Shown here in pieces: positions 1-64,000 of a stretch of 64,000 nt of DNA (the first letter of the stretch is position 1; each line of letters begins with the position of its first letter). The notes below the pieces were generated by a model. That model made no database searches. It was not told where the DNA came from and saw only the letters and a list, made by a program, of their open reading frames with translations. Both the position numbers and the translations under genes were made by a program. This stretch comes from Planctomycetota bacterium. GTDB taxonomy: Bacteria > Planctomycetota > JAJSAM01 > JAJVHW01. The stretch spans positions 1,312,001 to 1,376,000 of the forward strand of contig CBDFJG010000003.1 of the NCBI GenBank assembly GCA_965248445.1. The letters are read 5' to 3'.

Positions 1-756
1 CGGTTCCACGTGCCGTTCGGCGACCGCGGCGACCTCGCGTTCACGTGCGGCGGTGAACTGGGAGGCACCGACGCCGCCGGGTTTCGCGTGTACGACCGGT
101 TTCACGCGGCGTCGCCCGATCGGAGCCAGCTCGTGGCCGTGTTCAACTCCCGGACGGGCGCATTCGTGGGTGCTGTCGTGGGGTCCGCCCTCGGCGCGCT
201 GCGGACCGGCGCGATCGGTGGCACTGCAGTTCGCGCCATGTCCCGTCCCGAATCCCAGCGGCTGGCCGTGATCGGCACCGGTACGCAAGCACGCACGCAG
301 ATACTGGCGGCAGCCTACGTACGCGAAGTCACCGACGTGCGCGTCTTCGGGCGGGATCCCACGCGACGGGCGCAGTTCTGCGAGGCGCTCTCGGTGGAGA
401 CGGGCCTCGCCGTGAACCCGGCGGCGAGCGCGCGCGCAGCGATTGGCGGAGCCGACATCGTGATCACGGCGACGAACAGCGGCGAGCCGGTGATCGACCC
501 CGAGTGGCCGGTGGAACTGGCCGACCGTGCGGCGAGCATCGTCTCGGATGCACCCGGCCAGCTGGCGGCCTACGGCGACACGTTCCTCCTCGCGGGCCAC
601 CCCGCTCTCGGCCGGCTGCGCGCACTGAGTGAGATCGTCGCGGATCCCCGCGGGCTCGGACGGCGCGGCGACGATCTCAGCCTGTTCATCTCGACCGGGC
701 TCGCAGGCACCGAGGTCCTCGTCGCAGAGGCGCTCCTGCGCGTCGACGTCCCCTAG
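1..756 (+). CDS. Ornithine cyclodeaminase/mu-crystallin family protein (5' end probably outside the window)
   Basis: LRTGAIGG motif, Rossmann motif VIGTGTQA, ADIVITAT, C-terminal STGLAGTEV. Confidence 0.8.
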   Translation, partial: RFHVPFGDRGDLAFTCGGELGGTDAAGFRVYDRFHAASPDRSQLVAVFNSRTGAFVGAVVGSALGALRTGAIGGTAVRAMSRPESQRLAVIGTGTQARTQILAAAYVREVTDVRVFGRDPTRRAQFCEALSVETGLAVNPAASARAAIGGADIVITATNSGEPVIDPEWPVELADRAASIVSDAPGQLAAYGDTFLLAGHPALGRLRALSEIVADPRGLGRRGDDLSLFISTGLAGTEVLVAEALLRVDVP

Positions 757-766
757 CGCGAGACGG

Positions 767-1495
767 CTAGCGCGCGAACAGGGCGTCGGCGGCGCGCAGC
801 GTGTAGGGCGGCTGGTCCGTCGCCCGCTGTCCGTAGATCCCGAACAGGCGGTATCCGGAAGGTGCCAGCGCTTCCACGACCCGGTCGATGTGCACCAGGC
901 GGGGGCGGTCGGCCGAGAACCCGACCTCGACGGCGATGAAGTCGATGCGTCTCGCCTCGAGGAGCGGCCGTGCGCCTTCGATCACGGCGATCTCGTGCCC
1001 CTCGGTGTCCGTCTTCACGAACTCGGCGTGCTGGATCCCGGTGCGGTCGAAGAACTCGGTGAGCGTGGTGCGCTCGACCTCCTCTGCGCACCCGGCCCGA
1101 GCGTCCTCCTCGATCCGGCTCTTGACGCTCCGCGACGCCACGTGCATGACGGCCGTCCCACGGCGATCGCTGATCGCGAGATTGTGGCACGTGACACGCT
1201 GTCCCTTGACCGCGCCGCAGAGGCGGTCGTAGGTGGCCCGCACCGGCTCCACCGAGTGGATCAGGGCAGCCGGAAAGTGGTGGCGGAACGCGAGCGCAGA
1301 CTGACCGACGTTCGCACCGACGTCGACGATGGTCCGCGGCTCGCCGCCGTAGCGCCGCAGATCGTCGAGCAAATCCAGCCCGTGCGGGGCGCGGCGGAGG
1401 ACGCGCACCCCGGTCGCTCTGGTGATCCAGCGGTTGATCCGTCGCAGCATGAACCCGTGCTGCGAGACCGTACGGCGCCCATTCGACGCCGTCAC
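767..1495 (-). CDS. FkbM family methyltransferase (alternative start ATG 1450)
   Basis: IVDVGANVG, SVEP and FVKTDTEGHE motifs typical of FkbM/Methyltransf_21. Confidence 0.9.
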   Translation of the reverse strand: MTASNGRRTVSQHGFMLRRINRWITRATGVRVLRRAPHGLDLLDDLRRYGGEPRTIVDVGANVGQSALAFRHHFPAALIHSVEPVRATYDRLCGAVKGQRVTCHNLAISDRRGTAVMHVASRSVKSRIEEDARAGCAEEVERTTLTEFFDRTGIQHAEFVKTDTEGHEIAVIEGARPLLEARRIDFIAVEVGFSADRPRLVHIDRVVEALAPSGYRLFGIYGQRATDQPPYTLRAADALFAR

Positions 1496-1846
1496 GCCAT
1501 GCCGGACCGACCCGCCGCTCAGCCCGGCCGTTCAGCCGGCACAGGATCCGACAGACGGGCGACGTCGTATCCGACGTGCCATGGCGCACACGGCTTTCCG
1601 CCGTGGCCTCCCAGAGCGAGTCCGCCAGCTTTCGCCACGGCCAGGCGAGTGGGCGGCTTCGCGGGCTACGATCCCGCCTTGGCGCATCGTCCGAACAGGC
1701 TCAAGCTCAGGCTCCGTGCGGCGTATTCCGGCGTCCGATCCGCCTGATCGGCCAACGAGCCTGTCCCGTGAAACTGACGGCTCGTGGATTCGTCATGGAG
1801 CGACGGAACAGCGCGTGTCACACAGAATCCCGTCTACTATTCCGCC

Positions 1847-4800
1847 ATGGGATCGGGGATGCGCCGCCTCTTCGTCGGATTCAGCCTCGCGGCCGTCTCT
1901 GTATCCGCCATGAGCGGCGGTACCGCGGCGGAAGCGCAGGAGGCCCGCCGTCCGGCCGTGCGGTGCCCGCCGACCGAGGGCGTGATCCGGGTGGACGGGC
2001 GGCTCGACGAGTGGTCTGCCTCCGCCATGCTCACGCTCGGTGAAGCGCAGCTGGTCCGGCGCGACCCACAGTACTTCGGACCCGGGGACCTCTCCGGTGA
2101 GATCTTCGTCGCCCGGGACGCCACGTCTCTCTACGTGGCCGGCCGGATCAAGGACGACACGCTGTTCTGGAACGCGCGGACGTCGTTCCGGGGGGACGGT
2201 GTCGAGCTGTTCCTCGACTTCCACCCGGACCCGGACAGCAGGGCTCCTGACGACGGCTACGACGGGCACACCCACCAGCTCCTCCTGCACCCGCTCGCGC
2301 CGGAGGTGAAGTGGAACTTCGGCGCTCTGTCGGGACGGATCTCACGACCGGATGATCCCGTCGACGGTCTCGAACTGGCGGCCCTGCCGATGCGGGACGA
2401 GAAGGACGCGACCGTCGGCTACACGTTCGAGCTGGCGCTTCCCCTCCACAACCTGACGGATGAGACGCTCACCGACGGCCGCGTGCTCGGGTTCGACGTG
2501 GCGCTCTCCGACTCCGACGGCCTGCCCGAGCAGAAGAACTACGCCACCTGGAGCGGCAACGAGCAGCTCTCGCAGTTTCCGGCCCGGTTCGGGCGCCTGG
2601 TCCTCGGCGAGGACCCAGCCGCTCCCGCGCAACCGGGTCACCAACGCGGGTCGCAGGCCGCCCCGCTCGCCATCCTGCTCGCGATCCTCGGCGCGCTGCT
2701 CTTCGCCTGGCTGGCGCGCCTCGGCACACCGGGCGGCCGCCGTCTCGCGGGGATTTTGGATGCCGTGCGGCGGGTCCGTCTCCGCACGAAGCTGATCGCC
2801 GGCGCCGTGCTGGTCGGATTGCTGCTGGTCACCCACTTCGGCGCGGGGTGGCTGGAACGGCGCCTGACACGCAGCGAGGTCGAGACGCGGCGCCTACTCG
2901 CGGCGGATGTGCTCTCCGCGGCGCGCGAGGCCGGGCGACTACGGCTGCTCGAACCGGACCCGCCCGAGGAGCCGGCACCGCTGATCTCGCTGCTCTCCGG
3001 ACGCACGCTCGCCCCGCCGGTCGACTACGACTTCACACTGCTGCCTCCGCAGGAGGAAGTGCCCCACCAGACTCTCGACGGCATCCCATACATGCGTCGC
3101 GACGTGCCCGTCATGACGCGATACACCGGTCAGTTCCTCGTGCACCCCCCGGCGCGGGCGCAACGCGCCACCGTGGTCTACTCGTACCGGCTGGACGATC
3201 CCGCGACGCGACCCGAGCCGGACACGGTCGTCGCGGAGTTTCGTTTCGTGCATCGGGACGGTCGCGTCCCGCCTCCGACGCTGCTGCGATTCGGGCGCCA
3301 GGTGGATGCATTCGATGACGCCGTCAGCACCGCGGGCGCAACGGCACCGAACGCCCCGGAGGCCCGCGTGGCGATTGCCTGGGAGGCCGACGACGGCGCT
3401 GCGCGCCACGCACTCTCTCTCGACGTCGAATTGCCGAGCGGAGAGAACCTGGCGCCCCTCGTGCGCATCGAGGTCGAGCCACGGGGCGCCGCCGGAACGC
3501 TGGTCATTCACGGCGTTGCCGTGCTCGAAGATTCAGCCGCCCCACCACGACCGCTGTCGCTCGGCCGCGCGACGCGGGCCGGCACGCCGACGGCCGCTGG
3601 GCCGTTCCCCGGCGACGGCGCAGTGCTCGAGATGTCCCGCGACGCCGACTGGCACGTGCTACGCGACCTCGACATCCGCGCCGACGCACTCTGGATCGTG
3701 ACGGGGCTGCGGCGAGAGTTCGCGCGGCATCGCTACCGGGCGCGCGTTGCGATTGTCGACATCGTGCTCGACGACGGCTCGGTGGAGGGTCCGTTCGCGC
3801 TCGAGAACGGTGTGTCGATCGACGCCGAGACAGCGCCGGCGCGCCAGCACGTGGACGGGTACAGAGGGGAGGTCGCGTACGAGTGGGGCGTGCCCGGCGA
3901 GTCCCGGAGACACGCAGACGTCGTCGCGCTGCCCTTCCAGAAGACGGGTCGCCGCATCCGCGAAGTCCAGCTGCAATTCACGGGTGAGGACGAAGTCGTG
4001 CGCGTGTTCGCGATCACTGCGGGCGCCGTGCGGCCGCGTGCAGACGAGGATGATGCGTCCCGCGCACACCTCGAGCGCACCGATGCGGGATACCGCATCC
4101 CCGAGCAGAGCCTCGCGCCGTTGGCAGATAGCGTCTTCACGCTGTTCCGCAACGGCGAGGCGGTCGCAACGACACGCCCCGGTGCGTCGCGCGACCGTGT
4201 GCTCGCCCGCCGGCTCAGCGCCGAGATCATCGAGGAGATCGGAGGCAACGACCAGGGCGTTGTGCGCACGCGTGTCGTCGACAAGCGGACCCAACACTCG
4301 CTTCTCGTCCCGGTTCGCGGCGGTCCGATGGGCGAGGTCCTCGAACTGACGTGGCCGAGCGAGGTCGAGACCCAGCTGGCCGGGATGCTGACGCTCGTGC
4401 GCGGCGTGCTGCTGGCTTTGCTCGTGCCGCTCCTGGTGCTGCTCGCGTCGGATCTGCTGCTCCTGGTCGCGTCGCTGCACGCGCGACTCGTGCTCGCAGT
4501 CGCGACGACCGCGGCGATTCCGATCGTGCTCGCGGCGTTCGCCGTGCCGCAATTCGTGGAGACGAAGATCGAGGGCGCGGAGTCCGACGCGGTGATCGAG
4601 AAGGCGCAGGCCGTGCGAAGGCGCCTCTCCTCTCTGCGCTCACTGGCGCGTACGCAGGCCGAGGCCGTCATGCGCGACGAGGCGCTGGCCGAGGCGTTGC
4701 GGAGACGGGGAGACGAGGACTTCCGGCCCGCCGTAGCGGCGGCGCTGCGCGACGCGGAACGCCAAGTCGCCGCCGCCGTCGGATTCGAGGCGCGCCTCGC

Positions 4801-7522
4801 CATCGAGGTCGCGCCGCTTTCCGAGGGACCGGACGAGCCGGTGGTGATCCCGGACGGCGCGAAGTGGACCGTGTTCAACAGCCCGATCGTCAACATGACC
4901 AATCCGCTGGCGTACAGGCGCGGGCGCCTGCTGGCAACGGGCGTCGCGAAGACGAATCTCGACGTCGCGGGCGACTGGCGCGCGACGCTCGTCGTCGAAG
5001 TCCCCCTCGGGCGCACGGCAATCGAGGAGGCGGCGCGTGCCGCCGGGGGCCGGACCCAGGCGATGCTCTACACGCCCCGGGGGTATCCGCTCGCGGGCAC
5101 ACTCGAGATGCGCAGCGAGCGCGCTCCGCAGGAGATGGAACGCAAGCGCGACCTGTTGCGCCAGGTGCTCGCGGCACGGCGCCCGATTGCGCTGCCGCTG
5201 ACTCTCGAGGGCTCGAGCTACACGGTCGCGTACGACGTGTTGCGCGAGGGCAACGACCCGGTGTGCATCGTCGCAACGGCGCTGCCTCGCGCCGAGACAG
5301 ATGAACTGATCGGCCGCGTCCAGGGAGTCTCGCTGCTCGTGTTCGGCGCCGGGATCCTCATGCAGTTTCTGCTGACGGGACTCGTGGTGGGCAGCACGTC
5401 GGGTCACTTCCGCCGCACGCTGGGACGTGCACGCCTCGCGGCACCGGATTCGGATGTCCATGTAGCAGACGAACTGGGCGTGCTCGACGGGGCCTTGCGC
5501 GATCTGCGCCGCGACCGCGACCTCTACCGCGGCGAGTTGCAGGGATTGCACGACGCCACCGCCAGCCTCGGAGACGCGCGCGGTCCGGCGGACGCCGTCG
5601 AGCGCGCGCTCAGCGTTGTCAAGACGACGCTGACACCGTGGGGCGCCGTGCTCATCGGGCCCGCCGAGTCCGGCGCGACCTGGATACTCGGCGGTCACCA
5701 CGGCGAGATGGAGATCGCGCCGGGTGCTCCTCCGAGCGCCGCGCTCGACTTGCTGGAAGCGACTCTGCACGGCGGAGCTCCCACGGAACTCGACCTGCAG
5801 GACAGCGAGGAGTTCGACGCGGAGTTGCTGGCGCCCCTCTTCGGCGGCGCCCGCCGCGTGAGCGCCTATCCGCTCGCAGCGGACGGACCCGGCGCTCTCG
5901 TGCTGCTCGAACAGTCCGAGGGCCGCGCCCCGCGCCGACACCATGCCGAGTTCGCAGCCGCCCTGGCGCGGCACGCCGGCCTCGCACTGCGAAGTGCGCG
6001 GCTAGTTCGCATGGCGGTACACGACCTCGACACGGGCGCGTACGTCGCGAACTACTTCGACCGGCGTCTGGCAGAGGAGGTCGACCGCTCGTCGGCGACG
6101 CGCCACCCGATCGCGCTGTTGCTCGTCCGCGTGGAGGGCCTCGGCGAAGGCGCCACCGGACGCCGCCGGCGACGCATGGTCGCTGACGTGCTGCGCGAGC
6201 GCTCGCCCGGCCGCGCCTTCGTCGGTGTTCGCGACGGCGGGGTGCTCGCCGTGGCGATCCCCGAGAGCGACCGCGAGGCGGCCGAAGCGCTCGCCCGCGA
6301 CGTGACGCGCACCGCCGCCGGCCGCGGACTCGCCGACGCGCGGCTGTTCATGGGCAGCGCCGCGTGCCCGGAGGACGCCGGCAGCGCCGAGTTCCTCTTC
6401 ACCGAGGCCCGCAAGCGGCTCAGCGAGGCAGTCTCCGGCCCGGCCGAGTCCGGACGCAGATCCGACCGCCGGCGACGGCTGATCGAGGACGCGCTCGCAC
6501 TCGGCGTCGTGTTCCGTAGCGAGAAGGGCATCCAACTCCTGGAGACGATCGAGCGAATTGCTGGCAGCGACCTGACGATCCTGATCGAGGGCGAAACCGG
6601 CACGGGCAAGGAGATCGTCGCCGAACTGACCCACCGCAAGAGCCCGCGCGCGGGGCGGCCGCTGGTGAAAGTCAACTGCGCCGCGATCCCCGAGTCGCTG
6701 CTCGAGAGCGAGCTGTTCGGTTACGAGCCGGGCGCGTTCACCGGTGCGGAGCGCCGCAAGCCGGGACGCTTCGAGCTCGCCGACGGCGGAACGCTGTTCC
6801 TCGATGAGGTCGGAGAGATGTCACGGGCCGTGCAGGTGAAGCTGCTGCGCGTGCTCGAGGACCGCGCCGTCGAACCGCTCGGCGGAACGCGGCCGCTACC
6901 AGTGGACGTGCGCATCGTCGTGGCAACCAATCGCGATCTCCGCTCCGAGGTGGCTGCGGGCCGTTTCCGCGAGGACCTGTTCTACCGTCTCAACGCTGTG
7001 TCGGTCGTCATCCCGCCGCTGCGCGCGCGCAAGGACGACATTCCGGCGCTGGCGGGTGAGTTCTTGCGCCGTGCCGCCGAGGCGGCGGGCCGCGCCGTGC
7101 CGACAATTGCGCCCGATGCGATGGACCTCCTGTTCCGTCACCCGTGGCCCGGCAACGTGCGCGAACTGCGCAACGCAATCGATCAGGCAGTCGTTCTGTC
7201 GCCGGACGACACGCTGCGCGCACGCGACCTGACACCGGCTATCGGCGCTGCGCGGACCCGGCGCGGCGAGTCCCCGATCACACCCGGCGGGCTGTTCCCG
7301 CGTCCTGCGGCACCGCGCGCAGGTGCGGGTGGCGGGCTGACGGACCGTCAGCGCCGCTTGCTCGCCCTTCTCGCCGAGCGCGACATCCTCACGAACGGCG
7401 AGTACTGCGCGATCGTCAAGGTGTCGACGCGGACCGGCCTGCGCGACCTGCAAGACCTGCTGCGTCGAGGCCTGATCGTGATGGAAGGCAAACGCCGCGG
7501 CGCTCGCTATCGGCTCGCTTAG
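1847..7522 (+). CDS. Giant membrane-anchored sigma-54-dependent activator: signal peptide, CBM9/DOMON-like domain, about 5 TM helices, extracytoplasmic and Cache-like domains, HAMP, GAF, degenerate GGDEF, AAA+ and winged HTH
   Basis: GETGTGKE Walker A, GAFTGA loop, [16 protein letters not shown] and WPGNVREL. N-terminal [27 protein letters not shown]. Start placed at ATG 1847, 6 nt after TACTAT; ATG 1859 is an alternative. Confidence 0.9.
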
Positions 7523-7526
7523 CACG

Positions 7527-7649
7527 GCACTCGAATCGCGAAGCGATCCTCGCGCCGTGCGTCGCTCGCATGTCCCCCCCTACGCGTCCTCCGGACGCTA
7601 CGGAGGGCTGCGGTCACGGTGCTTGCTGCGCAACCCCCGCGCCCTCGCG
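7527..7649 (+). repeat. Dispersed structured intergenic repeat, copy A
   Basis: Aligns by eye with the reverse complement of 56842-56978; contains several short hairpins. Confidence 0.85.
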
Positions 7650-7706
7650 TTCGCTACGTCGGCAACGGACCGGGCTGCGCGGGGGCGGGCATCACTAGCC
7701 TCGGGG

Positions 7707-8924
7707 CTACTCGCTCTTCGGGGCGGCGACGCGGTCGAGTTCGGCGGGCGGCAGGATCAGGCGTCCCTCGCCGGGGTGCAGGATCGTGAACGTCACGAAG
7801 ATCACGAGCTCTGTCTTCTGTTCACGTTCGGTCGTCGAGCCGAACAGGCTCCCGATCAGTGGGATGTCCTTGAGCAACGGGATGCCCTTGCGTTCGGACA
7901 GTTTCTGCGTCTGCTGAAGCCCGCTGATGACGACGGTCTCGCCGTCCGGGATCATCACCACCGTCTTCGCGTTGCGCGTCGAGATCACCGGGTTGATCAC
8001 GTCGCGTTCGGTCGACGTGCTGGTGATGCGGAACTCGGAGACGCGCGAGACCTCGGGCTCGATCGAGGCGCGGACGACGTCCCTCCCGATCTGCAGCGGC
8101 ATCACACGAAGCGTGAGACCCAGGTCCTCGAACTTCGTCGCGGCAACGACGTTCGTACCCGAGAGCGTCTGAGTGACGATCGGCTCGCGCTCGCCGACGT
8201 TGATCGTGGCCACTTCACCGATTGACGCAACGATGCTGGGCATCGACAGCACTTCGGCCTTCGCACCGGAAGCGCCGAGCTGCAGCACGTAGTCGAACTT
8301 CACGAACTTGTCGGCGCTGCCGAGCGCCAGCGTCGAGGCCACGTCCACGCCGATCTGGTTCGCGAACACCGCGTCGAAGCGCTTGAAGAACAGGTCGCCC
8401 ACCGGGCGGTCGGTGCGAACATTGGAACTTTCGATACCGATGCGCAGCTGGTCGTCGAGAGTGATCTCGACGATCTTCGCCTCGACGTGCACCTGCGGCG
8501 GCGGCACGTCGATCATGGCCAGCACCTTCTCGAGGATCGGCCAGTTGTCGACGTGCTCTTCGATCCGCAGCGTCGTCTGGGCGAGCACGGTGGTCTTGTC
8601 GACCGGGACCCTGTTGTGGTCGCTCTCCTTGCGGAACTTCACGGGGGCGCCCATGAGGACGACGGTTGCCGGCTTCGTCTTCCACTTCGTGAGCTCGTCG
8701 ATCACCAGTTTCGGGTCGACGGCGTTGACGCGGTGAAAGCGGATCTCCATCCCGTCGGGCTTTCGAATGGTCGTGGCGTTCACGAACTCGAGGGCGCGCT
8801 CCGGCTCAGCGCCGTCCGGCTCTTCGTCGCCCACTGCGGGCGGGTCCTCCGCACGGGCGGTGGGCGGTGCCGGCATGGCGAGAGCCAAGCAGACGACGAG
8901 GAGAGAGCGTGCCGTGAGTCTCAA
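7707..8924 (-). CDS. Type II/III secretion-type secretin (GspD/PilQ-like, short N-domain)
   Basis: IDVPPPQVHVEAKIVE, VLSMPSI, TVVMIPDGETVVISGL, GIPLLKDIPLIGSLF, KTELVIFVT; signal peptide. Confidence 0.92.
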   Translation of the reverse strand: MRLTARSLLVVCLALAMPAPPTARAEDPPAVGDEEPDGAEPERALEFVNATTIRKPDGMEIRFHRVNAVDPKLVIDELTKWKTKPATVVLMGAPVKFRKESDHNRVPVDKTTVLAQTTLRIEEHVDNWPILEKVLAMIDVPPPQVHVEAKIVEITLDDQLRIGIESSNVRTDRPVGDLFFKRFDAVFANQIGVDVASTLALGSADKFVKFDYVLQLGASGAKAEVLSMPSIVASIGEVATINVGEREPIVTQTLSGTNVVAATKFEDLGLTLRVMPLQIGRDVVRASIEPEVSRVSEFRITSTSTERDVINPVISTRNAKTVVMIPDGETVVISGLQQTQKLSERKGIPLLKDIPLIGSLFGSTTEREQKTELVIFVTFTILHPGEGRLILPPAELDRVAAPKSE

Positions 8925-8966
8925 CCGGGTCCTCCGCAGGTCCCAACCGACTAGAGAAGTCTGCGA

Positions 8967-9425
8967 CTAGAGCTTCTGGATGACCGCGTCGGTGATGTCC
9001 GGGACGTCGTCCACGTTCTCCACCGCGCCCTTGCGGGCGACCAGGTCGTACTTGCCGGCGCGGGCGGCCTTCTTGACCGCAGCGACGAACCGGCGACTGG
9101 CCTTGTTCATCAGGAGCTGGTACTTCGCGTCGTCGGGCCCGAGTCCCTCGGCCAGGATCTGCTTGTACTCCGGTATTTCGGCATAGACGGCGTCGGCATC
9201 CACCTCGGCCGGCTTCTTCCAGTGGGCGGCGTCGCCGTAATACACGGCGGATGCCTCCACGCTGGGCTTCGGCTTCTTCTCGACGTCGCCGGCCTCGACC
9301 GGCTCGTCCGCGCGTGCGGGTGCCGGGGGGGCCAGGGGCAAGAGGAGGATGGCTGCGGAGAGCGCCAGAGGGAGCGACAGCCGTCGTCCGCCTGCCGGGA
9401 TGCGGGAAGTGAATCCGTCTCGCAT
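8967..9425 (-). CDS. Small secreted protein, weakly OmpH/Skp-like C-terminus
   Basis: GGAGG RBS before ATG 9425, signal peptide ending ARA, VKKAARAGKYDLV..DITDAVIQKL tail. Confidence 0.65.
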   Translation of the reverse strand: MRDGFTSRIPAGGRRLSLPLALSAAILLLPLAPPAPARADEPVEAGDVEKKPKPSVEASAVYYGDAAHWKKPAEVDADAVYAEIPEYKQILAEGLGPDDAKYQLLMNKASRRFVAAVKKAARAGKYDLVARKGAVENVDDVPDITDAVIQKL

Positions 9426-9517
9426 CTCACCCTCCTGCCGTTCGCACCGATCCGCTGCGTCCTTCGCGGCGGACATCCGTGATCCATTGGACGGCCCGAC
9501 CGTCCGCTGGATCCCAC

Positions 9518-9532
9518 GCTCATTGCGTGCCG
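9518..9532 (-). promoter_or_regulatory. Candidate sigma-54 -24/-12 promoter for the secretin operon
   Basis: Minus strand CGGCACGCAATGAGC is GG-N10-GC with a GGCACG core, ~90 bp upstream of ATG 9425; the -12 element deviates from TTGC. Confidence 0.45.
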
Positions 9533-9742
9533 TGGCGCAAATCGGCGTGTCCAAATGCGAGGATACTCACAACCTCAAGTGAAATAGGGGCTTAGGGCGG
9601 TTTCCGCCTCGGCGGGATTCCGCCGCGAATCGGCTGTGGTTATCCGCCGTCGCGGCAATGGCGCGATCGACAGCAGCGCGGTGGCGGAATCGGACCGCGC
9701 ACCGGCGCGATCCCCGGTGGGCCCATCGAGTAGCCTCCCGCG

Positions 9743-11479
9743 GTGACCGAGCGCGCACCGCCGCCGCCCCCGGAGGACAGCCAGCACGGTGACAGCCAAC
9801 CCGGCGACGACCCGCCGTCGGAGGAGGTCACCACCGCGGAGTCGCGGCCCGGCGAAGCGGCATCGGATCAGCCGGCACCGGAGTCCCCGGACACACCGAC
9901 GGCACCTGACACACCGACGGGACGAGCCCGCGCGTGGTTGAGGGCCCGGCACGAGGTGCTCTGGCTGTTCCTGCTCGCGCTGGCCGTCCGCGCGCTCGCC
10001 GCCGCGTTCTCGCAGACCCTCCCGCGGGACGCCGTCGGCCTCTTGGATGCCGCACGGGCGATCGCGTCGCGGGGAGCCGCGGCGATCTTCGAGCTGCCGC
10101 TGCACCCGCTGTCCCCAGCGGCGATCGCGGCGGCCGGCACGTGGGTGGACGAAGAGATGGCCGCGACAGCTCTGGCCGTCGTCTGCGGCGCCCTCGCCGT
10201 GTGGCCACTGCACGCGCTGGCACGGCGGGCCGTCGGACGCCACGCCGCGGGAGCTGCCTGCTTGCTCTACGTCGCTCTGCCCAAGGCGGTCCAGCTCAGT
10301 GCCGTGCCGATGACCGAGGCGTTGCTGCTTCCGGCGTTCCTGTCGTCGCTGGCGTTCGCTGCGTGGGCCTGCCAGGGCACGACGCGCGGCGCCCGGCGGG
10401 CTAGTGCGGCCGGTCTCTTGGCGGCAGTCGCGTACCTCATCCGGCCGGAAGGCCTGATCGCCGCCGCGGTGGCCGGGACCGCTCTCCTACTCGCCCGCGG
10501 CCGCCGCGTGCGTCGGGTGGTCGCTTTCACGCTCGTGTTCCTGCTGGTAGCGGCTCCCTACGCCGTCGGTCTGTCCCGCGACCGGGGACGTCTGACGCTC
10601 AGCCCGAAGAAGGACGTCGCACGCTTCGTCGGTGTGGACGGCACGCGTCCGACGCGTGCCGCGGTTCCCGTCCCCTCCGACGCGCGACTGGCGACCACAG
10701 CGGCTGAAGCGATCGGCGGGACGGCGTCCGCACTCGAGGGCGCGCTCACGCTGCCCGTGCTGCTGCTCGCGCTGGCGGGGCTGCTCACGCCGCGGGGTTG
10801 GCGGCGGCGGCACTCCCGGCTGGGCCGTGCGTTCACCGCGGGTACGGCACTGGTCCTCGTCGCCCTCGTCGTGCGACTGCAATTCGGGTGGGGCTACGGC
10901 GGAGGGCGGCACCTGATCACCGCGGGCGTGCTGCTGCTGCCATACGCAGGCGCCGGGTTGTTCGTCCTCGCCCGGATGTTCCCGCGCGTGCGCTCCCGCC
11001 GCCGCTTCGCGTTGTTCGTCGCACTGATCATCGCGATCCCGCTCGCAGCGCGTGCGGTCCTCCGCTCACCAGGGCAGGGCGGTCTCTCGGTGGAGCGCCT
11101 CGGAGCGGAAGTGGCGCGCGCGTCGCAGGGCGACCGCGAACTCGTCGTCGCCAGTGTGGCCGAACCCCGCGTTGCGTACTACGCGCGACAACACACGGCG
11201 CTCGGCGTCACCGTCAGCGACCTCCCGCTGTTCGGACCCTATGTGGACCCGCTCGAACGGGGCGCGCCGCTCAAGGTCGTGAGCGAGCAGCTCAGCAACG
11301 CGCTCGTCGAACGTCGCGCGGACTGGATCGTGCTCGATCTCTGGCGCACGCGCCGCGGCGAGAACGGTCCGGAGCATCCGCACCGCGCGCTCTACGAAGA
11401 ACTCCTCCAGCGCGGCCGGATCGAGCGGCGTGCGCTGCCCTCGGGCACCGGCCTCGCCGCGTACCGCGTCCTGCGCTAA
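9743..11479 (+). CDS. Polytopic membrane glycosyltransferase (GT-C, ArnT/PMT-like)
   Basis: Many TM helices with RD in loop 1, HPL, MTE and YLIRPEG motifs. Confidence 0.7.
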
Positions 11480-11622
11480 CGCAGCCGCTGAGGATTCGGT
11501 CGCGCCCGGGGTGGTATCGTGCCGAACGGCTGACGACGCCGCGGAGGGGGTCCGCTGCGGGAACCGCGGCCGAGCGGTGTTCAGGCAGGCGACGGGATGC
11601 CTGCACAAAGGAGGGACACACC

Positions 11623-12468
11623 ATGACGTTCGACGTCAGAGGTCCGCGGACCGCACGCCGCGGTGGATTCACACTGATCGAGTTGCTGGTCGTGATCGCG
11701 ATCATCGCGATCCTGATCGGACTGCTCTTGCCGGCCGTGCAGAAGGTGCGCGAGGCGGCCAGCCGCGCGGAGAGCACGAACAACCTCAAGCAACTCGCGA
11801 TTGCGGTACAGGGCTACGCGGATCAGAACTCGGGTCAGATCCCGACGGACCTGATCCAGGTCCGTCTGCCGACACCGTTCATCGTCGGTCCGGACGAGAC
11901 GTACCACGCCACCGGATACAGCTACAAGCTGGTGCCGACGACGGGCGGACCCAGCAGCGGCGACAACTGGATCGCCGTGGGCACGCCGACCTCCCAGAAG
12001 TCAGGCGCGTTCCTGCTGTCCATCGACCCGAACGGGCGCGTTCGCAGCAAGGGGCTGCGCGACAACAAGCGCGCGATCAAGAACGAGCTCAAGGGGATCC
12101 GCAAGACCGGCGAGCAGGGCATCGACCCGCTCTTGCTCTCGCCTCCGGTGACGCGGACCGCGAAGGCCGGGGCTGCCGGACGCAAGGAAGTCCGGACGCA
12201 GCTGAAGTCACTGGCAGCCCGTCGGGGCGTGTTCGACCACCTCGACATGAACCAGGACACGTACGTCTCGCTCCGGGAGCTCATGGACTTCGCCAATCCG
12301 GACGTGGCTCGGATGGTGACGATCGACGTGTCGCTCGCGCGGATGTTCGTTCAGACCGCGATCCAGCAGATGGAGTTCGGCGCCGGTTTCGAGGACGTCG
12401 ACGCGATCGGCGTGGACATCGACGGCAAACCGATGCCGCAGCGTCCGGGGCTGCCGGACGACCGGTAG
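11623..12468 (+). CDS. Prepilin-type N-terminal cleavage/methylation protein (DUF1559-like N-terminus)
   Basis: [47 protein letters not shown] before ATG 11623. Confidence 0.92.
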
Positions 12469-12489
12469 GCGGATCAGACCGTTCGCTGA

Positions 12490-13866
12490 CTAGCGGTCCA
12501 GCCGCGAGCGGATGGCGCGCATGGTGCCGACGACCTCATCGATGGTGGGGTCGTCGCTGTGCGTCGTCTTGATGAAGCGGTCGTAGTGGGCGTACGCCTT
12601 CTTCAGATCCCGGTGCGTGGGCTCGCTCTGATAGAAGCGGCCAAGCGACAGATGCGCGGGGGCGTAGTCGGGCTCCTCCACGACGATGCGCTCGAGGATC
12701 GCCAGTTCCTTCTGCGGCGCGCGCTCCGGACGCTCGGCCAGCAGCACGACCAGGTTGTGAGCCGCCTCGACGTTCTCGGAGTCCAGATCCGCCGCGCGCT
12801 CAAAGCTCGCCACGGCCTCCGTGAGCATGCCCTGCGCGGCCTGCGCGCAACCGAGGTTGTAGTGACCTAGTGACGAGTCCGGCGCGAGCTTGACCTCGCT
12901 CTCGAACGCGGCGCGCGCTTCGTCGTAGCGCTCGCCGCGGTACAGCACGAGACCCAGGTTGTCATATGCCTTGGCCATCTCCGGCTCCTTGGCGAGACAC
13001 GCGCGCAGCACACGCTCCGCGGCGCGATCACTCTCGGTCAGGAAATACAGGACGCCCAGGTTGTTGAGCGTCTCGGCGTGATTCGGACGCATCGCATCGG
13101 CGTTCTGCAGGCACTCGAGGGCGCGCTCAATGTCACCCTTCCTGTAGGAGAAGATGCCCAGGTTGAACCACACCTCGGCCGTCGCACGGCCGGCGCCGAT
13201 CAGTTGCTTGAGCTTCACCTCGGCGACGGAGGCCCTGTTGCCCTCGAAGTCCATCACGGCGTTGTTCACGAGGGGCGACACGTAGGTCGGGTCGAGTTCT
13301 GCGGCCTGGGCCCAGTGGCGGGCCGCGACGTCGCGGCGGCCGATCTCGTAGTACCAAGCGCCGAGGTTGTTATGCGGCGCCGCGTACTTGGGGTCGAGCT
13401 CGATTGCCTTCTCGAACGACTGCGAGGCCTGCTCGCCTTCACCCAGCTTGTCGAGGGTAACTCCGCGGTTGTTGTGGGCGGGTGCGTACGAGGGGTTCAG
13501 CGTGACGGACCGATCGTAGGCAGCCAGCGCGCGGTCGTACTGGGCCATCTCGTCGAGAGAGGCGCCGAGGTTGTTCCAGGCCCGCGCATCGTTCGGCCGC
13601 AGCTTCACGACGTCCTCGTAGGCCGCCGCCGCTTTCTCGTGCTCGTTGCGCTCGGCCTCGGCCCACGCGACGCAGAAGCGCGCATCGGCGTGCCAGGGAT
13701 CGCCCTGGGGCACCATCTCGGCCGCGGCGATCGCCGCATCGAGGTCGCCCGACTTGGCCGCCTCGAGAGCGCGGTCAAGGTGGTTGCGAGCGTCGGCAGC
13801 AGCAGGGATCGCCAGGGCGAGCGTGAGCGCGCCGGCGAGCACTGAAAAGCGGGTGCGATGGGACAT
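12490..13866 (-). CDS. Secreted tetratricopeptide repeat protein
   Basis: Signal peptide, multiple NNLG/NNRG TPR units, GGAGG RBS. Confidence 0.9.
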   Translation of the reverse strand: MSHRTRFSVLAGALTLALAIPAAADARNHLDRALEAAKSGDLDAAIAAAEMVPQGDPWHADARFCVAWAEAERNEHEKAAAAYEDVVKLRPNDARAWNNLGASLDEMAQYDRALAAYDRSVTLNPSYAPAHNNRGVTLDKLGEGEQASQSFEKAIELDPKYAAPHNNLGAWYYEIGRRDVAARHWAQAAELDPTYVSPLVNNAVMDFEGNRASVAEVKLKQLIGAGRATAEVWFNLGIFSYRKGDIERALECLQNADAMRPNHAETLNNLGVLYFLTESDRAAERVLRACLAKEPEMAKAYDNLGLVLYRGERYDEARAAFESEVKLAPDSSLGHYNLGCAQAAQGMLTEAVASFERAADLDSENVEAAHNLVVLLAERPERAPQKELAILERIVVEEPDYAPAHLSLGRFYQSEPTHRDLKKAYAHYDRFIKTTHSDDPTIDEVVGTMRAIRSRLDR

Positions 13867-13988
13867 CAGGACCTCCGATCAATGCCAGCAGGGAAGGCAG
13901 CGCCACGGACGGAGCCTTCCCATCATCGTCATCGGCCGTGACCAGGCTCCCGCTGGACCCCGTTCCACACGCCCGCTCACGAGGCGAA

Positions 13989-14987
13989 TCAGGCCCAGTC
14001 GGTGTGGGCCGCGCGGTTCCGGACGAACCACCCGTGCAGGAGCTGCCGGTAGGTGTGCGGCGGATGCCCGATCCCGTCCCAGAACGGTCGGAGCAGGCGG
14101 TTCAGCCGCGGCAGGTTGTAGAGGGGCACGGACGGGAAGTAGTGATGCTCGAGATGGAGGTTCGAATTGAGGAACAAGAGGTTCACCAGGAGGCCGCCGT
14201 CCATGCGGGTCCCCCACTTGGCAGGGTTGGCCGGATCCACCCAGTAGTGCTGCCCGAGCCGGTTGACCATGAAGGCGACCGGGAACGCCAGGAACAGCGG
14301 CACGAGCCACACCCGAATCACCACGTCGCCGCCGAGCTGCGTCCAGAGCAGCGCCACGAGGGCGCCGTGCAGCAGGACGTTCGTAAGACGCTCGAGCGCG
14401 ATCGTGCGGCGGAGCGCGGGCGGGTAGGTCTTGGCCTCGGTCCCAGCCGCGCGTGCGTAGATCAGGAACAGCACCGGCGTCATGTAGAGCGCCTTCAGCC
14501 AGCGCGCGTTCCGCTTCGGCGAGAGGTGCGCGCGCTTGGGGTCCCTGTCGGTTGAGCCCAGTTCCTTGTGATGGTCCAGGTGCCAGCGGGAGAACTGCGT
14601 GGCGGCGATGGCGCTGGGCAGCGCATAAAGCCGGGCCAGCCACCGCTCCGCCACCGGCCGGCGGCGGCTGAACACGCAGCCGTGGATCACGTCGTGGAGC
14701 AGGATGATGAACGAGAGGACGACGAACCCCTGGAACACCGCTGCGGGCACCCAGATCCACGGCTCGGTGAAGCTGAAACCGGCCCAGCCCAGCGCACCCA
14801 GCAACACTGCCTGCCGCGCAGCGATCAGCGCGTGCCGGGCGGCGCTCCGGTGGTGGAGATCGCGCAGGGCGTCGTGGTCGAGCGCCCCGCGCAGACGGTG
14901 GGCCAGGTCGCCGCGATGGGCGTGGAAGTAGCCGCGTGAGGGGGCGCCGGCAACCGGCGGTTCGGGAGGAGCCTCAGCGGCCGTCAT
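13989..14987 (-). CDS. Fatty acid desaturase family protein
   Basis: Three histidine boxes HDVIH, HLDHH and HLEHH, plus TM segments. Confidence 0.9.
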   Translation of the reverse strand: MTAAEAPPEPPVAGAPSRGYFHAHRGDLAHRLRGALDHDALRDLHHRSAARHALIAARQAVLLGALGWAGFSFTEPWIWVPAAVFQGFVVLSFIILLHDVIHGCVFSRRRPVAERWLARLYALPSAIAATQFSRWHLDHHKELGSTDRDPKRAHLSPKRNARWLKALYMTPVLFLIYARAAGTEAKTYPPALRRTIALERLTNVLLHGALVALLWTQLGGDVVIRVWLVPLFLAFPVAFMVNRLGQHYWVDPANPAKWGTRMDGGLLVNLLFLNSNLHLEHHYFPSVPLYNLPRLNRLLRPFWDGIGHPPHTYRQLLHGWFVRNRAAHTDWA

Positions 14988-15004
14988 CGCGCTCAGTCTA
15001 CTGA

Positions 15005-15286
15005 GCGCGTTTCAGAGTTGGCGGCGAACCACGATCGTCCGAGGCCGAAGCGCCGCAACGAGGGCCGACGAGGAGGGTCCGTAGACCCGCCCAGGAGGCA
15101 CGAGGCAGTGCCGCGAGCCCTGGGACGACCTGCCAAGGACGCAGCGGAAGGCTGCGTCCCGCGCGGCGACGACGGCCGGAGTCGAAGCGCGCCGGAGTGC
15201 GTGCACGTCAGCGTACGGCGCGCCGGCGCCGCGATGCGGGAGGCTGACGGCGCCATGTCGTGGTCGCCGCCAACTCTGAATCGCGC
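15005..15286. mobile_element. 282-bp non-coding element with ~30-bp imperfect terminal inverted repeats (MITE-like or structured RNA)
   Basis: GCGCGTTTCAGAGTTGGCGGCGAACCACGA (15005-15034) versus TCGTGGTCGCCGCCAACTCTGAATCGCGC (15258-15286); internal hairpin GGACGCAGC-GGAAG-GCTGCGTCC. Confidence 0.6.
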
Positions 15287-15338
15287 GGTGACTGCCCGGG
15301 TCACGTTTCGACTCCCCGAAGGGGTATCCTCGCCCTCC

Positions 15339-15980
15339 ATGACGCCGCTCGGCGCCGCCGCCCTCGCGCTCTTCGGGTCCTACCTGATCGGATCCCTGCC
15401 GTTCGGGCTGATCCTCGCGCGCATCGTGGCCGGCGTAGATCCGCGTCGCGCCGGCAGCGGCAACGTGGGGGCGACCAACGTCGCCCGTCTCGCGGGCAAG
15501 AAGTGGTTCCCCGTCGTGTTCCTGCTCGACGCCGCGAAGGGGTTCATCCCCCCCATCTTCATCGCGGGTCTGGCTCCGGTCGGCGAGGGCTGGGCGGACA
15601 TCCTGGCGGTCGGCTGCGCCGGGGCCGCGGTCCTCGGACACATCTACAGCGTGTTCCTGGTGTTCAGCGGCGGAAAGGGCGTGGCAACCGCATGCGGTTC
15701 GCTCGCCGCGCTGGCGCCGAAACCGCTGCTCGGTGCGCTCGGCGTGTTCGTGCTGGTGCTGCTGTTCTCCCGCTGGGTCAGCCTCGCCTCGATGCTGGCC
15801 GCACTGGCGCTGCCGGCGATTGCGTGGTGGCTGGAGGCGCCGACGGAGATCATCGCCCTCTCGATGGCGCTGGCCATCGTGATCGTGGTCCGCCATCGCA
15901 GCAATGCAGTGCGGATCATCCGCGGAAACGAGCCGCGGGTGGATGCCCCGACGGAGACCGAGGAACCGACGCATGTCTGA
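15339..15980 (+). CDS. plsY: Glycerol-3-phosphate acyltransferase PlsY
   Basis: SYLIGSLPFG, GSGNVGATNVAR, FSGGKGVAT and RHRSN motifs. Confidence 0.95.
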   Translation: MTPLGAAALALFGSYLIGSLPFGLILARIVAGVDPRRAGSGNVGATNVARLAGKKWFPVVFLLDAAKGFIPPIFIAGLAPVGEGWADILAVGCAGAAVLGHIYSVFLVFSGGKGVATACGSLAALAPKPLLGALGVFVLVLLFSRWVSLASMLAALALPAIAWWLEAPTEIIALSMALAIVIVVRHRSNAVRIIRGNEPRVDAPTETEEPTHV

Positions 15981-16980
15981 CGCCTTCAAGACGGTCGGTG
16001 TGCTCGGCAACGGCGGCTGGGGCACGGCGCTCGCGATCGTGAGTCTCCGCAACGGCGCAGAGACGCGGCAGTGGGGAATCGAGGACGAGTACGTCGCGGA
16101 GTGCGCGAAGAAACGCACCAATCCGCGCTACCTCGCCGGCGTGGAACTGCCTGACGAGCTGTTGCTCACGAGCAACTCCGAAGAAGCGTTCCAGGGGATC
16201 GACCTGCTCGTGAGCGTGGTGCCGACGCAGTACCTCGCGGCGACCCTCGACCTGGTGCTCGAGCACGTTCCCGCAGGCGTGCCGGTCCTCTCGTGCAGCA
16301 AGGGCATCGAACGCAGGACGCAGCGGCGCCCCACCGAGGTGCTGGCGACCGCGCTTCCGCGCCATCCGCTCGGCGTCCTCTCCGGACCCAACCACGCCGA
16401 GGAGGTGGCGATCGGCCGCCCGGCGACGGCCGTTGTCGCGAGCAAGGACGCCGACATGGCGCAGAGCGCGCAACGGCTGTTCTCCGATCCGCGCTTCCGC
16501 CTCTACGCCACGGATGACGTTCTGGGTGTGGAACTCGCGGCCGCGGTGAAGAACGTCATCGCGCTCGCCGCGGGAATGGTGGACGGCCTCGAACTCGGCG
16601 ACAACGCGAAGGCCGCGCTCATCACACGCGGCGCCGCCGAGATGTCGCGCCTCGGCGTCGCGCTGGGCGCACGCCAGGAGACGTTCTCGGGACTCGCGGG
16701 CATCGGCGACCTGATCGCGACGTGCGTGTCGCCCCACGGCCGCAACCGCGGCGTCGGCGAACGCCTGGGTCGCGGCGAGTCGCTCGACGACATCCTCGCG
16801 TCGATGGTGCAGGTCGTCGAGGGCATCGCAACAACGCGCGGCGTCATCGAACTCGCGCACGCGCACGACGTCGAACTTCCGATCTGCCAGGCGGTGCAGC
16901 GCATCCTTTACGACGGTCTGTCCCCCGCCGGCGCGCTCGACGAGTTGATGACCCGCGAACTGCGGGATGAACGCGAGTAG
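15973..16980 (+). CDS. gpsA: NAD(P)H-dependent glycerol-3-phosphate dehydrogenase
   Basis: GNGGWGTALA, SKGIE, LSGPNHAEEV, KNVIALAAG, GLAGIGDLIATC..GRNR. Confidence 0.96.
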   Translation: MSDAFKTVGVLGNGGWGTALAIVSLRNGAETRQWGIEDEYVAECAKKRTNPRYLAGVELPDELLLTSNSEEAFQGIDLLVSVVPTQYLAATLDLVLEHVPAGVPVLSCSKGIERRTQRRPTEVLATALPRHPLGVLSGPNHAEEVAIGRPATAVVASKDADMAQSAQRLFSDPRFRLYATDDVLGVELAAAVKNVIALAAGMVDGLELGDNAKAALITRGAAEMSRLGVALGARQETFSGLAGIGDLIATCVSPHGRNRGVGERLGRGESLDDILASMVQVVEGIATTRGVIELAHAHDVELPICQAVQRILYDGLSPAGALDELMTRELRDERE

Positions 16981-17374
16981 CCCCCCACCGCCGACCCGTC
17001 CACGCCGCTGGTGGCACGGGTTGCGGTGGATCACGGTGATCGTCCTGGTACCCGCTGTTCCGCTGCTGATCGCTGCTCCGCAGGCGACGGCAACGATCAC
17101 CATCGGCGCGAGCATTGTGGTGACGCCGGTGGGACAGGAAGTCCCGGGGGAGCCCGTCTACGAGACCGTCGAGGCGCGAACCGAGCTGCGGCGACGGGAC
17201 GGACTCGAGGTCTGGTTCCCCGCGCTACCGCCCTCCCGCGTCTGGCACGCTCCGCAGTGGTGGTCAGGGGAGTGCATGTTTCGCGACTGCTCCCGCTCTC
17301 CCAGGCACAAACGCGGTCGCGACGGCGACGCCGATCTGACGGACCGTTTGGCCCAGTGGCTCCGTCGGAGATGA
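16967..17374 (+). CDS. Hypothetical membrane-anchored protein
   Basis: Fills the gap between gpsA and the next gene with tight junctions; one hydrophobic segment. Confidence 0.45.
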   Translation: MNASSPPPPTRPRRWWHGLRWITVIVLVPAVPLLIAAPQATATITIGASIVVTPVGQEVPGEPVYETVEARTELRRRDGLEVWFPALPPSRVWHAPQWWSGECMFRDCSRSPRHKRGRDGDADLTDRLAQWLRRR

Positions 17375-17375
17375 T

Positions 17376-19784
17376 GTGCAGATGAAGCAGAGCCTCCGCC
17401 TCACCCTCGCGCTCGTCCTTGCAAGCCTCCTGGTCGGCGTCCCGGACGCGGCCCATGGCGACATGAAGGAGCTCGGCAAGAAGCTCAAGAGCAAGGACGT
17501 GTCCGAGCGCCTCGAGGCGGTCGCCGACCTCAGGTCCGAGAAGGGTGAAGAGGTCACGAAGCTCCTGATCAGCGCCCTCGACGACAGGGACTGGGAGGTC
17601 ATGGAGGAAGCCGTCACGGCGCTCGGCGAGGTCGGTGGCGACGACGCGCCGGACGCCCTGGCGAAGATGGCGCTGACCGGTCCGGTGCGCCGGGTGCGCA
17701 TCGCCGCTGCGAGGGCGCTCGTCAAGACCGAGCCGTTCATCGGAGCGGAGGCGCTCTCGAAGAAGGTGTCGGGCAAGAACGCGGAGCGGGCGTGCGAGGC
17801 GCTCGCCATCATCGCGCTGGGCGCGCCGGACGCACGCGACGGCGCCGCACCGGGCATCCGCCGCGGGCTCAAGAACGCCGCGAGCGAGGTCAAACGCTCG
17901 GCCGCCCGCGGGCTGATCGCGCTGCCGTCCGACGAGCGGTCGGAAGCGCTGACGAAGCTGCTCGGCGACGAGGACGTAGCGGTCGTGACAGCAGTGATCG
18001 ACGGCGTGCGTGCCGCACCGGACATCGAGCACATCCAGCCGCTCATCGCGGCGATGCAGGAGAAGGACGTGCTCGACATCGTGGAGCGCCGGCTGCGGGC
18101 CGCGCTGCGCGACATGGTGGCGACTCAGGACACCGTCGAGATGGCGACCGAAGCCGCCGGGCCCGTCGCTGACGCACTCGGCTGGGCCGCCACACCGGAA
18201 GCCGCGGCGCGACTGACGCGCACAATCGGCTGGATCGCCCGCGATCCGGTGCAGGAGGGCATGACCGGCGAACTTCTCGAAGAGGCGAAGAAGCGGGAGC
18301 GTCTGGTGGATCCGCAGTGGGCGGTGGACGTTCTCGCGAGGGTGCTCGAGCACGACGACCCGGCGCCCCGCTCCGCTGCCGCCCACGCGCTGGCAGGGAT
18401 CCGCACCGACGCGGCACTGGACCTCGCAGCCGCGACGGCAACGGCGGATCAGGACCCCCGCGTGCGTCTGCACGCACTCCGCGCGGTGACCAAGAACCGC
18501 GGCGTGCTGCACGACGGCACCCGCACGCTGGCGTCCTCGCGCCTCGAGTACGACGACAGCGCGCGCGTCCGCGAGCACGCGGCCGTCGCCCTCGGCACGA
18601 AGGGCGCCCCCGGTGTCGTTCCGATCCTCGAGAAGGCACTCAAGGACTCGGACTGGTCGGTGCGCGTCTGCGCCGCCGTCTCCCTCGGCAAGACGCAGGA
18701 TCCGGACGCACTGGCACCCCTCACGGTCTGGCTCGAGAAGGAGAAGGACTGGCGGCACCGCGGTGCGGCGGTCATCGGTCTCGGACATCTGCAGATGCGC
18801 GAGGCCGTGCAGCACATCATCGCGTCGCTGGGACTCAAGGACACGGCGATCGCGCGCAGCGCTTACGAGATCCTGCGCCGTCTGACCGAGAAGGAGATCC
18901 CGCCGAGGGTGCCCGCGTGGCGCGACTGGTGGGAGGCCAACGGCAAGGACTACGAGTTCCTGGATCTCGAAGAGGAAGCGCGGAAGGCCAAAAAGTTCGG
19001 CTACGCGCCGGACCGGCGCGGCGTGTACGAGGGTCAGGACATCATCGTCCTGCAGAGCCGCGGCGACCACATCGAGCAATTGCTCGAGCGCATCGACATC
19101 GAGCACCGGCTGTCCCGCGCGGGCAGCGTCGAGAAGTCGGAACTGCACCCGTACGCCGTGTTCGTGTCCAACTGCACGGGCGAGATCACCTCCGAGGACG
19201 TCGAACGGTTGGCGTGGTTCGTACGCGTCGGCGGCTATCTGTTCTGCTCGTGCTGGGCGCTGAAGCACACGGCAGAGCTGGTTTACCCCGGCATGGTGCA
19301 GAAATTCGCGACCAAGGGCGGCCAGGTGCTCGACAACGTGTATTCGGAAGAGTGCCCCACCGACAGCCCGTACATCGATGGCGTGTTCGACGGCGTCACC
19401 CGCCCGATTTACGTGCTCTACGGTGCGCACCTGATCGAAGTACTCGATCCCGAGGGCGTCGAGGTGCTCATCGACAGCCCCGACTGCGCGACGCGCTGGG
19501 GCGGCGGCAACCTGGCGGCGTGGTTCGACGCGGGCCACGGCACGATCCTCGACTCCGCCAACCACTTCGACCTGCAGGGACTCGAGAAGGCGATGGGCGT
19601 CAAGGGCATCGAAGGCCGCAAGGCGTACGCCATGGACCACATGGGTCTCAGCTACGACGACGTGCGCGCGATCCCGGACAAGGTCTGGAAGAGCGGCACC
19701 AAGGCGAACAAGGAGGCCCGCGACATGTCGGCCTTCCGCCTCATCACCAACTTCGTGCGCCAGAAGCGGCGCGAGAATCGATAG
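17376..19784 (+). CDS. Secreted HEAT-repeat protein with a C-terminal alpha/beta domain
   Basis: Signal peptide, repeated LxDxDxxVRxxAAxALG units, WRDWW motif, strong GC3 bias. Confidence 0.85.
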   Translation: MQMKQSLRLTLALVLASLLVGVPDAAHGDMKELGKKLKSKDVSERLEAVADLRSEKGEEVTKLLISALDDRDWEVMEEAVTALGEVGGDDAPDALAKMALTGPVRRVRIAAARALVKTEPFIGAEALSKKVSGKNAERACEALAIIALGAPDARDGAAPGIRRGLKNAASEVKRSAARGLIALPSDERSEALTKLLGDEDVAVVTAVIDGVRAAPDIEHIQPLIAAMQEKDVLDIVERRLRAALRDMVATQDTVEMATEAAGPVADALGWAATPEAAARLTRTIGWIARDPVQEGMTGELLEEAKKRERLVDPQWAVDVLARVLEHDDPAPRSAAAHALAGIRTDAALDLAAATATADQDPRVRLHALRAVTKNRGVLHDGTRTLASSRLEYDDSARVREHAAVALGTKGAPGVVPILEKALKDSDWSVRVCAAVSLGKTQDPDALAPLTVWLEKEKDWRHRGAAVIGLGHLQMREAVQHIIASLGLKDTAIARSAYEILRRLTEKEIPPRVPAWRDWWEANGKDYEFLDLEEEARKAKKFGYAPDRRGVYEGQDIIVLQSRGDHIEQLLERIDIEHRLSRAGSVEKSELHPYAVFVSNCTGEITSEDVERLAWFVRVGGYLFCSCWALKHTAELVYPGMVQKFATKGGQVLDNVYSEECPTDSPYIDGVFDGVTRPIYVLYGAHLIEVLDPEGVEVLIDSPDCATRWGGGNLAAWFDAGHGTILDSANHFDLQGLEKAMGVKGIEGRKAYAMDHMGLSYDDVRAIPDKVWKSGTKANKEARDMSAFRLITNFVRQKRRENR

Positions 19785-19793
19785 GACCCCCTC

Positions 19794-20648
19794 ATGCGCC
19801 GCACAGCTCTGGCGCTCGCACTCGGCGCCATGATCGCGACTCCGGGATGCCTGAAGCTCAAGGACCGCACGATCGTGCTCCCCGACGGTTCCGGGAAGAT
19901 CGAGATGCGCGTCGGCTTCCCGAACTCCTCGATGAAGGAGATGCACAAGGTCTCGGAGGAGGAGAGCTTTGATCTGGCCGCGGAGCAGCTGAAGCAGATG
20001 CGCCGTGACTGGAAGGGGTTCAGCGCCTTCACGCGCCCGGTCAAGTCCGAGGACGGCGGCTGGACGTACGTGACGTTCGACGCCTACTTCGACGACCTGA
20101 ACGCGGTGCAGGTCTGGAAGGAAGACTTGACCACGGAGGAGCGCGTCCTGCAGAAGTCGTTCGAACTCGAGGCAATCGAGGGCGGCGGATTCGACCTCAC
20201 CTTCCGCCACCAGACGCTCGTGGACATCACGGCGAAGTTCGCGAAGCAGGCGGACGAGCGCAGCGGCGACATGTCCGAAGAGGATCGCCGCACGGCGAAG
20301 GTCCTGACCGACGCGATGCGCCTGGCGTTCGACGGGCTCGCACTCGACTTCGCGGTCGAGATGCCGGGCGACGTCACGCGGGCGACGGGTTTCTCGAACA
20401 CCACCACCGGTTCCGCGGCGCTGCACGTCACCCTCGACGACCTTCTCGACGAGAAGAAGGTGAAGAAGCTCGCCGAGGTGAAAGAGCTGACCGTTCGCTG
20501 CGGCCCCTCGAACTGGAAGAAGTCCGACATCGAGGACTTCAAGGAGGAGCTCGCGGACGCGAAGGCGGAGTGGAAGAAGCTCCTGGCCGAGGTCGAGGCC
20601 AAGGAGAAGTCCGACAAGGTTCCCGCCGGGGCCGGAGGCGGCAAGTAG
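19794..20648 (+). CDS. Hypothetical lipoprotein
   Basis: Lipobox-like TPGC, then IVLPDGSGK and VEMPGDV motifs; coding-like codon bias. Confidence 0.75.
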   Translation: MRRTALALALGAMIATPGCLKLKDRTIVLPDGSGKIEMRVGFPNSSMKEMHKVSEEESFDLAAEQLKQMRRDWKGFSAFTRPVKSEDGGWTYVTFDAYFDDLNAVQVWKEDLTTEERVLQKSFELEAIEGGGFDLTFRHQTLVDITAKFAKQADERSGDMSEEDRRTAKVLTDAMRLAFDGLALDFAVEMPGDVTRATGFSNTTTGSAALHVTLDDLLDEKKVKKLAEVKELTVRCGPSNWKKSDIEDFKEELADAKAEWKKLLAEVEAKEKSDKVPAGAGGGK

Positions 20649-20674
20649 CCCCTCGGCGGAATTCCGAGATCGCC

Positions 20675-20703
20675 GCAAACCGCGGCCCCCCGTTTCGCGT
20701 CTA
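20675..20703 (+). promoter_or_regulatory. Candidate ECF autoregulatory promoter
   Basis: GCAAAC-N17-CGTCTA (AAC...CGT ECF consensus), 9 nt upstream of the ECF start codon. Confidence 0.6.
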
Positions 20704-20712
20704 GGCCGGCAG

Positions 20713-21240
20713 ATGGAGTCCGGAGACGACCCCCTCACGGCCCGCTTCAAGGCGCTCGGCGAGCGCCTGATGGGCACGGCGTACTTCGCCGTGGGACATC
20801 GCGAAGACGCGCGTGAGGTCGTCCAGGAAGCGTTCGTCCGCTGCTGGCGGCACCGCAAGAAGGTGCCGGAGCTGCGCGACCTCGACGCCTGGATCTTCTC
20901 CGTGCTCCTGAACACGGCTCGGGACCGGCGGCGGCGCAATCGCGTCCGCCGCTCCGAGTCGCTGCCGACGGAGGACGCGATGCCACAGGCCACTGACAAT
21001 CCGGTCCGCCGCGCCGGCGCCCGCGAGGCGCTCGGACGTGTTCGGGCCGCGATCCACACGCTCCCCGAAGCGGAGCGTGAGGTGTTCCTGCTGCGCCAGA
21101 ACGGGGACGCGACGTACGAGCGCATCGCCGAACTGGTGGGCTGCCCCGTCGGAACCGCCAAGACGAGGATGCGCTCTGCACTGATCCGCTTGCGCCGGGC
21201 AATGGAGCCCGCGCGCGGTGCGGTCGGGCGGGGCGCCTGA
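20713..21240 (+). CDS. ECF RNA polymerase sigma factor
   Basis: EDAREVVQEAF, AWIFSVLLN, LPEAEREVFLL, YERIAELVGCPVGTAKTRMRSA. Confidence 0.95.
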   Translation: MESGDDPLTARFKALGERLMGTAYFAVGHREDAREVVQEAFVRCWRHRKKVPELRDLDAWIFSVLLNTARDRRRRNRVRRSESLPTEDAMPQATDNPVRRAGAREALGRVRAAIHTLPEAEREVFLLRQNGDATYERIAELVGCPVGTAKTRMRSALIRLRRAMEPARGAVGRGA

Positions 21241-21258
21241 CGCCCAGGAGGTCCGACG

Positions 21259-24200
21259 ATGACCACGGACCGCGACCGCGACGACCTGCTCTCTTACCTG
21301 TACGGCGCGCTGCCCGACGAGGAGCGCACCGTCCTGGAGAAGCGACTGGCTGACGACCCCGAACTGCGCGCACGGCTCGACGCCGCCCGCGCGGAGAAGG
21401 ATACGCTCGCCAAGGCCGCGGAGATCTCCGATCCGGGCGTGTCTCTTCGGCCCCCACGCGCCAAGGTGTTCACGATGCGCAAGTTCGGCATGGCCGCCGG
21501 CGTGCTGCTGGCGCTCGGACTGGGCTTCACCGGGTTCCGCGCATCGCACCGCGCCACCCTGGCCGGCGACAACCCGGTCCTCGTGGCCAAGGGTCCCGGC
21601 AGCTTCGTGCCCGGCACCCCCGCGGAGTACGAACTCCTGCTCACCGACGCAGACGGTGACGCAATCGACGGCACCGTCACGGTCCACGTCCTCGGCGCGG
21701 GGAACGAGATCCGCGCGAAGACGGACGCGACACTCGACAACGGCCGCGCGACAGTGCAGCTCGAACCCGAGACCGGCGACCCCGGCGAGCGGGTGCGCGT
21801 GCAGTTCGTCGCAACGACGAAGGACGGCGAACGCATCACACAGACTCTGCCGCTCAAGGACGGCACCCGCGTGGTCGCACGCGTCAGCACGGACAAGCCG
21901 CTCTACCGGCCCGGCGAGACCGTGCGCATCCGCAGCATCGCGCTCGAGGCGTTCCGCTTACAGCTCCCCGGCGACGTTCCCGTCAAGATGACGATGACGG
22001 ATCCACGCGGCGGCGTCGTGTTCGACCACGTGCTCGACACGCAGAACGGCGCCATCGCGTGGGAGCACGCGCTTCCGCGGGACGTGGCCGGCGGGACATA
22101 CACCGTCTCGGTCACCGGCACCAAGGACGACGGTCTCGTCGCACCGGCGAAGCGCACGTTCGAAGTGCGTTCGTACCGCGTGCCGCGCCTGCGCTTCGAC
22201 ATGGAACTCGATCGCGACACGTACGGACCCGGCGACGCGGGCACGGCCCAGCTCAGCGTCGAGCGCGCCGAGGGCGGCAGCCCCACCGGCGCGACCGCCG
22301 AGGCGGTGCTGCGCGTGGACGGCGAGGAGATCGCCCGCGAGACACTGACCGTCGGTGCGGACGGCGGCGTCGTGGTTCCGTTCACTCTTCCGATGCAGAT
22401 CGCCGAGGGGCGCGGCCAGCTGAGCGTCACCGTCGAGGACGGAGGCGTGGTCGAGACGACCGCCAAGACCGTTCCGATCGCGCTGGGCCGCCTGGACGTC
22501 GAGCTGTACCCTGAGGGCGGCGAGCTCGTCGCCGGTATCCCGTCGCGCGTGTACTTCCGCGCCCGCACCCCCGCCGGTGAGCCGGCCGACGTCGCGTTCG
22601 AGGTGCTCGACGGCGACGAGGTCGTCGCAGCGGCCAACGTCGACGTGCGCGGCATGGGAGTGTTCGAGCTGACCCCGCGTGACGGCGCGAACTACACGCT
22701 CGCGGCGATCTCGCCACTCGACGTGGACCTCGCGTGCGAGATCCCCGCCGTCCTGACGAGCGGAGCCGTGCTCCGCGCGCTCGACGAGGCGACGGCGGCC
22801 AAGGCGCCCATTCGCGTCAATCTGCAGGCCGCTGCGAGCGGCACGTATGCCGTCGAGGCCTGGTGCCGCGGCGGCCGTCTGGCGCGCATGCGCGTCGAGC
22901 TCGACCGGTTCCGTGATCGCGAGATCGAGATCCCGACGGCCTCCGAGGTCGGCGGCGTCATCCGCGTGACTGTCTTCGGTCCGGACGGCAACCCGCTCGC
23001 CGAGCGCCTCGTGACGCGTCAGCCGCCGCGCAGCCTCTCGCTGACGGCCGTGGCCGCGAAGCAGAAATACGCGCCGCGCGAGCGCGTCGAGGTCAAGGTC
23101 CGCGCATTCGGCCCGGACGGCCCCGTCGCGAACGCGATCCTGGGCGCAAGCGTCGTCGACGAGTCGGTGCTCGCGCTGGCGAACGACGAGGACACAGCTC
23201 CGATGCCGATGCACTTCCTGCTCGGCATGGAGGTGGATGAACTCGAGAAGACCGAGGTCTACGCCGAGGGTCCGGACGCGCAGCACGCAGTGGATCTGCT
23301 GCTCGGCGTGCAGGGCTGGCGCCGCTTCGGGTGGAAGAACGTCGATGAGTTCCTGGCAGCGCATCCCGAGGACGGCCTGCGGCTCGTGGCGGTCTCCGCC
23401 GACGCGCAGACCGTTGCCCGCGACAACCGAGCCGGTGCGGATCAGGCGGTCGCGTACGGCATGGAGAGGTTCGACGAACGCTCGATGGAGCGCGGCTGGG
23501 CCGGCGGCATCCTGCTGATCGTCATCGGCGGCGTGCTGCTCTCGATCCGGTCGCTCTGGCAGCGACGCATGCTGCCCGCGATCGTCGGCGTCGTACCGGC
23601 GCTCTTGCTGGCCGCCGCGTTCGCGTTCTCGCGGTCTGACATGCAGTACGCGATGGCGCCGGGCATGGACGCCCGCGTGGAGATGGAAGCCGGAGGATGG
23701 CCCGCCGACGCCGTCGCCATGGGCGGCGGGGCGGCGGGTGATCCGCTCGCGGACTGGCTCGGAGCCGACGGCGCCCCCGCGCCGCGACGGGCCGCGCCCG
23801 CGCTCGTCGAACCCAACGTGCTGCGCCTGGCCGACGCGGAAGCGAAGAAGAACGCCGACGCCCGCGTCGTCGGACTCGCCGATCTCGCCGGGAGGCTCCG
23901 CCGCGCCAAGCGCCCGATGGAGGGCGCCGAGAAGGAACTGCTCGACAAGTTCGCCGACATGGATCTCGAGATGGAGGAACTCCGCGTCATGAAGGACGCG
24001 AAGCAGATCCTCGTTCGCGAGTACGCGTACCAGGCGCAGAAGAACGACGGCACGCGCAGCGACTTCACCGAGGTCCTGTACTGGAACGCTCTCGTCATCA
24101 CCGACGAGAAGGGCGAAGCGACCTTCGCGTTCGACACGTCGGACTCGATCACTTCGTTCCGCGTTGCCGTGGACGGCCACGACGGAAAGGGAGCGCTCGG

Positions 24201-26130
24201 CGCGGCCGACTCGCTGTTCGAGAACCGCGTGCCGTTCTACGTAGAGCCGAAGTTCCCGGTGGAGCTGTCCGCCGGTGACGAGCTGTTCCTACCCGTCGTC
24301 GTCGCCAACGACACCGACGCACCTATGCCCGTGACACTCAGCATCGTGGCCGGCGACCCTCTGTTGCAGGTCCGCGGAGACGCGACCTTCACGACCGAGG
24401 CCGCGGCCGGTGCGCGCACGCGCATCCTGGTGCCGTTCACGGTCGCCCAGGGCACCGGTAACGGGACGATCACACTTCGCGCCGTGGCCGGCTCCGGACA
24501 CGACGACGTCACGATGCGCGCGATCCCGGTCGTGCCCCGCGGCTACCCGCGCACGGTTGCCAGGAGCGGCGTGATCGAGGAGCGAGACGGCACCGAGTTC
24601 ATGCTGCCCGCCGACCTGAACCCCGTGACGGTCACTGGCGCGCTGAAGCTCTATCCCTCCACTCTGGCGACACTCGTCGACGGCCTCGAAGGCATCCTGC
24701 GCGAGCCGAACGGCTGCTTCGAGCAGGCGTCGTCGTCCAACTACCCGAACGTGCTGGTCATGCGCTACCTTCAGGACCAGGGCGCGGCGGCCCCGGCCGT
24801 GGCGCGCCGGGCGCGCGATCTCATGAAGTCGGGCTACGCGAAGCTCGCCGGCTACGAGTGCAGTGAGCTCGGCTACGAGTGGTTCGGCGGTGATCCAGGC
24901 CACGAGGCGCTCAGCGCCTACGGACTCATGGAGTTCGTGGACATGCGCGCGGTCTTCGACGTCGACGAGGAGATGATCGGCCGCACGCGCAAGTGGCTGC
25001 TCGAGCGCCGCGACGGCGACGGCGGCTTCAGGCGCAATGCACGGGCCCTCGACTCCTTCGGCGCAGCGCCGGACGAGATCACGAACGCCTACATCACGTG
25101 GGCACTCACCGAGGCCGGCGAGAATGCCGAACTCGGCAAGGAACTGAACAAGCTGATCGCGGACGGCAAGACGAGCGAAGACCCCTACGTGGTCGGACTC
25201 GCCGCCAACGCCGCGCTCAACACCGAACACGCCGACAAGGGCGCACTGGTCAAGCGGCTGGCCGGCATGCAGCAGGCGGACGGACACTTCGACGGGAAGA
25301 CCACGTCGATCACGTCGAGCCGTGGCAGCAACCTGCACATCGAGACCACCTCGATCGCCGCGCTGGCGTTCACGAAGAGCGGCACGCACCTCGCCGACGG
25401 CGAGGAGGCGATTGCGTGGCTCCTCCAGCAGCGCAGCGGCGGCTCGTTCGGCACGACGCAGGCGACGATCATGGCGCTCCGCGCTCTGGTCACCCACGCG
25501 CAGAACGCACGCAAGACGTCGACGTCGCACGACGTGGCCGTCATCGTGAACGGCGAGCAGGTGGCCACCCGCCACGTGGCGGAAGGCTCCACCGGCGTCA
25601 TCCTGTTCGAGCGCACCGTCATCGACGCACTGCGCCCCGGCGAGAACACGATCGAGGTCACCGCCAGCGGCGACGAGACGCTGCCGTGGGCGCTCACGCT
25701 GTCGTACGCGACGGCGCTGCCCGCCAGCAGCCCGGACTGCCCCGTCACGGTCGCGACCTCACTCGACACCGACACGGCGGTCGAGGGCGACACCGTCGGC
25801 CTGCACGTCGAGCTGACGAACACGACCGCCGAGGGCATCCCGATGACACTCGCGCGCGTCGCGCTGCCGGCCGGTCTCGAGCCGCGCACCGAGCAGCTCG
25901 AGGAGCTCAAGAAGGCCGGCGACATCGACTTCTGGGAGACCCGCCCGCGCGAGATCACGCTCTATTACCGGGCGCTCGCACCGAGCGCGCAGAAGGTGCT
26001 CGATCTCGACCTGACCGCGGCGGTGCCCGGCAAGTTCGAGGGCCCCGCGTCCTCGGCGTACCTCTACTACGGCGACGACGCCAAGCAGTGGGCGGCGCCG
26101 CTCGGGATCACGATCCAGCCGCGGCGCTGA
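21259..26130 (+). CDS. Alpha-2-macroglobulin family protein with an N-terminal anti-sigma-like domain and TM anchor
   Basis: LLSYLYGALPDEERTVLEKRLADDP N-terminus, TM, TDKPLYRPGETV (MG2), RSDFTEVLYWN..DSITSFR, thioester motif GCFEQ (24712-24726), SSAYLYY. Confidence 0.92.
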   Translation: MTTDRDRDDLLSYLYGALPDEERTVLEKRLADDPELRARLDAARAEKDTLAKAAEISDPGVSLRPPRAKVFTMRKFGMAAGVLLALGLGFTGFRASHRATLAGDNPVLVAKGPGSFVPGTPAEYELLLTDADGDAIDGTVTVHVLGAGNEIRAKTDATLDNGRATVQLEPETGDPGERVRVQFVATTKDGERITQTLPLKDGTRVVARVSTDKPLYRPGETVRIRSIALEAFRLQLPGDVPVKMTMTDPRGGVVFDHVLDTQNGAIAWEHALPRDVAGGTYTVSVTGTKDDGLVAPAKRTFEVRSYRVPRLRFDMELDRDTYGPGDAGTAQLSVERAEGGSPTGATAEAVLRVDGEEIARETLTVGADGGVVVPFTLPMQIAEGRGQLSVTVEDGGVVETTAKTVPIALGRLDVELYPEGGELVAGIPSRVYFRARTPAGEPADVAFEVLDGDEVVAAANVDVRGMGVFELTPRDGANYTLAAISPLDVDLACEIPAVLTSGAVLRALDEATAAKAPIRVNLQAAASGTYAVEAWCRGGRLARMRVELDRFRDREIEIPTASEVGGVIRVTVFGPDGNPLAERLVTRQPPRSLSLTAVAAKQKYAPRERVEVKVRAFGPDGPVANAILGASVVDESVLALANDEDTAPMPMHFLLGMEVDELEKTEVYAEGPDAQHAVDLLLGVQGWRRFGWKNVDEFLAAHPEDGLRLVAVSADAQTVARDNRAGADQAVAYGMERFDERSMERGWAGGILLIVIGGVLLSIRSLWQRRMLPAIVGVVPALLLAAAFAFSRSDMQYAMAPGMDARVEMEAGGWPADAVAMGGGAAGDPLADWLGADGAPAPRRAAPALVEPNVLRLADAEAKKNADARVVGLADLAGRLRRAKRPMEGAEKELLDKFADMDLEMEELRVMKDAKQILVREYAYQAQKNDGTRSDFTEVLYWNALVITDEKGEATFAFDTSDSITSFRVAVDGHDGKGALGAADSLFENRVPFYVEPKFPVELSAGDELFLPVVVANDTDAPMPVTLSIVAGDPLLQVRGDATFTTEAAAGARTRILVPFTVAQGTGNGTITLRAVAGSGHDDVTMRAIPVVPRGYPRTVARSGVIEERDGTEFMLPADLNPVTVTGALKLYPSTLATLVDGLEGILREPNGCFEQASSSNYPNVLVMRYLQDQGAAAPAVARRARDLMKSGYAKLAGYECSELGYEWFGGDPGHEALSAYGLMEFVDMRAVFDVDEEMIGRTRKWLLERRDGDGGFRRNARALDSFGAAPDEITNAYITWALTEAGENAELGKELNKLIADGKTSEDPYVVGLAANAALNTEHADKGALVKRLAGMQQADGHFDGKTTSITSSRGSNLHIETTSIAALAFTKSGTHLADGEEAIAWLLQQRSGGSFGTTQATIMALRALVTHAQNARKTSTSHDVAVIVNGEQVATRHVAEGSTGVILFERTVIDALRPGENTIEVTASGDETLPWALTLSYATALPASSPDCPVTVATSLDTDTAVEGDTVGLHVELTNTTAEGIPMTLARVALPAGLEPRTEQLEELKKAGDIDFWETRPREITLYYRALAPSAQKVLDLDLTAAVPGKFEGPASSAYLYYGDDAKQWAAPLGITIQPRR

Positions 26131-26175
26131 CGTCGTCGGCGATTGCGACGTGCATGGGCTGATCGCGCTTCAGCG
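25958..26175 (+). repeat. Direct repeat copy 1 (intact A2M 3' end plus a kinase 3'-end remnant)
   Basis: Aligns with 26731-26945. Confidence 0.9.
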
Positions 26176-26613
26176 GATCGCGACATGCACCCGCACCCGA
26201 TCCGGCGCCACGTGGTGGTCGAAGTCGCCGCTGTACGTGCGATCGAGAGGTGCCTCCCAGATCTGCTGCCACGCCTGGATCAGCGTGTCCGGTTGCGGGC
26301 CGCTCACGTCGTGTACGGCGTAGCGCGCAGCAGGCACGGTCGTCGCCACGAGTCCTTCAGGCAGGTCGTCCACGTCCACGTCGTCCGCGACACGGCATCC
26401 CAGGAGCATCGTGTAGGGCTGCGTGTGGTCGCCCTCGTACTCGTAGTAGAGCGAGTAGAGGTCGTCGTTCACGCGGCCCGGGATCTGCGCCGCACCGCCG
26501 CCGCCGAAGAACGCGCCCCACAGCGCTCCGATCGGCGCCGGGTCTGCGTTGGACGCGCGGCAGGTGCGCCCGACGAGCACGAATCTGGGCAGGGACTCGA
26601 TCTCGTGCGACAT
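26170..26613 (-). CDS. GyrI-like small-molecule (effector) binding protein
   Basis: IGALWGAF, YSLYYEYEGDHTQPY, WQQIWEAPLDRTYSGDF; GGAGG RBS before ATG 26613. Confidence 0.9.
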   Translation of the reverse strand: MSHEIESLPRFVLVGRTCRASNADPAPIGALWGAFFGGGGAAQIPGRVNDDLYSLYYEYEGDHTQPYTMLLGCRVADDVDVDDLPEGLVATTVPAARYAVHDVSGPQPDTLIQAWQQIWEAPLDRTYSGDFDHHVAPDRVRVHVAIR

Positions 26614-26730
26614 GGCGGCTCCTCCCGTGACTGGTATCGGTCTGGACGCAGACATGCGAGCAGACGTGCGCGTCCAGCACCAGGTCCCGCTCGCCGGTAC
26701 GGGAATCCGTCGGCGTCTGGGCGCGCACGC

Positions 26731-26945
26731 CGCTCTACCACCGGTCCCTCGCTCCGAACGCGCGGAAGGTGCTCGATCCGGAGCTCCTGGCCGCGGCCGT
26801 GCCCGGCAAGTTCGAGGGTCCCGCGTCCTCGGCGTACCTACGGCGACGACGCCAAGCAGTGGGCCGCGCCCTCGGGATCACGATCCAGCCGCGGCGCTGA
26901 CATCCTCCGCGATCGCCCGGTGCATCGGCTGGTCGCGCATCAGCG
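26731..26945 (+). repeat. Direct repeat copy 2 (frameshifted A2M 3' remnant plus the intact kinase 3' end)
   Basis: Aligns with 25958-26175; small indels break the A2M frame. Confidence 0.9.
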
Positions 26946-29900
26946 ACTCGCGGTACTCCGCGGGAGCGTTGTCGCGCAGGAACTGCAGCCGCCGCCACGC
27001 CTCGTCGAGGTGCTCGCGCTCGCCGGTGACGCGCCACATCAGGTGTTCCGCGTGCATGCGCACGCGGTAGCCCATCCTGTCGCGGTAGCGTTCGTGGGAT
27101 GCACGAGCCTCGCTCGCCACGCTCTCCTCGCCGGCCGCAGCCCGCAGCAGGAGCGAGATCGTGCTCTCGTTCGCCAGCCCACTCGCGTCGCCCAGTTCGT
27201 GCGCGCGCGCGAGGTGCGCGGCGGCTTCCTCCTCCCGCCCGAGCGCATTCAAGCAGTCGCCCAGCGCCTGCTCGGCGGCTGCCTCCAGGTCCTTCGCCCC
27301 GCACTCCCGCGCGATTTCGATCGCTTCAAGCGCACTCCGCTCCGCGTCGGCATACCGACCCTGATAGGTGCGTGCGATCGTCGTGCCCCCGAGCGCATGC
27401 GCGACGCCGCGGCGGTACGCCACGTCCTCGCTGAGCGCGATCTGACGCTCATGCATCTCGCAGGCCTCGTCGAAGCGTCCCATGACCGCTAGGGCGAGCG
27501 CGAGGTTGCCCAGGCCGATGGCCTCCCCGCGGCGGTAGCCGATCTCGCGGGCGAGCCGCAGCCGTTCGTCCTGCAGTTCCATCGACCGCGCGTACATGCC
27601 GGCCGCAGTGTAGCTGCCCGCCAGATTGCCGAGGGCGACGGCGGCGTAGCGCACGTCGCCGACCTCGCGTGAGATCGCCAACGCGCGCTCGTCCCACTCG
27701 AGCGCCGCCGTGAAGTCGCCGAGCGTCCACATCGCGACCCCCAGACCGCCGCAGGCCTTCGCCTCCAGCTTGCGATCGCCGATCTCTCGCGCGATCGCAA
27801 GCGCGGCGTGCTGATGCTGTGCGGCCGTCTCGTTGTCGCCCAGATAGCCCGATGCTGCGCCGAGGTGCCCCTCGATCGCGCTCTCGAGCCGCTGGTCACC
27901 CAGCTCCCGTGCGGCCTCGAGCGCCGACGCGAGAACCTCGATTGCCTCGGCCGGGCTGCCGCGCATGACGAGCGACCAGCCGCGCTGCGCGAGGATGTCC
28001 GTCGCCGACTTCCGGTCGCCCAGATCGTTCGCGAGTTGCAGCGCCTCGGCGAGCATGGCGTCTCGCTCATCGGTCCGCCCGAGGTGTTCGAGTGATGCGC
28101 TCACGCGGCGCTGGATGGGCAGCCGCGCCGCACCCTGCAGAGCCGTGCCGGCGCCCAGAGCACGGTGACCGAGTCGGGCGGCTTCGTCACGTGACCGCGG
28201 CTCCAGGTGCTCGAGCGCCGCGGTCAGATACGGCACCGCCCTGACGCCCGACTCGGCCTCCAGGAAGTGCGACGCCAGCTTCGCGGCGGTGGCTCCCCAA
28301 ACCTCCGCCGGGGTGACGGACTCCGCGAGCGCCCGGCGCTCGAGCGCATCTCCGAGCACTGCGTGGTACTCGCGACGCAGCGCCGGCGAGAGCCGCTCGT
28401 AGAGCAACTCCTGCACCTGGTGATGATCGAAGACGAACCGCGGACCTGCAGCATGGACCAGCGCGTGACGCTGCTCGATGCGCCCGAGCGCGCGCAACAC
28501 CGGGATGCGCGCCTGACCGAGCGCCTCGGTCACGAGCAGCGGATCGAACTCGAAGCCGCAGCATGCAGCGACGTCGAGAATCTCCTGATCGGACTCATCG
28601 AGTGCGGCGAGACGCGTCTCGAAGATGTCCTTCACGGACGCCGGCAGTTCGATTCGCTCGATGATCCCCGTGGTGGACCACGATCCGTCGTCGCCGCGGT
28701 GCAACAAGCCCGACTCCCGCAGCGTGCGGATGATCTCGAATACGAAGAAGGGATTGCCGTCCGACGTTCGGGCCAGTCGCCAGCCGAGTTCGTCGGCGAG
28801 CCGCTCCGAGTGGAACGCCTCGACCAGAAGCTCACGGAGGTCGCGCGGCCCGAGTCGCGAGAGAGTCACGCGGCTCACGTGCTGAAGGCGATCGAGTCCC
28901 GACAACCATCGCTCCGGCAGTCCCGGCCGCGTCGTTCCGAGTAACACGATGCGGTGCCCGCGCGCCCCGAGAGCCAGCGCCTGAAACAGCGCACGACCCT
29001 CCTGTGGCGCGAAGTGCAGGTCCTCCACCACGAGCACGACAGGTCGGATCCGCGCGAGCCCGCGAAGTGCCCCGACGACCACCGCCGCCAGCGAGTCCGG
29101 CGTCAACGGCGTGGCGTCGTCGGGCGGCGGCAGCCCGCGCACGAGCGCCGAGATGCTCCTCACCAGAGAGAGCGAGCCGGGAAGGAGTGCCGACAGCGAA
29201 CGCTCGACCGCGTCGGCGCCGAAGTGATCCCGCAGCGCTGAAACTACGGCGCCGTTCGCCATCGCCGCGCCGAACGGAGGATAGCCGCCGAAGAGCCAGT
29301 CGAACTCCGTCCCCGCGCGCTCGAGACGCAGAGCCAGTTCGTCCAGCAGACGGGACTTCCCGATACCCGGCTCGCCCTGCACGAGGACCACGCCCCCATC
29401 GCCACGTTGCGCCGCAGCGAATGCGGCGTCGAGTGCAGCGCTGGAATTGTCGCGGCCGTGCAACGCCGTCGCGGCGGGCGCGCGGCGACGGCGGGCCGCC
29501 AGCCGTTCACCGAGCCGCGCACGGCGCTGTGTCCACCACGCGCTCTCCTCGCCGTCATCGAACAGTCGGCACAGTTCCTCCGCCGTCTGCACGCGTTTGT
29601 CAGGGTCTTTCGCCAGGAGTGTGTGGACCACCTCCTCGAAGAACCGCGAGACGCCCGGGTTGATCTCGCCGAGGCGGCGCGGGACCGTGGTCAGGACGCT
29701 ACGGACGACCGTCGCGACGTCGTCCCCGCGAAACAGGTGGGTACCCGACGAGAGCTCATAGAGGACGATCCCCAGGGCGTGGAGATCGGCGCGCCCGTCC
29801 ACGGCCTGCTCCGCCGAGAACTGCTCGGGCGATGCGTAGTGGAGCGACCCGACGAACGCGCCGGTCCGCGAGAGTTCGTGCGTCGCATCGATGACGCGCG

Positions 29901-30564
29901 CGACTCCGAGGTCGAGCAGCTTGACGGTGTGATCGGGTGTCACCAGCACATTGGCCGGCTTGACCTCGCGGTGCACCGCGCCCGCCGCGTGGATCGCACC
30001 CAGAGCGGATGCGATGTCGCGCCCGAGCTGACGGCAGAGTTCCTCGGGCACCTGCCCGAGTTCCTCCGACAGCGACTGCAGCGGCTGGCCTTCGACGTAC
30101 TCCATGACCAGGAACGGAGCGTGTGCATCGCCCTCATCGGCCCGCGCATCGAGCACGCGCACGACGCCGGGATGCTGCACACCGGCGCCGATTTGCGCCT
30201 CGCGCAGAAAGCGGTCCCTGTGCGTGCCGGTCCTCACCAGGTGCGGATGCAGGAGCTTGATTGCGACCACCTCCCCGCCCCCGGTGGGCTGGGCGCGGAA
30301 CACGGCGCCCATGCCGCCTTCACCGATCGGCTCGAGGAGCTGGTAGCCCTCGACTTCCGTCGGCGTCGCAGACGGTGCGTCGGACGCGTCCTCGGAGAGC
30401 ACGGCCGACTCGGAGTCGTGGTGGCGCAGCAGTTCTTCGACCTCGGCGCGCAGGATTGCATCGCCCGAGCACGCCGTGTCGAGCGCGCCGGCCCGGTCGG
30501 CAGCCGAGACCCCCCGCAAGGCCTCGAACACTTCGGCCATGCGCCGAAAGCGGTCGTCGCTCAC
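26878..30564 (-). CDS. Ser/Thr protein kinase with an AAA/STAND-type ATPase domain and TPR repeats
   Basis: IGEGGMGAVF, VAIK, HREVKPAN, DLG, YASPEQ; GEPGIGKS, VVEDLH, GNPFF; C-terminal TPRs. GTG start overlaps the ECF stop (GTGA). Confidence 0.92.
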   Translation of the reverse strand: MSDDRFRRMAEVFEALRGVSAADRAGALDTACSGDAILRAEVEELLRHHDSESAVLSEDASDAPSATPTEVEGYQLLEPIGEGGMGAVFRAQPTGGGEVVAIKLLHPHLVRTGTHRDRFLREAQIGAGVQHPGVVRVLDARADEGDAHAPFLVMEYVEGQPLQSLSEELGQVPEELCRQLGRDIASALGAIHAAGAVHREVKPANVLVTPDHTVKLLDLGVARVIDATHELSRTGAFVGSLHYASPEQFSAEQAVDGRADLHALGIVLYELSSGTHLFRGDDVATVVRSVLTTVPRRLGEINPGVSRFFEEVVHTLLAKDPDKRVQTAEELCRLFDDGEESAWWTQRRARLGERLAARRRRAPAATALHGRDNSSAALDAAFAAAQRGDGGVVLVQGEPGIGKSRLLDELALRLERAGTEFDWLFGGYPPFGAAMANGAVVSALRDHFGADAVERSLSALLPGSLSLVRSISALVRGLPPPDDATPLTPDSLAAVVVGALRGLARIRPVVLVVEDLHFAPQEGRALFQALALGARGHRIVLLGTTRPGLPERWLSGLDRLQHVSRVTLSRLGPRDLRELLVEAFHSERLADELGWRLARTSDGNPFFVFEIIRTLRESGLLHRGDDGSWSTTGIIERIELPASVKDIFETRLAALDESDQEILDVAACCGFEFDPLLVTEALGQARIPVLRALGRIEQRHALVHAAGPRFVFDHHQVQELLYERLSPALRREYHAVLGDALERRALAESVTPAEVWGATAAKLASHFLEAESGVRAVPYLTAALEHLEPRSRDEAARLGHRALGAGTALQGAARLPIQRRVSASLEHLGRTDERDAMLAEALQLANDLGDRKSATDILAQRGWSLVMRGSPAEAIEVLASALEAARELGDQRLESAIEGHLGAASGYLGDNETAAQHQHAALAIAREIGDRKLEAKACGGLGVAMWTLGDFTAALEWDERALAISREVGDVRYAAVALGNLAGSYTAAGMYARSMELQDERLRLAREIGYRRGEAIGLGNLALALAVMGRFDEACEMHERQIALSEDVAYRRGVAHALGGTTIARTYQGRYADAERSALEAIEIARECGAKDLEAAAEQALGDCLNALGREEEAAAHLARAHELGDASGLANESTISLLLRAAAGEESVASEARASHERYRDRMGYRVRMHAEHLMWRVTGEREHLDEAWRRLQFLRDNAPAEYRESLMRDQPMHRAIAEDVSAAAGS

Positions 30565-31139
30565 GCGTCCGGGCCCGCGCCCAGCTCGCGGCGCAGCCAA
30601 GCACGCGCCATGTACCAGTCCGCCTCGACGGTCTTTCGGGCGATGCCGACGACGTCGGCGGTCTCCTCCATCGTGAGCCCCCCGAAGAACCTCAGTTCCA
30701 CGACCCGGGCCTTGCGCGCGTCACTCTCGGCAAGGCGCTCCATGGCGGCGTGCAGATCGAGCACATCCAGCCCGCGCTGCTCCTGCGCGTCGAGCACCCC
30801 GTCGAGAGTCACTCGCACGCGGTCACCGCCTCGCTTCAGCGCCCCCCGTGTGCGCGCGTGGTCAACGAGGATCTGTCGCATGAGACGTGCTGCAATTCCG
30901 AGGAAGTGCCCGCGGCCCTGGATGTCCGGCGGGGCTCCGCCGAGCAGTCGCAGGTACGCTTCGTGAATGAGAGCCGTGGCCTGCAGCGTGTGTCCGACTC
31001 TCTCGCGGCGCAGGTAGCCGTCGGCCAGCCGGCGCAACTCCGCGTACAGGTGCGTGGTCAGTTCGCTGGTGGCCGACTCGTCGCCGAGCCTGGCACGATC
31101 CAGGATCTCCCTCGTGAGCGAGGGCCGCGCTTCCGACAT
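30561..31139 (-). CDS. ECF sigma factor, TIGR02999/ECF43-like (kinase-associated)
   Basis: LYAELRRLA, HTLQATALIHEAYLRL, MRQILVDHAR..KRGG, VVELRFFGGL, DWYMARAWL. Confidence 0.93.
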   Translation of the reverse strand: MSEARPSLTREILDRARLGDESATSELTTHLYAELRRLADGYLRRERVGHTLQATALIHEAYLRLLGGAPPDIQGRGHFLGIAARLMRQILVDHARTRGALKRGGDRVRVTLDGVLDAQEQRGLDVLDLHAAMERLAESDARKARVVELRFFGGLTMEETADVVGIARKTVEADWYMARAWLRRELGAGPDA

Positions 31140-31206
31140 CGTTCGCCTTTCACTCCCCGCGCCCCAGTCTCCCAGACCGGGGCGCGAGAGCAAACGGCTC
31201 CAGGTT

Positions 31207-34200
31207 TCACTCCACCCAGTAGTTGAGCACCTCGAACTCGGCGCCCGAGGTCGGGTCCTTGTAGAGGTACGTGAAGAGGCCGAAGCCGAACGCGTTGGCC
31301 TGGAAGTCCCCGAAGTCGGGGATCTGGCCGACGAAGCCCTGGTAAATGGTCGAGGTGCCGTTCGTGATCTTGAGCGTGCTGTTCTCGGCGACGCCGATCC
31401 CGAAGCCTGCCATCACCGTCGCGCCGGTCGTCTCGACGTCGAGCGAGAAGCTGCCTCCCAGGCGCCCGCCCGTGGTCCGTTCCTGCGAGACCTCGAGCGA
31501 CACGTCCTTGGTCAGGCTTCCCTGGTCGACCTGCACGAGTGCCGACTCCAACCCGCTGAACTGATTGAGCAGCGTGTTCTTCTGCCCGCGCGTCGGGTAC
31601 GTCGACACGTCGCCGACCGTGTGCTGGAGGATCGAGTCGTCGATCTTGATCGCGTCCGCGGGCGTGGACTGGTTGTAGAGCTTGCGATCGACCTTCACCG
31701 TGATCGGCGAGCGAGGCAGCGAGATCGTGACCTCCTTGCCGACCAGCTCCGGATCGGGGTGCGACAGGATCGTGTAGCGGTACACGTCGAATGGGATGCT
31801 GCTGAACACGACGCCGTCGTCTTCCGCACCGCTGTTGAACACGATCGTCTTCTTGGTGCTGTACGAGCGGCCGTCGATCTTGCCGACGGTCACCTCGGCC
31901 GTCGCCTTCAAGTTGAAGGCGGTCTGCGTGATGAACCCACCGTCAACGTTGATGCCGAGGTGAGATCGCACGCTGACCGAGAGTTCCTTCTCCGTGGCGT
32001 TGGACTGCGTCTCGGACGTGCCGAACGATGTACGGCAGCCGCCCGTCGCCATGCCGAGGGCGGCCTCACAGGGAGGCGCCGCGAGCACGGCGATGACCGT
32101 CGGCTCCGTGAACACGAGTTCCTGCGTCGCGGTGTCGAACTTGAGCGTCGCGCCGTCCGGGATGACGTCGCACGGCAGCAAGATGCCGTGAGGATCATCG
32201 AAAAAAGTGACTTCGATCTCGGCCGACTCGCGCCAGGACGGGATGCGGACCGGGTCGTAGCCCCAGATCACGATCTTGTTCTGCCAGCGGGCGTAGACCG
32301 CGATGTCCTCGGCACCGTCGCTGGTGAAGTCGCCGATCACAACCTGGACGTTCTGGTCGTTGATGTACGCCTGCGTGTCGCCCTGTGCGTCGATGAACGC
32401 CGACTCCGGGATGCGTTCGATTTCAGTGAACGCCGGGAACGGCGACGACGTCTCCGGGTCGATCGTCACGAGGTCCTCGAAGATGATGTGGTTCACGCCC
32501 ATCTCCGCGTTGCCGTCTCCGTCGACGTCCGCCGCGTACACATGGAAGTCGCGCACGCGCCACGGCCCGTTCGCAGGGCAGCGTCTGAAGGAGAGGAAGC
32601 CCTCCTTCGCACCCAACGCTGCGAAGTTCTGTGTCCCGTCGTCGAGCGCGACCACGATGCCCTCCCCGCCGTTGCAGCTGCCGCCACTCACAAACGTGTG
32701 CGTCCCGCCCATCACGATCTCGTCGATGTTGTCACCGTCGAAGTCGCCGACGCCGATGTCTGCGAGCACGGCCGTGAACGCTCCCGTCGAAGAATCGACG
32801 CCCGTGACCGCGCCGATCTTGAGCTGCGTGAACCCGGCGTTCGCGTCGTCGAGGATGTAGTAGGCGCAGTTGCCCACGGGGGTGCTGCTGGCCTTGTACT
32901 GATTGACGACGAAGGCGATCTCGTGCGGATTGTCGTAGTCGAGGTTGCCGCCGACCATCTGCACGTACATCCCGGCGTCGGCGAGCGTCCGCTGGATCGT
33001 GACCGTGTGGGCGTTCTTCGCGAACGACTCGCCTGCGTCATCGAAGAACAACAGATCGACCTGTGACTCGAAGGAGAGTGCAATGACAAGTTCGTCCTTC
33101 GCGTCGCCGTCGTAGTCCACGGCCAGGATGTTGAACTCGCTGACCGGAGTCGTGATACCGAGCCGCTGCGTGCGTTCCGCGTGATCCTGCTCCGCGTCCT
33201 CGATGATGTCGATCGAGAGATCCCCACCGTCGTCGTAGACCACGACGATCTCCTGCAGGCCGTCCCCGTCGATGTCGCCGGCGGTGGCCGCCCGGCGGGA
33301 GTACGGCAACTGGCCGCTCCCCGGATCGCTGGCCCAGAAGTTCTCCACGCTCGCGAAGGACCGCACCAGCGTCGGCACGATGTCCGGGGGGTTGATCGGA
33401 TCGGGCTGGTCGACCACGAACTCCATGAGATCGAGGTTGCCCGTCACGGAGTTGCGCCGCTCCATGCCGACGAGCAGCATCTCCATGCGCGCGTTCAGAG
33501 TCTGGCACGCACCGAGCGGTGCGTAGTCCTCGGGCAGCGCCGCCTCCTGCGAGTAGTCCTGACGCGGGGTGTCGGAGGTGCTCACACCGAGCTTCGTCAG
33601 CGCCTGGGCGGTCTTGTTACCGTCGCCGTCGTTGCCGCCACCACCACCGCCGTCGGGGATCGTCCCGTCGTACTCGAAGTTCTCGATGGCGCCCGCGGTG
33701 GGCAGGACCTTGAAGGTCAGCTTGCCGGTCGCCGTGTCGCCCGTGACGTCTCCCTTGAACTTCACGACGTGACGCCCGTGCTTCAGCTTCCACTTCAGCG
33801 CGTCGCCCTTGCGCTTCCCGCTGAGGGCGCCCTGACCGGCCGCGTCGTTGCCGTAGGGACTCGCGACGCTGCCGCTGCCCGTGAGCCTCTTGCTTCCGGT
33901 GTCGGCGAACTCGAACTCGACGGTCGCCATCGGCGCCGCGTCGAGCACGAGGTCGGCGTCGGCAGCGCCCTTCTGCTTGCCGCGGGGACCGCGGTACGTC
34001 GTCGCCGCGAGGAGCCCGTCCTCGAGCGGGCCGATGACCTTTGCCAAGACCCCGGCACCCTTGAGCTTCACCGAGTAGACCGGACCGCTCTTCTTGGACT
34101 TGACTCTGCCCTTCACGGTGACCGGCGTGCCGTCCACCGTGCAGGTGCCGCCGTTGATCAGCTTCCCCCGCTCGTCGTAGGCGAGCTGGAGCCGGATCTC

Positions 34201-34377
34201 GGCGACGTCGCCTGCCACGGGAGCGTCGACCGAGATACTCGACACCTCGGGCACGCCCGTAGGCACCTCGATCTCGTCGCCGCGTGCCGCGTCGGCGAGG
34301 GCGGCCGAGACCGCCAGGGTGACGAGGATCGGGAGGGAGGGGCTGCGGCGTGTCTGGGAGTGAGCGTGGGTCGTCAT
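31207..34377 (-). CDS. Large secreted protein with FG-GAP/VCBS-like repeats and a Ser/Thr-rich beta C-terminal region
   Basis: Signal peptide; repeats GDIDGDGLQEI, DYDGDAKDEL, GDFDGDNIDEI, ADVDGDGNAE, GDFTSDGAEDI. Confidence 0.85.
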   Translation of the reverse strand: MTTHAHSQTRRSPSLPILVTLAVSAALADAARGDEIEVPTGVPEVSSISVDAPVAGDVAEIRLQLAYDERGKLINGGTCTVDGTPVTVKGRVKSKKSGPVYSVKLKGAGVLAKVIGPLEDGLLAATTYRGPRGKQKGAADADLVLDAAPMATVEFEFADTGSKRLTGSGSVASPYGNDAAGQGALSGKRKGDALKWKLKHGRHVVKFKGDVTGDTATGKLTFKVLPTAGAIENFEYDGTIPDGGGGGGNDGDGNKTAQALTKLGVSTSDTPRQDYSQEAALPEDYAPLGACQTLNARMEMLLVGMERRNSVTGNLDLMEFVVDQPDPINPPDIVPTLVRSFASVENFWASDPGSGQLPYSRRAATAGDIDGDGLQEIVVVYDDGGDLSIDIIEDAEQDHAERTQRLGITTPVSEFNILAVDYDGDAKDELVIALSFESQVDLLFFDDAGESFAKNAHTVTIQRTLADAGMYVQMVGGNLDYDNPHEIAFVVNQYKASSTPVGNCAYYILDDANAGFTQLKIGAVTGVDSSTGAFTAVLADIGVGDFDGDNIDEIVMGGTHTFVSGGSCNGGEGIVVALDDGTQNFAALGAKEGFLSFRRCPANGPWRVRDFHVYAADVDGDGNAEMGVNHIIFEDLVTIDPETSSPFPAFTEIERIPESAFIDAQGDTQAYINDQNVQVVIGDFTSDGAEDIAVYARWQNKIVIWGYDPVRIPSWRESAEIEVTFFDDPHGILLPCDVIPDGATLKFDTATQELVFTEPTVIAVLAAPPCEAALGMATGGCRTSFGTSETQSNATEKELSVSVRSHLGINVDGGFITQTAFNLKATAEVTVGKIDGRSYSTKKTIVFNSGAEDDGVVFSSIPFDVYRYTILSHPDPELVGKEVTISLPRSPITVKVDRKLYNQSTPADAIKIDDSILQHTVGDVSTYPTRGQKNTLLNQFSGLESALVQVDQGSLTKDVSLEVSQERTTGGRLGGSFSLDVETTGATVMAGFGIGVAENSTLKITNGTSTIYQGFVGQIPDFGDFQANAFGFGLFTYLYKDPTSGAEFEVLNYWVE

Positions 34378-34442
34378 CGTCGTGGCTCCGGTCGGTCGTG
34401 GACTCAAGCGACGGGGCCCTCGGCGGAGCCCCTCCAACCGGA

Positions 34443-34471
34443 TCTGCGCAATCGAACGCCGCGACTCCCAT
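34443..34471 (-). promoter_or_regulatory. Shared motif copy facing the 31207-34377 gene (candidate ECF promoter)
   Basis: ATGGGAGT-N10-GATTGCGCAGA on the minus strand. Confidence 0.55.
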
Positions 34472-34493
34472 CCGAATCCGGGAATCGAATCCC

Positions 34494-34522
34494 ATGCGAG
34501 TGCCGCCCGCAGATTCCGCAGA
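34494..34522 (+). promoter_or_regulatory. Shared motif copy facing the 34566-36530 gene (candidate ECF promoter)
   Basis: ATGCGAGT-N10-GATTCCGCAGA on the plus strand. Confidence 0.55.
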
Positions 34523-34565
34523 AGAGGGTGAGGCCCCCTCGTGCGGGGGGCCGCCCGAGGCACGC

Positions 34566-36530
34566 ATGCGCCACCCCATCCCGACGACCGCTCTCGTTCT
34601 CGCCGCTGCGCTCACGCTGGGCCTCGCCGGCACCGGCGACGCCGCCCGTGGCGCGTCCTTCGACGCCCACAGCTACTTCCAGGCGGCTGTGGCGGGCAAG
34701 GTGAAGGTCAAGCTGCCCGGGGAGAGGGTTCGGCGGGAGGAGATGAGCCTCGACTTCACGGGGGCCGCGGACCGCTGGTCGGCTCGTTGGAGCGCGGGTG
34801 AGTTCGCCGGGGCGGCCGTGCGCCGGGGCAAGCGCACGCTCGAGCTGGGTCCGACGCCGGCCCAGGACAGCCTGGCTGAGAGCGTGGCGGACCTCTACGG
34901 GTTCGACCTGAGCAAATGGGAGATCCGCGACGTCGACTTCGTCGCGAAGATCAACCGCCGCGGCACGCGCGTGAAACTGAAGGGCACCATCGCGCTCGAC
35001 ATGGGGGACGGGAAGCGCCGTGCCGCGTCGCGCGTCCGCGTACGGCTGAAGGGCCGCACGACGCGCGTTCCCGCGGGTCCGCCGAGCGTCCGCTCCCCCG
35101 CCGGCGAGGTCGACAGCGGATCCCTCGTCGCCCTGCCGGACGGCGGCGCCGCCCTGGTCGGCGAACTGCAGGGCGTCGCTACGTTCGGCGTCGCGGATCC
35201 GAACGAGAGGACGCTGACGCCGCCGTCCGAGTCCCGGGCGACGCCCAGGGTCATCGCGCGCTACGCGCCGGACGGCTCGCTCGCATGGGTGCGCGAAGTG
35301 CGAGCGGGAGACGGCCTCGACAACGCGGGGGTTGCGACGCTGCCCCGCGGCGAACTGCTGTTCGTGGCCGACGCGTGCGAACGCATGACGCTCTCGGTCG
35401 GCGACGCGGACGAACGGACCGTATCCGTTGCGGACGGCGTGGTCATCGCGAGGTACGGCCCGAGCGGATCGCTCGGACCGGCGAGCGTGCTGCTGGAGGT
35501 GGACAGCAGCGACTCGAACGCCCACGTCAACAGTCTCGAGCTGCGAACGCTCCCGGACGGGAGCTCCTACGTTGCAGGGAGATTCTCCGGTGACCTCACG
35601 TTCCATCCCGGCACCGCGAACGCACTTACGCTCGTGGACGGCACGGGTGGCAACAAGCCTCAGTTCATCGCGCACTTCGACGCGGATCAGCGGCTCGTCT
35701 GGGTACGTCGCCTGCAGTCGGACTGGTTCGTGCAGATCAACAACGCGATGACCGTGCGAGCCGACGGCGGCGTCCGCGTGTGCGCCACGTTCGGCGGCAC
35801 GCTGACGATCGACCGGCCCGAGAGCACACCGATCACGGCGACGGCGGACCCGGACGTGGCCCAGACAAGCGAAGTCAGCTTTGGACGGGATGGGACGTAT
35901 CTCTCGAGCCACGTGCTGAACAACGGCGGCGGGAACGCCGCGGTGTCGCAGTCCGCCGAGCACCCGGACGGCAGTTTCAGCGTGTCGGGCAGCGGAAACC
36001 GGGCCGGCTACGTCCCGGAGGGTCTCTCACCCGTGATCGGACCGGGGTCGCCGAACGCGACGGAACTGCCCAACGTGCGCGCGAGGTGGATCGCACGATA
36101 CGAGGCGAACGGGACGCTGCGCTGGGTGCGCTTCACGGACGAGTCCAACTCGCACCGCCTCACGATCGCCCCGGCGCCGGGCGGCGGCCTGCATCTGGTG
36201 GCCAGCGTGCGCTACGGCGAGGGCGTCCTCAGTCTCAGCGCGGACGACGAGGTGATCCTCGCCGACCCGCTGCTTACCAGCCAGGGCGAGTACGCCCTTC
36301 GTGCGCACTACGCCGCCGACGGCGAGTTGTCCGGTGTGCGCGCACTCTCGTCGGGGGGCGAGGTCAGCGTCTGGGCGGCCGACTCTCGGCCGGACGGCAC
36401 ACTGGTCGTCGGATGTTTCGTGGAGAGCACCGACGGCCCGATCACGTTCGACCTGGACGGGAGCGGGACGACCGCCGACGTCCCGCAGATCGACTACAGC
36501 GTCGCGTTGCTACGCCTGGACGCCGAGTAG
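34566..36530 (+). CDS. Secreted beta-propeller repeat protein
   Basis: Signal peptide; repeated IARYAPDGSLAWVR / IAHFDADQRLVWVR / IARYEANGTLRWVR and LPDG units. Confidence 0.8.
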   Translation: MRHPIPTTALVLAAALTLGLAGTGDAARGASFDAHSYFQAAVAGKVKVKLPGERVRREEMSLDFTGAADRWSARWSAGEFAGAAVRRGKRTLELGPTPAQDSLAESVADLYGFDLSKWEIRDVDFVAKINRRGTRVKLKGTIALDMGDGKRRAASRVRVRLKGRTTRVPAGPPSVRSPAGEVDSGSLVALPDGGAALVGELQGVATFGVADPNERTLTPPSESRATPRVIARYAPDGSLAWVREVRAGDGLDNAGVATLPRGELLFVADACERMTLSVGDADERTVSVADGVVIARYGPSGSLGPASVLLEVDSSDSNAHVNSLELRTLPDGSSYVAGRFSGDLTFHPGTANALTLVDGTGGNKPQFIAHFDADQRLVWVRRLQSDWFVQINNAMTVRADGGVRVCATFGGTLTIDRPESTPITATADPDVAQTSEVSFGRDGTYLSSHVLNNGGGNAAVSQSAEHPDGSFSVSGSGNRAGYVPEGLSPVIGPGSPNATELPNVRARWIARYEANGTLRWVRFTDESNSHRLTIAPAPGGGLHLVASVRYGEGVLSLSADDEVILADPLLTSQGEYALRAHYAADGELSGVRALSSGGEVSVWAADSRPDGTLVVGCFVESTDGPITFDLDGSGTTADVPQIDYSVALLRLDAE

Positions 36531-36569
36531 CGGCGCGGCACCGCAACCTGATGCGAGTACGGTGTCGGC

Positions 36570-37088
36570 GTGCTCCCGACACCGGTCCGGCTGCTGATCA
36601 TCCTCGCGCTCGCGGTGCCCGCGGTCTACGCGTTCACCCATGACAAGACCACCGTCGGTCTCGGGCTCGTGGCTGTCGCGCTGATCCAGCTGTACGCGCT
36701 GGTTCGCTACGGCAGCGTGATCTCGGCGGGCAACGCGTTCCGCAACGGGAAGCGGGACGTCGCGTGGTCGCGGCTGGGTCAGACACCGCTTGGTGGGCGG
36801 CTCCTGCGGCGGGACCAGAAGGTCTACTACCACCTGCTCCGCGCGTCGTGCCAGCTGGGCCGCGAGGAGTGGGACGGCGCGGAACGAGACGCCGAGCGCG
36901 CGCTCGGGATCGAGGGGGTCAAGCGCCAGAACTACGCCGCGGCACACGGCGCGCTGGCCCGCGTGCACTTCGCGCGGGACGACGAGCAGAGGGCGCGACA
37001 CCACATCGCGCGTGCGCGGGAACTGCCGCACAAGTCGTCGCTCGTGCCGCTCCTCGCGAACCTGGAGGACCAGCTCGACGCGTCATGA
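36570..37088 (+). CDS. Hypothetical membrane protein with a TPR-like C-terminus
   Basis: Two N-terminal TM helices followed by helical repeats. Confidence 0.7.
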   Translation: MLPTPVRLLIILALAVPAVYAFTHDKTTVGLGLVAVALIQLYALVRYGSVISAGNAFRNGKRDVAWSRLGQTPLGGRLLRRDQKVYYHLLRASCQLGREEWDGAERDAERALGIEGVKRQNYAAAHGALARVHFARDDEQRARHHIARARELPHKSSLVPLLANLEDQLDAS

Positions 37089-37096
37089 CGGAACCT

Positions 37097-37171
37097 GGCG
37101 GGCGCAGCGGCCCGCCCCTACGACGGGAGGCATCGCCCCGACACAGGTAGGGGCGGGCCGCCGCGCCCGCC
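37097..37171. repeat. Inverted pair of GTAG-family REP sequences
   Basis: 37097-37121 is the reverse complement of 37147-37171 (GTAGGGGCGGGCCGCYGCGCCCGCC, 1 mismatch); lies between convergent genes. Confidence 0.85.
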
Positions 37172-37201
37172 CGCGATCGGACAGGGAGCGCGACTCCTCC
37201 C

Positions 37202-39391
37202 CTACTCGGCCGGCGGGCCGAAGCGCAACGCGAGTTCCTGCATCCCGTCCGAACGTAGAGCCTGCCCGAGATCCGGGTCCGCGTGGAAGTCCGCGGACCG
37301 GTAACCGATCGCTTCGAGCGTCGCGAGCGCCGCGCCGGTCCGCAGCACGTCACCGCGAACCGCGTGGACGACGGCGAGATGCAGCGGATCGCCGTCTCGC
37401 TCCGCCGACTCGCGCGCCGCGAGCAGCGCCTCGTCGAGCCGCTCCAGACGGATGAACGAACGCACGAGCAGTTCGTCGGCGAGTCCGGCCAGCGCTGGAT
37501 CCGACGTGAGCCCAGCCGGCGGCGAGGCAAGCGCGCCGATCGTCCCGGCGAAGTCATTGCGCACGTACGCCGCGGCAGCCGTCCAGAGCGGCAGCCCGGG
37601 GTCGCCGGGATCGGCCTTCGACTGACGCTGCACGAGCAGCTCGAGCATGGCGCCGTCGCGGGCCACGAACGCGGCGTCCGCGAGCCGCTCGACCGTCATC
37701 CGCCGAGGCGCCAGTTCGTCGACCAGTGCCGCACCCCGGCCGGCGGCGTACTCCGCCCGAACCGTCAGCTCGTGCAGCTCGCTCTTGCGCTCCCAGTCCT
37801 CGGCCTCGGCCTCGCCGAAGGCGGTGCGGAAAGCGCGCGCGGCCTCGGCGTGATCGCCGTTCATCGAGTGGAAGTGGCCGCGGAAGACTGTCAACGAGGG
37901 ATCACCCGGCTCGCGCTCGGTGTATACGGCGATCAGCCGGAGCAGTTCGTCGCGCTTCTCCTCGTCCACCAGCGCCTGCGCGAGGTGGGGAAACGCCATG
38001 AACGGGTCTGTCGCCGCGTCGAGCGCCGCCTCGGCACCCTCTGCCGCGCGAGTTAGATCGAGTTGCAGGTAGAGGACGTCCTCGTATCGCTCGGGATCGG
38101 TCGTGAGGAGTTCTTCGGCGAGTGTCGCGAGCACCGCGACACCCTCGTCCGAGCGGCCGTCCGCTGCGCGCGCACGGGCGAGTACGAGCAACGCCTGCGC
38201 GCGTACGTCGCCAGAGAGGGAGCTCGCGGCGGCTGCCAACTCCTCGACGCGCGCCGGCGCACCCCGCGCTACGAGTCCGTAGGCCACCGCGTCGAGCACC
38301 GCACCGAGGTCCGGCACGGTGCTCAGCACTTGGTACGTCTCGGTGCGCTCGGCGGGCAGCGCCGGATCGAGCGACGCGAGCAGTCCGACGAGAGCCTCGG
38401 TGTTCGCAGGGTCGTCCAGCAACGCCGCGCGGTAGGCGTCCCGCGCCTCGCCTTTGCGCTCCAGGCGCTCGAGCGCGACGCCCGCCGCCACCCAGCCGTC
38501 CGCATCGCCTCCGATTGCTTCGACATACCGGCGCGCCGCCGCAAGGCACGCCTCGTGGTCGCCGAGGAGGTCGTGCGCCAGGGCGCGCAGATAGGACGAG
38601 ACAGGCGCGTCATCGGCAGCGGGACGGGTGCCCCGCTCGCGTTCCAGGGCCGCCAACGCTCGATCCGGCAGTCCCGACGCGAGCGCCGTCGACGCGAGCA
38701 CGATGCCCCGCAACTCGGCGAGCAGCGCCGGGATCTCCTCGTCCTCGAACTCGCTCGCCATCTCCCGCGCGGCGAGCGCGTCGCCAGATGCAAGAGCACG
38801 TGCGGCTGCGCGCAGCGCGACTGCGATCCGGGCGGTGTGGCCGACGTCGGTGCCCGCCTCGGACTCCGCTGCCACGAGCGCCGCCGTCGCGAGCGAGAGA
38901 CGGATCCCCGAGTCGACGTCTCCGATGTCGTGCAGGAGCCAGCGGTCGTTGCGGCGGGCGAGCCACCAGCGTGACCAGTGCCGGAACCCGGACCGGTCGC
39001 GCTGCCGGAGAAACACCTCGGCCTCGTCGTCGTCGCCACGCAACACGATCCGGCGAACCTCTGCGTCGCCTGTGGAGACGATCGTCGGATCGTTGGTGAT
39101 GACGTTGCGCACGGCGATGGCGACGGTCGCTTCGAACGAAGCACGGCGGGCGGCATCCACCTCACCGAGCACATCGACGCGCGACACCTCGCGGGCGAGC
39201 CGCACGAGATCGAGATGGCGCGTCACTTCCGCCGGTTCGCCGGTGCGACAGTCGCCCAGTATCTCGGCGACCACCGCGCGGACCTCCGCCTCGCGCGCCG
39301 CGCCGCGATCCTCGCCGGCGAACGCTCCGCCCAGCGTCGCGCCCACAACGGCGAGACACGAGACGGCGGCACCGGTCCGCCTCCGAGTCAG
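37202..39391 (-). CDS. Secreted TPR-containing hypothetical protein (CTG start 39391 or GTG 39346)
   Basis: Long ORF with TPR-like helices; the signal peptide is complete only from CTG 39391. Confidence 0.7.
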   Translation of the reverse strand: MTRRRTGAAVSCLAVVGATLGGAFAGEDRGAAREAEVRAVVAEILGDCRTGEPAEVTRHLDLVRLAREVSRVDVLGEVDAARRASFEATVAIAVRNVITNDPTIVSTGDAEVRRIVLRGDDDEAEVFLRQRDRSGFRHWSRWWLARRNDRWLLHDIGDVDSGIRLSLATAALVAAESEAGTDVGHTARIAVALRAAARALASGDALAAREMASEFEDEEIPALLAELRGIVLASTALASGLPDRALAALERERGTRPAADDAPVSSYLRALAHDLLGDHEACLAAARRYVEAIGGDADGWVAAGVALERLERKGEARDAYRAALLDDPANTEALVGLLASLDPALPAERTETYQVLSTVPDLGAVLDAVAYGLVARGAPARVEELAAAASSLSGDVRAQALLVLARARAADGRSDEGVAVLATLAEELLTTDPERYEDVLYLQLDLTRAAEGAEAALDAATDPFMAFPHLAQALVDEEKRDELLRLIAVYTEREPGDPSLTVFRGHFHSMNGDHAEAARAFRTAFGEAEAEDWERKSELHELTVRAEYAAGRGAALVDELAPRRMTVERLADAAFVARDGAMLELLVQRQSKADPGDPGLPLWTAAAAYVRNDFAGTIGALASPPAGLTSDPALAGLADELLVRSFIRLERLDEALLAARESAERDGDPLHLAVVHAVRGDVLRTGAALATLEAIGYRSADFHADPDLGQALRSDGMQELALRFGPPAE

Positions 39392-40380
39392 GGCAGCGAT
39401 CGCAGCAGCTCCTTCGCGCGCGCCGCGTGCGGGGTGGACTTGTACGTACGGACGACGCGGCTGAGAATCAGCGACGCCCGTTTGTTGTCCCCTTCGGCGA
39501 TCTTGTCACGCGCCCTCTGCACGAGATCCCCCGCTTCGAGTCCGCGCGCCGCGTCGGGGTCCTTGCGGATCTCCGCCGCGCGCGCCTGCGCGTCCTCGCT
39601 GCCGTCCAGTCCGGCGAACCGGCGCGGGAAATCGTCGTACATCTGCCATGCGTCCCAGTTGAGCTTCTTCTCGCGCAGCGCGGCGGCCTCCTCGAGCCAC
39701 GTGCCGCGCCGGTCGTCGACCCAGGAGATCAGCCCCACGGCCCACTGCTTCGAGATCTTGTCGAGACCGTCCTTGGACTCGACCAGCGCAGCGCGGGCAT
39801 CGCCCCACTTACCTTCGGCCAGGAGCACCTCTTCCTTTGCCAGCGCCTCAGGCAGCCGAGGCGGGGGCGTGCGCACGCCGACGAGCATCGACGCGATGGG
39901 CTGCTTCTTCACCTCACGCGGATGTCCGCGCCACTTGATCGTGCCGTCGACAGCGACGATCACGGCGTGCGGCAACCCGGGTACGTTCCCGGCCTTCGCG
40001 AGCTTCTCGTAGGTCAGCGCGTCGACCGCCGCGAAACCGAACACCGCCTGCTGCTCCTCGGCCCACGTGCGGATCGGCTCGATGTCCTCCTCGTGCACGG
40101 CGAGGATCGACAGTCCGCGGCCCGCCCACTTGTTTTCGAGCTTGTTGAGGTGCTTGACCTCCTCGACGCAACGATCGGACCAACTCGCCATGTACGTCAT
40201 CACGACGAGTCTGCCGCCGTACACGGACATCGGGTTCTTCGTCGCCGGCATCTGGTGCACGCCCGTCGCGCCGAAGTCCGGCATCGTCGTGGCAAGCTGT
40301 TCCCCGTCGTCCTGCGCAACGCCGTACGTCGCGAGTACCGACATCGCTCCCAGGGCGATGGCCGCGAAGCGCGTCTTCAC
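39388..40380 (-). CDS. TlpA/redoxin-like thioredoxin-fold protein with a helical C-terminus
   Basis: GRLVVMTYMASWSDRC, GLSILAV, GLPHAVIVAVDGTIKWRGHP; GTG start overlaps the recQ stop. Confidence 0.8.
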   Translation of the reverse strand: MKTRFAAIALGAMSVLATYGVAQDDGEQLATTMPDFGATGVHQMPATKNPMSVYGGRLVVMTYMASWSDRCVEEVKHLNKLENKWAGRGLSILAVHEEDIEPIRTWAEEQQAVFGFAAVDALTYEKLAKAGNVPGLPHAVIVAVDGTIKWRGHPREVKKQPIASMLVGVRTPPPRLPEALAKEEVLLAEGKWGDARAALVESKDGLDKISKQWAVGLISWVDDRRGTWLEEAAALREKKLNWDAWQMYDDFPRRFAGLDGSEDAQARAAEIRKDPDAARGLEAGDLVQRARDKIAEGDNKRASLILSRVVRTYKSTPHAARAKELLRSLP

Positions 40381-42503
40381 GCCGCGTCTCCCGCACCGCA
40401 GCCGTCGACGACCTGCAGGATCTCCGCGCCGAAGCGCTCGAGCCGCGACGGACCGATGCCCGGCACGTCGGAGAGCTGTTCCTCGGTCGCGGGTCGCGAC
40501 TGCGCGATCGCGAAGAGCGTGGCGTCCGGGAACACCGTGTACGCGGGCAGCCCGGCTTCGCTCGCCTTCTCGCGGCGCCACTGGCGCAACCGGTCAGCCA
40601 GCGCGGCGACGTGCGGATCCGCAGAGTCGAGCAGCGGCGCGGAGCTGTTGCTGCGGCGCCGCAGACGCGCGGCGGGCGCCGTGAGCTGCGGCAGAGCGAG
40701 TTCGAGCTCCGGGTCGTCCTGCATGACTCGCTTCCCCTCCTCTGTGAGAGAGAGGATCGCGCCGGACCCCGGTCCGTCCAGATGGCGGCGCTGCAGGAGT
40801 CCCTCGTCGGCAAGCGCCTCGATGATGTCGCCCACGACCCGGACCTTGAGATGTGCCAGCATCCCGTGTGTGGGCAGGCGGTCGAGCCCCGCCGCGACGA
40901 CGGGCCGGGCCCGCGAACCGGTCAGGAACTGGGCCAGGCGGCTGCGACCGTAGCGGTCGTTCACGCGCGCGATGCCGGACAGCGTGATGCGCACGGCGCG
41001 GCGCTCCTCGAGCGAGAGCGTCCGCGCTGACGGGCGGCCGATGCCGAGACAGCGGTCGCAGGCGTTGCAGACCTCCCGCGCCTCTTCGCTGCTCCCGAAG
41101 TACCGCAGCACAAAGGCGCGACGGCAAGAGGCGCCGGCGGCGAACTCCATCATGCGCTGCACGCGGCTGCGGTCGCTCTCCCCCTTGGCGCGCATCCAGC
41201 CGGCGTCGATCGGCAGCGAACCGTCGGCGGAGAGATCGAGGGAGGCGTACAGGTCCTCGCCGGAGACCGTGTCCATCGTGCGGCCGATCGCACCAGTGCG
41301 GCGCAGCGTGCCGAGCGCGGTCTCGACGGCCATCTGGTTGCGCGTCGGTGCGTTCTGCGCGAGTTCCGTCGCGGAACGCGGCCCTTCGAGTAGCGCGTCG
41401 ACGATGGACCGGTACACGGCTTCGTCGGGGTTGGAGCCCTCGAGGAAGAAGTGCTGGATCCGCACGTCGGCGTAGTTGTAGAGGAGCACGCAATCGGCGC
41501 GTTCGCCGTCGCGGCCGGCGCGACCGGCTTCCTGGTAGTACGCCTCGACGCTGCCGGGAACGTCGTAGTGCACGACGAGCCGGATGTTGCTCTTGTCCAC
41601 GCCCATGCCGAACGCGTTGGTCGCCACGATCACGTCGAGGCGGCCGCTCATGAACGCCTCCTGGACGTCCTCGCGGGCGTCGCCGCCCCGACCGGCGTGA
41701 TACGCGGCTGCGCGCAAGCCGCTCGACGAGAGGTGCGCCGCCACGAGTTCGACGTTCTTGCGCGTGGCGGCGTACACGATCGCGGGCTTCCCCGCTCCCG
41801 CGATCGCCTCGTCCAGCATCTCGAGCTTCTCGGCGACGCCCCGCGGCCGCCGCACGATCAGGCGCAGATTCGGCCGGGCGAAGCCGGCCACGAACACCCG
41901 CGGAGCGCGGAACCCGAGCTGTCGCGCGATGTCGTCCCGCACGTCGGCGGTAGCGGTCGCGGTGAACGCAGCCGTGGGCGGCGATCCGACGAACCTCCGC
42001 AACTCGCCAAGCCGGGCGTAGTCCGGCCGGAAATCGTGGCCCCACTGGCTGATGCAGTGCGCCTCGTCCACCGCCAGGCGGACGACGTTCATCTTGGCCG
42101 CCTGCTCCAGGAACCGCTCGCTGGCCAGGCGCTCCGGCGCGATGTACAGCAGACGCACGCGCCCCTCTGTGCAGGCGCGAAGCCTCTGATTCTGCTCTCC
42201 CATGGACAACGTCGAATTGACGAACGTGGCGGCGTGACCGGCCGCGACGAGGCCATCTACCTGGTCCTTCATGAGGGCGATCAGCGGGCTGACCACCAGC
42301 GTCAGTCCACCCAGCAGCAAGGCGGGCAACTGGTAGCACACCGACTTGCCGCCGCCGGTCGGCATGACAGCGACGACGTCGTCGCCACGCAGCACGGATT
42401 CCACCACCTCGCGTTGACCGGGGCGGAAGGAAGGATGCCCGAAGCGCGCTTCGAGCTCACGGCTGAGAGAAGGGGCGACCACGGGAAGCCGGAAGGGTAC
42501 CAC
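40377..42503 (-). CDS. recQ: ATP-dependent DNA helicase RecQ
   Basis: MPTGGGKS, VDEAHCISQWGHDFRP, ATNAFGMGVDK, YYQEAGRAGRDG, Zn-binding cysteines, RQC and HRDC domains. Confidence 0.96.
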   Translation of the reverse strand: MVPFRLPVVAPSLSRELEARFGHPSFRPGQREVVESVLRGDDVVAVMPTGGGKSVCYQLPALLLGGLTLVVSPLIALMKDQVDGLVAAGHAATFVNSTLSMGEQNQRLRACTEGRVRLLYIAPERLASERFLEQAAKMNVVRLAVDEAHCISQWGHDFRPDYARLGELRRFVGSPPTAAFTATATADVRDDIARQLGFRAPRVFVAGFARPNLRLIVRRPRGVAEKLEMLDEAIAGAGKPAIVYAATRKNVELVAAHLSSSGLRAAAYHAGRGGDAREDVQEAFMSGRLDVIVATNAFGMGVDKSNIRLVVHYDVPGSVEAYYQEAGRAGRDGERADCVLLYNYADVRIQHFFLEGSNPDEAVYRSIVDALLEGPRSATELAQNAPTRNQMAVETALGTLRRTGAIGRTMDTVSGEDLYASLDLSADGSLPIDAGWMRAKGESDRSRVQRMMEFAAGASCRRAFVLRYFGSSEEAREVCNACDRCLGIGRPSARTLSLEERRAVRITLSGIARVNDRYGRSRLAQFLTGSRARPVVAAGLDRLPTHGMLAHLKVRVVGDIIEALADEGLLQRRHLDGPGSGAILSLTEEGKRVMQDDPELELALPQLTAPAARLRRRSNSSAPLLDSADPHVAALADRLRQWRREKASEAGLPAYTVFPDATLFAIAQSRPATEEQLSDVPGIGPSRLERFGAEILQVVDGCGAGDAA

Positions 42504-42568
42504 CCGGCCGCTCGCTAAGGACGGCCCGGGACCCTACGATTTGGACTGCTGTGTTCAGGAGGTGCCGC

Positions 42569-43621
42569 ATGACCGCCGTCCGATTCGGCTGCGCCGTGCT
42601 CTCGATCTGTCTTGTCGGCCTGACGTTGCCCGCGTGCGCCTCCCGGCGGACGGCGGCAGACGACGGCCCGGAAGCGAACAAGCCGCGACCTCCGGTCTCG
42701 CTGACCGGCCTGAAGAACCCGTCGTGCGTCACGTTCTCCCCGACCGGTGCGCTGACCGTGTGCGACTCGGGCCACGGGCGTGTGCTGGTGGTCGAGGGCG
42801 GCGCTGCGCGAGCGCACGTCGAGGGCTACTCGACGGAGTACTGGAAGATCGACAAGGAGACCGGTCAGAAGCGCTTCAAGCTGGGACCGCTCTCCGCCCT
42901 CTGGCTCGCGGACGGGCGTCTGCTCGTGACCGACGCGGGACTGCCGGACGGCAAGGAGGTCCTGCGGCTGCACGAGGGACCCGGCGGTCCCGAGGACGGT
43001 GTCGCGACCAACTCGGTCGGCCCCACCACCCAAGATCCCGCCGACAAGGGCGAGGGCAACCTCACGGGGATGGCGCTTTCCCCCGGCGGGCGCCACGTGT
43101 ACGTCTGCGGGCAGGGCGCGGACGCGGCGTCCTGGGTGCTCAAGGCTGACCTTCACACGATGGAACTCGTCCCGTGGGCCTCCGCGGACGAGCACGGCAT
43201 CGAGGTGAACTCCCCGATGCAGGCGCTCGTGCTGCCGAACGGCAACGTGCTTGTCCTCTACTCCGGCAAGGGCGGAGCCGCGGACGGCGTGATGGTCGAG
43301 TGGACCGCAAAGGGCGCCACGCCGCTGGTGCAGTGGACGCTTCCCGGCCTCGTCGATCCGATGGGCATGGCGCTCGTGCCCGGCCGCGAGAACCAGTTCG
43401 CGGTGGTCGACAACAACTGGTCTCTGACCGACGTCAAGCAGGGGAAGCTCGCTCGCGTCACACTGCCCGCCGGCGGCGGCGAGGCGCTGGTGACCGAGGT
43501 CTCGGCAGATCTGCGCGGCCCGGTCTCGTGCGCCTTCGGCCCGGACGGCCGTCTGTACATCGCGGAACTCGGCGAGGAGTTCGACAAGACGCTCGGCCGC
43601 GTCACCTCGGTGCGCTTCTAG
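42569..43621 (+). CDS. Lipoprotein, NHL/SMP-30-like beta-propeller
   Basis: AGGAGG RBS, LPAC lipobox, GLKNP../GLVDPMG../FGPDGRLYIAE repeats. Confidence 0.8.
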   Translation: MTAVRFGCAVLSICLVGLTLPACASRRTAADDGPEANKPRPPVSLTGLKNPSCVTFSPTGALTVCDSGHGRVLVVEGGAARAHVEGYSTEYWKIDKETGQKRFKLGPLSALWLADGRLLVTDAGLPDGKEVLRLHEGPGGPEDGVATNSVGPTTQDPADKGEGNLTGMALSPGGRHVYVCGQGADAASWVLKADLHTMELVPWASADEHGIEVNSPMQALVLPNGNVLVLYSGKGGAADGVMVEWTAKGATPLVQWTLPGLVDPMGMALVPGRENQFAVVDNNWSLTDVKQGKLARVTLPAGGGEALVTEVSADLRGPVSCAFGPDGRLYIAELGEEFDKTLGRVTSVRF

Positions 43622-43661
43622 CTCGCTGTCCGGTCTCGTGGGCGGGCGCGGCGGCCCGCAA

Positions 43662-44486
43662 CTACGATGAGAACAGTGGCCAGTCGCCCGGGGGTGCCGC
43701 GCGCGCAGCGACCGCCCGTTCGATCAGGGTCGTGATCGCCCGCTCGCCTTCCTCGCCATAGTCGAGCGAGTGCTCGTTGACGAACGTCTCGATGTGCTTG
43801 GCGAGGGTGACGGGGTCCATCGACTGGGAGTGAGCGCGCACGAACTTGCGGGAGCGTTCCGGATCGCGGCGGGCGATCTCGAGGCTCTCGCGCACCCAGC
43901 CCTCGATGACGCGGGGTGACGGATCCACGAGGTCGCGCCGCACGAACACGCCGCCGAGCGGCACCGGCAGGCCGGTCTCCTGCTCCCATCGCTCTCCGAG
44001 GTCCTCGACGAGGTGGAACCCCAGACGCTCGTACTCAAAACGCAACTCATGAATCACAACACCAGCGTCCGCTTCGCCCCGGGCGAGAGCGCGGGGGACC
44101 TCGTCGTACCGAGCGTACGAGAATCGTGTGACTCCCGGGTGGAAGCTGCGGAAGAGCAGCGCGGCGGTGGTCAGATCGCCGGGAAGCATCACGCTCTTTC
44201 GATCGAGGTCCGAGAGGGCGAGCGGCTCCCGCGCAACCACGAGCGGTCCGTTCCCGCGGCCGAGCGCGCCGCCGGTGCGCAGCGCGCAGTACCGGTCACG
44301 CGCCCGCGCGAACGCCGCGAAGCTCGCCTTGGTGACCGGCAAGCGGCCGGCCATCATCGCGAGGTTCAGTTCCTCGACGTCTTCCATGACGGACTGGAAC
44401 GCGAAGCCACCGGTCTCGACCAGGCCGTGCAGGAGCGCATGGAAGATGAACGTGTCGTTCGGACACGGGGACAGTCCGAGTTTCAC
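43662..44486 (-). CDS. mqnD: 1,4-dihydroxy-6-naphthoate synthase (futalosine pathway)
   Basis: SPCPNDTFIF, GGALGRGNGP, GVVIHELRF, DLGERWE..LPVPLG. Confidence 0.95.
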   Translation of the reverse strand: MKLGLSPCPNDTFIFHALLHGLVETGGFAFQSVMEDVEELNLAMMAGRLPVTKASFAAFARARDRYCALRTGGALGRGNGPLVVAREPLALSDLDRKSVMLPGDLTTAALLFRSFHPGVTRFSYARYDEVPRALARGEADAGVVIHELRFEYERLGFHLVEDLGERWEQETGLPVPLGGVFVRRDLVDPSPRVIEGWVRESLEIARRDPERSRKFVRAHSQSMDPVTLAKHIETFVNEHSLDYGEEGERAITTLIERAVAARAAPPGDWPLFSS

Positions 44487-44488
44487 GG

Positions 44489-45112
44489 TCAGTTCTCGAC
44501 AGCCCGGAACACGACGCTCGCCGCGGCGGTGGCAGCGGCCTCGAGATCGAACGGCGCGCCGTCTCGCGGCCCGCAGGGGTTCGAGATGCCACGGACCTCG
44601 GCGAACGGAAGCGCATAGCGCGCTGCGACCGTCGCCACTGCCGCGCCCTCCATCGCCTCACAGAGCGCGCCCGTGGCAGCCCGCTCCTGCGCCGTGCGCG
44701 TGCTCCCGGTGCAGACGCTGACCGTGGCGATCCGGCCGGTCCGCATCTCGCCACCGACGCTGAGCACGGAACGCAGCACGGGATCGGTGGCGCGCCATGC
44801 TGTGCCCGGCACCGGCATCCCCGGGCGCGCGAACGGCGTGAAGCGCTCCCCGTCGTCGATCCCCTCGTCGATCGCGGCGACCTCCGTAGCGACGACGACA
44901 TCGCCGATCTCGAGACCGGCGCCCGGATACGCGCCGGCAACACCGCAGCAGATGACCGCGTGCAAGCCGCCGTCCGCGAGTCGGAGTGCGGTCGCCGTGG
45001 CGGCGGCGATCTTGCCGACCCCGCTCACGAGAACCTCGCGGCCGGGAGCCGCGCCGAGCGCCTCGGCCTCGGCCTCGGTCGCGACCACGAGCAGGACGGC
45101 GCCCTTGGGCAT
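44489..45112 (-). CDS. mqnB: Futalosine hydrolase
   Basis: LVVATEAEA, SGVGKIAAA, GVAGAY, EAMEGAAVA, EVRGISNPCGPRD; adjacent to mqnD. Confidence 0.9.
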   Translation of the reverse strand: MPKGAVLLVVATEAEAEALGAAPGREVLVSGVGKIAAATATALRLADGGLHAVICCGVAGAYPGAGLEIGDVVVATEVAAIDEGIDDGERFTPFARPGMPVPGTAWRATDPVLRSVLSVGGEMRTGRIATVSVCTGSTRTAQERAATGALCEAMEGAAVATVAARYALPFAEVRGISNPCGPRDGAPFDLEAAATAAASVVFRAVEN

Positions 45113-45314
45113 GCCCGCATCGTAGATCTCCGCCCCGCACCCGCGCGGGATACTCAGACCGTGACCCTGACCGGAGCGAAGGAACCCGCCCACCCCCCAA
45201 CCGCCCACCCTGGGGGACGCGCGACGAGTCCCGCTGGTTACATCTCTGCTCAAGAAACTCGCTGCGCCGCTCCTTGTCCGCCACCGCGCGCCCCCCGAGA
45301 CTCCTCCTCCCCGC

Positions 45315-46019
45315 ATGTCCATCTCCACCTCCCCGGCCGTCGTCACCATCCGCGGACTGACGCGCGAGTACGGCAAGGGTGCCGCCGCGGTGCGTGCGCT
45401 CCGCGGGATCGACCTCGACGTGCGCGCCGGCGAGTTCGTCGCGCTGCTCGGCCGCTCGGGATCAGGCAAGTCGACGCTCTTGAACCTACTCGCGGGCCTC
45501 GACCGCCCCACCGCGGGCACCGTGACGGTCGACGGCGACGACCTGGCCGCGCTCTCCGCGGACGGCCTGGCGCGCTACCGGCGTGAGCGGGTGGGCATCG
45601 TGTTCCAGTCGTTCCACCTGCTGCCTGGGCGCAGCGCTCTCGAGAACGTCGCCACCCCGTTGCTGATCGCCGGAGTGCTGCATGCCGAGCGAGGGCAACG
45701 GGCACTCGCCGCGCTCGACGCCGTTGGCCTCGCCCCGCGCGCGTCGCACAGTCCGGCGGAACTGTCCGGCGGCGAGCAACAGCGCGTCGCGATCGCGCGC
45801 GCACTGGTCCGGGAGCCGTCGTTGCTTGTGTGCGACGAGCCGACGGGGAACCTCGACAGCGCCACCGCGGACGGCGTTGCGGAACTGCTCATCGAGCTGA
45901 ATCGCGACCGTGGCGTGACGATCTCCATGGTCACGCACGAGGAGGCACTCGCCCGCCGCGTCGGCGCGCGCATCGTGACGATGGCTGACGGCCGCATCGT
46001 CGCGGAGACCCCGGCGTGA
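45315..46019 (+). CDS. ABC transporter ATP-binding protein (LolD/MacB type)
   Basis: GRSGSGKST, LSGGEQQRVAIARAL, DEPTGNLD. Confidence 0.95.
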   Translation: MSISTSPAVVTIRGLTREYGKGAAAVRALRGIDLDVRAGEFVALLGRSGSGKSTLLNLLAGLDRPTAGTVTVDGDDLAALSADGLARYRRERVGIVFQSFHLLPGRSALENVATPLLIAGVLHAERGQRALAALDAVGLAPRASHSPAELSGGEQQRVAIARALVREPSLLVCDEPTGNLDSATADGVAELLIELNRDRGVTISMVTHEEALARRVGARIVTMADGRIVAETPA

Positions 46020-47443
46020 GAGTCGCGGACCTCCTCGGTGAATCGCTCGCCGCCCTGCGCGGCAGCCCGATGCGCACTGCGCTGACCGCGCTCGGCATCA
46101 CCGTCGGGACCCTGGCACTCGTCCTCATCATGTCGCTGTCGCGCGGCCTCGAGACGCTGATCGACGACCTCGTCGCGACCGAGTCGCAGTTGCGCCAGGT
46201 CGTCGTCATGCCCGGTTTCGGATCGTCGCGCGACAGAGACGAGATTCCGGAGGTCGTCGGAGAGATGTCCGAGGAGAAGCGCGCCCGCCTCCGCCGTTCG
46301 CTCACGAAGCGCGGCCGTCGCGGTCCGTCGTTCCAGCTGCGCACCGTGCTCATCGGCGACGAGACGCGCGACGAACTCGCTGCGCTGCCCGGCGTGACAG
46401 CGGCGCGTCCCTTCCTGCAGGACCGCTTCGAGGTCTCGCTCACCGCGAGCGAAGACAAGCCACGTGTGGCGCTGTCCCTCGGCATGCCCGCGGAGCACCC
46501 CTACTACCCGAATCGCATCCTCGCGGGGCGTTGGTTCAACGCCGACGACGAGCGCGCGGTCGTCATGCACGAGGTGCTCCTCTATCAGCTCGGCTACACG
46601 AGCGACGAGGCGCAGGCAGCACTCGTCGGGGAGACGCTGCGCCTCGTCGCTCGCAAGGGCGGCGGACGCAACGTGCTCGCGATGATGATGTCGGCCGGCA
46701 CATCGACGCGCAGCGCGGGGGGCGAGATTCTCTACACGGAGGAACTGCCGATCGTCGGCGTGCTGAAGGAGCGTTACGGCAACGAGCCGTCGTCGGTCGT
46801 CGAGGAGGGGTGGTCGATGCAGACCGACTTCTTCGTGCCTCTCGGCCTGGCCGAAGACCTTTGGCGCCGCAACGACAAGAACGAGGGCGTGCCGGCCCTG
46901 CTCCTCGAAGCCGAGACGATCGACCATGTCGAGGCTATCGAGGACGCGGGTCGCGAACGGGGCCTGCGCGTGCAGTCCGTCCGCGGCGTCGTGGAGCGCA
47001 TCAAGCAGTCGCTCGGCGGCGCCACTCTCATCGCGAGTCTCCTCGCAGGCATCGCCGTGTTCGTCGCGGCGCTCGGCATCGTCAACACGATGGTCATGAG
47101 CGTCATGGAACGCACCCGCGAGATCGGCCTGCTGAAGGCGCTCGGCGCGCGCAGCCAGGACGTCGTCGCACTGTTCCTCATGGAGGGCGGCATCCTCGGA
47201 CTCGGCGGCGGCCTGCTCGGCCTGGGACTGGCGCGCGCGCTGGGCGCACTCGGCAACGACATCGGCAGGACGCGCATCGAGGAGATGTTCCAAATGCCGT
47301 TCACCGGCGACCTGTTCAAGTTCCCGACGTGGCTGCTCGTGGGCGGCGTCGTGTTCGCGGTCGTCACCAGTCTGGTCGCCTCCGTCGTCCCGTCTCTGCG
47401 CGCCGCGCGCATCGACCCCGTACGCGCACTCCGCCACGAATGA
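46016..47443 (+). CDS. ABC transporter permease (MacB/FtsX type)
   Basis: RTALTALGI, GIVNTMVMSVMERTREIGLLKALGA, RAARIDPVRALRHE. Confidence 0.95.
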   Translation: MRVADLLGESLAALRGSPMRTALTALGITVGTLALVLIMSLSRGLETLIDDLVATESQLRQVVVMPGFGSSRDRDEIPEVVGEMSEEKRARLRRSLTKRGRRGPSFQLRTVLIGDETRDELAALPGVTAARPFLQDRFEVSLTASEDKPRVALSLGMPAEHPYYPNRILAGRWFNADDERAVVMHEVLLYQLGYTSDEAQAALVGETLRLVARKGGGRNVLAMMMSAGTSTRSAGGEILYTEELPIVGVLKERYGNEPSSVVEEGWSMQTDFFVPLGLAEDLWRRNDKNEGVPALLLEAETIDHVEAIEDAGRERGLRVQSVRGVVERIKQSLGGATLIASLLAGIAVFVAALGIVNTMVMSVMERTREIGLLKALGARSQDVVALFLMEGGILGLGGGLLGLGLARALGALGNDIGRTRIEEMFQMPFTGDLFKFPTWLLVGGVVFAVVTSLVASVVPSLRAARIDPVRALRHE

Positions 47444-48609
47444 CTGCCACCGTCCCCGCCTACCGCGTGGTCGTGATCGGCGGAGGCGTGGCGGGTCTGG
47501 CGACGGCCGAGCACCTGACGCGAACGGTGAGCGACCCGGCGCGAGTCGCACTCGTCGAGCAACACGGCCTGGGCCACGACCTCGGCGGTTCGCACGGACA
47601 CGCGCGCATCACGCGCAGCACGTACGTCGACGCGGACTACGTGCGGCTGATCACGCACGCACATGAGGAGGACTGGCCGAGGCTCGAGCACGACGCCGGT
47701 GAGCGCCTCTTGCACCCCGCGGCCGGCTGCTTCTTCGGTCCGCCCGGCTCTACGCTGGATGAGTACCGCAGCGCCGTGCGCACCGTGCCCGACGCGGTCG
47801 AGGAACTGTCGCCCGCCGACGGCCGAAAGCGGTTCCCGGCATTCTCGTTCCCGGACGCGGAGGTCGTGCTCGCGGACAGCACGGCGGCGCTGGTTGCGGC
47901 GGCCGACACGGTTGCGGCACTCGAGCGGCTCGTCCGCGAGAGAGGCACGACAATTCACGAGAACACGGCCGTCCGCGCCATCGACACGAGCGGTGACGAG
48001 ATCGTCGTCGCGACGACGCACGGAGAGATGCGCGCGGACAGCCTCGTCGTGGCCGCGGGCGGCTGGACCTTGGCCCTGCTGCCGGAACTCCGGCGCCCCA
48101 TCCGCGCCGTGCACCAATCCGTGGGTTACTTCACCCTCGACGCGCCGGCCGCGGCGCACCGCATGCCGCAGTTCCCGGTCTGGGCGTACCTGACGGACGA
48201 GATCCTCGGGTTCTACGGGACGCCGGAGTTCGGCCGTCCGGGCATCAAGGCCGCACGACATGTGGCGACCGGCGACGACGATCCCGATGCGGTGCCGGAT
48301 CCGTCACGCATGCTGTTGGAGTTGGCGCGGGCGCGCGACTTCCTCGACGAGCAACTCACGTATCGCGTGCGCGACCTCGTCCACCAGGAGACGTGCCTCT
48401 ACGCTTGCACGGCGGACGACGACTTCGTGCTCGACACGCTTCCGAACGATCCCCGGATCGTCGTGGCCTCCGGCCTCTCAGGCCACGGCTTCAAGTTCGC
48501 GCCGCTCATCGGACGCCTGTCGGGCGAGCTCGCGCTCGACGGAGTGACGTCCGTGCCCGCGTTCGAGCAGGCGCGTGACCGGTTCTCTATCGCTTCCGCG
48601 GCTCGATGA
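47440..48609 (+). CDS. FAD-dependent oxidoreductase, monomeric sarcosine oxidase/SolA family
   Basis: VVIGGGVAG, GGSHGHARITR, CLYACTADDDF, SGHGFKFAP. Confidence 0.9.
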   Translation: MTATVPAYRVVVIGGGVAGLATAEHLTRTVSDPARVALVEQHGLGHDLGGSHGHARITRSTYVDADYVRLITHAHEEDWPRLEHDAGERLLHPAAGCFFGPPGSTLDEYRSAVRTVPDAVEELSPADGRKRFPAFSFPDAEVVLADSTAALVAAADTVAALERLVRERGTTIHENTAVRAIDTSGDEIVVATTHGEMRADSLVVAAGGWTLALLPELRRPIRAVHQSVGYFTLDAPAAAHRMPQFPVWAYLTDEILGFYGTPEFGRPGIKAARHVATGDDDPDAVPDPSRMLLELARARDFLDEQLTYRVRDLVHQETCLYACTADDDFVLDTLPNDPRIVVASGLSGHGFKFAPLIGRLSGELALDGVTSVPAFEQARDRFSIASAAR

Positions 48610-50005
48610 GCACGATGTCGTCCTTGATCCGATAAGTGAGGTCCCCCGCCGCGTCGCAGAGCGCGCGCAGCGCGTTCTCCAGGGAGTCGTCGTCGACGTT
48701 GAGTGAGACCCCTCCCGGCGTCAGTTTCTCCCACGCGGCGGGAGTCACCACGATGTTGATCTTCTTCGTATTCCCGATGTAGTTGATCGCATCGGAGAGC
48801 GGAGTCTCCGAGAAGCGAAACGTGATCCGCTCGTCGCGGAGAAGAGCATCGAGCAGCAGCTGTTTCAACGCCACCGAGACGTCGGCGAGCGCCCCCTCCG
48901 TGACGTCGACCATGCGATAGAGGCTGCGGTGGCCCTTCGCCGAGAGCCGTATCGAGACTTCCCCGGGAGGAACGACGTCGATCACGCCGACGCCCTTGTC
49001 GTCGACAAATTTCGTCTCGATACGCCCCTTCATGGATCGCCCGTCGAACGAGATGTCGGCTCTGGAGTCGGGATCCGGCCACATGACCGTCATACGTGTC
49101 TTCGGCGGCAACTCCCCCGCCGTGCTCGAGGCGCGGACGCGGACTCCGCCGGCCGGCGGGCCCAGGTACATCTCTGTCTCGAGGGTCACGCCGTACTGGC
49201 CGTGCACGTGAAATCCCGTGGACCGCTGCGCGAACGGCGCCATCGCCGTCAGCATCTGATTCTTGGGACGAACCTCGAGCTCGAACGCGCCACTGTCGTC
49301 GGTAACCCCGACCTGCGCGTGACCGAGCATGAGCTTCGCCCCGCGAACCGAGACGCCGGACGCGTCGAGTACCCGTCCTCTCACGGTGATCGAGGTCGGT
49401 GCATCAGGGTCGGGGTTGATCGGAGGGATGACGATCGTGCGACGACCGTCCATCCACTCGATCCCCTTGGCGTGCAAGACCACTCGATCCGGTAGCACGA
49501 CGAAGCCGATGCCCGAGAGCTGTGTCATCAGTTCCAGGATGGTCTCCCCCGGCACGTTCATGACCTGCAGAGCCAGACCCCCGTGCGCGTGGAAACCCGC
49601 CACGCTCTCGGCGTCCAGGTGGATCGGAGCACCGGTCAGCCCGGACAGGTGCCCGAACGCCTCGCGCAGGGTGCCGCCGCCGTCGACCTTGATCTCGAGC
49701 ACGCGCTCCTTCAGCAGCGCGGGTACGTCGAGCGGGTGCTTTGCCGGGTCGGCGGCACCCGTCGACTCGGCGCCTGCCGGTTCCGGCCCTTCGGTCACCG
49801 CGGGTGGCGCGGGCTGTACGCGCGCCCGCTCCGGCAGCGCGGGCTGCGGCCGAGTGGGTCCATCGCCCGCTCCCGTGGCATCCGGCACCACGACCTCGTC
49901 AGGACGAACGTCCTCGCTATCGCCATCGCCATCGCGTGTCGTCCACCAGACGACCACCGCGACCAGAACCACGAGCGCCGCAACAACCGCACTCCTGGTG
50001 CGCAT
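48587..50005 (-). CDS. Membrane-anchored protein with STN-like and carboxypeptidase-regulatory-like domains
   Basis: N-terminal TM; TVRGRVLDASG..TDDSGAF; FSETPLSDAINYI..INIVV..VSLNVDDDSLENALRAL; GGAGG RBS. Confidence 0.75.
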   Translation of the reverse strand: MRTRSAVVAALVVLVAVVVWWTTRDGDGDSEDVRPDEVVVPDATGAGDGPTRPQPALPERARVQPAPPAVTEGPEPAGAESTGAADPAKHPLDVPALLKERVLEIKVDGGGTLREAFGHLSGLTGAPIHLDAESVAGFHAHGGLALQVMNVPGETILELMTQLSGIGFVVLPDRVVLHAKGIEWMDGRRTIVIPPINPDPDAPTSITVRGRVLDASGVSVRGAKLMLGHAQVGVTDDSGAFELEVRPKNQMLTAMAPFAQRSTGFHVHGQYGVTLETEMYLGPPAGGVRVRASSTAGELPPKTRMTVMWPDPDSRADISFDGRSMKGRIETKFVDDKGVGVIDVVPPGEVSIRLSAKGHRSLYRMVDVTEGALADVSVALKQLLLDALLRDERITFRFSETPLSDAINYIGNTKKINIVVTPAAWEKLTPGGVSLNVDDDSLENALRALCDAAGDLTYRIKDDIVLIEPRKR

Positions 50006-50089
50006 GAGGCTCCCTCCCGACGCGGCGCCGCCCGGGCGCCGCCGGTCCATTCTACTCGAGTGGTAATCCGCGCGGCGCGGCGGGCAACT

Positions 50090-50296
50090 CTAGTCGAGCG
50101 GGGCTCTGCGCGGTGCCGCGGCGTCGCTCGAGGGGACCCAGCCCTCCGAGCACAGTTCGCCGTCGCAGCACTCCGCCTGGTTCTGGCGGAACAGCGGGCA
50201 GCCGGAGGTGAGGCACGCGGCGTGGCCGTGCACGTACTGCATCGGCGCGCGGCAAAGGCGGCAGCGCAGCACGTCGTCGGTCGGCGGCGAGGTCAC
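50090..50296 (-). CDS. Small Cys/His-rich putative metal-binding protein (68 aa)
   Basis: CRLC..HGHAAC..GC..CCDG; GTG start overlaps the upstream TGA. Confidence 0.65.
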   Translation of the reverse strand: MTSPPTDDVLRCRLCRAPMQYVHGHAACLTSGCPLFRQNQAECCDGELCSEGWVPSSDAAAPRRAPLD

Positions 50297-50499
50297 GCCC
50301 GCGATTGCTTGGGCAAGACGATCTCGACGGCGCGATTGCAGACGAAGCAACGCCAGTGCGAGCTCTTCGGCCAGCGCATGGGCAGCATCAGCCGCGTGCA
50401 GCTGCGGCAGGTCAGCTCCGACGGATACTCCGGGATCGGCGCGATGATGCGCACGGTCTCGGGCTCGGGCAGCTTGGCACGCAGCGGTTCCACGGACAC
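50293..50499 (-). CDS. Small zinc-ribbon-like protein (68 aa)
   Basis: CRSC..CFVC pair; its stop is coupled to the next gene. Confidence 0.6.
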   Translation of the reverse strand: MSVEPLRAKLPEPETVRIIAPIPEYPSELTCRSCTRLMLPMRWPKSSHWRCFVCNRAVEIVLPKQSRA

Positions 50500-50553
50500 A
50501 GCTTACACCGCGATCCGCGGTTGTGCCGCGCGTGCGAGCGCGGGCCGCAGGGC

Positions 50554-51138
50554 TCAAGGCTCGAAGTCGGCCGCCGCGAACTCCAAGACGTCGGCCTGCG
50601 CGGTCTCGTCCGCGAACAGCGCGCGCAGCTTGCGCGCGGCCTGCACTCCGCTGAACAGCCCCACCAGCGCCCACGCGTGGAACGCCAGGTTCAGCCACTC
50701 TCCGATGAACAGAGTGAGAGCCGCGTCCATGCCGTACAGCACGAGGCCCACGACGAACGCCCACACGCCGCCCTTCCTGGCAAAGACGCCGAGGACGACG
50801 AACACCGTAACTGCGAACAGCGAGATTGCGCCCGTCGCGATGCGCCAGCCCGCAGCCGCCTCCTCGGCGATGTCCCCCTGCTCCACCATGTGCGCGACGC
50901 CCTGTGTCAGCATGTCGCTCAGCGTCAGCGAGAACAAGAATCGCCACTCGCCGCCAGTTATGGCGACGACGGCGTTGACGATCGAAACGCCGGCGATCCA
51001 GAAGAACCACGAGCCGCCTCCGCGCATCTGCTGGATGAGCTGGATGCGGTCGACGGCGGCCTTCGTGGCCCGCGCGACCGCCTTGTCCGGCGGAGCCGGA
51101 TCATCCGCGAACGGGTCGTACTTCGGCTCGTCGGTCAC
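50554..51138 (-). CDS. Hypothetical 4-TM membrane protein
   Basis: GGSWFFWIAGVSIVN.. hydrophobic helices; GTG overlaps the oxidoreductase stop. Confidence 0.75.
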   Translation of the reverse strand: MTDEPKYDPFADDPAPPDKAVARATKAAVDRIQLIQQMRGGGSWFFWIAGVSIVNAVVAITGGEWRFLFSLTLSDMLTQGVAHMVEQGDIAEEAAAGWRIATGAISLFAVTVFVVLGVFARKGGVWAFVVGLVLYGMDAALTLFIGEWLNLAFHAWALVGLFSGVQAARKLRALFADETAQADVLEFAAADFEP

Positions 51139-53951
51139 TGCGGCCTCCGGTACGCGCCGTCGGTCGGCCGTGCGGCGCGCGCGAAGTGTAGTGGCCGGCG
51201 CAGTCCGCCCGGGTACGGCCACGCGTGCGTCTTGGCAAGCCACTCCTCGAACACCCGGTACGACTCCTCGGTGTCCACCGACACGTCGCCGTACTGGTCT
51301 CCGTCGTGCGCGGTCGTGACGGTGACCTTCTGATGCCAGCAGTGCATGCCGGAGATCGGATCGGGCTGCACGGCGAACGTCAGGTTCTGATGGACGCCTC
51401 CCGAGCGCCACCACACGCGCTGTGAGTCTGGGTCGTCCGAAGCAAACGGTCCGACGTCCCCGACTCGGCGGGCCGACCACTTTCCGCCGTCCTGCTCGTC
51501 GAGCTGCACCGGGGCCGCCGCCCAGCGGTCCGTGCCCGGCGATCCCTGGAGACGCCAACGGCCCATGTGGTGCGAGCACGCGACGACGCCCGGCCGCATG
51601 CCCTCGGTGACCCAGGCGCGGTTGACGAAGTAGCCGGTGCGGGTCGCCACGCGGATCAGGTCCCCCGTCGCGACGCCGATGCGCGCTGCGTCAGTGGTCG
51701 CGATCCAGACCGGGTTGCTGTTGGAGAGCTCGTACAGCCACTTGGCGTTCGCGGAACGGGAGTGGATCAGCGTCGGCACGCGGAACGTCGGGACGAGCAC
51801 GTATTCGCCCTTGCTCACGTCCATGTGCGAGTGATGCACGTGGCTGCGGATGTAGTTGGGCACCGCCTGCTCGGCGAGGCCCCACTCGGTCATCGTCGGC
51901 GAGTAGATCTCGAGCAGGCGGGACGGCGTCGTGAAGCCCACGCGCGCAGTGCCCTCGACGTCCACGCCGAAGGGCTTCCCGTCGCGGCTCCAGATTCCCG
52001 TCGCGTCGTCGAGTAACGCGCCGCCGACGTCCACCTCGGACTCGTGTGTCTCGTAGACGTCGTGCTCGACCTCGAACGCGCCGAAGCGGCGCATGTATTC
52101 GAGCGGAGTCAGTCCCTTCGCCTCTGCCGCCGCCGGTAGCCCCGGCACGGAGTTCTCGAACAGCCAGCGGTAGTACTCCTCGACCGTGACGCGCTCGCCC
52201 GGCCGGTACGGAGACTCGAAGTGCTTGCGGATGCCGAGAGAACCGTCCGGGTCGATGGCCCAGCTCAGCGCGATCCAGAACTCGTCCTCCTCCCAGACCT
52301 CACCGGGATTGGCCTGGTACGACCACTCCACGGGCTCGCCGGCGCGCTCCTTCGCGACGCGGAGCACCGGCTGCCGGAACCCGATCCACCGGCCGGCGTG
52401 CGTCTCCTGGCTCATGATGTCGTGGCGCTCGGGCGCGAGGCCCATCGGCAAGACGTAGTCGGCCCAGACCGCGGTCTCGTTCCAGGTCGGCGTCATCGCG
52501 GCGTGCAGACCGACCTTCGACTCGTCGCGCAGCATCTCCACCCACGCGAAACCGTCCGGATTGGTCCAGACCGGGTTGTACACGCGGGCGAAGTAGGTGT
52601 CGATGCGCCCGCGTCCGCTCCGCACGAGGTGCGGCAGCAGGAACGACAGCTCGTGGTGCGACAGCGGCCACTCGGGTGGATAGAGCAGCTCGTTCCAGAC
52701 GTCCTGCGGCGGCGGCGCGTGGAACGGTTTCGCGCTGAACTTGTTCGCGCTGTGCAGCGACGTGCCGCCGCGGCTATTGACGGATCCTGTCAGGACGCAC
52801 AGGAACTGCAGGCACCGCGCGACCTGCCAGCCACCCTCGTTTCCGGACGCGGCGCTGCGCCAGACGTGCGCCGCGAGAGCGCCCTTCGCCTGGCCCACGG
52901 CGCGGCCGATCTCGCGCACCGTCGCCGCGTCGACCTTGCACTCGGCGGCGACCCACGCCGGGGTGTACTTCGCGACGTCGCTGCGCAGCGCCAGCAGGAA
53001 CGAGTCGAACGTGCGTGCGAGGCCGGGGTGGAGCGCTTCGAGGTACGCTTCCCAGTTCGTCCAGCGGCGCAGGAACTCCCGGTGCTCGAGCTCCTCTTCC
53101 AGCAGCACGTGCGCATATCCGAGCAGGAGCGCCGCTTCGGTGCCCGGGTGCGGTGCGATCCACCAATCGCTCATGGACGCGGTGTTCGAGAGGCGCACGT
53201 CCATCGTGGCGATGCGCGCACCCTTCATCTTCCCCTCGATGATGCGCTGAGCGTGTGGGTTGAAGTAGTGGCCGGTCTCCAGGTGCGACGAGATCAGCAG
53301 GATCAGCTTCGCGTTCGCGTGGTCCGGCGACGGCCGGTCGCTCCCCGACCACAGCGCGTAGCCGAGTCGCGCTGCCGCAGAGCACACGTTCGTGTGACTG
53401 TTGTGTCCGTCAATGCCCCACGACTGCAGGACCCGATTGGTGAACCCGTCGTGGCCGGGGCGGCCGACGTGGTACATGACCTCGGTCCGGCGGTCCTCGA
53501 GGAGCGCCTTGCGGATGCGCGTGGCGAACGTCTCGATGACCTCGTCCCAAGTGGTGCGCTCGAATTTGCCCGTGCCGCGCGGCCCGACCCGCTTGAGCGG
53601 ATAGAGGATGCGCCGCGGATCGTCCACCTGGTTGATCGTGGCAGGTCCCTTGGCGCAGTTCCGTCCGCGTGAACCGGGGTGATACGGGTTGCCCTCGAGC
53701 CGGCGGATTCGGCCGGTCTCCTTGCTGACGTACGCGACCAGCCCGCAGCCCGCCTCGCAGTTGAAGCAGATCGTCGGGATGAGTTGATAGCGGCGCTCGA
53801 CCTTGCGCGGCCAGGCCTTGGCGTCGTACTCGACCCAGTCGTCCCACTGCTCCGGCGGCGGGAAGGACGCGAGTGGTGTCGTCTGCCACGGCTTACCGGA
53901 CGGCGCGATGTCGCCCCCGGAGGCATGAGCAGAGGGGTCTTGGGGCGTCAC
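51135..53951 (-). CDS. Molybdopterin (bis-MGD) oxidoreductase catalytic subunit, Psr/Phs/Ttr-like, no Tat signal
   Basis: CFNCEAGC..CAKG [4Fe-4S] motif, RILYPLKR, HTNVC (likely Mo-ligand Cys), ETAVWADYVLP, HSRS. Confidence 0.92.
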   Translation of the reverse strand: MTPQDPSAHASGGDIAPSGKPWQTTPLASFPPPEQWDDWVEYDAKAWPRKVERRYQLIPTICFNCEAGCGLVAYVSKETGRIRRLEGNPYHPGSRGRNCAKGPATINQVDDPRRILYPLKRVGPRGTGKFERTTWDEVIETFATRIRKALLEDRRTEVMYHVGRPGHDGFTNRVLQSWGIDGHNSHTNVCSAAARLGYALWSGSDRPSPDHANAKLILLISSHLETGHYFNPHAQRIIEGKMKGARIATMDVRLSNTASMSDWWIAPHPGTEAALLLGYAHVLLEEELEHREFLRRWTNWEAYLEALHPGLARTFDSFLLALRSDVAKYTPAWVAAECKVDAATVREIGRAVGQAKGALAAHVWRSAASGNEGGWQVARCLQFLCVLTGSVNSRGGTSLHSANKFSAKPFHAPPPQDVWNELLYPPEWPLSHHELSFLLPHLVRSGRGRIDTYFARVYNPVWTNPDGFAWVEMLRDESKVGLHAAMTPTWNETAVWADYVLPMGLAPERHDIMSQETHAGRWIGFRQPVLRVAKERAGEPVEWSYQANPGEVWEEDEFWIALSWAIDPDGSLGIRKHFESPYRPGERVTVEEYYRWLFENSVPGLPAAAEAKGLTPLEYMRRFGAFEVEHDVYETHESEVDVGGALLDDATGIWSRDGKPFGVDVEGTARVGFTTPSRLLEIYSPTMTEWGLAEQAVPNYIRSHVHHSHMDVSKGEYVLVPTFRVPTLIHSRSANAKWLYELSNSNPVWIATTDAARIGVATGDLIRVATRTGYFVNRAWVTEGMRPGVVACSHHMGRWRLQGSPGTDRWAAAPVQLDEQDGGKWSARRVGDVGPFASDDPDSQRVWWRSGGVHQNLTFAVQPDPISGMHCWHQKVTVTTAHDGDQYGDVSVDTEESYRVFEEWLAKTHAWPYPGGLRRPLHFARAARPTDGAYRRPQ

Positions 53952-55474
53952 GAGTTCGGTACCGCCTGCCCGGACTCGATCCAGGCCTTGTCCCGCACGA
54001 ACTGCCCGGCGGCGGTCGCGGCGAGAGCGATCGCCGCGAGCGGCAGGATGAACGCACCGCCGAGGGCGCCGGCGATCAGTAGCAGGGCCGAGGATGCGAG
54101 TCCAGCCAGCGCCTCGCGGCGCGGGCCGTCGGTCGCCATGAAGATCTTGTGCGCGCGCAAGAGATCGCCCTCGCGTTGCTTTCCGCCGAACTCGAGCACC
54201 AGCAGTGCGACCAGCAGGACGACGTACACGGCGCCGAGCGTCATGACCGCACGCCCGGACGACGCCAGCACCGCGGCGATCGCGACGCCGAGCGTGGCCG
54301 CCCGCAGCACGAGTTGCATGAACGTGCCGGACTCGGTCCACAGGTCGCGTCCCTTGCACTGGGCAAAGAGCCATGCGCTGTACCCGGAGGCCAGAATCGC
54401 CGCGGGGATGTTCACGTAGCGCAGCACGTCGGAGTACGAGTACTGCTCGAACAGCCGCAGGACAAGCGACGCGACCGTGAACAGCGCGAACACGTTCAGT
54501 ACCCACGCTCCCCGCACGAGCCACGACTTCGTGTTCGGCGAGAACAGCAGCCGCAGGAATCGCTCCGGCCGGCCGAGGTCGTGCACCAGCAGGAACAACG
54601 TGATGCCGAGGAAGACGAGCGACGCGATCTCGGGTGCGAGATCCTGCCACGTGCCCGTGGCAACTCCGGCGAGCGCGACGACGGGCGCTGCGAGCATCGC
54701 CCCCGCCGACATGTTCTTCGTCAACAGGTACGTCCAAATGTGCCATCCCCACACGGGCGGGTGCGCGACATCGAGGGCATTCACGAGGTCACGGGGCGGC
54801 TCGAAGCCCTCCGGCACCGGCGGTGGCTGTGTCGCGCGATCCGACCAGAGGAAACCGCTCGGCTCCTCGCGGGCCGTGCCCGGCTGGAGCGACTCGGGCA
54901 GCGCATCCACGTAGTAGACGCGCGGCTTCGTCCCCTTCTCGACCTTGCGGCGGGACGTCGGCTGGAGCTGGATGAGCTGCGAGATCTCGCTCTCGGGGTC
55001 GGACAGGTCGCCCGGGATGATCGCCCTCTCGGGGCAGACGACCACGCAGGCCGGCTCGAGGCCCCGTTCGGTCCGGTGCGCGCAGTAGTGGCACTTCTCG
55101 GCCGTGCCGGTGTCCTCGTTCAGGTAGAGGGCGTCGTAGGGGCACGCCTGCATGCAGGCGCGGCAACCGATGCACGCATCCCGGTCGAGGTCCACGATCG
55201 CGTCCGGCCGCTTCTTGAGCGCGTTGACCGGGCAAATCGTGACGCACGGCGCATCGTCGCAGTGGTTGCAGCGCAGCACCGTGAAGTGGCGCTTCACATC
55301 GGGGAACGTGCCCTTGTCCGTGTACTTGACCCAGGTGCGGAACTGCCCCACCGGGACCTCGTTCTCGGCCTTGCAAGCGACCGTGCACGCGTGGCAGCCG
55401 ATGCACTTGCGCTGGTCGATGGCGAAGCCGTACTGAGGTACGTGCCCGTTGGTCCCACTCTCTTGCCCTTCCAT
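53948..55474 (-). CDS. 4Fe-4S dicluster protein fused to an NrfD/PsrC-like membrane anchor
   Basis: CIGCHACTVAC, CNHCDDAPCVTICP, CIGCRACMQACP, CHYC..PACVVVCP; then DLGRPERF..SWLVRGAW and TM helices. Confidence 0.93.
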   Translation of the reverse strand: MEGQESGTNGHVPQYGFAIDQRKCIGCHACTVACKAENEVPVGQFRTWVKYTDKGTFPDVKRHFTVLRCNHCDDAPCVTICPVNALKKRPDAIVDLDRDACIGCRACMQACPYDALYLNEDTGTAEKCHYCAHRTERGLEPACVVVCPERAIIPGDLSDPESEISQLIQLQPTSRRKVEKGTKPRVYYVDALPESLQPGTAREEPSGFLWSDRATQPPPVPEGFEPPRDLVNALDVAHPPVWGWHIWTYLLTKNMSAGAMLAAPVVALAGVATGTWQDLAPEIASLVFLGITLFLLVHDLGRPERFLRLLFSPNTKSWLVRGAWVLNVFALFTVASLVLRLFEQYSYSDVLRYVNIPAAILASGYSAWLFAQCKGRDLWTESGTFMQLVLRAATLGVAIAAVLASSGRAVMTLGAVYVVLLVALLVLEFGGKQREGDLLRAHKIFMATDGPRREALAGLASSALLLIAGALGGAFILPLAAIALAATAAGQFVRDKAWIESGQAVPNS

Positions 55475-55511
55475 GCGGCGGGTACCCTACCCCGGTCCCT
55501 CAGGGGCCGCC

Positions 55512-56426
55512 ATGTCAGCGACACGGGAAACTCAGAACGCCGCAGCCCCTTCCGGAGAGCCGTCGACCGGAGAGCAGACTTCGCATGGAAGACGCTTCGT
55601 GAAGTTCCTGATTGTCACGTTGTTGCTCGTCGAGGTCGTGCTGCCGCTCGTGATGTACGCGTTCCGCGACCGGCTCATGTTCTTCCCCTCGGTCCGCCCC
55701 ACGCCGGCGGAGAGGCTGGGCGACTTCCGCACCGCCGAGGCGGTGGTCGTCGACGTGACGCGGCCCGACGGACGGCGCCTCGCGTGTTACGACGTCCGCC
55801 CGCCTCAGAACGAGGGCGAGGGCGTGCTGCTGTTCCTGCACGGCAACGCGGGGAACGCCGCACTCCGCGCGGACCTGATCGACTGGCTCGCCGAAAAGGC
55901 GCGCGTCCGGGTGTTCCTGCTCGAATACTCGGGCTTCGGCGGCAATCCCGGGAAACCGACGTCCGACGAGATCGTCACGGACTCGCTGGCGGCCTTCGAC
56001 CACCTGGTGGCGAGCGGCGTCGAGCCCGGCCGGATCGTGCTCTACGGCGAGAGCGTCGGCGGCGCGGCCGCGGTACGTGTAGCGACGGAACGCTCCCCCG
56101 CCGGGTTGATCACGCAGTCGACGTTCTCGTCCGTCTCGCGGGTTGCGCGTCGCCACTACGGCTGGTTGCCGCTGGCGTGGATTCTGACCCGCGGCGAACT
56201 CGACAACGCGGCCCTGGCACCGTCCGTCGAGTGCCCGTGGCTGATCGTCCACGGCACGGCCGACCGCATCGTCCCGTTCAAGGAGTCGGAGATCCTCAGC
56301 AAGGCAGCGCCCGCCGCCGAGGTGCTGCCGATCGAGCTAGCCGGACACAACGACCTGTTCCGCACCGGGGGCGCGGACTACGTCCGCGAGATCGGGGATC
56401 GGGTGAGGAGTTGGACCGGCCGATGA
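55512..56426 (+). CDS. Alpha/beta hydrolase (ABHD13/BEM46-like)
   Basis: FLHGNAGN, EYSGFG, YGESVGG, HGTADRIVP, GHND. Confidence 0.9.
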   Translation: MSATRETQNAAAPSGEPSTGEQTSHGRRFVKFLIVTLLLVEVVLPLVMYAFRDRLMFFPSVRPTPAERLGDFRTAEAVVVDVTRPDGRRLACYDVRPPQNEGEGVLLFLHGNAGNAALRADLIDWLAEKARVRVFLLEYSGFGGNPGKPTSDEIVTDSLAAFDHLVASGVEPGRIVLYGESVGGAAAVRVATERSPAGLITQSTFSSVSRVARRHYGWLPLAWILTRGELDNAALAPSVECPWLIVHGTADRIVPFKESEILSKAAPAAEVLPIELAGHNDLFRTGGADYVREIGDRVRSWTGR

Positions 56427-56758
56427 CCGGCAGAGATTCCGTTCAGGTCGAAACGCAAGCACGTGCAGGGATCGTGAGTGTCGCTCGCCAATTCCTAGAC
56501 GGGCAGATGCAGGTCCTCGAGGGCGCGAGGCGGATCTGTCTGCTCCGACACGATCTGGCAGATCCGGAGTGGCGCGCACGCGATCCGATCCGTGCGGTCG
56601 ACTCCGAGCTGGATTGCTTTCCGGTCGGCGGCGTCCGAGGGCACTTCGCTCTCGGGGCTCTCGATCGACTGGACGCAGAGCTGGAGGAGCAGTTGGTGGC
56701 AGGAGCGCGGGAGGACGTCTTGCGGGCCCGCCGCGCGATCGTCGATGCATGGGCATGA
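56423..56758 (+). CDS. Small hypothetical helical protein (DUF2489-like)
   Basis: ATGA coupling, GAGGAG RBS, VARQFLDG..EGARRI..VDSELDCFPVG pattern. Confidence 0.6.
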   Translation: MTGRDSVQVETQARAGIVSVARQFLDGQMQVLEGARRICLLRHDLADPEWRARDPIRAVDSELDCFPVGGVRGHFALGALDRLDAELEEQLVAGAREDVLRARRAIVDAWA

Positions 56759-56788
56759 TCGGCTGACGCTGCGATCGCACGGTTCGCG

Positions 56789-56813
56789 GGCTGGCGCAGC
56801 GGCCCGCCCCTAC
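56789..56813 (-). repeat. Single GTAG-family REP
   Basis: One mismatch to the REP at 37097-37121. Confidence 0.85.
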
Positions 56814-56841
56814 AGGGGGATGTGTGTACGCACATCAGAGT

Positions 56842-56978
56842 CGCGAGGGCGCGTCGGTTGCGAAGCAAGCGGCGTGACCGCAGTCCTCCGTAGCGACCGG
56901 AGGTCGCGCAGGAGGGAGACAATATCGCGCCGAAGGCGCGCGGGTCGTGGCGCGAGGATCGCCACGCGATCCGAGTGC
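56842..56978 (-). repeat. Dispersed structured intergenic repeat, copy B
   Basis: Reverse complement aligns with 7527-7649. Confidence 0.85.
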
Positions 56979-56986
56979 AACGACAT

Positions 56987-57035
56987 GCGTGAGTACGTCA
57001 AGCGGAACTAATAGTTCCGCAACACGTACTCACGC
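56987..57035. repeat. 49-bp palindrome centred on a stop codon
   Basis: 24-nt arms with 21 of 24 complementary and a 1-nt centre at 57011. Confidence 0.85.
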
Positions 57036-58501
57036 CACTGCTTATCGATCTCCTCGCACCCGTCACCCCACCACGCTTCGAGAATGCCGACGTGCTTGTC
57101 CTGCCCGCCGAGTTCGCCGACCAGCTCGATGAACTTGTCGCGATCCGTGTCCATCATCCACGAGATGATGCTCCAGGACTTGACGGTGGCTTCGAACTCC
57201 AGCTCCTCGACCGGCTTCAGCACCAGCTCACGCAGCTCGATGTCGGCCTTGCTCTTCACAAGTTCGAGGACATTGGGCTTCCAGTTCGAGGCGTCGTTCC
57301 AGTCCTTGATCCCGCCCGACGCCGTCTCCTTCCCATAGCGCGCGTCCTTCTTGATCCCCACGCAGTGCGTGCGGCAGGTCTCCTGCACCTTGACGGAGTA
57401 GTAGTAGGCGAGGCCCTCGTTGATCCACGCGCCGCCCTGGATGTTCAGCACCTTGAGATTCAGCATGTGCACGAGGGTGTGGACAGCGCCGTCCTTTCGC
57501 AGGACCTGATCGCTGCCGGCACCCAGCTTCTTGCCGTACTGGAGTCCCACGTGCGAACCGAAGCCACTGTTCTTCAGTGCGAACTCGCCACCGCCGAACG
57601 CATCGACCCACTTCTTCCACTGGTCGCCTTCCTCCATGAAGACGAGGCGCGCCTTCTTGCCGCCGAAGAAGTCATCGGTGGGATCGCGCCCCAGGTCCGC
57701 GAGATAGAGCGCGTACGCCATCTCGGACGTCTCCGCTATCTCCTTCACATCGGCGAGATCGAGCACGCCCTCGATGCGGATGTGCGTCGTCTCGGCCTTG
57801 ACGAGCTTGACACCGAACTCCGTGTCCCAGCGCGACTCCTCCTTGAGTTCGGTGCTCTTCCCGGCGTCCTTGATCGCCTTCTCCTGTGCCCCGGTGATCC
57901 AGACCTTGCCCATCTTCTTGTAGCCAAGCCCCTTGCGCGCGGCGGAGTTCTCGGGGTCGAGGCGCAGGGCGTACTCGTAGCCCTTGTTGGCCTGGAGTGG
58001 GAAGCCCTTCTTCGCGCAGACCGCCCCGAGCTTCACGTACCTCGCGGCGACGAACTTGTTGGCCTTTGCCAGTACCTCTTCCTTCCACTTCTCGACGCGC
58101 TTGTTGAAGCTCTCCACGCCCTCCTGAACGCCGTTCGCGCCGCCACGCACGTTGTTCTTCTTGAGCTTCGCGGCAGCCTCCTCGTCGAGCACCCACTTCT
58201 TGCCGCTCTTGACGTAGCCAAGGTGCTCTCGGGCATCCGCCTGTCTCGGATCGAACTTGATCGCGCGTTGCGCCTGCTCATACGCGTACTGCCAGAAGCC
58301 ACTGCGCTTGGCCTTCTCCGCCGCCTCCCAGACCTTGTTGCCGGCGGTCTTCAGGATCTTCCTCGCCTCCGCCGCGTAGAGCCGGAAGCCGGGGTCCGAC
58401 GGCGCGTCCTGCGCCAGCGCCTGTCGCGGGACGGCCGACGGGACAAAGACGAACAGCGCCATTGCCAGTGCGAGAGTCCGGGCCAATGTTCTCATCATCA
58501 C
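57008..58501 (-). CDS. Secreted protein with a degenerate gluzincin/peptidase-MA-like C-terminal domain
   Basis: Signal peptide, AREHLGY/ARKGLGY repeats, HTLVH..WINEGLAYY. Confidence 0.8.
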   Translation of the reverse strand: MMMRTLARTLALAMALFVFVPSAVPRQALAQDAPSDPGFRLYAAEARKILKTAGNKVWEAAEKAKRSGFWQYAYEQAQRAIKFDPRQADAREHLGYVKSGKKWVLDEEAAAKLKKNNVRGGANGVQEGVESFNKRVEKWKEEVLAKANKFVAARYVKLGAVCAKKGFPLQANKGYEYALRLDPENSAARKGLGYKKMGKVWITGAQEKAIKDAGKSTELKEESRWDTEFGVKLVKAETTHIRIEGVLDLADVKEIAETSEMAYALYLADLGRDPTDDFFGGKKARLVFMEEGDQWKKWVDAFGGGEFALKNSGFGSHVGLQYGKKLGAGSDQVLRKDGAVHTLVHMLNLKVLNIQGGAWINEGLAYYYSVKVQETCRTHCVGIKKDARYGKETASGGIKDWNDASNWKPNVLELVKSKADIELRELVLKPVEELEFEATVKSWSIISWMMDTDRDKFIELVGELGGQDKHVGILEAWWGDGCEEIDKQWREYVLRNY

Positions 58502-58540
58502 TCTCTCCGACGTCTCTGGGTCGCCAACCGGTTCCGCCCT

Positions 58541-59107
58541 CTATTCTGCGACGGGATGCCCAGCTCTGTGCACGGCATCCCGCACGGCGGCCTTCGTGAG
58601 GCCGAGTTCAGCAGCGCGATCGAGGGCGTCGTGAAGCTCCACGTCGCGGTGGCGCACCAGGTAGAGGGCGTAGACACCCGCGGCGCGCTGACCCGACGCG
58701 CAGTGGATCAGGACCGGCCGGCCGTCTCCTGAGTCGAGCACTCCGGCCAGTTCGTCCGCCGACGCCGGCGTCACGTTCGGTCCCGCGATCGGAACGTGTA
58801 CGTGCCGCATTCCGAGTACCGAGACGAGGAGCGCCTCCCCTGCCGCGCCCTCGTCCACCGTGAGCAGGTTGACAACGGTGGCGTACCCCGCCTCCTGCGC
58901 AGCGCGGAACTCCTCGTCGTCCGGCCGACCGGACAACGCCACTCCCGGCTCGGCGATGGTGAACCCCTCGACGGCGAGATGAGGAGTCGCCGGATCGGAC
59001 GCGACGAACTGCCCCCCCTCGTCGGAACTCGCGCACGAGACCGTCGTCGAGACCGTCACGAGGACGGCGCAGACCAAGACAGCCACCGACTGGAATGCTG
59101 GGAGCAT
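58541..59107 (-). CDS. Secreted protein-tyrosine-phosphatase-like/DUF442 protein
   Basis: LSGRP, GYATVVNL, P-loop HCASGQRA. Confidence 0.85.
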   Translation of the reverse strand: MLPAFQSVAVLVCAVLVTVSTTVSCASSDEGGQFVASDPATPHLAVEGFTIAEPGVALSGRPDDEEFRAAQEAGYATVVNLLTVDEGAAGEALLVSVLGMRHVHVPIAGPNVTPASADELAGVLDSGDGRPVLIHCASGQRAAGVYALYLVRHRDVELHDALDRAAELGLTKAAVRDAVHRAGHPVAE

Positions 59108-59111
59108 CCAG

Positions 59112-60326
59112 TCAGCCTATCCCGCCCGACCCCGCGCCCGGAAGCGCCGACCACGGGAGCACGGCGTGGAGGCCGGGATCGCCCTCGGCGCCCCACCGTG
59201 CGACCCAGGCGCGTAACCATCCCTCGGGATCCTGTTCGGGACGCGGGCCGTCGTGATCGCGGACGCGCAGGACACCGGGACGATCGCCGAGCCGGCTGAG
59301 CCGGCCTTCGGAGGCGCCCTGCAAGAGTGCGAACCGTCCGATCGTCGCGCGGTGGAACGCCTCGACCGCTGTGAGCTCGGCGTGCCCCCGGTGTATCTCC
59401 AGCGCGGCGGCGATGACGTCGAGCAGACAGGGTTCGCTCGCCGCGCCGACGTCGCTGCCGAGCACCCAGCGCACGCCCGCGCGCCGCAGCCGCTCGAGGG
59501 GCATGCGTCCGGAGCCCAGAGCCACATTGCTCGTCGGACAGTGCACGGCGATCGCGCTGCGGCGAGCGATGCGGTCTAGCTCATCGTCGCTGACGTGGAT
59601 GACGTGTCCGAGAAGTGTGCGGGGACCGACCAGCCCAGCGCGTTCGTACACGCTCGTGTAGTCGGGTGCGTCCGGGAACCGGCTGGCGACGACCTCGCAC
59701 TCGCGCTCCGTCTCGGCCAGATGGGTCTGCACGACGAGGTCCCTGCGCGCGGCGAGTGTGCCGAGGGCGGCGAGCGTTGGTTCCCCGCACGAGATCGCGA
59801 AGCGCGGTGTCACGACAACGCGGCGGCCGTGCACGTCGGCCGACGCCGCGATCTCGTCCAGCGCATCCTCCGGCGGTCTGCGCAGGGACGCCGGCGGGCC
59901 CGCGGTCATGACCGCCGCACCGCAGACGAACCCACCGGGCGCGGCATCGAGGAACGCGCGCACCGTCGCGTCGTGCGGGCTGCCGTACGCGGCTCCCGCC
60001 AGCGTCCCCGCCGCCCTGAGCGCCGACACGGCGCGCGGCGCGGCGTCGCGGGCGGCCCGCGGGTCCGCGAAGCGCTCCTCGGTCGGCCACGCGACCTGGG
60101 CCAGCCACTCCAGCAACGGACGGCCGGCCGCTGCGGGCATGCCGAGTTGCACCCAATGGAAGTGCCAGTCGGCGAACGCAGGCACCAGCACGCCATCCAC
60201 AGGATCCGGATCGCCGCGCACCGGTGCTCGTGGCGCTGCGAGCCCGGGCTCGACGACCGCGTCGGCGGACCCGTGCACCTCCGAGGGGGACAGCGGCCAG
60301 ACCACGGCACCACGGATCGCGCGCAT
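59112..60326 (-). CDS. Amidohydrolase, guanine deaminase-like
   Basis: PAFADWHFH, LLEWL, VTPRFAISC, QTHLAE, HCPTSNVALGSG, LGSDVGA. Confidence 0.85.
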   Translation of the reverse strand: MRAIRGAVVWPLSPSEVHGSADAVVEPGLAAPRAPVRGDPDPVDGVLVPAFADWHFHWVQLGMPAAAGRPLLEWLAQVAWPTEERFADPRAARDAAPRAVSALRAAGTLAGAAYGSPHDATVRAFLDAAPGGFVCGAAVMTAGPPASLRRPPEDALDEIAASADVHGRRVVVTPRFAISCGEPTLAALGTLAARRDLVVQTHLAETERECEVVASRFPDAPDYTSVYERAGLVGPRTLLGHVIHVSDDELDRIARRSAIAVHCPTSNVALGSGRMPLERLRRAGVRWVLGSDVGAASEPCLLDVIAAALEIHRGHAELTAVEAFHRATIGRFALLQGASEGRLSRLGDRPGVLRVRDHDGPRPEQDPEGWLRAWVARWGAEGDPGLHAVLPWSALPGAGSGGIG

Positions 60327-60484
60327 GCAGCCGTTGTATAGCGAATCGGGTCGTCCACACGAAGCGGAGGTACCCAAGCAGACGAGCGCTCGAGCGCCTC
60401 TGACCTCGCGCGCGGAAACCCTGACCTGCCGTGGCCCCGCGGATACGCTCAGGGTTTCGCGACAGGAATAGCCCGGAGAACCAC

Positions 60485-62764
60485 ATGGCACGCGAGATTC
60501 CCACTGTCGAACTGGCCCGCCGCGTGTACGAGTCCGCGGCTCTGCGTCACGAACGCGGACGCGCTCTGTTCGGCCGTTCGCTGACGCTCGCGGAGAAGGT
60601 GCTGGTCGCCCACCTGTGGGATCTCGAGGCGGTCGACGTCGCCCCGGTACGCAAGAAGACGACCTGCGACTTCCGGCCCGACCGAGTCGCCATGCAGGAT
60701 GCGACGGCGCAGATGGCCGTCCTCCAGTTCATGCGATCCGGGCGCACGGAAGTCGCCGTGCCGACCACCACGCACTGCGATCACCTGATCCAGGCGCGTC
60801 GTGGCGTGGACGCCGACATGGCGGAGGCGATGACGACGAACAGGGAGGTCTACGACTTCCTGCGGAGCGCATCGGCCAAGTACGGCATGGGCTTCTGGAA
60901 GCCCGGCGCCGGGATCATCCACCAGGTCGTGCTCGAGAACTACGCGTTCCCCGGCGGGATGATGATCGGGACGGACTCGCACACTCCGAACGCCGGCGGC
61001 CTCGGGATGGTCGCCATCGGGGTCGGCGGCGCCGATGCCGTCGACGTGATGGTCGGCGAGCCGTTCGGCCTGCTGTGGCCGGGCGTGATCGGCGTCCGCC
61101 TGACCGGCCGCCTGTCCGGCTGGTGCGCCCCGAAGGACGTGATCCTGAAGTTGATGGAGATCCTGACCGTCAAGGGTGGGACCAACCACATCGTGGAGTT
61201 CTTCGGGCCGGGGACCGCGTCGATCTCGGCCACGGGCAAGGGCACGGTTTGCAACATGGGCGCGGAGCACGGGGCGACGACGTCGCTCTTCCCGTACGAC
61301 GACCGCATGGCCACGTACCTGCGCGCAACGGATCGCGGGGACGTCGCGGATCTCGCCAACCAGTACAAGTCCGTGCTGACGGCCGACCCCGACTGCCACG
61401 TCGAGCCGGAGAAGTACTACGACCGCGTGATCGACATCGACCTTGGCTCGCTCGAGCCGATCGTCGTCGGTCCGCACACGCCGGATCTGGCGCGCAAGGT
61501 CTCCGACATGGATGACGCGGTGGCGGCCGAGGACTATCCCGCCGAAATCAGCTACGCGCTGATCGGCTCGTGCACGAACTCGTCGTACGAGGACATGGAA
61601 CGCGCCGCGTCGATCGCACGGCAAGCGGTCGAGAAGGGCCTCGAGGTTCGTGCACCGCTCCTCGTCACGCCGGGCTCCGACATGATCCAAGCGACGATCA
61701 AGCGCGACGGCCAGATGAAGGCGTTCGAGGACATGGGCGCCACCGTGCTCGCCAACGCCTGCGGACCGTGCATCGGTCAGTGGAAGCGGGACGACGACGC
61801 TGCCGGCACGCGCAATTCGATCGTCAGCAGCTACAACCGCAACTTCAAGAAGCGCAACGACGGCAACCCGACGACCCTCTCGTTCATCACGAGTCCCGAG
61901 GTGGTCGTCGCGTACGCGCTGTCCGGCCGCCTCGACTTCAACCCGCTGAGTGACACGCTGACGGCCAGGGACGGCAGCCAGGTGCTGCTGGATCCCCCCA
62001 CCGGCAACGAGCTTCCGAAGAACGGCTTCGAGAAAGGCCACGGCGGCTACCTCGCGCCGTCGGACGATCCCGACTCCGTCCTCGTCGAGATCGCGGCAGA
62101 CAGCAAGCGCATCCAGGAGCTCACGCCGTTCGCGCCGTGGGACGGTCAGGACCTGGATGGCATGCCCATCCTGGTCCAGGCCAAGGGCAAGTGCACGACG
62201 GACCACATTAGCCCAGCCGGGCCGTGGCTCCGCTTCCGCGGACACCTCGACAACATCAGCGACAACATGCTGATCGGCGCCGTGAACCGTTTCGGCGGCG
62301 ACCCGGGCACCGCCACGAACGTCGTCACGGGCGACCGCGGCGTCGGCGCGTCGAAGCTGGCGCGCTGGTACAAGGCCGAGGACATCGACTGGGTGATCAT
62401 CGCCGACGAGAACTACGGAGAGGGCTCGAGTCGCGAGCATGCCGCCATGGAGCCGCGCCACCTGGGCTGCCGCGCGGTGATCGTGCGGAGCTTCGCGCGC
62501 ATCGCGGAGTCGAATCTCAAGAAGCAGGGCGTCCTGCCGCTCGTGTTCACCGACCCGGCCGACTACGAGAAGGCGCGGGAGGACGACCGCGTCGCCGTGA
62601 CCGGACTGGCCGACCTGGCCCCGGGCAAGAGCGTCACGGTCGTGTTCCGCCACACGGACGGCAGCGAGGACGCGATCGAGGTCCGCCACACGATGACGGC
62701 GAAGCAGATCGAGTGGTTCAAGGCCGGCTCGGCGCTGAACCTGATCGCGGCGGGCCAGGCGTAG
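60485..62764 (+). CDS. acn: Aconitate hydratase (mitochondrial-type)
   Basis: RPDRVAMQDATAQMA, HCDHLI, GTDSHTPN, IGSCTNSSYED, NACGPCIGQW, CTTDHISPAG, NYGEGSSREHAA. Confidence 0.97.
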   Translation: MAREIPTVELARRVYESAALRHERGRALFGRSLTLAEKVLVAHLWDLEAVDVAPVRKKTTCDFRPDRVAMQDATAQMAVLQFMRSGRTEVAVPTTTHCDHLIQARRGVDADMAEAMTTNREVYDFLRSASAKYGMGFWKPGAGIIHQVVLENYAFPGGMMIGTDSHTPNAGGLGMVAIGVGGADAVDVMVGEPFGLLWPGVIGVRLTGRLSGWCAPKDVILKLMEILTVKGGTNHIVEFFGPGTASISATGKGTVCNMGAEHGATTSLFPYDDRMATYLRATDRGDVADLANQYKSVLTADPDCHVEPEKYYDRVIDIDLGSLEPIVVGPHTPDLARKVSDMDDAVAAEDYPAEISYALIGSCTNSSYEDMERAASIARQAVEKGLEVRAPLLVTPGSDMIQATIKRDGQMKAFEDMGATVLANACGPCIGQWKRDDDAAGTRNSIVSSYNRNFKKRNDGNPTTLSFITSPEVVVAYALSGRLDFNPLSDTLTARDGSQVLLDPPTGNELPKNGFEKGHGGYLAPSDDPDSVLVEIAADSKRIQELTPFAPWDGQDLDGMPILVQAKGKCTTDHISPAGPWLRFRGHLDNISDNMLIGAVNRFGGDPGTATNVVTGDRGVGASKLARWYKAEDIDWVIIADENYGEGSSREHAAMEPRHLGCRAVIVRSFARIAESNLKKQGVLPLVFTDPADYEKAREDDRVAVTGLADLAPGKSVTVVFRHTDGSEDAIEVRHTMTAKQIEWFKAGSALNLIAAGQA

Positions 62765-62775
62765 CCCCGTGCCGC

Positions 62776-62802
62776 TGCAGACGCCGTTGTTCACGGCGTC
62801 TG
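62776..62802 (+). terminator. Stem-loop after the aconitase (possible terminator, no U-tract)
   Basis: GCAGACGCCG-TTGTTCA-CGGCGTCTGC; a second inverted repeat ACTCGGGTCGCGG/CCGCGACCCGAGT lies at about 62826-62889. Confidence 0.5.
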
Positions 62803-62941
62803 CCCCCTCGTCCGCTGACACGCGGACTCGGGTCGCGGTTGTTCGGACGGACCCGCCCGGCATGCCGCATCGCCGCCCGCGACCCGAGTTACTGAGCGAG
62901 TGACATCGTGGCCGACGCGCGTCTTCGTGGCGGGCCCGTCC

Positions 62942-63475
62942 TCACCCCTTCGTCACGTCCCACACCTCGGCGCCGAAGTGGTCCCAGGGCAGGCGGCCCT
63001 CGTCGCAGGACCCCGGCGCCGGGTCGAATTGGCGGTCCACGAAGTAGATGAGCTGCCCGCGGTCGCTGCGCAGGTTGCGGACCCCGTGGGCCACACCCGG
63101 CGGGATACGCAGGAGCAGCGAGTTCGCGTCGCCGAGCACGAAGCGCCGGAGCACCCCCTCGCTGGCCGACCCCTCCCGGACGTCCGCCAGCACGACAAGC
63201 ATCTTGGAGGCCGGGGGGACATACCAGACGTCCGTCTGCCCCAGGTGAACGTGATAGGCCTTGATCGCCGCGGGCTCCAACTCGCTGAAGTTGATCTGCG
63301 CCGTGGAGAACCCCGGTAGATCGGCGTGGACTCCTGAGGAGAGCCGCCCGAGCTCCGTCATCGAGCCCCCGTCGTCGTTGAATCGACGGAGGCGAACGAT
63401 CTCGACCCCCTCGATGTCCGGAGCGGCTTCGTAACTCTGGACGGAGAAGGCGGATCGGGCTCGCTCGTTCAGCAT
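62942..63475 (-). CDS. rfbC: dTDP-4-dehydrorhamnose 3,5-epimerase family protein
   Basis: IEGVEI..DDGGSMTE, KAYHVH..QTD, LLRIPPGVAHG. Confidence 0.85.
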   Translation of the reverse strand: MLNERARSAFSVQSYEAAPDIEGVEIVRLRRFNDDGGSMTELGRLSSGVHADLPGFSTAQINFSELEPAAIKAYHVHLGQTDVWYVPPASKMLVVLADVREGSASEGVLRRFVLGDANSLLLRIPPGVAHGVRNLRSDRGQLIYFVDRQFDPAPGSCDEGRLPWDHFGAEVWDVTKG

Positions 63476-63738
63476 TTCGGCTCCCTGGAGCCTGGCGGAG
63501 GCTCCATCAGCCTCTATTCAACCGGGCCAGGCGGACAGGTGAAAGAGGCTGCCGGGGGCCCGCTGACCGTCCCGTGACCCCGCGTGTGGAAAAAGAGGGA
63601 CCAAGCGGAGGCTTCTGAGCGTCCTAAGGGGGTGGAAGGCGTGCGCGGGCCGAGGGTGGCCCAGTCGGTGCGCTCGAGGAGAAGACCTCCTCCGGCGTCC
63701 GGGACCTGGCACGCCAGTAGACGAGAGAAGGGCACGAG

Positions 63739-63972
63739 ATGCCGAGAAAGCGCAAGCGAGAGCGTCAGCTGACGCACCAGGAAGACAAGTTCCTCCGCGG
63801 GACCTGGTGGAGGTGCCCGACACACGGGCTCAGCCAGGACCCCATCCACCTGGGCGGTAAGACCTACTGCCCGGCCGACGAATGCTCGGACGTCGCCGTC
63901 CTCGTGCACTCCACGCTCCAGGACCGCGCGGAGAACCGTCGCGGCTGGAACGACGTGGTCGTCAGCAAGTAG
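63739..63972 (+). CDS. Small hypothetical Cys/His-containing protein
   Basis: CPTH..CPADEC; the stop is embedded in a CAAGTAGTCGC/GCGACTACTTG hairpin. Confidence 0.5.
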   Translation: MPRKRKRERQLTHQEDKFLRGTWWRCPTHGLSQDPIHLGGKTYCPADECSDVAVLVHSTLQDRAENRRGWNDVVVSK

Positions 63973-64000
63973 TCGCTCCGCGACTACTTGGACCGACCAC

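Follow-up and report, generated by a model that had tools for sequence, protein, structure and literature searches.

A Planctomycete Macroglobulin Fused Through the Membrane to a Predicted Sigma Factor Inhibitor Suggests a Protease Trap That Also Signals Its Own Cutting

The Two-Gene Locus

The window examined here, a stretch of 64,000 nucleotides from a Planctomycetota bacterium, carries a gene for an ECF sigma factor followed on the same strand by a reading frame of 1,623 aa. Both are present as the initial annotation had described them, the second starting 18 nt past the ECF stop codon with AGGAGG (21246-21251) in between.

20676-20702, plus strand: predicted ECF-dependent autoregulatory promoter, -35 CAAACC (20676-20681), 16 nt, -10 CGTCT (20698-20702)
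20713-21240, plus strand: ECF gene, 175 aa, recognized by Pfam and NCBIfam
21259-26130, plus strand: fusion of an anti-sigma domain (ASD), a transmembrane helix (TM1) and a macroglobulin, 1,623 aa, with three membrane passes predicted

The ECF consists of sigma2 and sigma4 only (Pfam Sigma70_r2 at aa 13-77 and r4_2 at aa 109-160), and scores 78.9 bits against TIGR02937 (cut-off 42.9). A survey of ECF-adjacent ASD-macroglobulin fusions, proposed when the locus was first noticed, found the pairing to be both conserved and exclusive. An ECF lies directly 5' of the gene in 34 of 34 fusion loci, as against 0 of 78 loci where the macroglobulin lacks an ASD. In 300 genomes, all 12 ECF orthologues found there stand directly before a fusion gene, and the window ECF belongs to a clade known solely from positions ahead of ASD-macroglobulin genes. 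The ASD is just as closely tied to its partner, with macroglobulin domains in 66 of the 67 matches of the ASD profile. Cultured carriers of the fusion family include Novipirellula species, Rhodopirellula maiorica SM1 and strain Poly30.

Beyond these two genes little is shared. Conserved neighbours across 38 loci reflect only lineage-level synteny (at most 4 loci per cluster) and include no protease or repair gene; pbpC is not among the recurrent neighbours. A scan for sigma-70 promoters and terminators detected no promoter and no plus-strand terminator. The sequencing runs listed as carrying this DNA are four, all of DNA type and from one study, with none of RNA among them. A literature search found no description of an anti-sigma/macroglobulin fusion, and a preprint on CAGE turned out to be unrelated.

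The Promoter

The ECF-type pattern AAC-N17-CGTC that had been proposed upstream is present at 20678-20701, with the ECF ATG 11 nt further on; the 10 nt from the promoter end (20702) to the ATG would make a very short leader. By itself the pattern is non-significant, since it occurs 1,408 times in the window's own genome. The promoter call gains weight only because it is conserved in orthologous loci: the motif AA[ACT][CT]..CGTC lies 5' of 26 of 35 orthologous ECFs, compared with a mean of 1.7 and a maximum of 6 in shuffles (n=1,000). A weight matrix built from the 26 sites gave 428 matches of at least 12.5 bits in the same genome and no credible target set. The operon's own site was tied 17th-18th among them, and this regulon prediction was discarded as uninformative. 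Together, the neighbour search and the weight-matrix scan yielded no regulon outside the operon.

The Anti-Sigma Domain

21265-21456 (aa 3-66), plus strand: class I anti-sigma domain, zinc-free form, helices at aa 3-14, 20-32 and 34-54

The helical N-terminus, which includes LLSYLYGALPDEERTVLEKRLADDPELR (aa 10-37 of the 1,623-aa protein), was originally taken for an anti-sigma-like domain. In the window protein this segment has no Pfam match and its NCBIfam anti-sigma matches are sub-threshold (E 1e-4 and 2e-3), so homologues and models are what identify it. Both point the same way. When a profile of 37 ASDs was compared with the PDB, anti-sigma factors made up 4 of the 5 matches at E<=1, namely RslA (7e-4, the sole significant one), RsiW (0.19), DdvA (0.3) and RsrA (0.44), and zf-HC2 was matched in 8 of the 37. 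The AF2 model has three confident helices, with pLDDT 91-95 across aa 11-50; confidence is low in the monomer for aa 56-75, where the fourth, sigma2-binding helix of such domains would be expected.

A complex of the ECF with the N-terminus, the other check suggested at the outset, is also predicted. It scored 0.83 in three runs, while the best of 3 controls reached 0.02, although ECF/ASD is a textbook pair type and the score may reflect likeness to solved ECF/ASD structures. The mark used for such scores was passed by 116 of 157 solved pairs and 2 of 215 mismatched pairs. Contacts agreed between runs to >=95%, with partner pLDDT >=86. The modelled ASD touches both sigma domains, with aa 60-66 contacting the ECF and sigma2 residues in the interface. 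Sequence comparison and modelling give good support to reading this N-terminus as a class I anti-sigma domain that would hold and inhibit the co-encoded ECF.

What kind of signal would relieve this inhibition can be narrowed down. An Hx3Cx2C zinc motif occurs in 19 of 64 homologues, which might favour a cytoplasmic cue (zinc or redox) acting at the ASD with the macroglobulin as a passenger. The motif is absent from the other 45, the window protein included, and there the signal should be external. In the window protein the first Cys is aa 493 and the ASD contains no Cys or His ligand, which rules out zinc sensing by this protein. Zinc in membrane-bound ASDs is in any case thought to be structural (PMC7406223). 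A cytoplasmic signal is hardly credible here.

The Macroglobulin Ectodomain

21577-23160 (aa 107-634), plus strand: MG1 to MG5 and the first half of MG6, from AF2 model and Foldseek
23161-23424 (aa 635-722), plus strand: linker (LNK-like) region with conserved DLLLGxQGWRRF
23641-24009 (aa 795-917), plus strand: bait-like region, disordered and hypervariable
24010-24078, plus strand: alpha'NT trigger segment, in which R933 matches R732 of human A2M and F936 its F735
24664-25491 (aa 1136-1411), plus strand: thioester domain (TED), PF07678, with GCFEQ at 24712-24726
25741-26118, plus strand: MG8 domain at the C-terminus, in which YLYY (26059-26070) is conserved

MG domains are named by analogy with the macroglobulin family. 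The MG ring, CUB, TED and C-terminal MG were all found, which makes the ectodomain an alpha-2-macroglobulin superfamily member. Pfam cut-offs were passed for MG2, A2M_BRD, A2M and TED; bMG10 gave 23.3 bits, below its 26.2. Two AF2 models (mean pLDDT 84.0 and 87.6) gave Foldseek E-values of 1e-38 and 3e-41, with C3, CD109, C4 and A2ML1 as matches of the MG region. An MG1-like sandwich (aa 107-201) is missing from ASD-less relatives and from a second fusion type discussed below; the distance from the start to MG2 has a median of 223 aa in proteins that bear it versus 100 in those that do not.

The trapping machinery is conserved in detail. The bait is disordered in the model (pLDDT < 50), with a column conservation of 0.17 and a length of 57-218 aa. 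In the alpha'NT segment, where the alignment to human A2M begins 930:729, R933 is found in 64/64 homologues and F936 in 62/64. The thioester motif claimed earlier is confirmed as GCFEQ at aa 1152-1156. C1153 and Q1156 occur in all 64 homologues. These 64 also have GCxEQ, as do 49 of 49 additional proteins of full length. The TED is the best-conserved structured region (0.65). In MG8, Y1603 and Y1604 are present in 64/64 homologues, and the YLYY motif is presumably the thioester-shielding face, a role taken from the family. A model of aa 920-1623 resembles native C3, A2ML1 and CD109 (TM 0.67-0.70) rather than C3b (about 0.35).

Insect TEP1, CD109, C3 and C4 are among the closest solved sequences or folds, which raises the idea of complement-like tagging or adhesion, in which the thioester, once cleavage has occurred, would fasten the cell to another surface (prey, host or matrix) and the ECF would signal this contact. 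Thioester proteins owe hydroxyl reactivity to a His (PMC7864068). At the corresponding position, 1265, His occurs in 6 of 64 homologues, but 54 have Asp; in the window protein D1265 aligns (to 6tav) with A2M N1088, and there is no catalytic His. If the envelope is diderm, as described for Planctomycetota, anchoring in the cytoplasmic membrane would confine the protein to the periplasm. Tagging of outside surfaces is very improbable.

Membrane Topology

21484-21540 (aa 76-94), plus strand: TM1, with a basic N-side and M78-A79-A80 (21490-21498) as an XAA degron-like motif
23428-23640, plus strand: stalk helix, then a membrane hairpin of two helices, inserted where linker meets bait

The initial annotation described a single TM helix followed by a complete A2M. 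The domains and thioester machinery of a macroglobulin are indeed there, but two further hydrophobic helices interrupt them, and the single-helix picture was wrong. The hairpin comprises TM2 (aa ~748-766), a basic loop SLWQRR and TM3 (aa ~772-794); AF2 places helices in this region at aa 724-767 and 771-794. Kyte-Doolittle means over 19-mers are 2.1 and 2.4 for the hairpin helices and 1.5 for TM1. The hairpin is kept in 63 of 64 homologues and in 54 of 55 further ones, and its loop has more K+R than D+E in 63/64. A conserved hairpin besides TM1 would make the protein three-pass, a topology for which only hydropathy and the bias in charge are the basis. Hairpin and MG1-like domain are confined to the main fusion clade and kept in nearly all of its members. 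No hairpin is present in the second fusion type, so not every ASD-macroglobulin fusion needs one.

TM1 has the features of a helix cleaved within the membrane. Its N-flank is basic among homologues (mean K+R 3.5 versus D+E 0.4), and A79 is present in 55/64, A80 in 60/64 and both together in 53/64. A pair of alanines at the helix start occurs in 58/64 for TM1 as against 21/64 for TM2 and 26/64 for TM3, a count inflated by the alanine-rich composition of TM1 overall (0.30 vs 0.17 and 0.20). XAA degrons are described in PMC12203970 and bioRxiv 491043. The genome encodes M50 proteases (PF02163, for the site-2 step) and ClpX (TIGR00382), each over its cut-off, so that the elements of RIP, namely an XAA motif in a TM helix, a site-2 protease and ClpX, occur together. 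In the stalk after TM1 (conservation 0.26), homologues share no conserved cleavage or site-1 motif, and a signal-peptidase-like site looked for after TM1 is not conserved. A plain single-pass RIP substrate with a site-1 cut was rejected on these grounds and on the three predicted TM helices.

Because the conserved hairpin links the linker to the membrane, the macroglobulin might instead sense without any protease trigger, with thioester loss (through amines or hydrolysis) or a ligand moving TM2-TM3 against TM1 and loosening or exposing the ASD. Known proteins differ on this point: according to PMC4498604, human A2M changes shape on methylamine but the Salmonella protein keeps its shape. Retention of a long, disordered, hypervariable bait and of the alpha'NT residues argues against such a mechanism, as does the XAA motif, which points to proteolysis of TM1. 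It seems an improbable reading.

Kinship and Origin of the Fusion

By sequence and predicted fold, the nearer kin of the macroglobulin are animal TEP/A2M proteins and not E. coli YfhM (TEP1 E 2.6e-29 versus 5.5e-9 for 4ziu). An identity of the YfhM type was rejected on this basis and because the protein has no lipobox and no pbpC was found in the genome; the pbpC profile TIGR02073 gave at best 19.4 bits against a cut-off of 494 in a genome that is 92% complete. Type II bacterial A2M (MagD) was also considered. As described in PMC5764988, it has no CxEQ and belongs to a six-gene mag operon. Here CxEQ is intact and the unit has two genes, and this identity was rejected too.

The second fusion type has an independent origin (AU p=1.9e-5), so that ASD and macroglobulin have been joined at least twice. 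In 4 of 78 loci (L070, L078, L087 and L095), an ASD-less macroglobulin is followed immediately by an ECF that has a separately encoded anti-sigma factor, and the fusion could simply link regulator and target gene. Under general envelope stress, a resident site-1 protease would then cut the stalk regardless of what happens to the bait, the macroglobulin being a protective, membrane-held output and not the sensor. A bait cut alone leaves TM1 unfreed, which also fits. However, the macroglobulin is the sole ectodomain of this anti-sigma factor, so that access to TM1 should depend on the state it is in, and the hairpin and MG1-like domain are kept though TM1 alone would tether the protein. This explanation is rather unlikely.

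Proposed Mechanism

On balance the evidence leans toward protease-triggered release of the ECF, with one protein as protease trap and receptor in an autoregulated two-gene ECF/anti-sigma unit. Of the outcomes named at the outset as fatal to the idea, none turned up in the checks carried out. In the resting state, computational results suggest that the ECF is bound and held by the ASD in the cytoplasm, and that it would read the promoter ahead of its own gene. TM1 and the TM2-TM3 hairpin are the predicted anchors, with the MG ring, bait and TED outside the cytoplasmic membrane. By analogy with the family, a protease would cut the bait, the alpha'NT segment would retract and the thioester would be exposed, and the protease would be bound covalently beside the membrane, probably via lysines.

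After this cut, TM1 still carries everything from aa 1 to ~800, and a further step is needed for release. Exposure of TM1 by a second event is the weakest step. Either the tethered protease might clip the short stalk after TM1, acting as the site-1 protease, or the collapse might be relayed via the linker to TM2-TM3, uncovering TM1. Harwood et al. (PMC9352918) argue that the trigger spreads from the bait toward the C-terminus and so leads away from where the hairpin lies. As a counterpoint, the collapsing channel has the first linker helix as its floor. As in class I systems, a site-2 protease would then cut TM1, exposing the XAA end, and ClpXP would remove the ASD. The freed ECF would give more ECF and a fresh trap replacing the spent one.

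More tentatively, the locus may embody a conformational switch that acts across the membrane on transcription, in which hairpin and TM1 gate the ASD and the bait-cutting protease is itself chained as site-1 protease. That would amount to a broad-specificity, single-use, self-replacing receptor, made at least twice. A predation role for the locus is unsupported.

Significance

To our knowledge, the bacterial macroglobulins described so far are passive traps. This planctomycete protein, a trap fused through the membrane to a sigma inhibitor, suggests that a trap can also signal its own cutting. If so, it would do for proteases what the receptor RsiV does for lysozyme. The natural anti-sigma fusion offers a built-in readout, through the conserved promoter, of what springs the trap, be it conditions, competitors or predators, and of whether a macroglobulin shape change can cross the membrane. 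A macroglobulin predicted to be three-pass, with its hairpin where linker and bait meet, represents a new architecture on which trigger propagation can be tested, and the swappable bait suggests a programmable protease sensor.

Comparison with Known Systems

RIP-regulated class I pairs such as RseA/sigmaE, RsiW/sigmaW, RslA/sigmaL and RskA/sigmaK resemble the present unit in having an N-terminal helical ASD and a gene directly 3' of the ECF. An XAA motif near the inner end of a TM helix, a conserved ECF-type promoter and predicted contacts with both sigma domains extend the likeness. Unlike them, the fusion has a thioester macroglobulin ectodomain of 1,500 aa and is predicted to be three-pass, with extra helices within the sensor.

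Type I A2Ms (E. coli ECAM/YfhM and Salmonella SaA2M) share the CxEQ, bait, MG/CUB/TED domains and inner-membrane anchoring, but the fusion is without the lipobox, the two extra N-terminal MG domains and a pbpC in the genome. We know of no sigma-binding domain described in type I proteins. Animal TEP1, A2M, A2ML1, CD109, C3 and C4 are the best sequence and fold matches, with eight MG domains in the predicted layout, the same alpha'NT R/F as well as TED and MG8 residues, and a native-like model of the C-terminal half. In contrast to these, the hairpin occupies the position of the anaphylatoxin of complement, between linker and bait, and the N-terminus would be a cytoplasmic inhibitor of transcription.

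That ASDs can acquire large outside domains is illustrated by ECF226, whose anti-sigma factor carries DUF3520 and a von Willebrand domain, and by ECF46 with laminin G; the ECF group descriptions examined in PMC7826278, a part of that work, make no mention of macroglobulin. The closest functional analogue is RsiV/sigmaV. RsiV, the Bacillus subtilis sigmaV anti-sigma factor, is described in PMC5014341 as both receptor and inhibitor of lysozyme; its outer domain binds and inhibits the attacking enzyme, triggering its own destruction. The comparison is functional only, and no homology is claimed. RsiV binds lysozyme non-covalently, whereas the fusion sensor proposed here would be a covalent trap of broad range, itself subject to cleavage, and its homologues have no conserved signal-peptidase-like site after TM1.

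The ECF and macroglobulin genes

An ECF sigma factor gene followed after 18 nt by a 1,623-aa open reading frame with a GCFEQ motif had been claimed in the initial annotation. Both genes are present with that gap, the N-terminal peptide quoted for the long protein occurs in its sequence, and the motif occupies aa 1152-1156. The genes and their surroundings are as follows.

19794-20648 (+): 284-aa gene preceding the promoter; looks lipoprotein-like (LALALGAMIATPGC)
20678-20701: AAC-N17-CGTC
20713-21240: ECF sigma factor; sigma2 and sigma4 domains (Pfam)
21259-26130: fusion of an anti-sigma domain (ASD) to a macroglobulin; MG2, A2M_BRD, A2M and thioester domain, TED (Pfam)
25958-26168: last ~57 codons of the fusion gene with 3' flank
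26170-26613 (-): Cass2/GyrI-like gene
26731-26938: repeat of this gene end, 770 nt downstream
26878-31193 (-): second ECF (PF07638, ECF-kinase type), then directly a Ser/Thr kinase-AAA-TPR protein; convergent with the macroglobulin operon

The fusion gene occurs once in full in the genome, and its closest named homologues, among the matches listed, are from Planctomycetota. The two copies of the gene end are identical at 183 of 214 nt, with indels, and the Cass2/GyrI-like gene between them looks like an insertion accompanied by duplication. The 284-aa gene has no match in Pfam or NCBIfam; a homologue also precedes the ECF at one related locus.

Conservation of the pair

Two collection scans, which confirmed 615 and 610 loci, each supplied their best 80; from these 160 homologous loci, 35 without the start of macroglobulin domain MG2 and 11 with insufficient upstream DNA were dropped, leaving 114. 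In this survey, which the initial annotation had proposed as a check, a co-oriented ECF ends 12-196 nt upstream in 34/34 loci with the main-type ASD and in 0/78 without an ASD, counts that are not independent, since the loci are related and some are near-duplicates. The remaining two loci carry a different, zinc-type ASD, and both have a co-oriented upstream ECF. In the reverse direction, an ECF match at E<=1e-30 was found in 12 of 300 other sampled genomes of the phylum, and the fusion comes after the ECF orthologue in all 12. A profile of the ASD alone recovers 67 proteins of 127-2,000 aa, 66 of them with macroglobulin domains; the other, of 142 aa, stops just past the first transmembrane helix (TM1). 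The pairing is strict both ways.

Named cultured carriers include four Novipirellula entries, Rhodopirellula maiorica SM1 and strain Poly30. A complete locus in an Alcaligenaceae-labelled genome (L067:1780-7731) is nested among Planctomycetota sequences and represents transfer or misbinning. In two loci (L034, L054) a frameshift close to the linker breaks the fusion gene into two reading frames; these may be assembly errors.

The anti-sigma domain

A homologue search found 278 proteins, and 120 of these were used. The same N-terminal helical domain, judged by eye, is found in 64 of the 120 (alignment A1). The zinc motif Hx3Cx2C occurs in 19/64; the window protein has RLADDPEL there. For ASDs aligned alone, zf-HC2 matches 8/37, the window's own ASD not being among them. 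The profile of these 37 has five PDB matches at E<=1, four of which are anti-sigmas: RslA (3hug, E 7e-4), RsiW, DdvA and RsrA. TRAF6 (E 0.87) is the remaining match. Entry 3hug, titled 'conserved membrane protein', is taken by us to be RslA. AlphaFold2 gives three confident helices within aa 3-54. The structural check of the ECF with this N-terminus predicted a complex scoring 0.83 in three runs (best control 0.02), beyond a mark reached by 116/157 solved and 2/215 mismatched pairs, although a textbook pair type such as this can score well through likeness to solved structures. Contact agreement is at least 95% and partner pLDDT at least 86. Of the predicted contacts, those with the lowest error lie between ASD helix 1 and the final helix of sigma4, an arrangement like the dual interface described in Casas-Pastor 2020 (PMC7406223). 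The N-terminus, described initially as anti-sigma-like, is thus identified as a class I ASD by homologue profile, zf-HC2 relatives, predicted helices and complex model, and a conserved ECF and class I anti-sigma pair is very probable.

Promoter and regulon

The AAC-N17-CGTC noted initially is present; with 1,408 occurrences in the 5.4-Mb genome the pattern is meaningless by itself. Conservation is more informative. For 37 fusion loci, less two without the ECF anchor motif, a site AA[ACT][CT]-spacer-CGTC precedes the ECF in 26/35, one of them off-position, against a mean of 1.7 and a maximum of 6 in 1,000 shuffles; the pattern was composed after the sequences were inspected, and its spacing leaves out several visibly similar shorter-spacer sites. 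A looser pattern finds a site in 5/7 loci from the reverse ECF search. Since 26/35 is far above the shuffles, autoregulation of the operon by its ECF is likely on sequence grounds.

A scan of the genome (G000) with the promoter matrix gave no usable regulon, and neighbour genes are shared only within single lineages. The top-scoring match lies in seven copies of one repeated element, probably mobile (C1:237861, C3:163466, C3:216612, C3:1790908, C4:1914603, C4:1942281 and C4:1962158); this match may be chance.

Membrane topology

A single TM helix followed by a complete A2M had been described. TM1 and the A2M domains are there, but two further hydrophobic helices, TM2 and TM3 (aa ~748-766 and ~772-794), joined by a short basic loop, split the A2M between linker and bait. 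This hairpin is found in 63/64 A1 proteins, with K+R exceeding D+E in the loop of 63/64, and in 54/55 further homologues, the exception being a partial protein. Among 56 non-A1 proteins, 45 have the anchor motif, and only 4/45 have a hydrophobic segment at this site: three of these proteins are N-terminally truncated and fall with the fusion clade; the fourth has only one such segment, and it is weak. Together with the basic N-flank of TM1, the hairpin predicts the ASD inside, MG1-MG6a and linker outside, the loop inside, and the bait and remainder outside. AlphaFold2 shows long helices at 74-104, 724-767 and 771-794 and disorder at aa 792-917. An MG1-like sandwich, missing from ASD-less relatives, is a further feature of the fusion clade (median 223 vs 100 aa ahead of MG2). 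The ectodomain is an intact thioester macroglobulin with a predicted three-pass anchor.

The macroglobulin and its relatives

Conservation is highest in the TED (0.65) and lowest in the bait (0.17), whose length varies from 57 to 218 aa. C1153, Q1156, Y1603 and Y1604 are present in 64/64 homologues. R933 and F936 correspond to R732 and F735 of A2M, part of its plug-in-channel trigger (PMC9352918, in part). D1265 aligns with A2M N1088, a site where His confers hydroxyl reactivity (PMC7864068, in part); this suggests that capture is directed at amines, as it is in protease inhibitors. The model of the C-half resembles native A2ML1, C3 and CD109 (TM 0.67-0.70) more than C3b (about 0.35). From these features the trap looks functional.

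Animal TEP/A2M proteins are nearer in sequence to the fusion than E. coli YfhM, and pbpC was not found in the genome, so that the fusion fits neither of the bacterial A2M types, I and II, defined in PMC4498604 and PMC5764988. The ASD-less relatives (e.g., P0029, L031, L061) form a large secreted TEP-like family, beginning at MG2 and apparently without MG1, in Myxococcota, Planctomycetota, Lentisphaerota, Bacteroidota and some Pseudomonadota.

A second fusion type

Separate ASD-macroglobulin proteins combine a zinc ASD with a single TM helix and lack both MG1 and the hairpin:

L043:4747-10110
L108:551-4879
P0043
P0048

At the two loci with context, the upstream ECF differs in sequence. In a FastTree phylogeny (194 rows, C-terminal 675 columns), the main type and five truncated sequences are set apart by a weakly supported branch, and the second type forms a clade (0.949) amid ASD-less forms. 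For a 32-row subset picked after this tree was seen, an AU test rejects uniting the two types (p=1.9e-5; SH-aLRT 85 and 98). The trees indicate at least two independent origins of the fusion.

The main alternative to a protease-sensing role is that a regulator was merely fused to its target gene. This is favored by 4/78 ASD-less loci (L070, L078, L087, L095) in which the macroglobulin is immediately followed by an ECF plus an unfused anti-sigma-like gene, which points to a recurring tie between traps and ECF control. These secreted relatives (e.g., L087:5689-12543) come from Undibacterium and Lentisphaerota. In L087 and L095 the anti-sigma-like gene is followed by a small signal-peptide protein whose Cys pattern is presumably HiPIP-like; L070 has a further ECF/ZAS pair and another, presumably VIT-like, gene upstream.

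Possible signal transfer and comparison with known systems

The window ASD lacks zinc ligands, so the trigger should be outside, where the macroglobulin is the only domain. Protease-triggered release of the ECF is the best reading, at slightly better than even odds. A bait cut would leave ~800 residues on TM1, and a second step is inferred. In one route, the trapped, tethered protease would cut the stalk after bait cleavage; in another, collapse would shift the linker and TM2-TM3 away from TM1. The second is disfavored by the hairpin-less fusion type and by Harwood et al., who argue that the trigger propagates C-terminally from the bait (PMC9352918). TM1 opens with XAA, both alanines being present in 53/64 homologues; AA occurs early in the helix in 58/64 for TM1, 21 for TM2 and 26 for TM3, and TM1 is alanine-richer overall. 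In RseA, RsdA and RsgI, XAA is a ClpXP tag exposed by site-2 protease (bioRxiv 491043, PMC12203970, both in part). The genome encodes M50 proteases and ClpX.

The ECF/ASD-macroglobulin system is real and conserved. No account of an anti-sigma-macroglobulin fusion was found in the accessible parts of the literature searched, where the few co-occurrences concern other subjects. 'Macroglobulin' does not occur in the part seen of the supplement to the 2021 ECF reclassification (PMC7826278), Planctomycetes passages included; none of the terms sought occurs in the supplement to the 2020 ASDI paper, and 'sigma' is absent from a 2026 A2M review. Database labels on single family members read 'zf-HC2 domain-containing' or 'anti-sigma factor RsiW'. 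The architecture of ASD and three-pass macroglobulin is thus described nowhere in the literature searched; the kind of signalling is itself known. A functional precedent is RsiV, in which anti-sigma, lysozyme receptor and lysozyme inhibitor are one protein (PMC5014341, in part).
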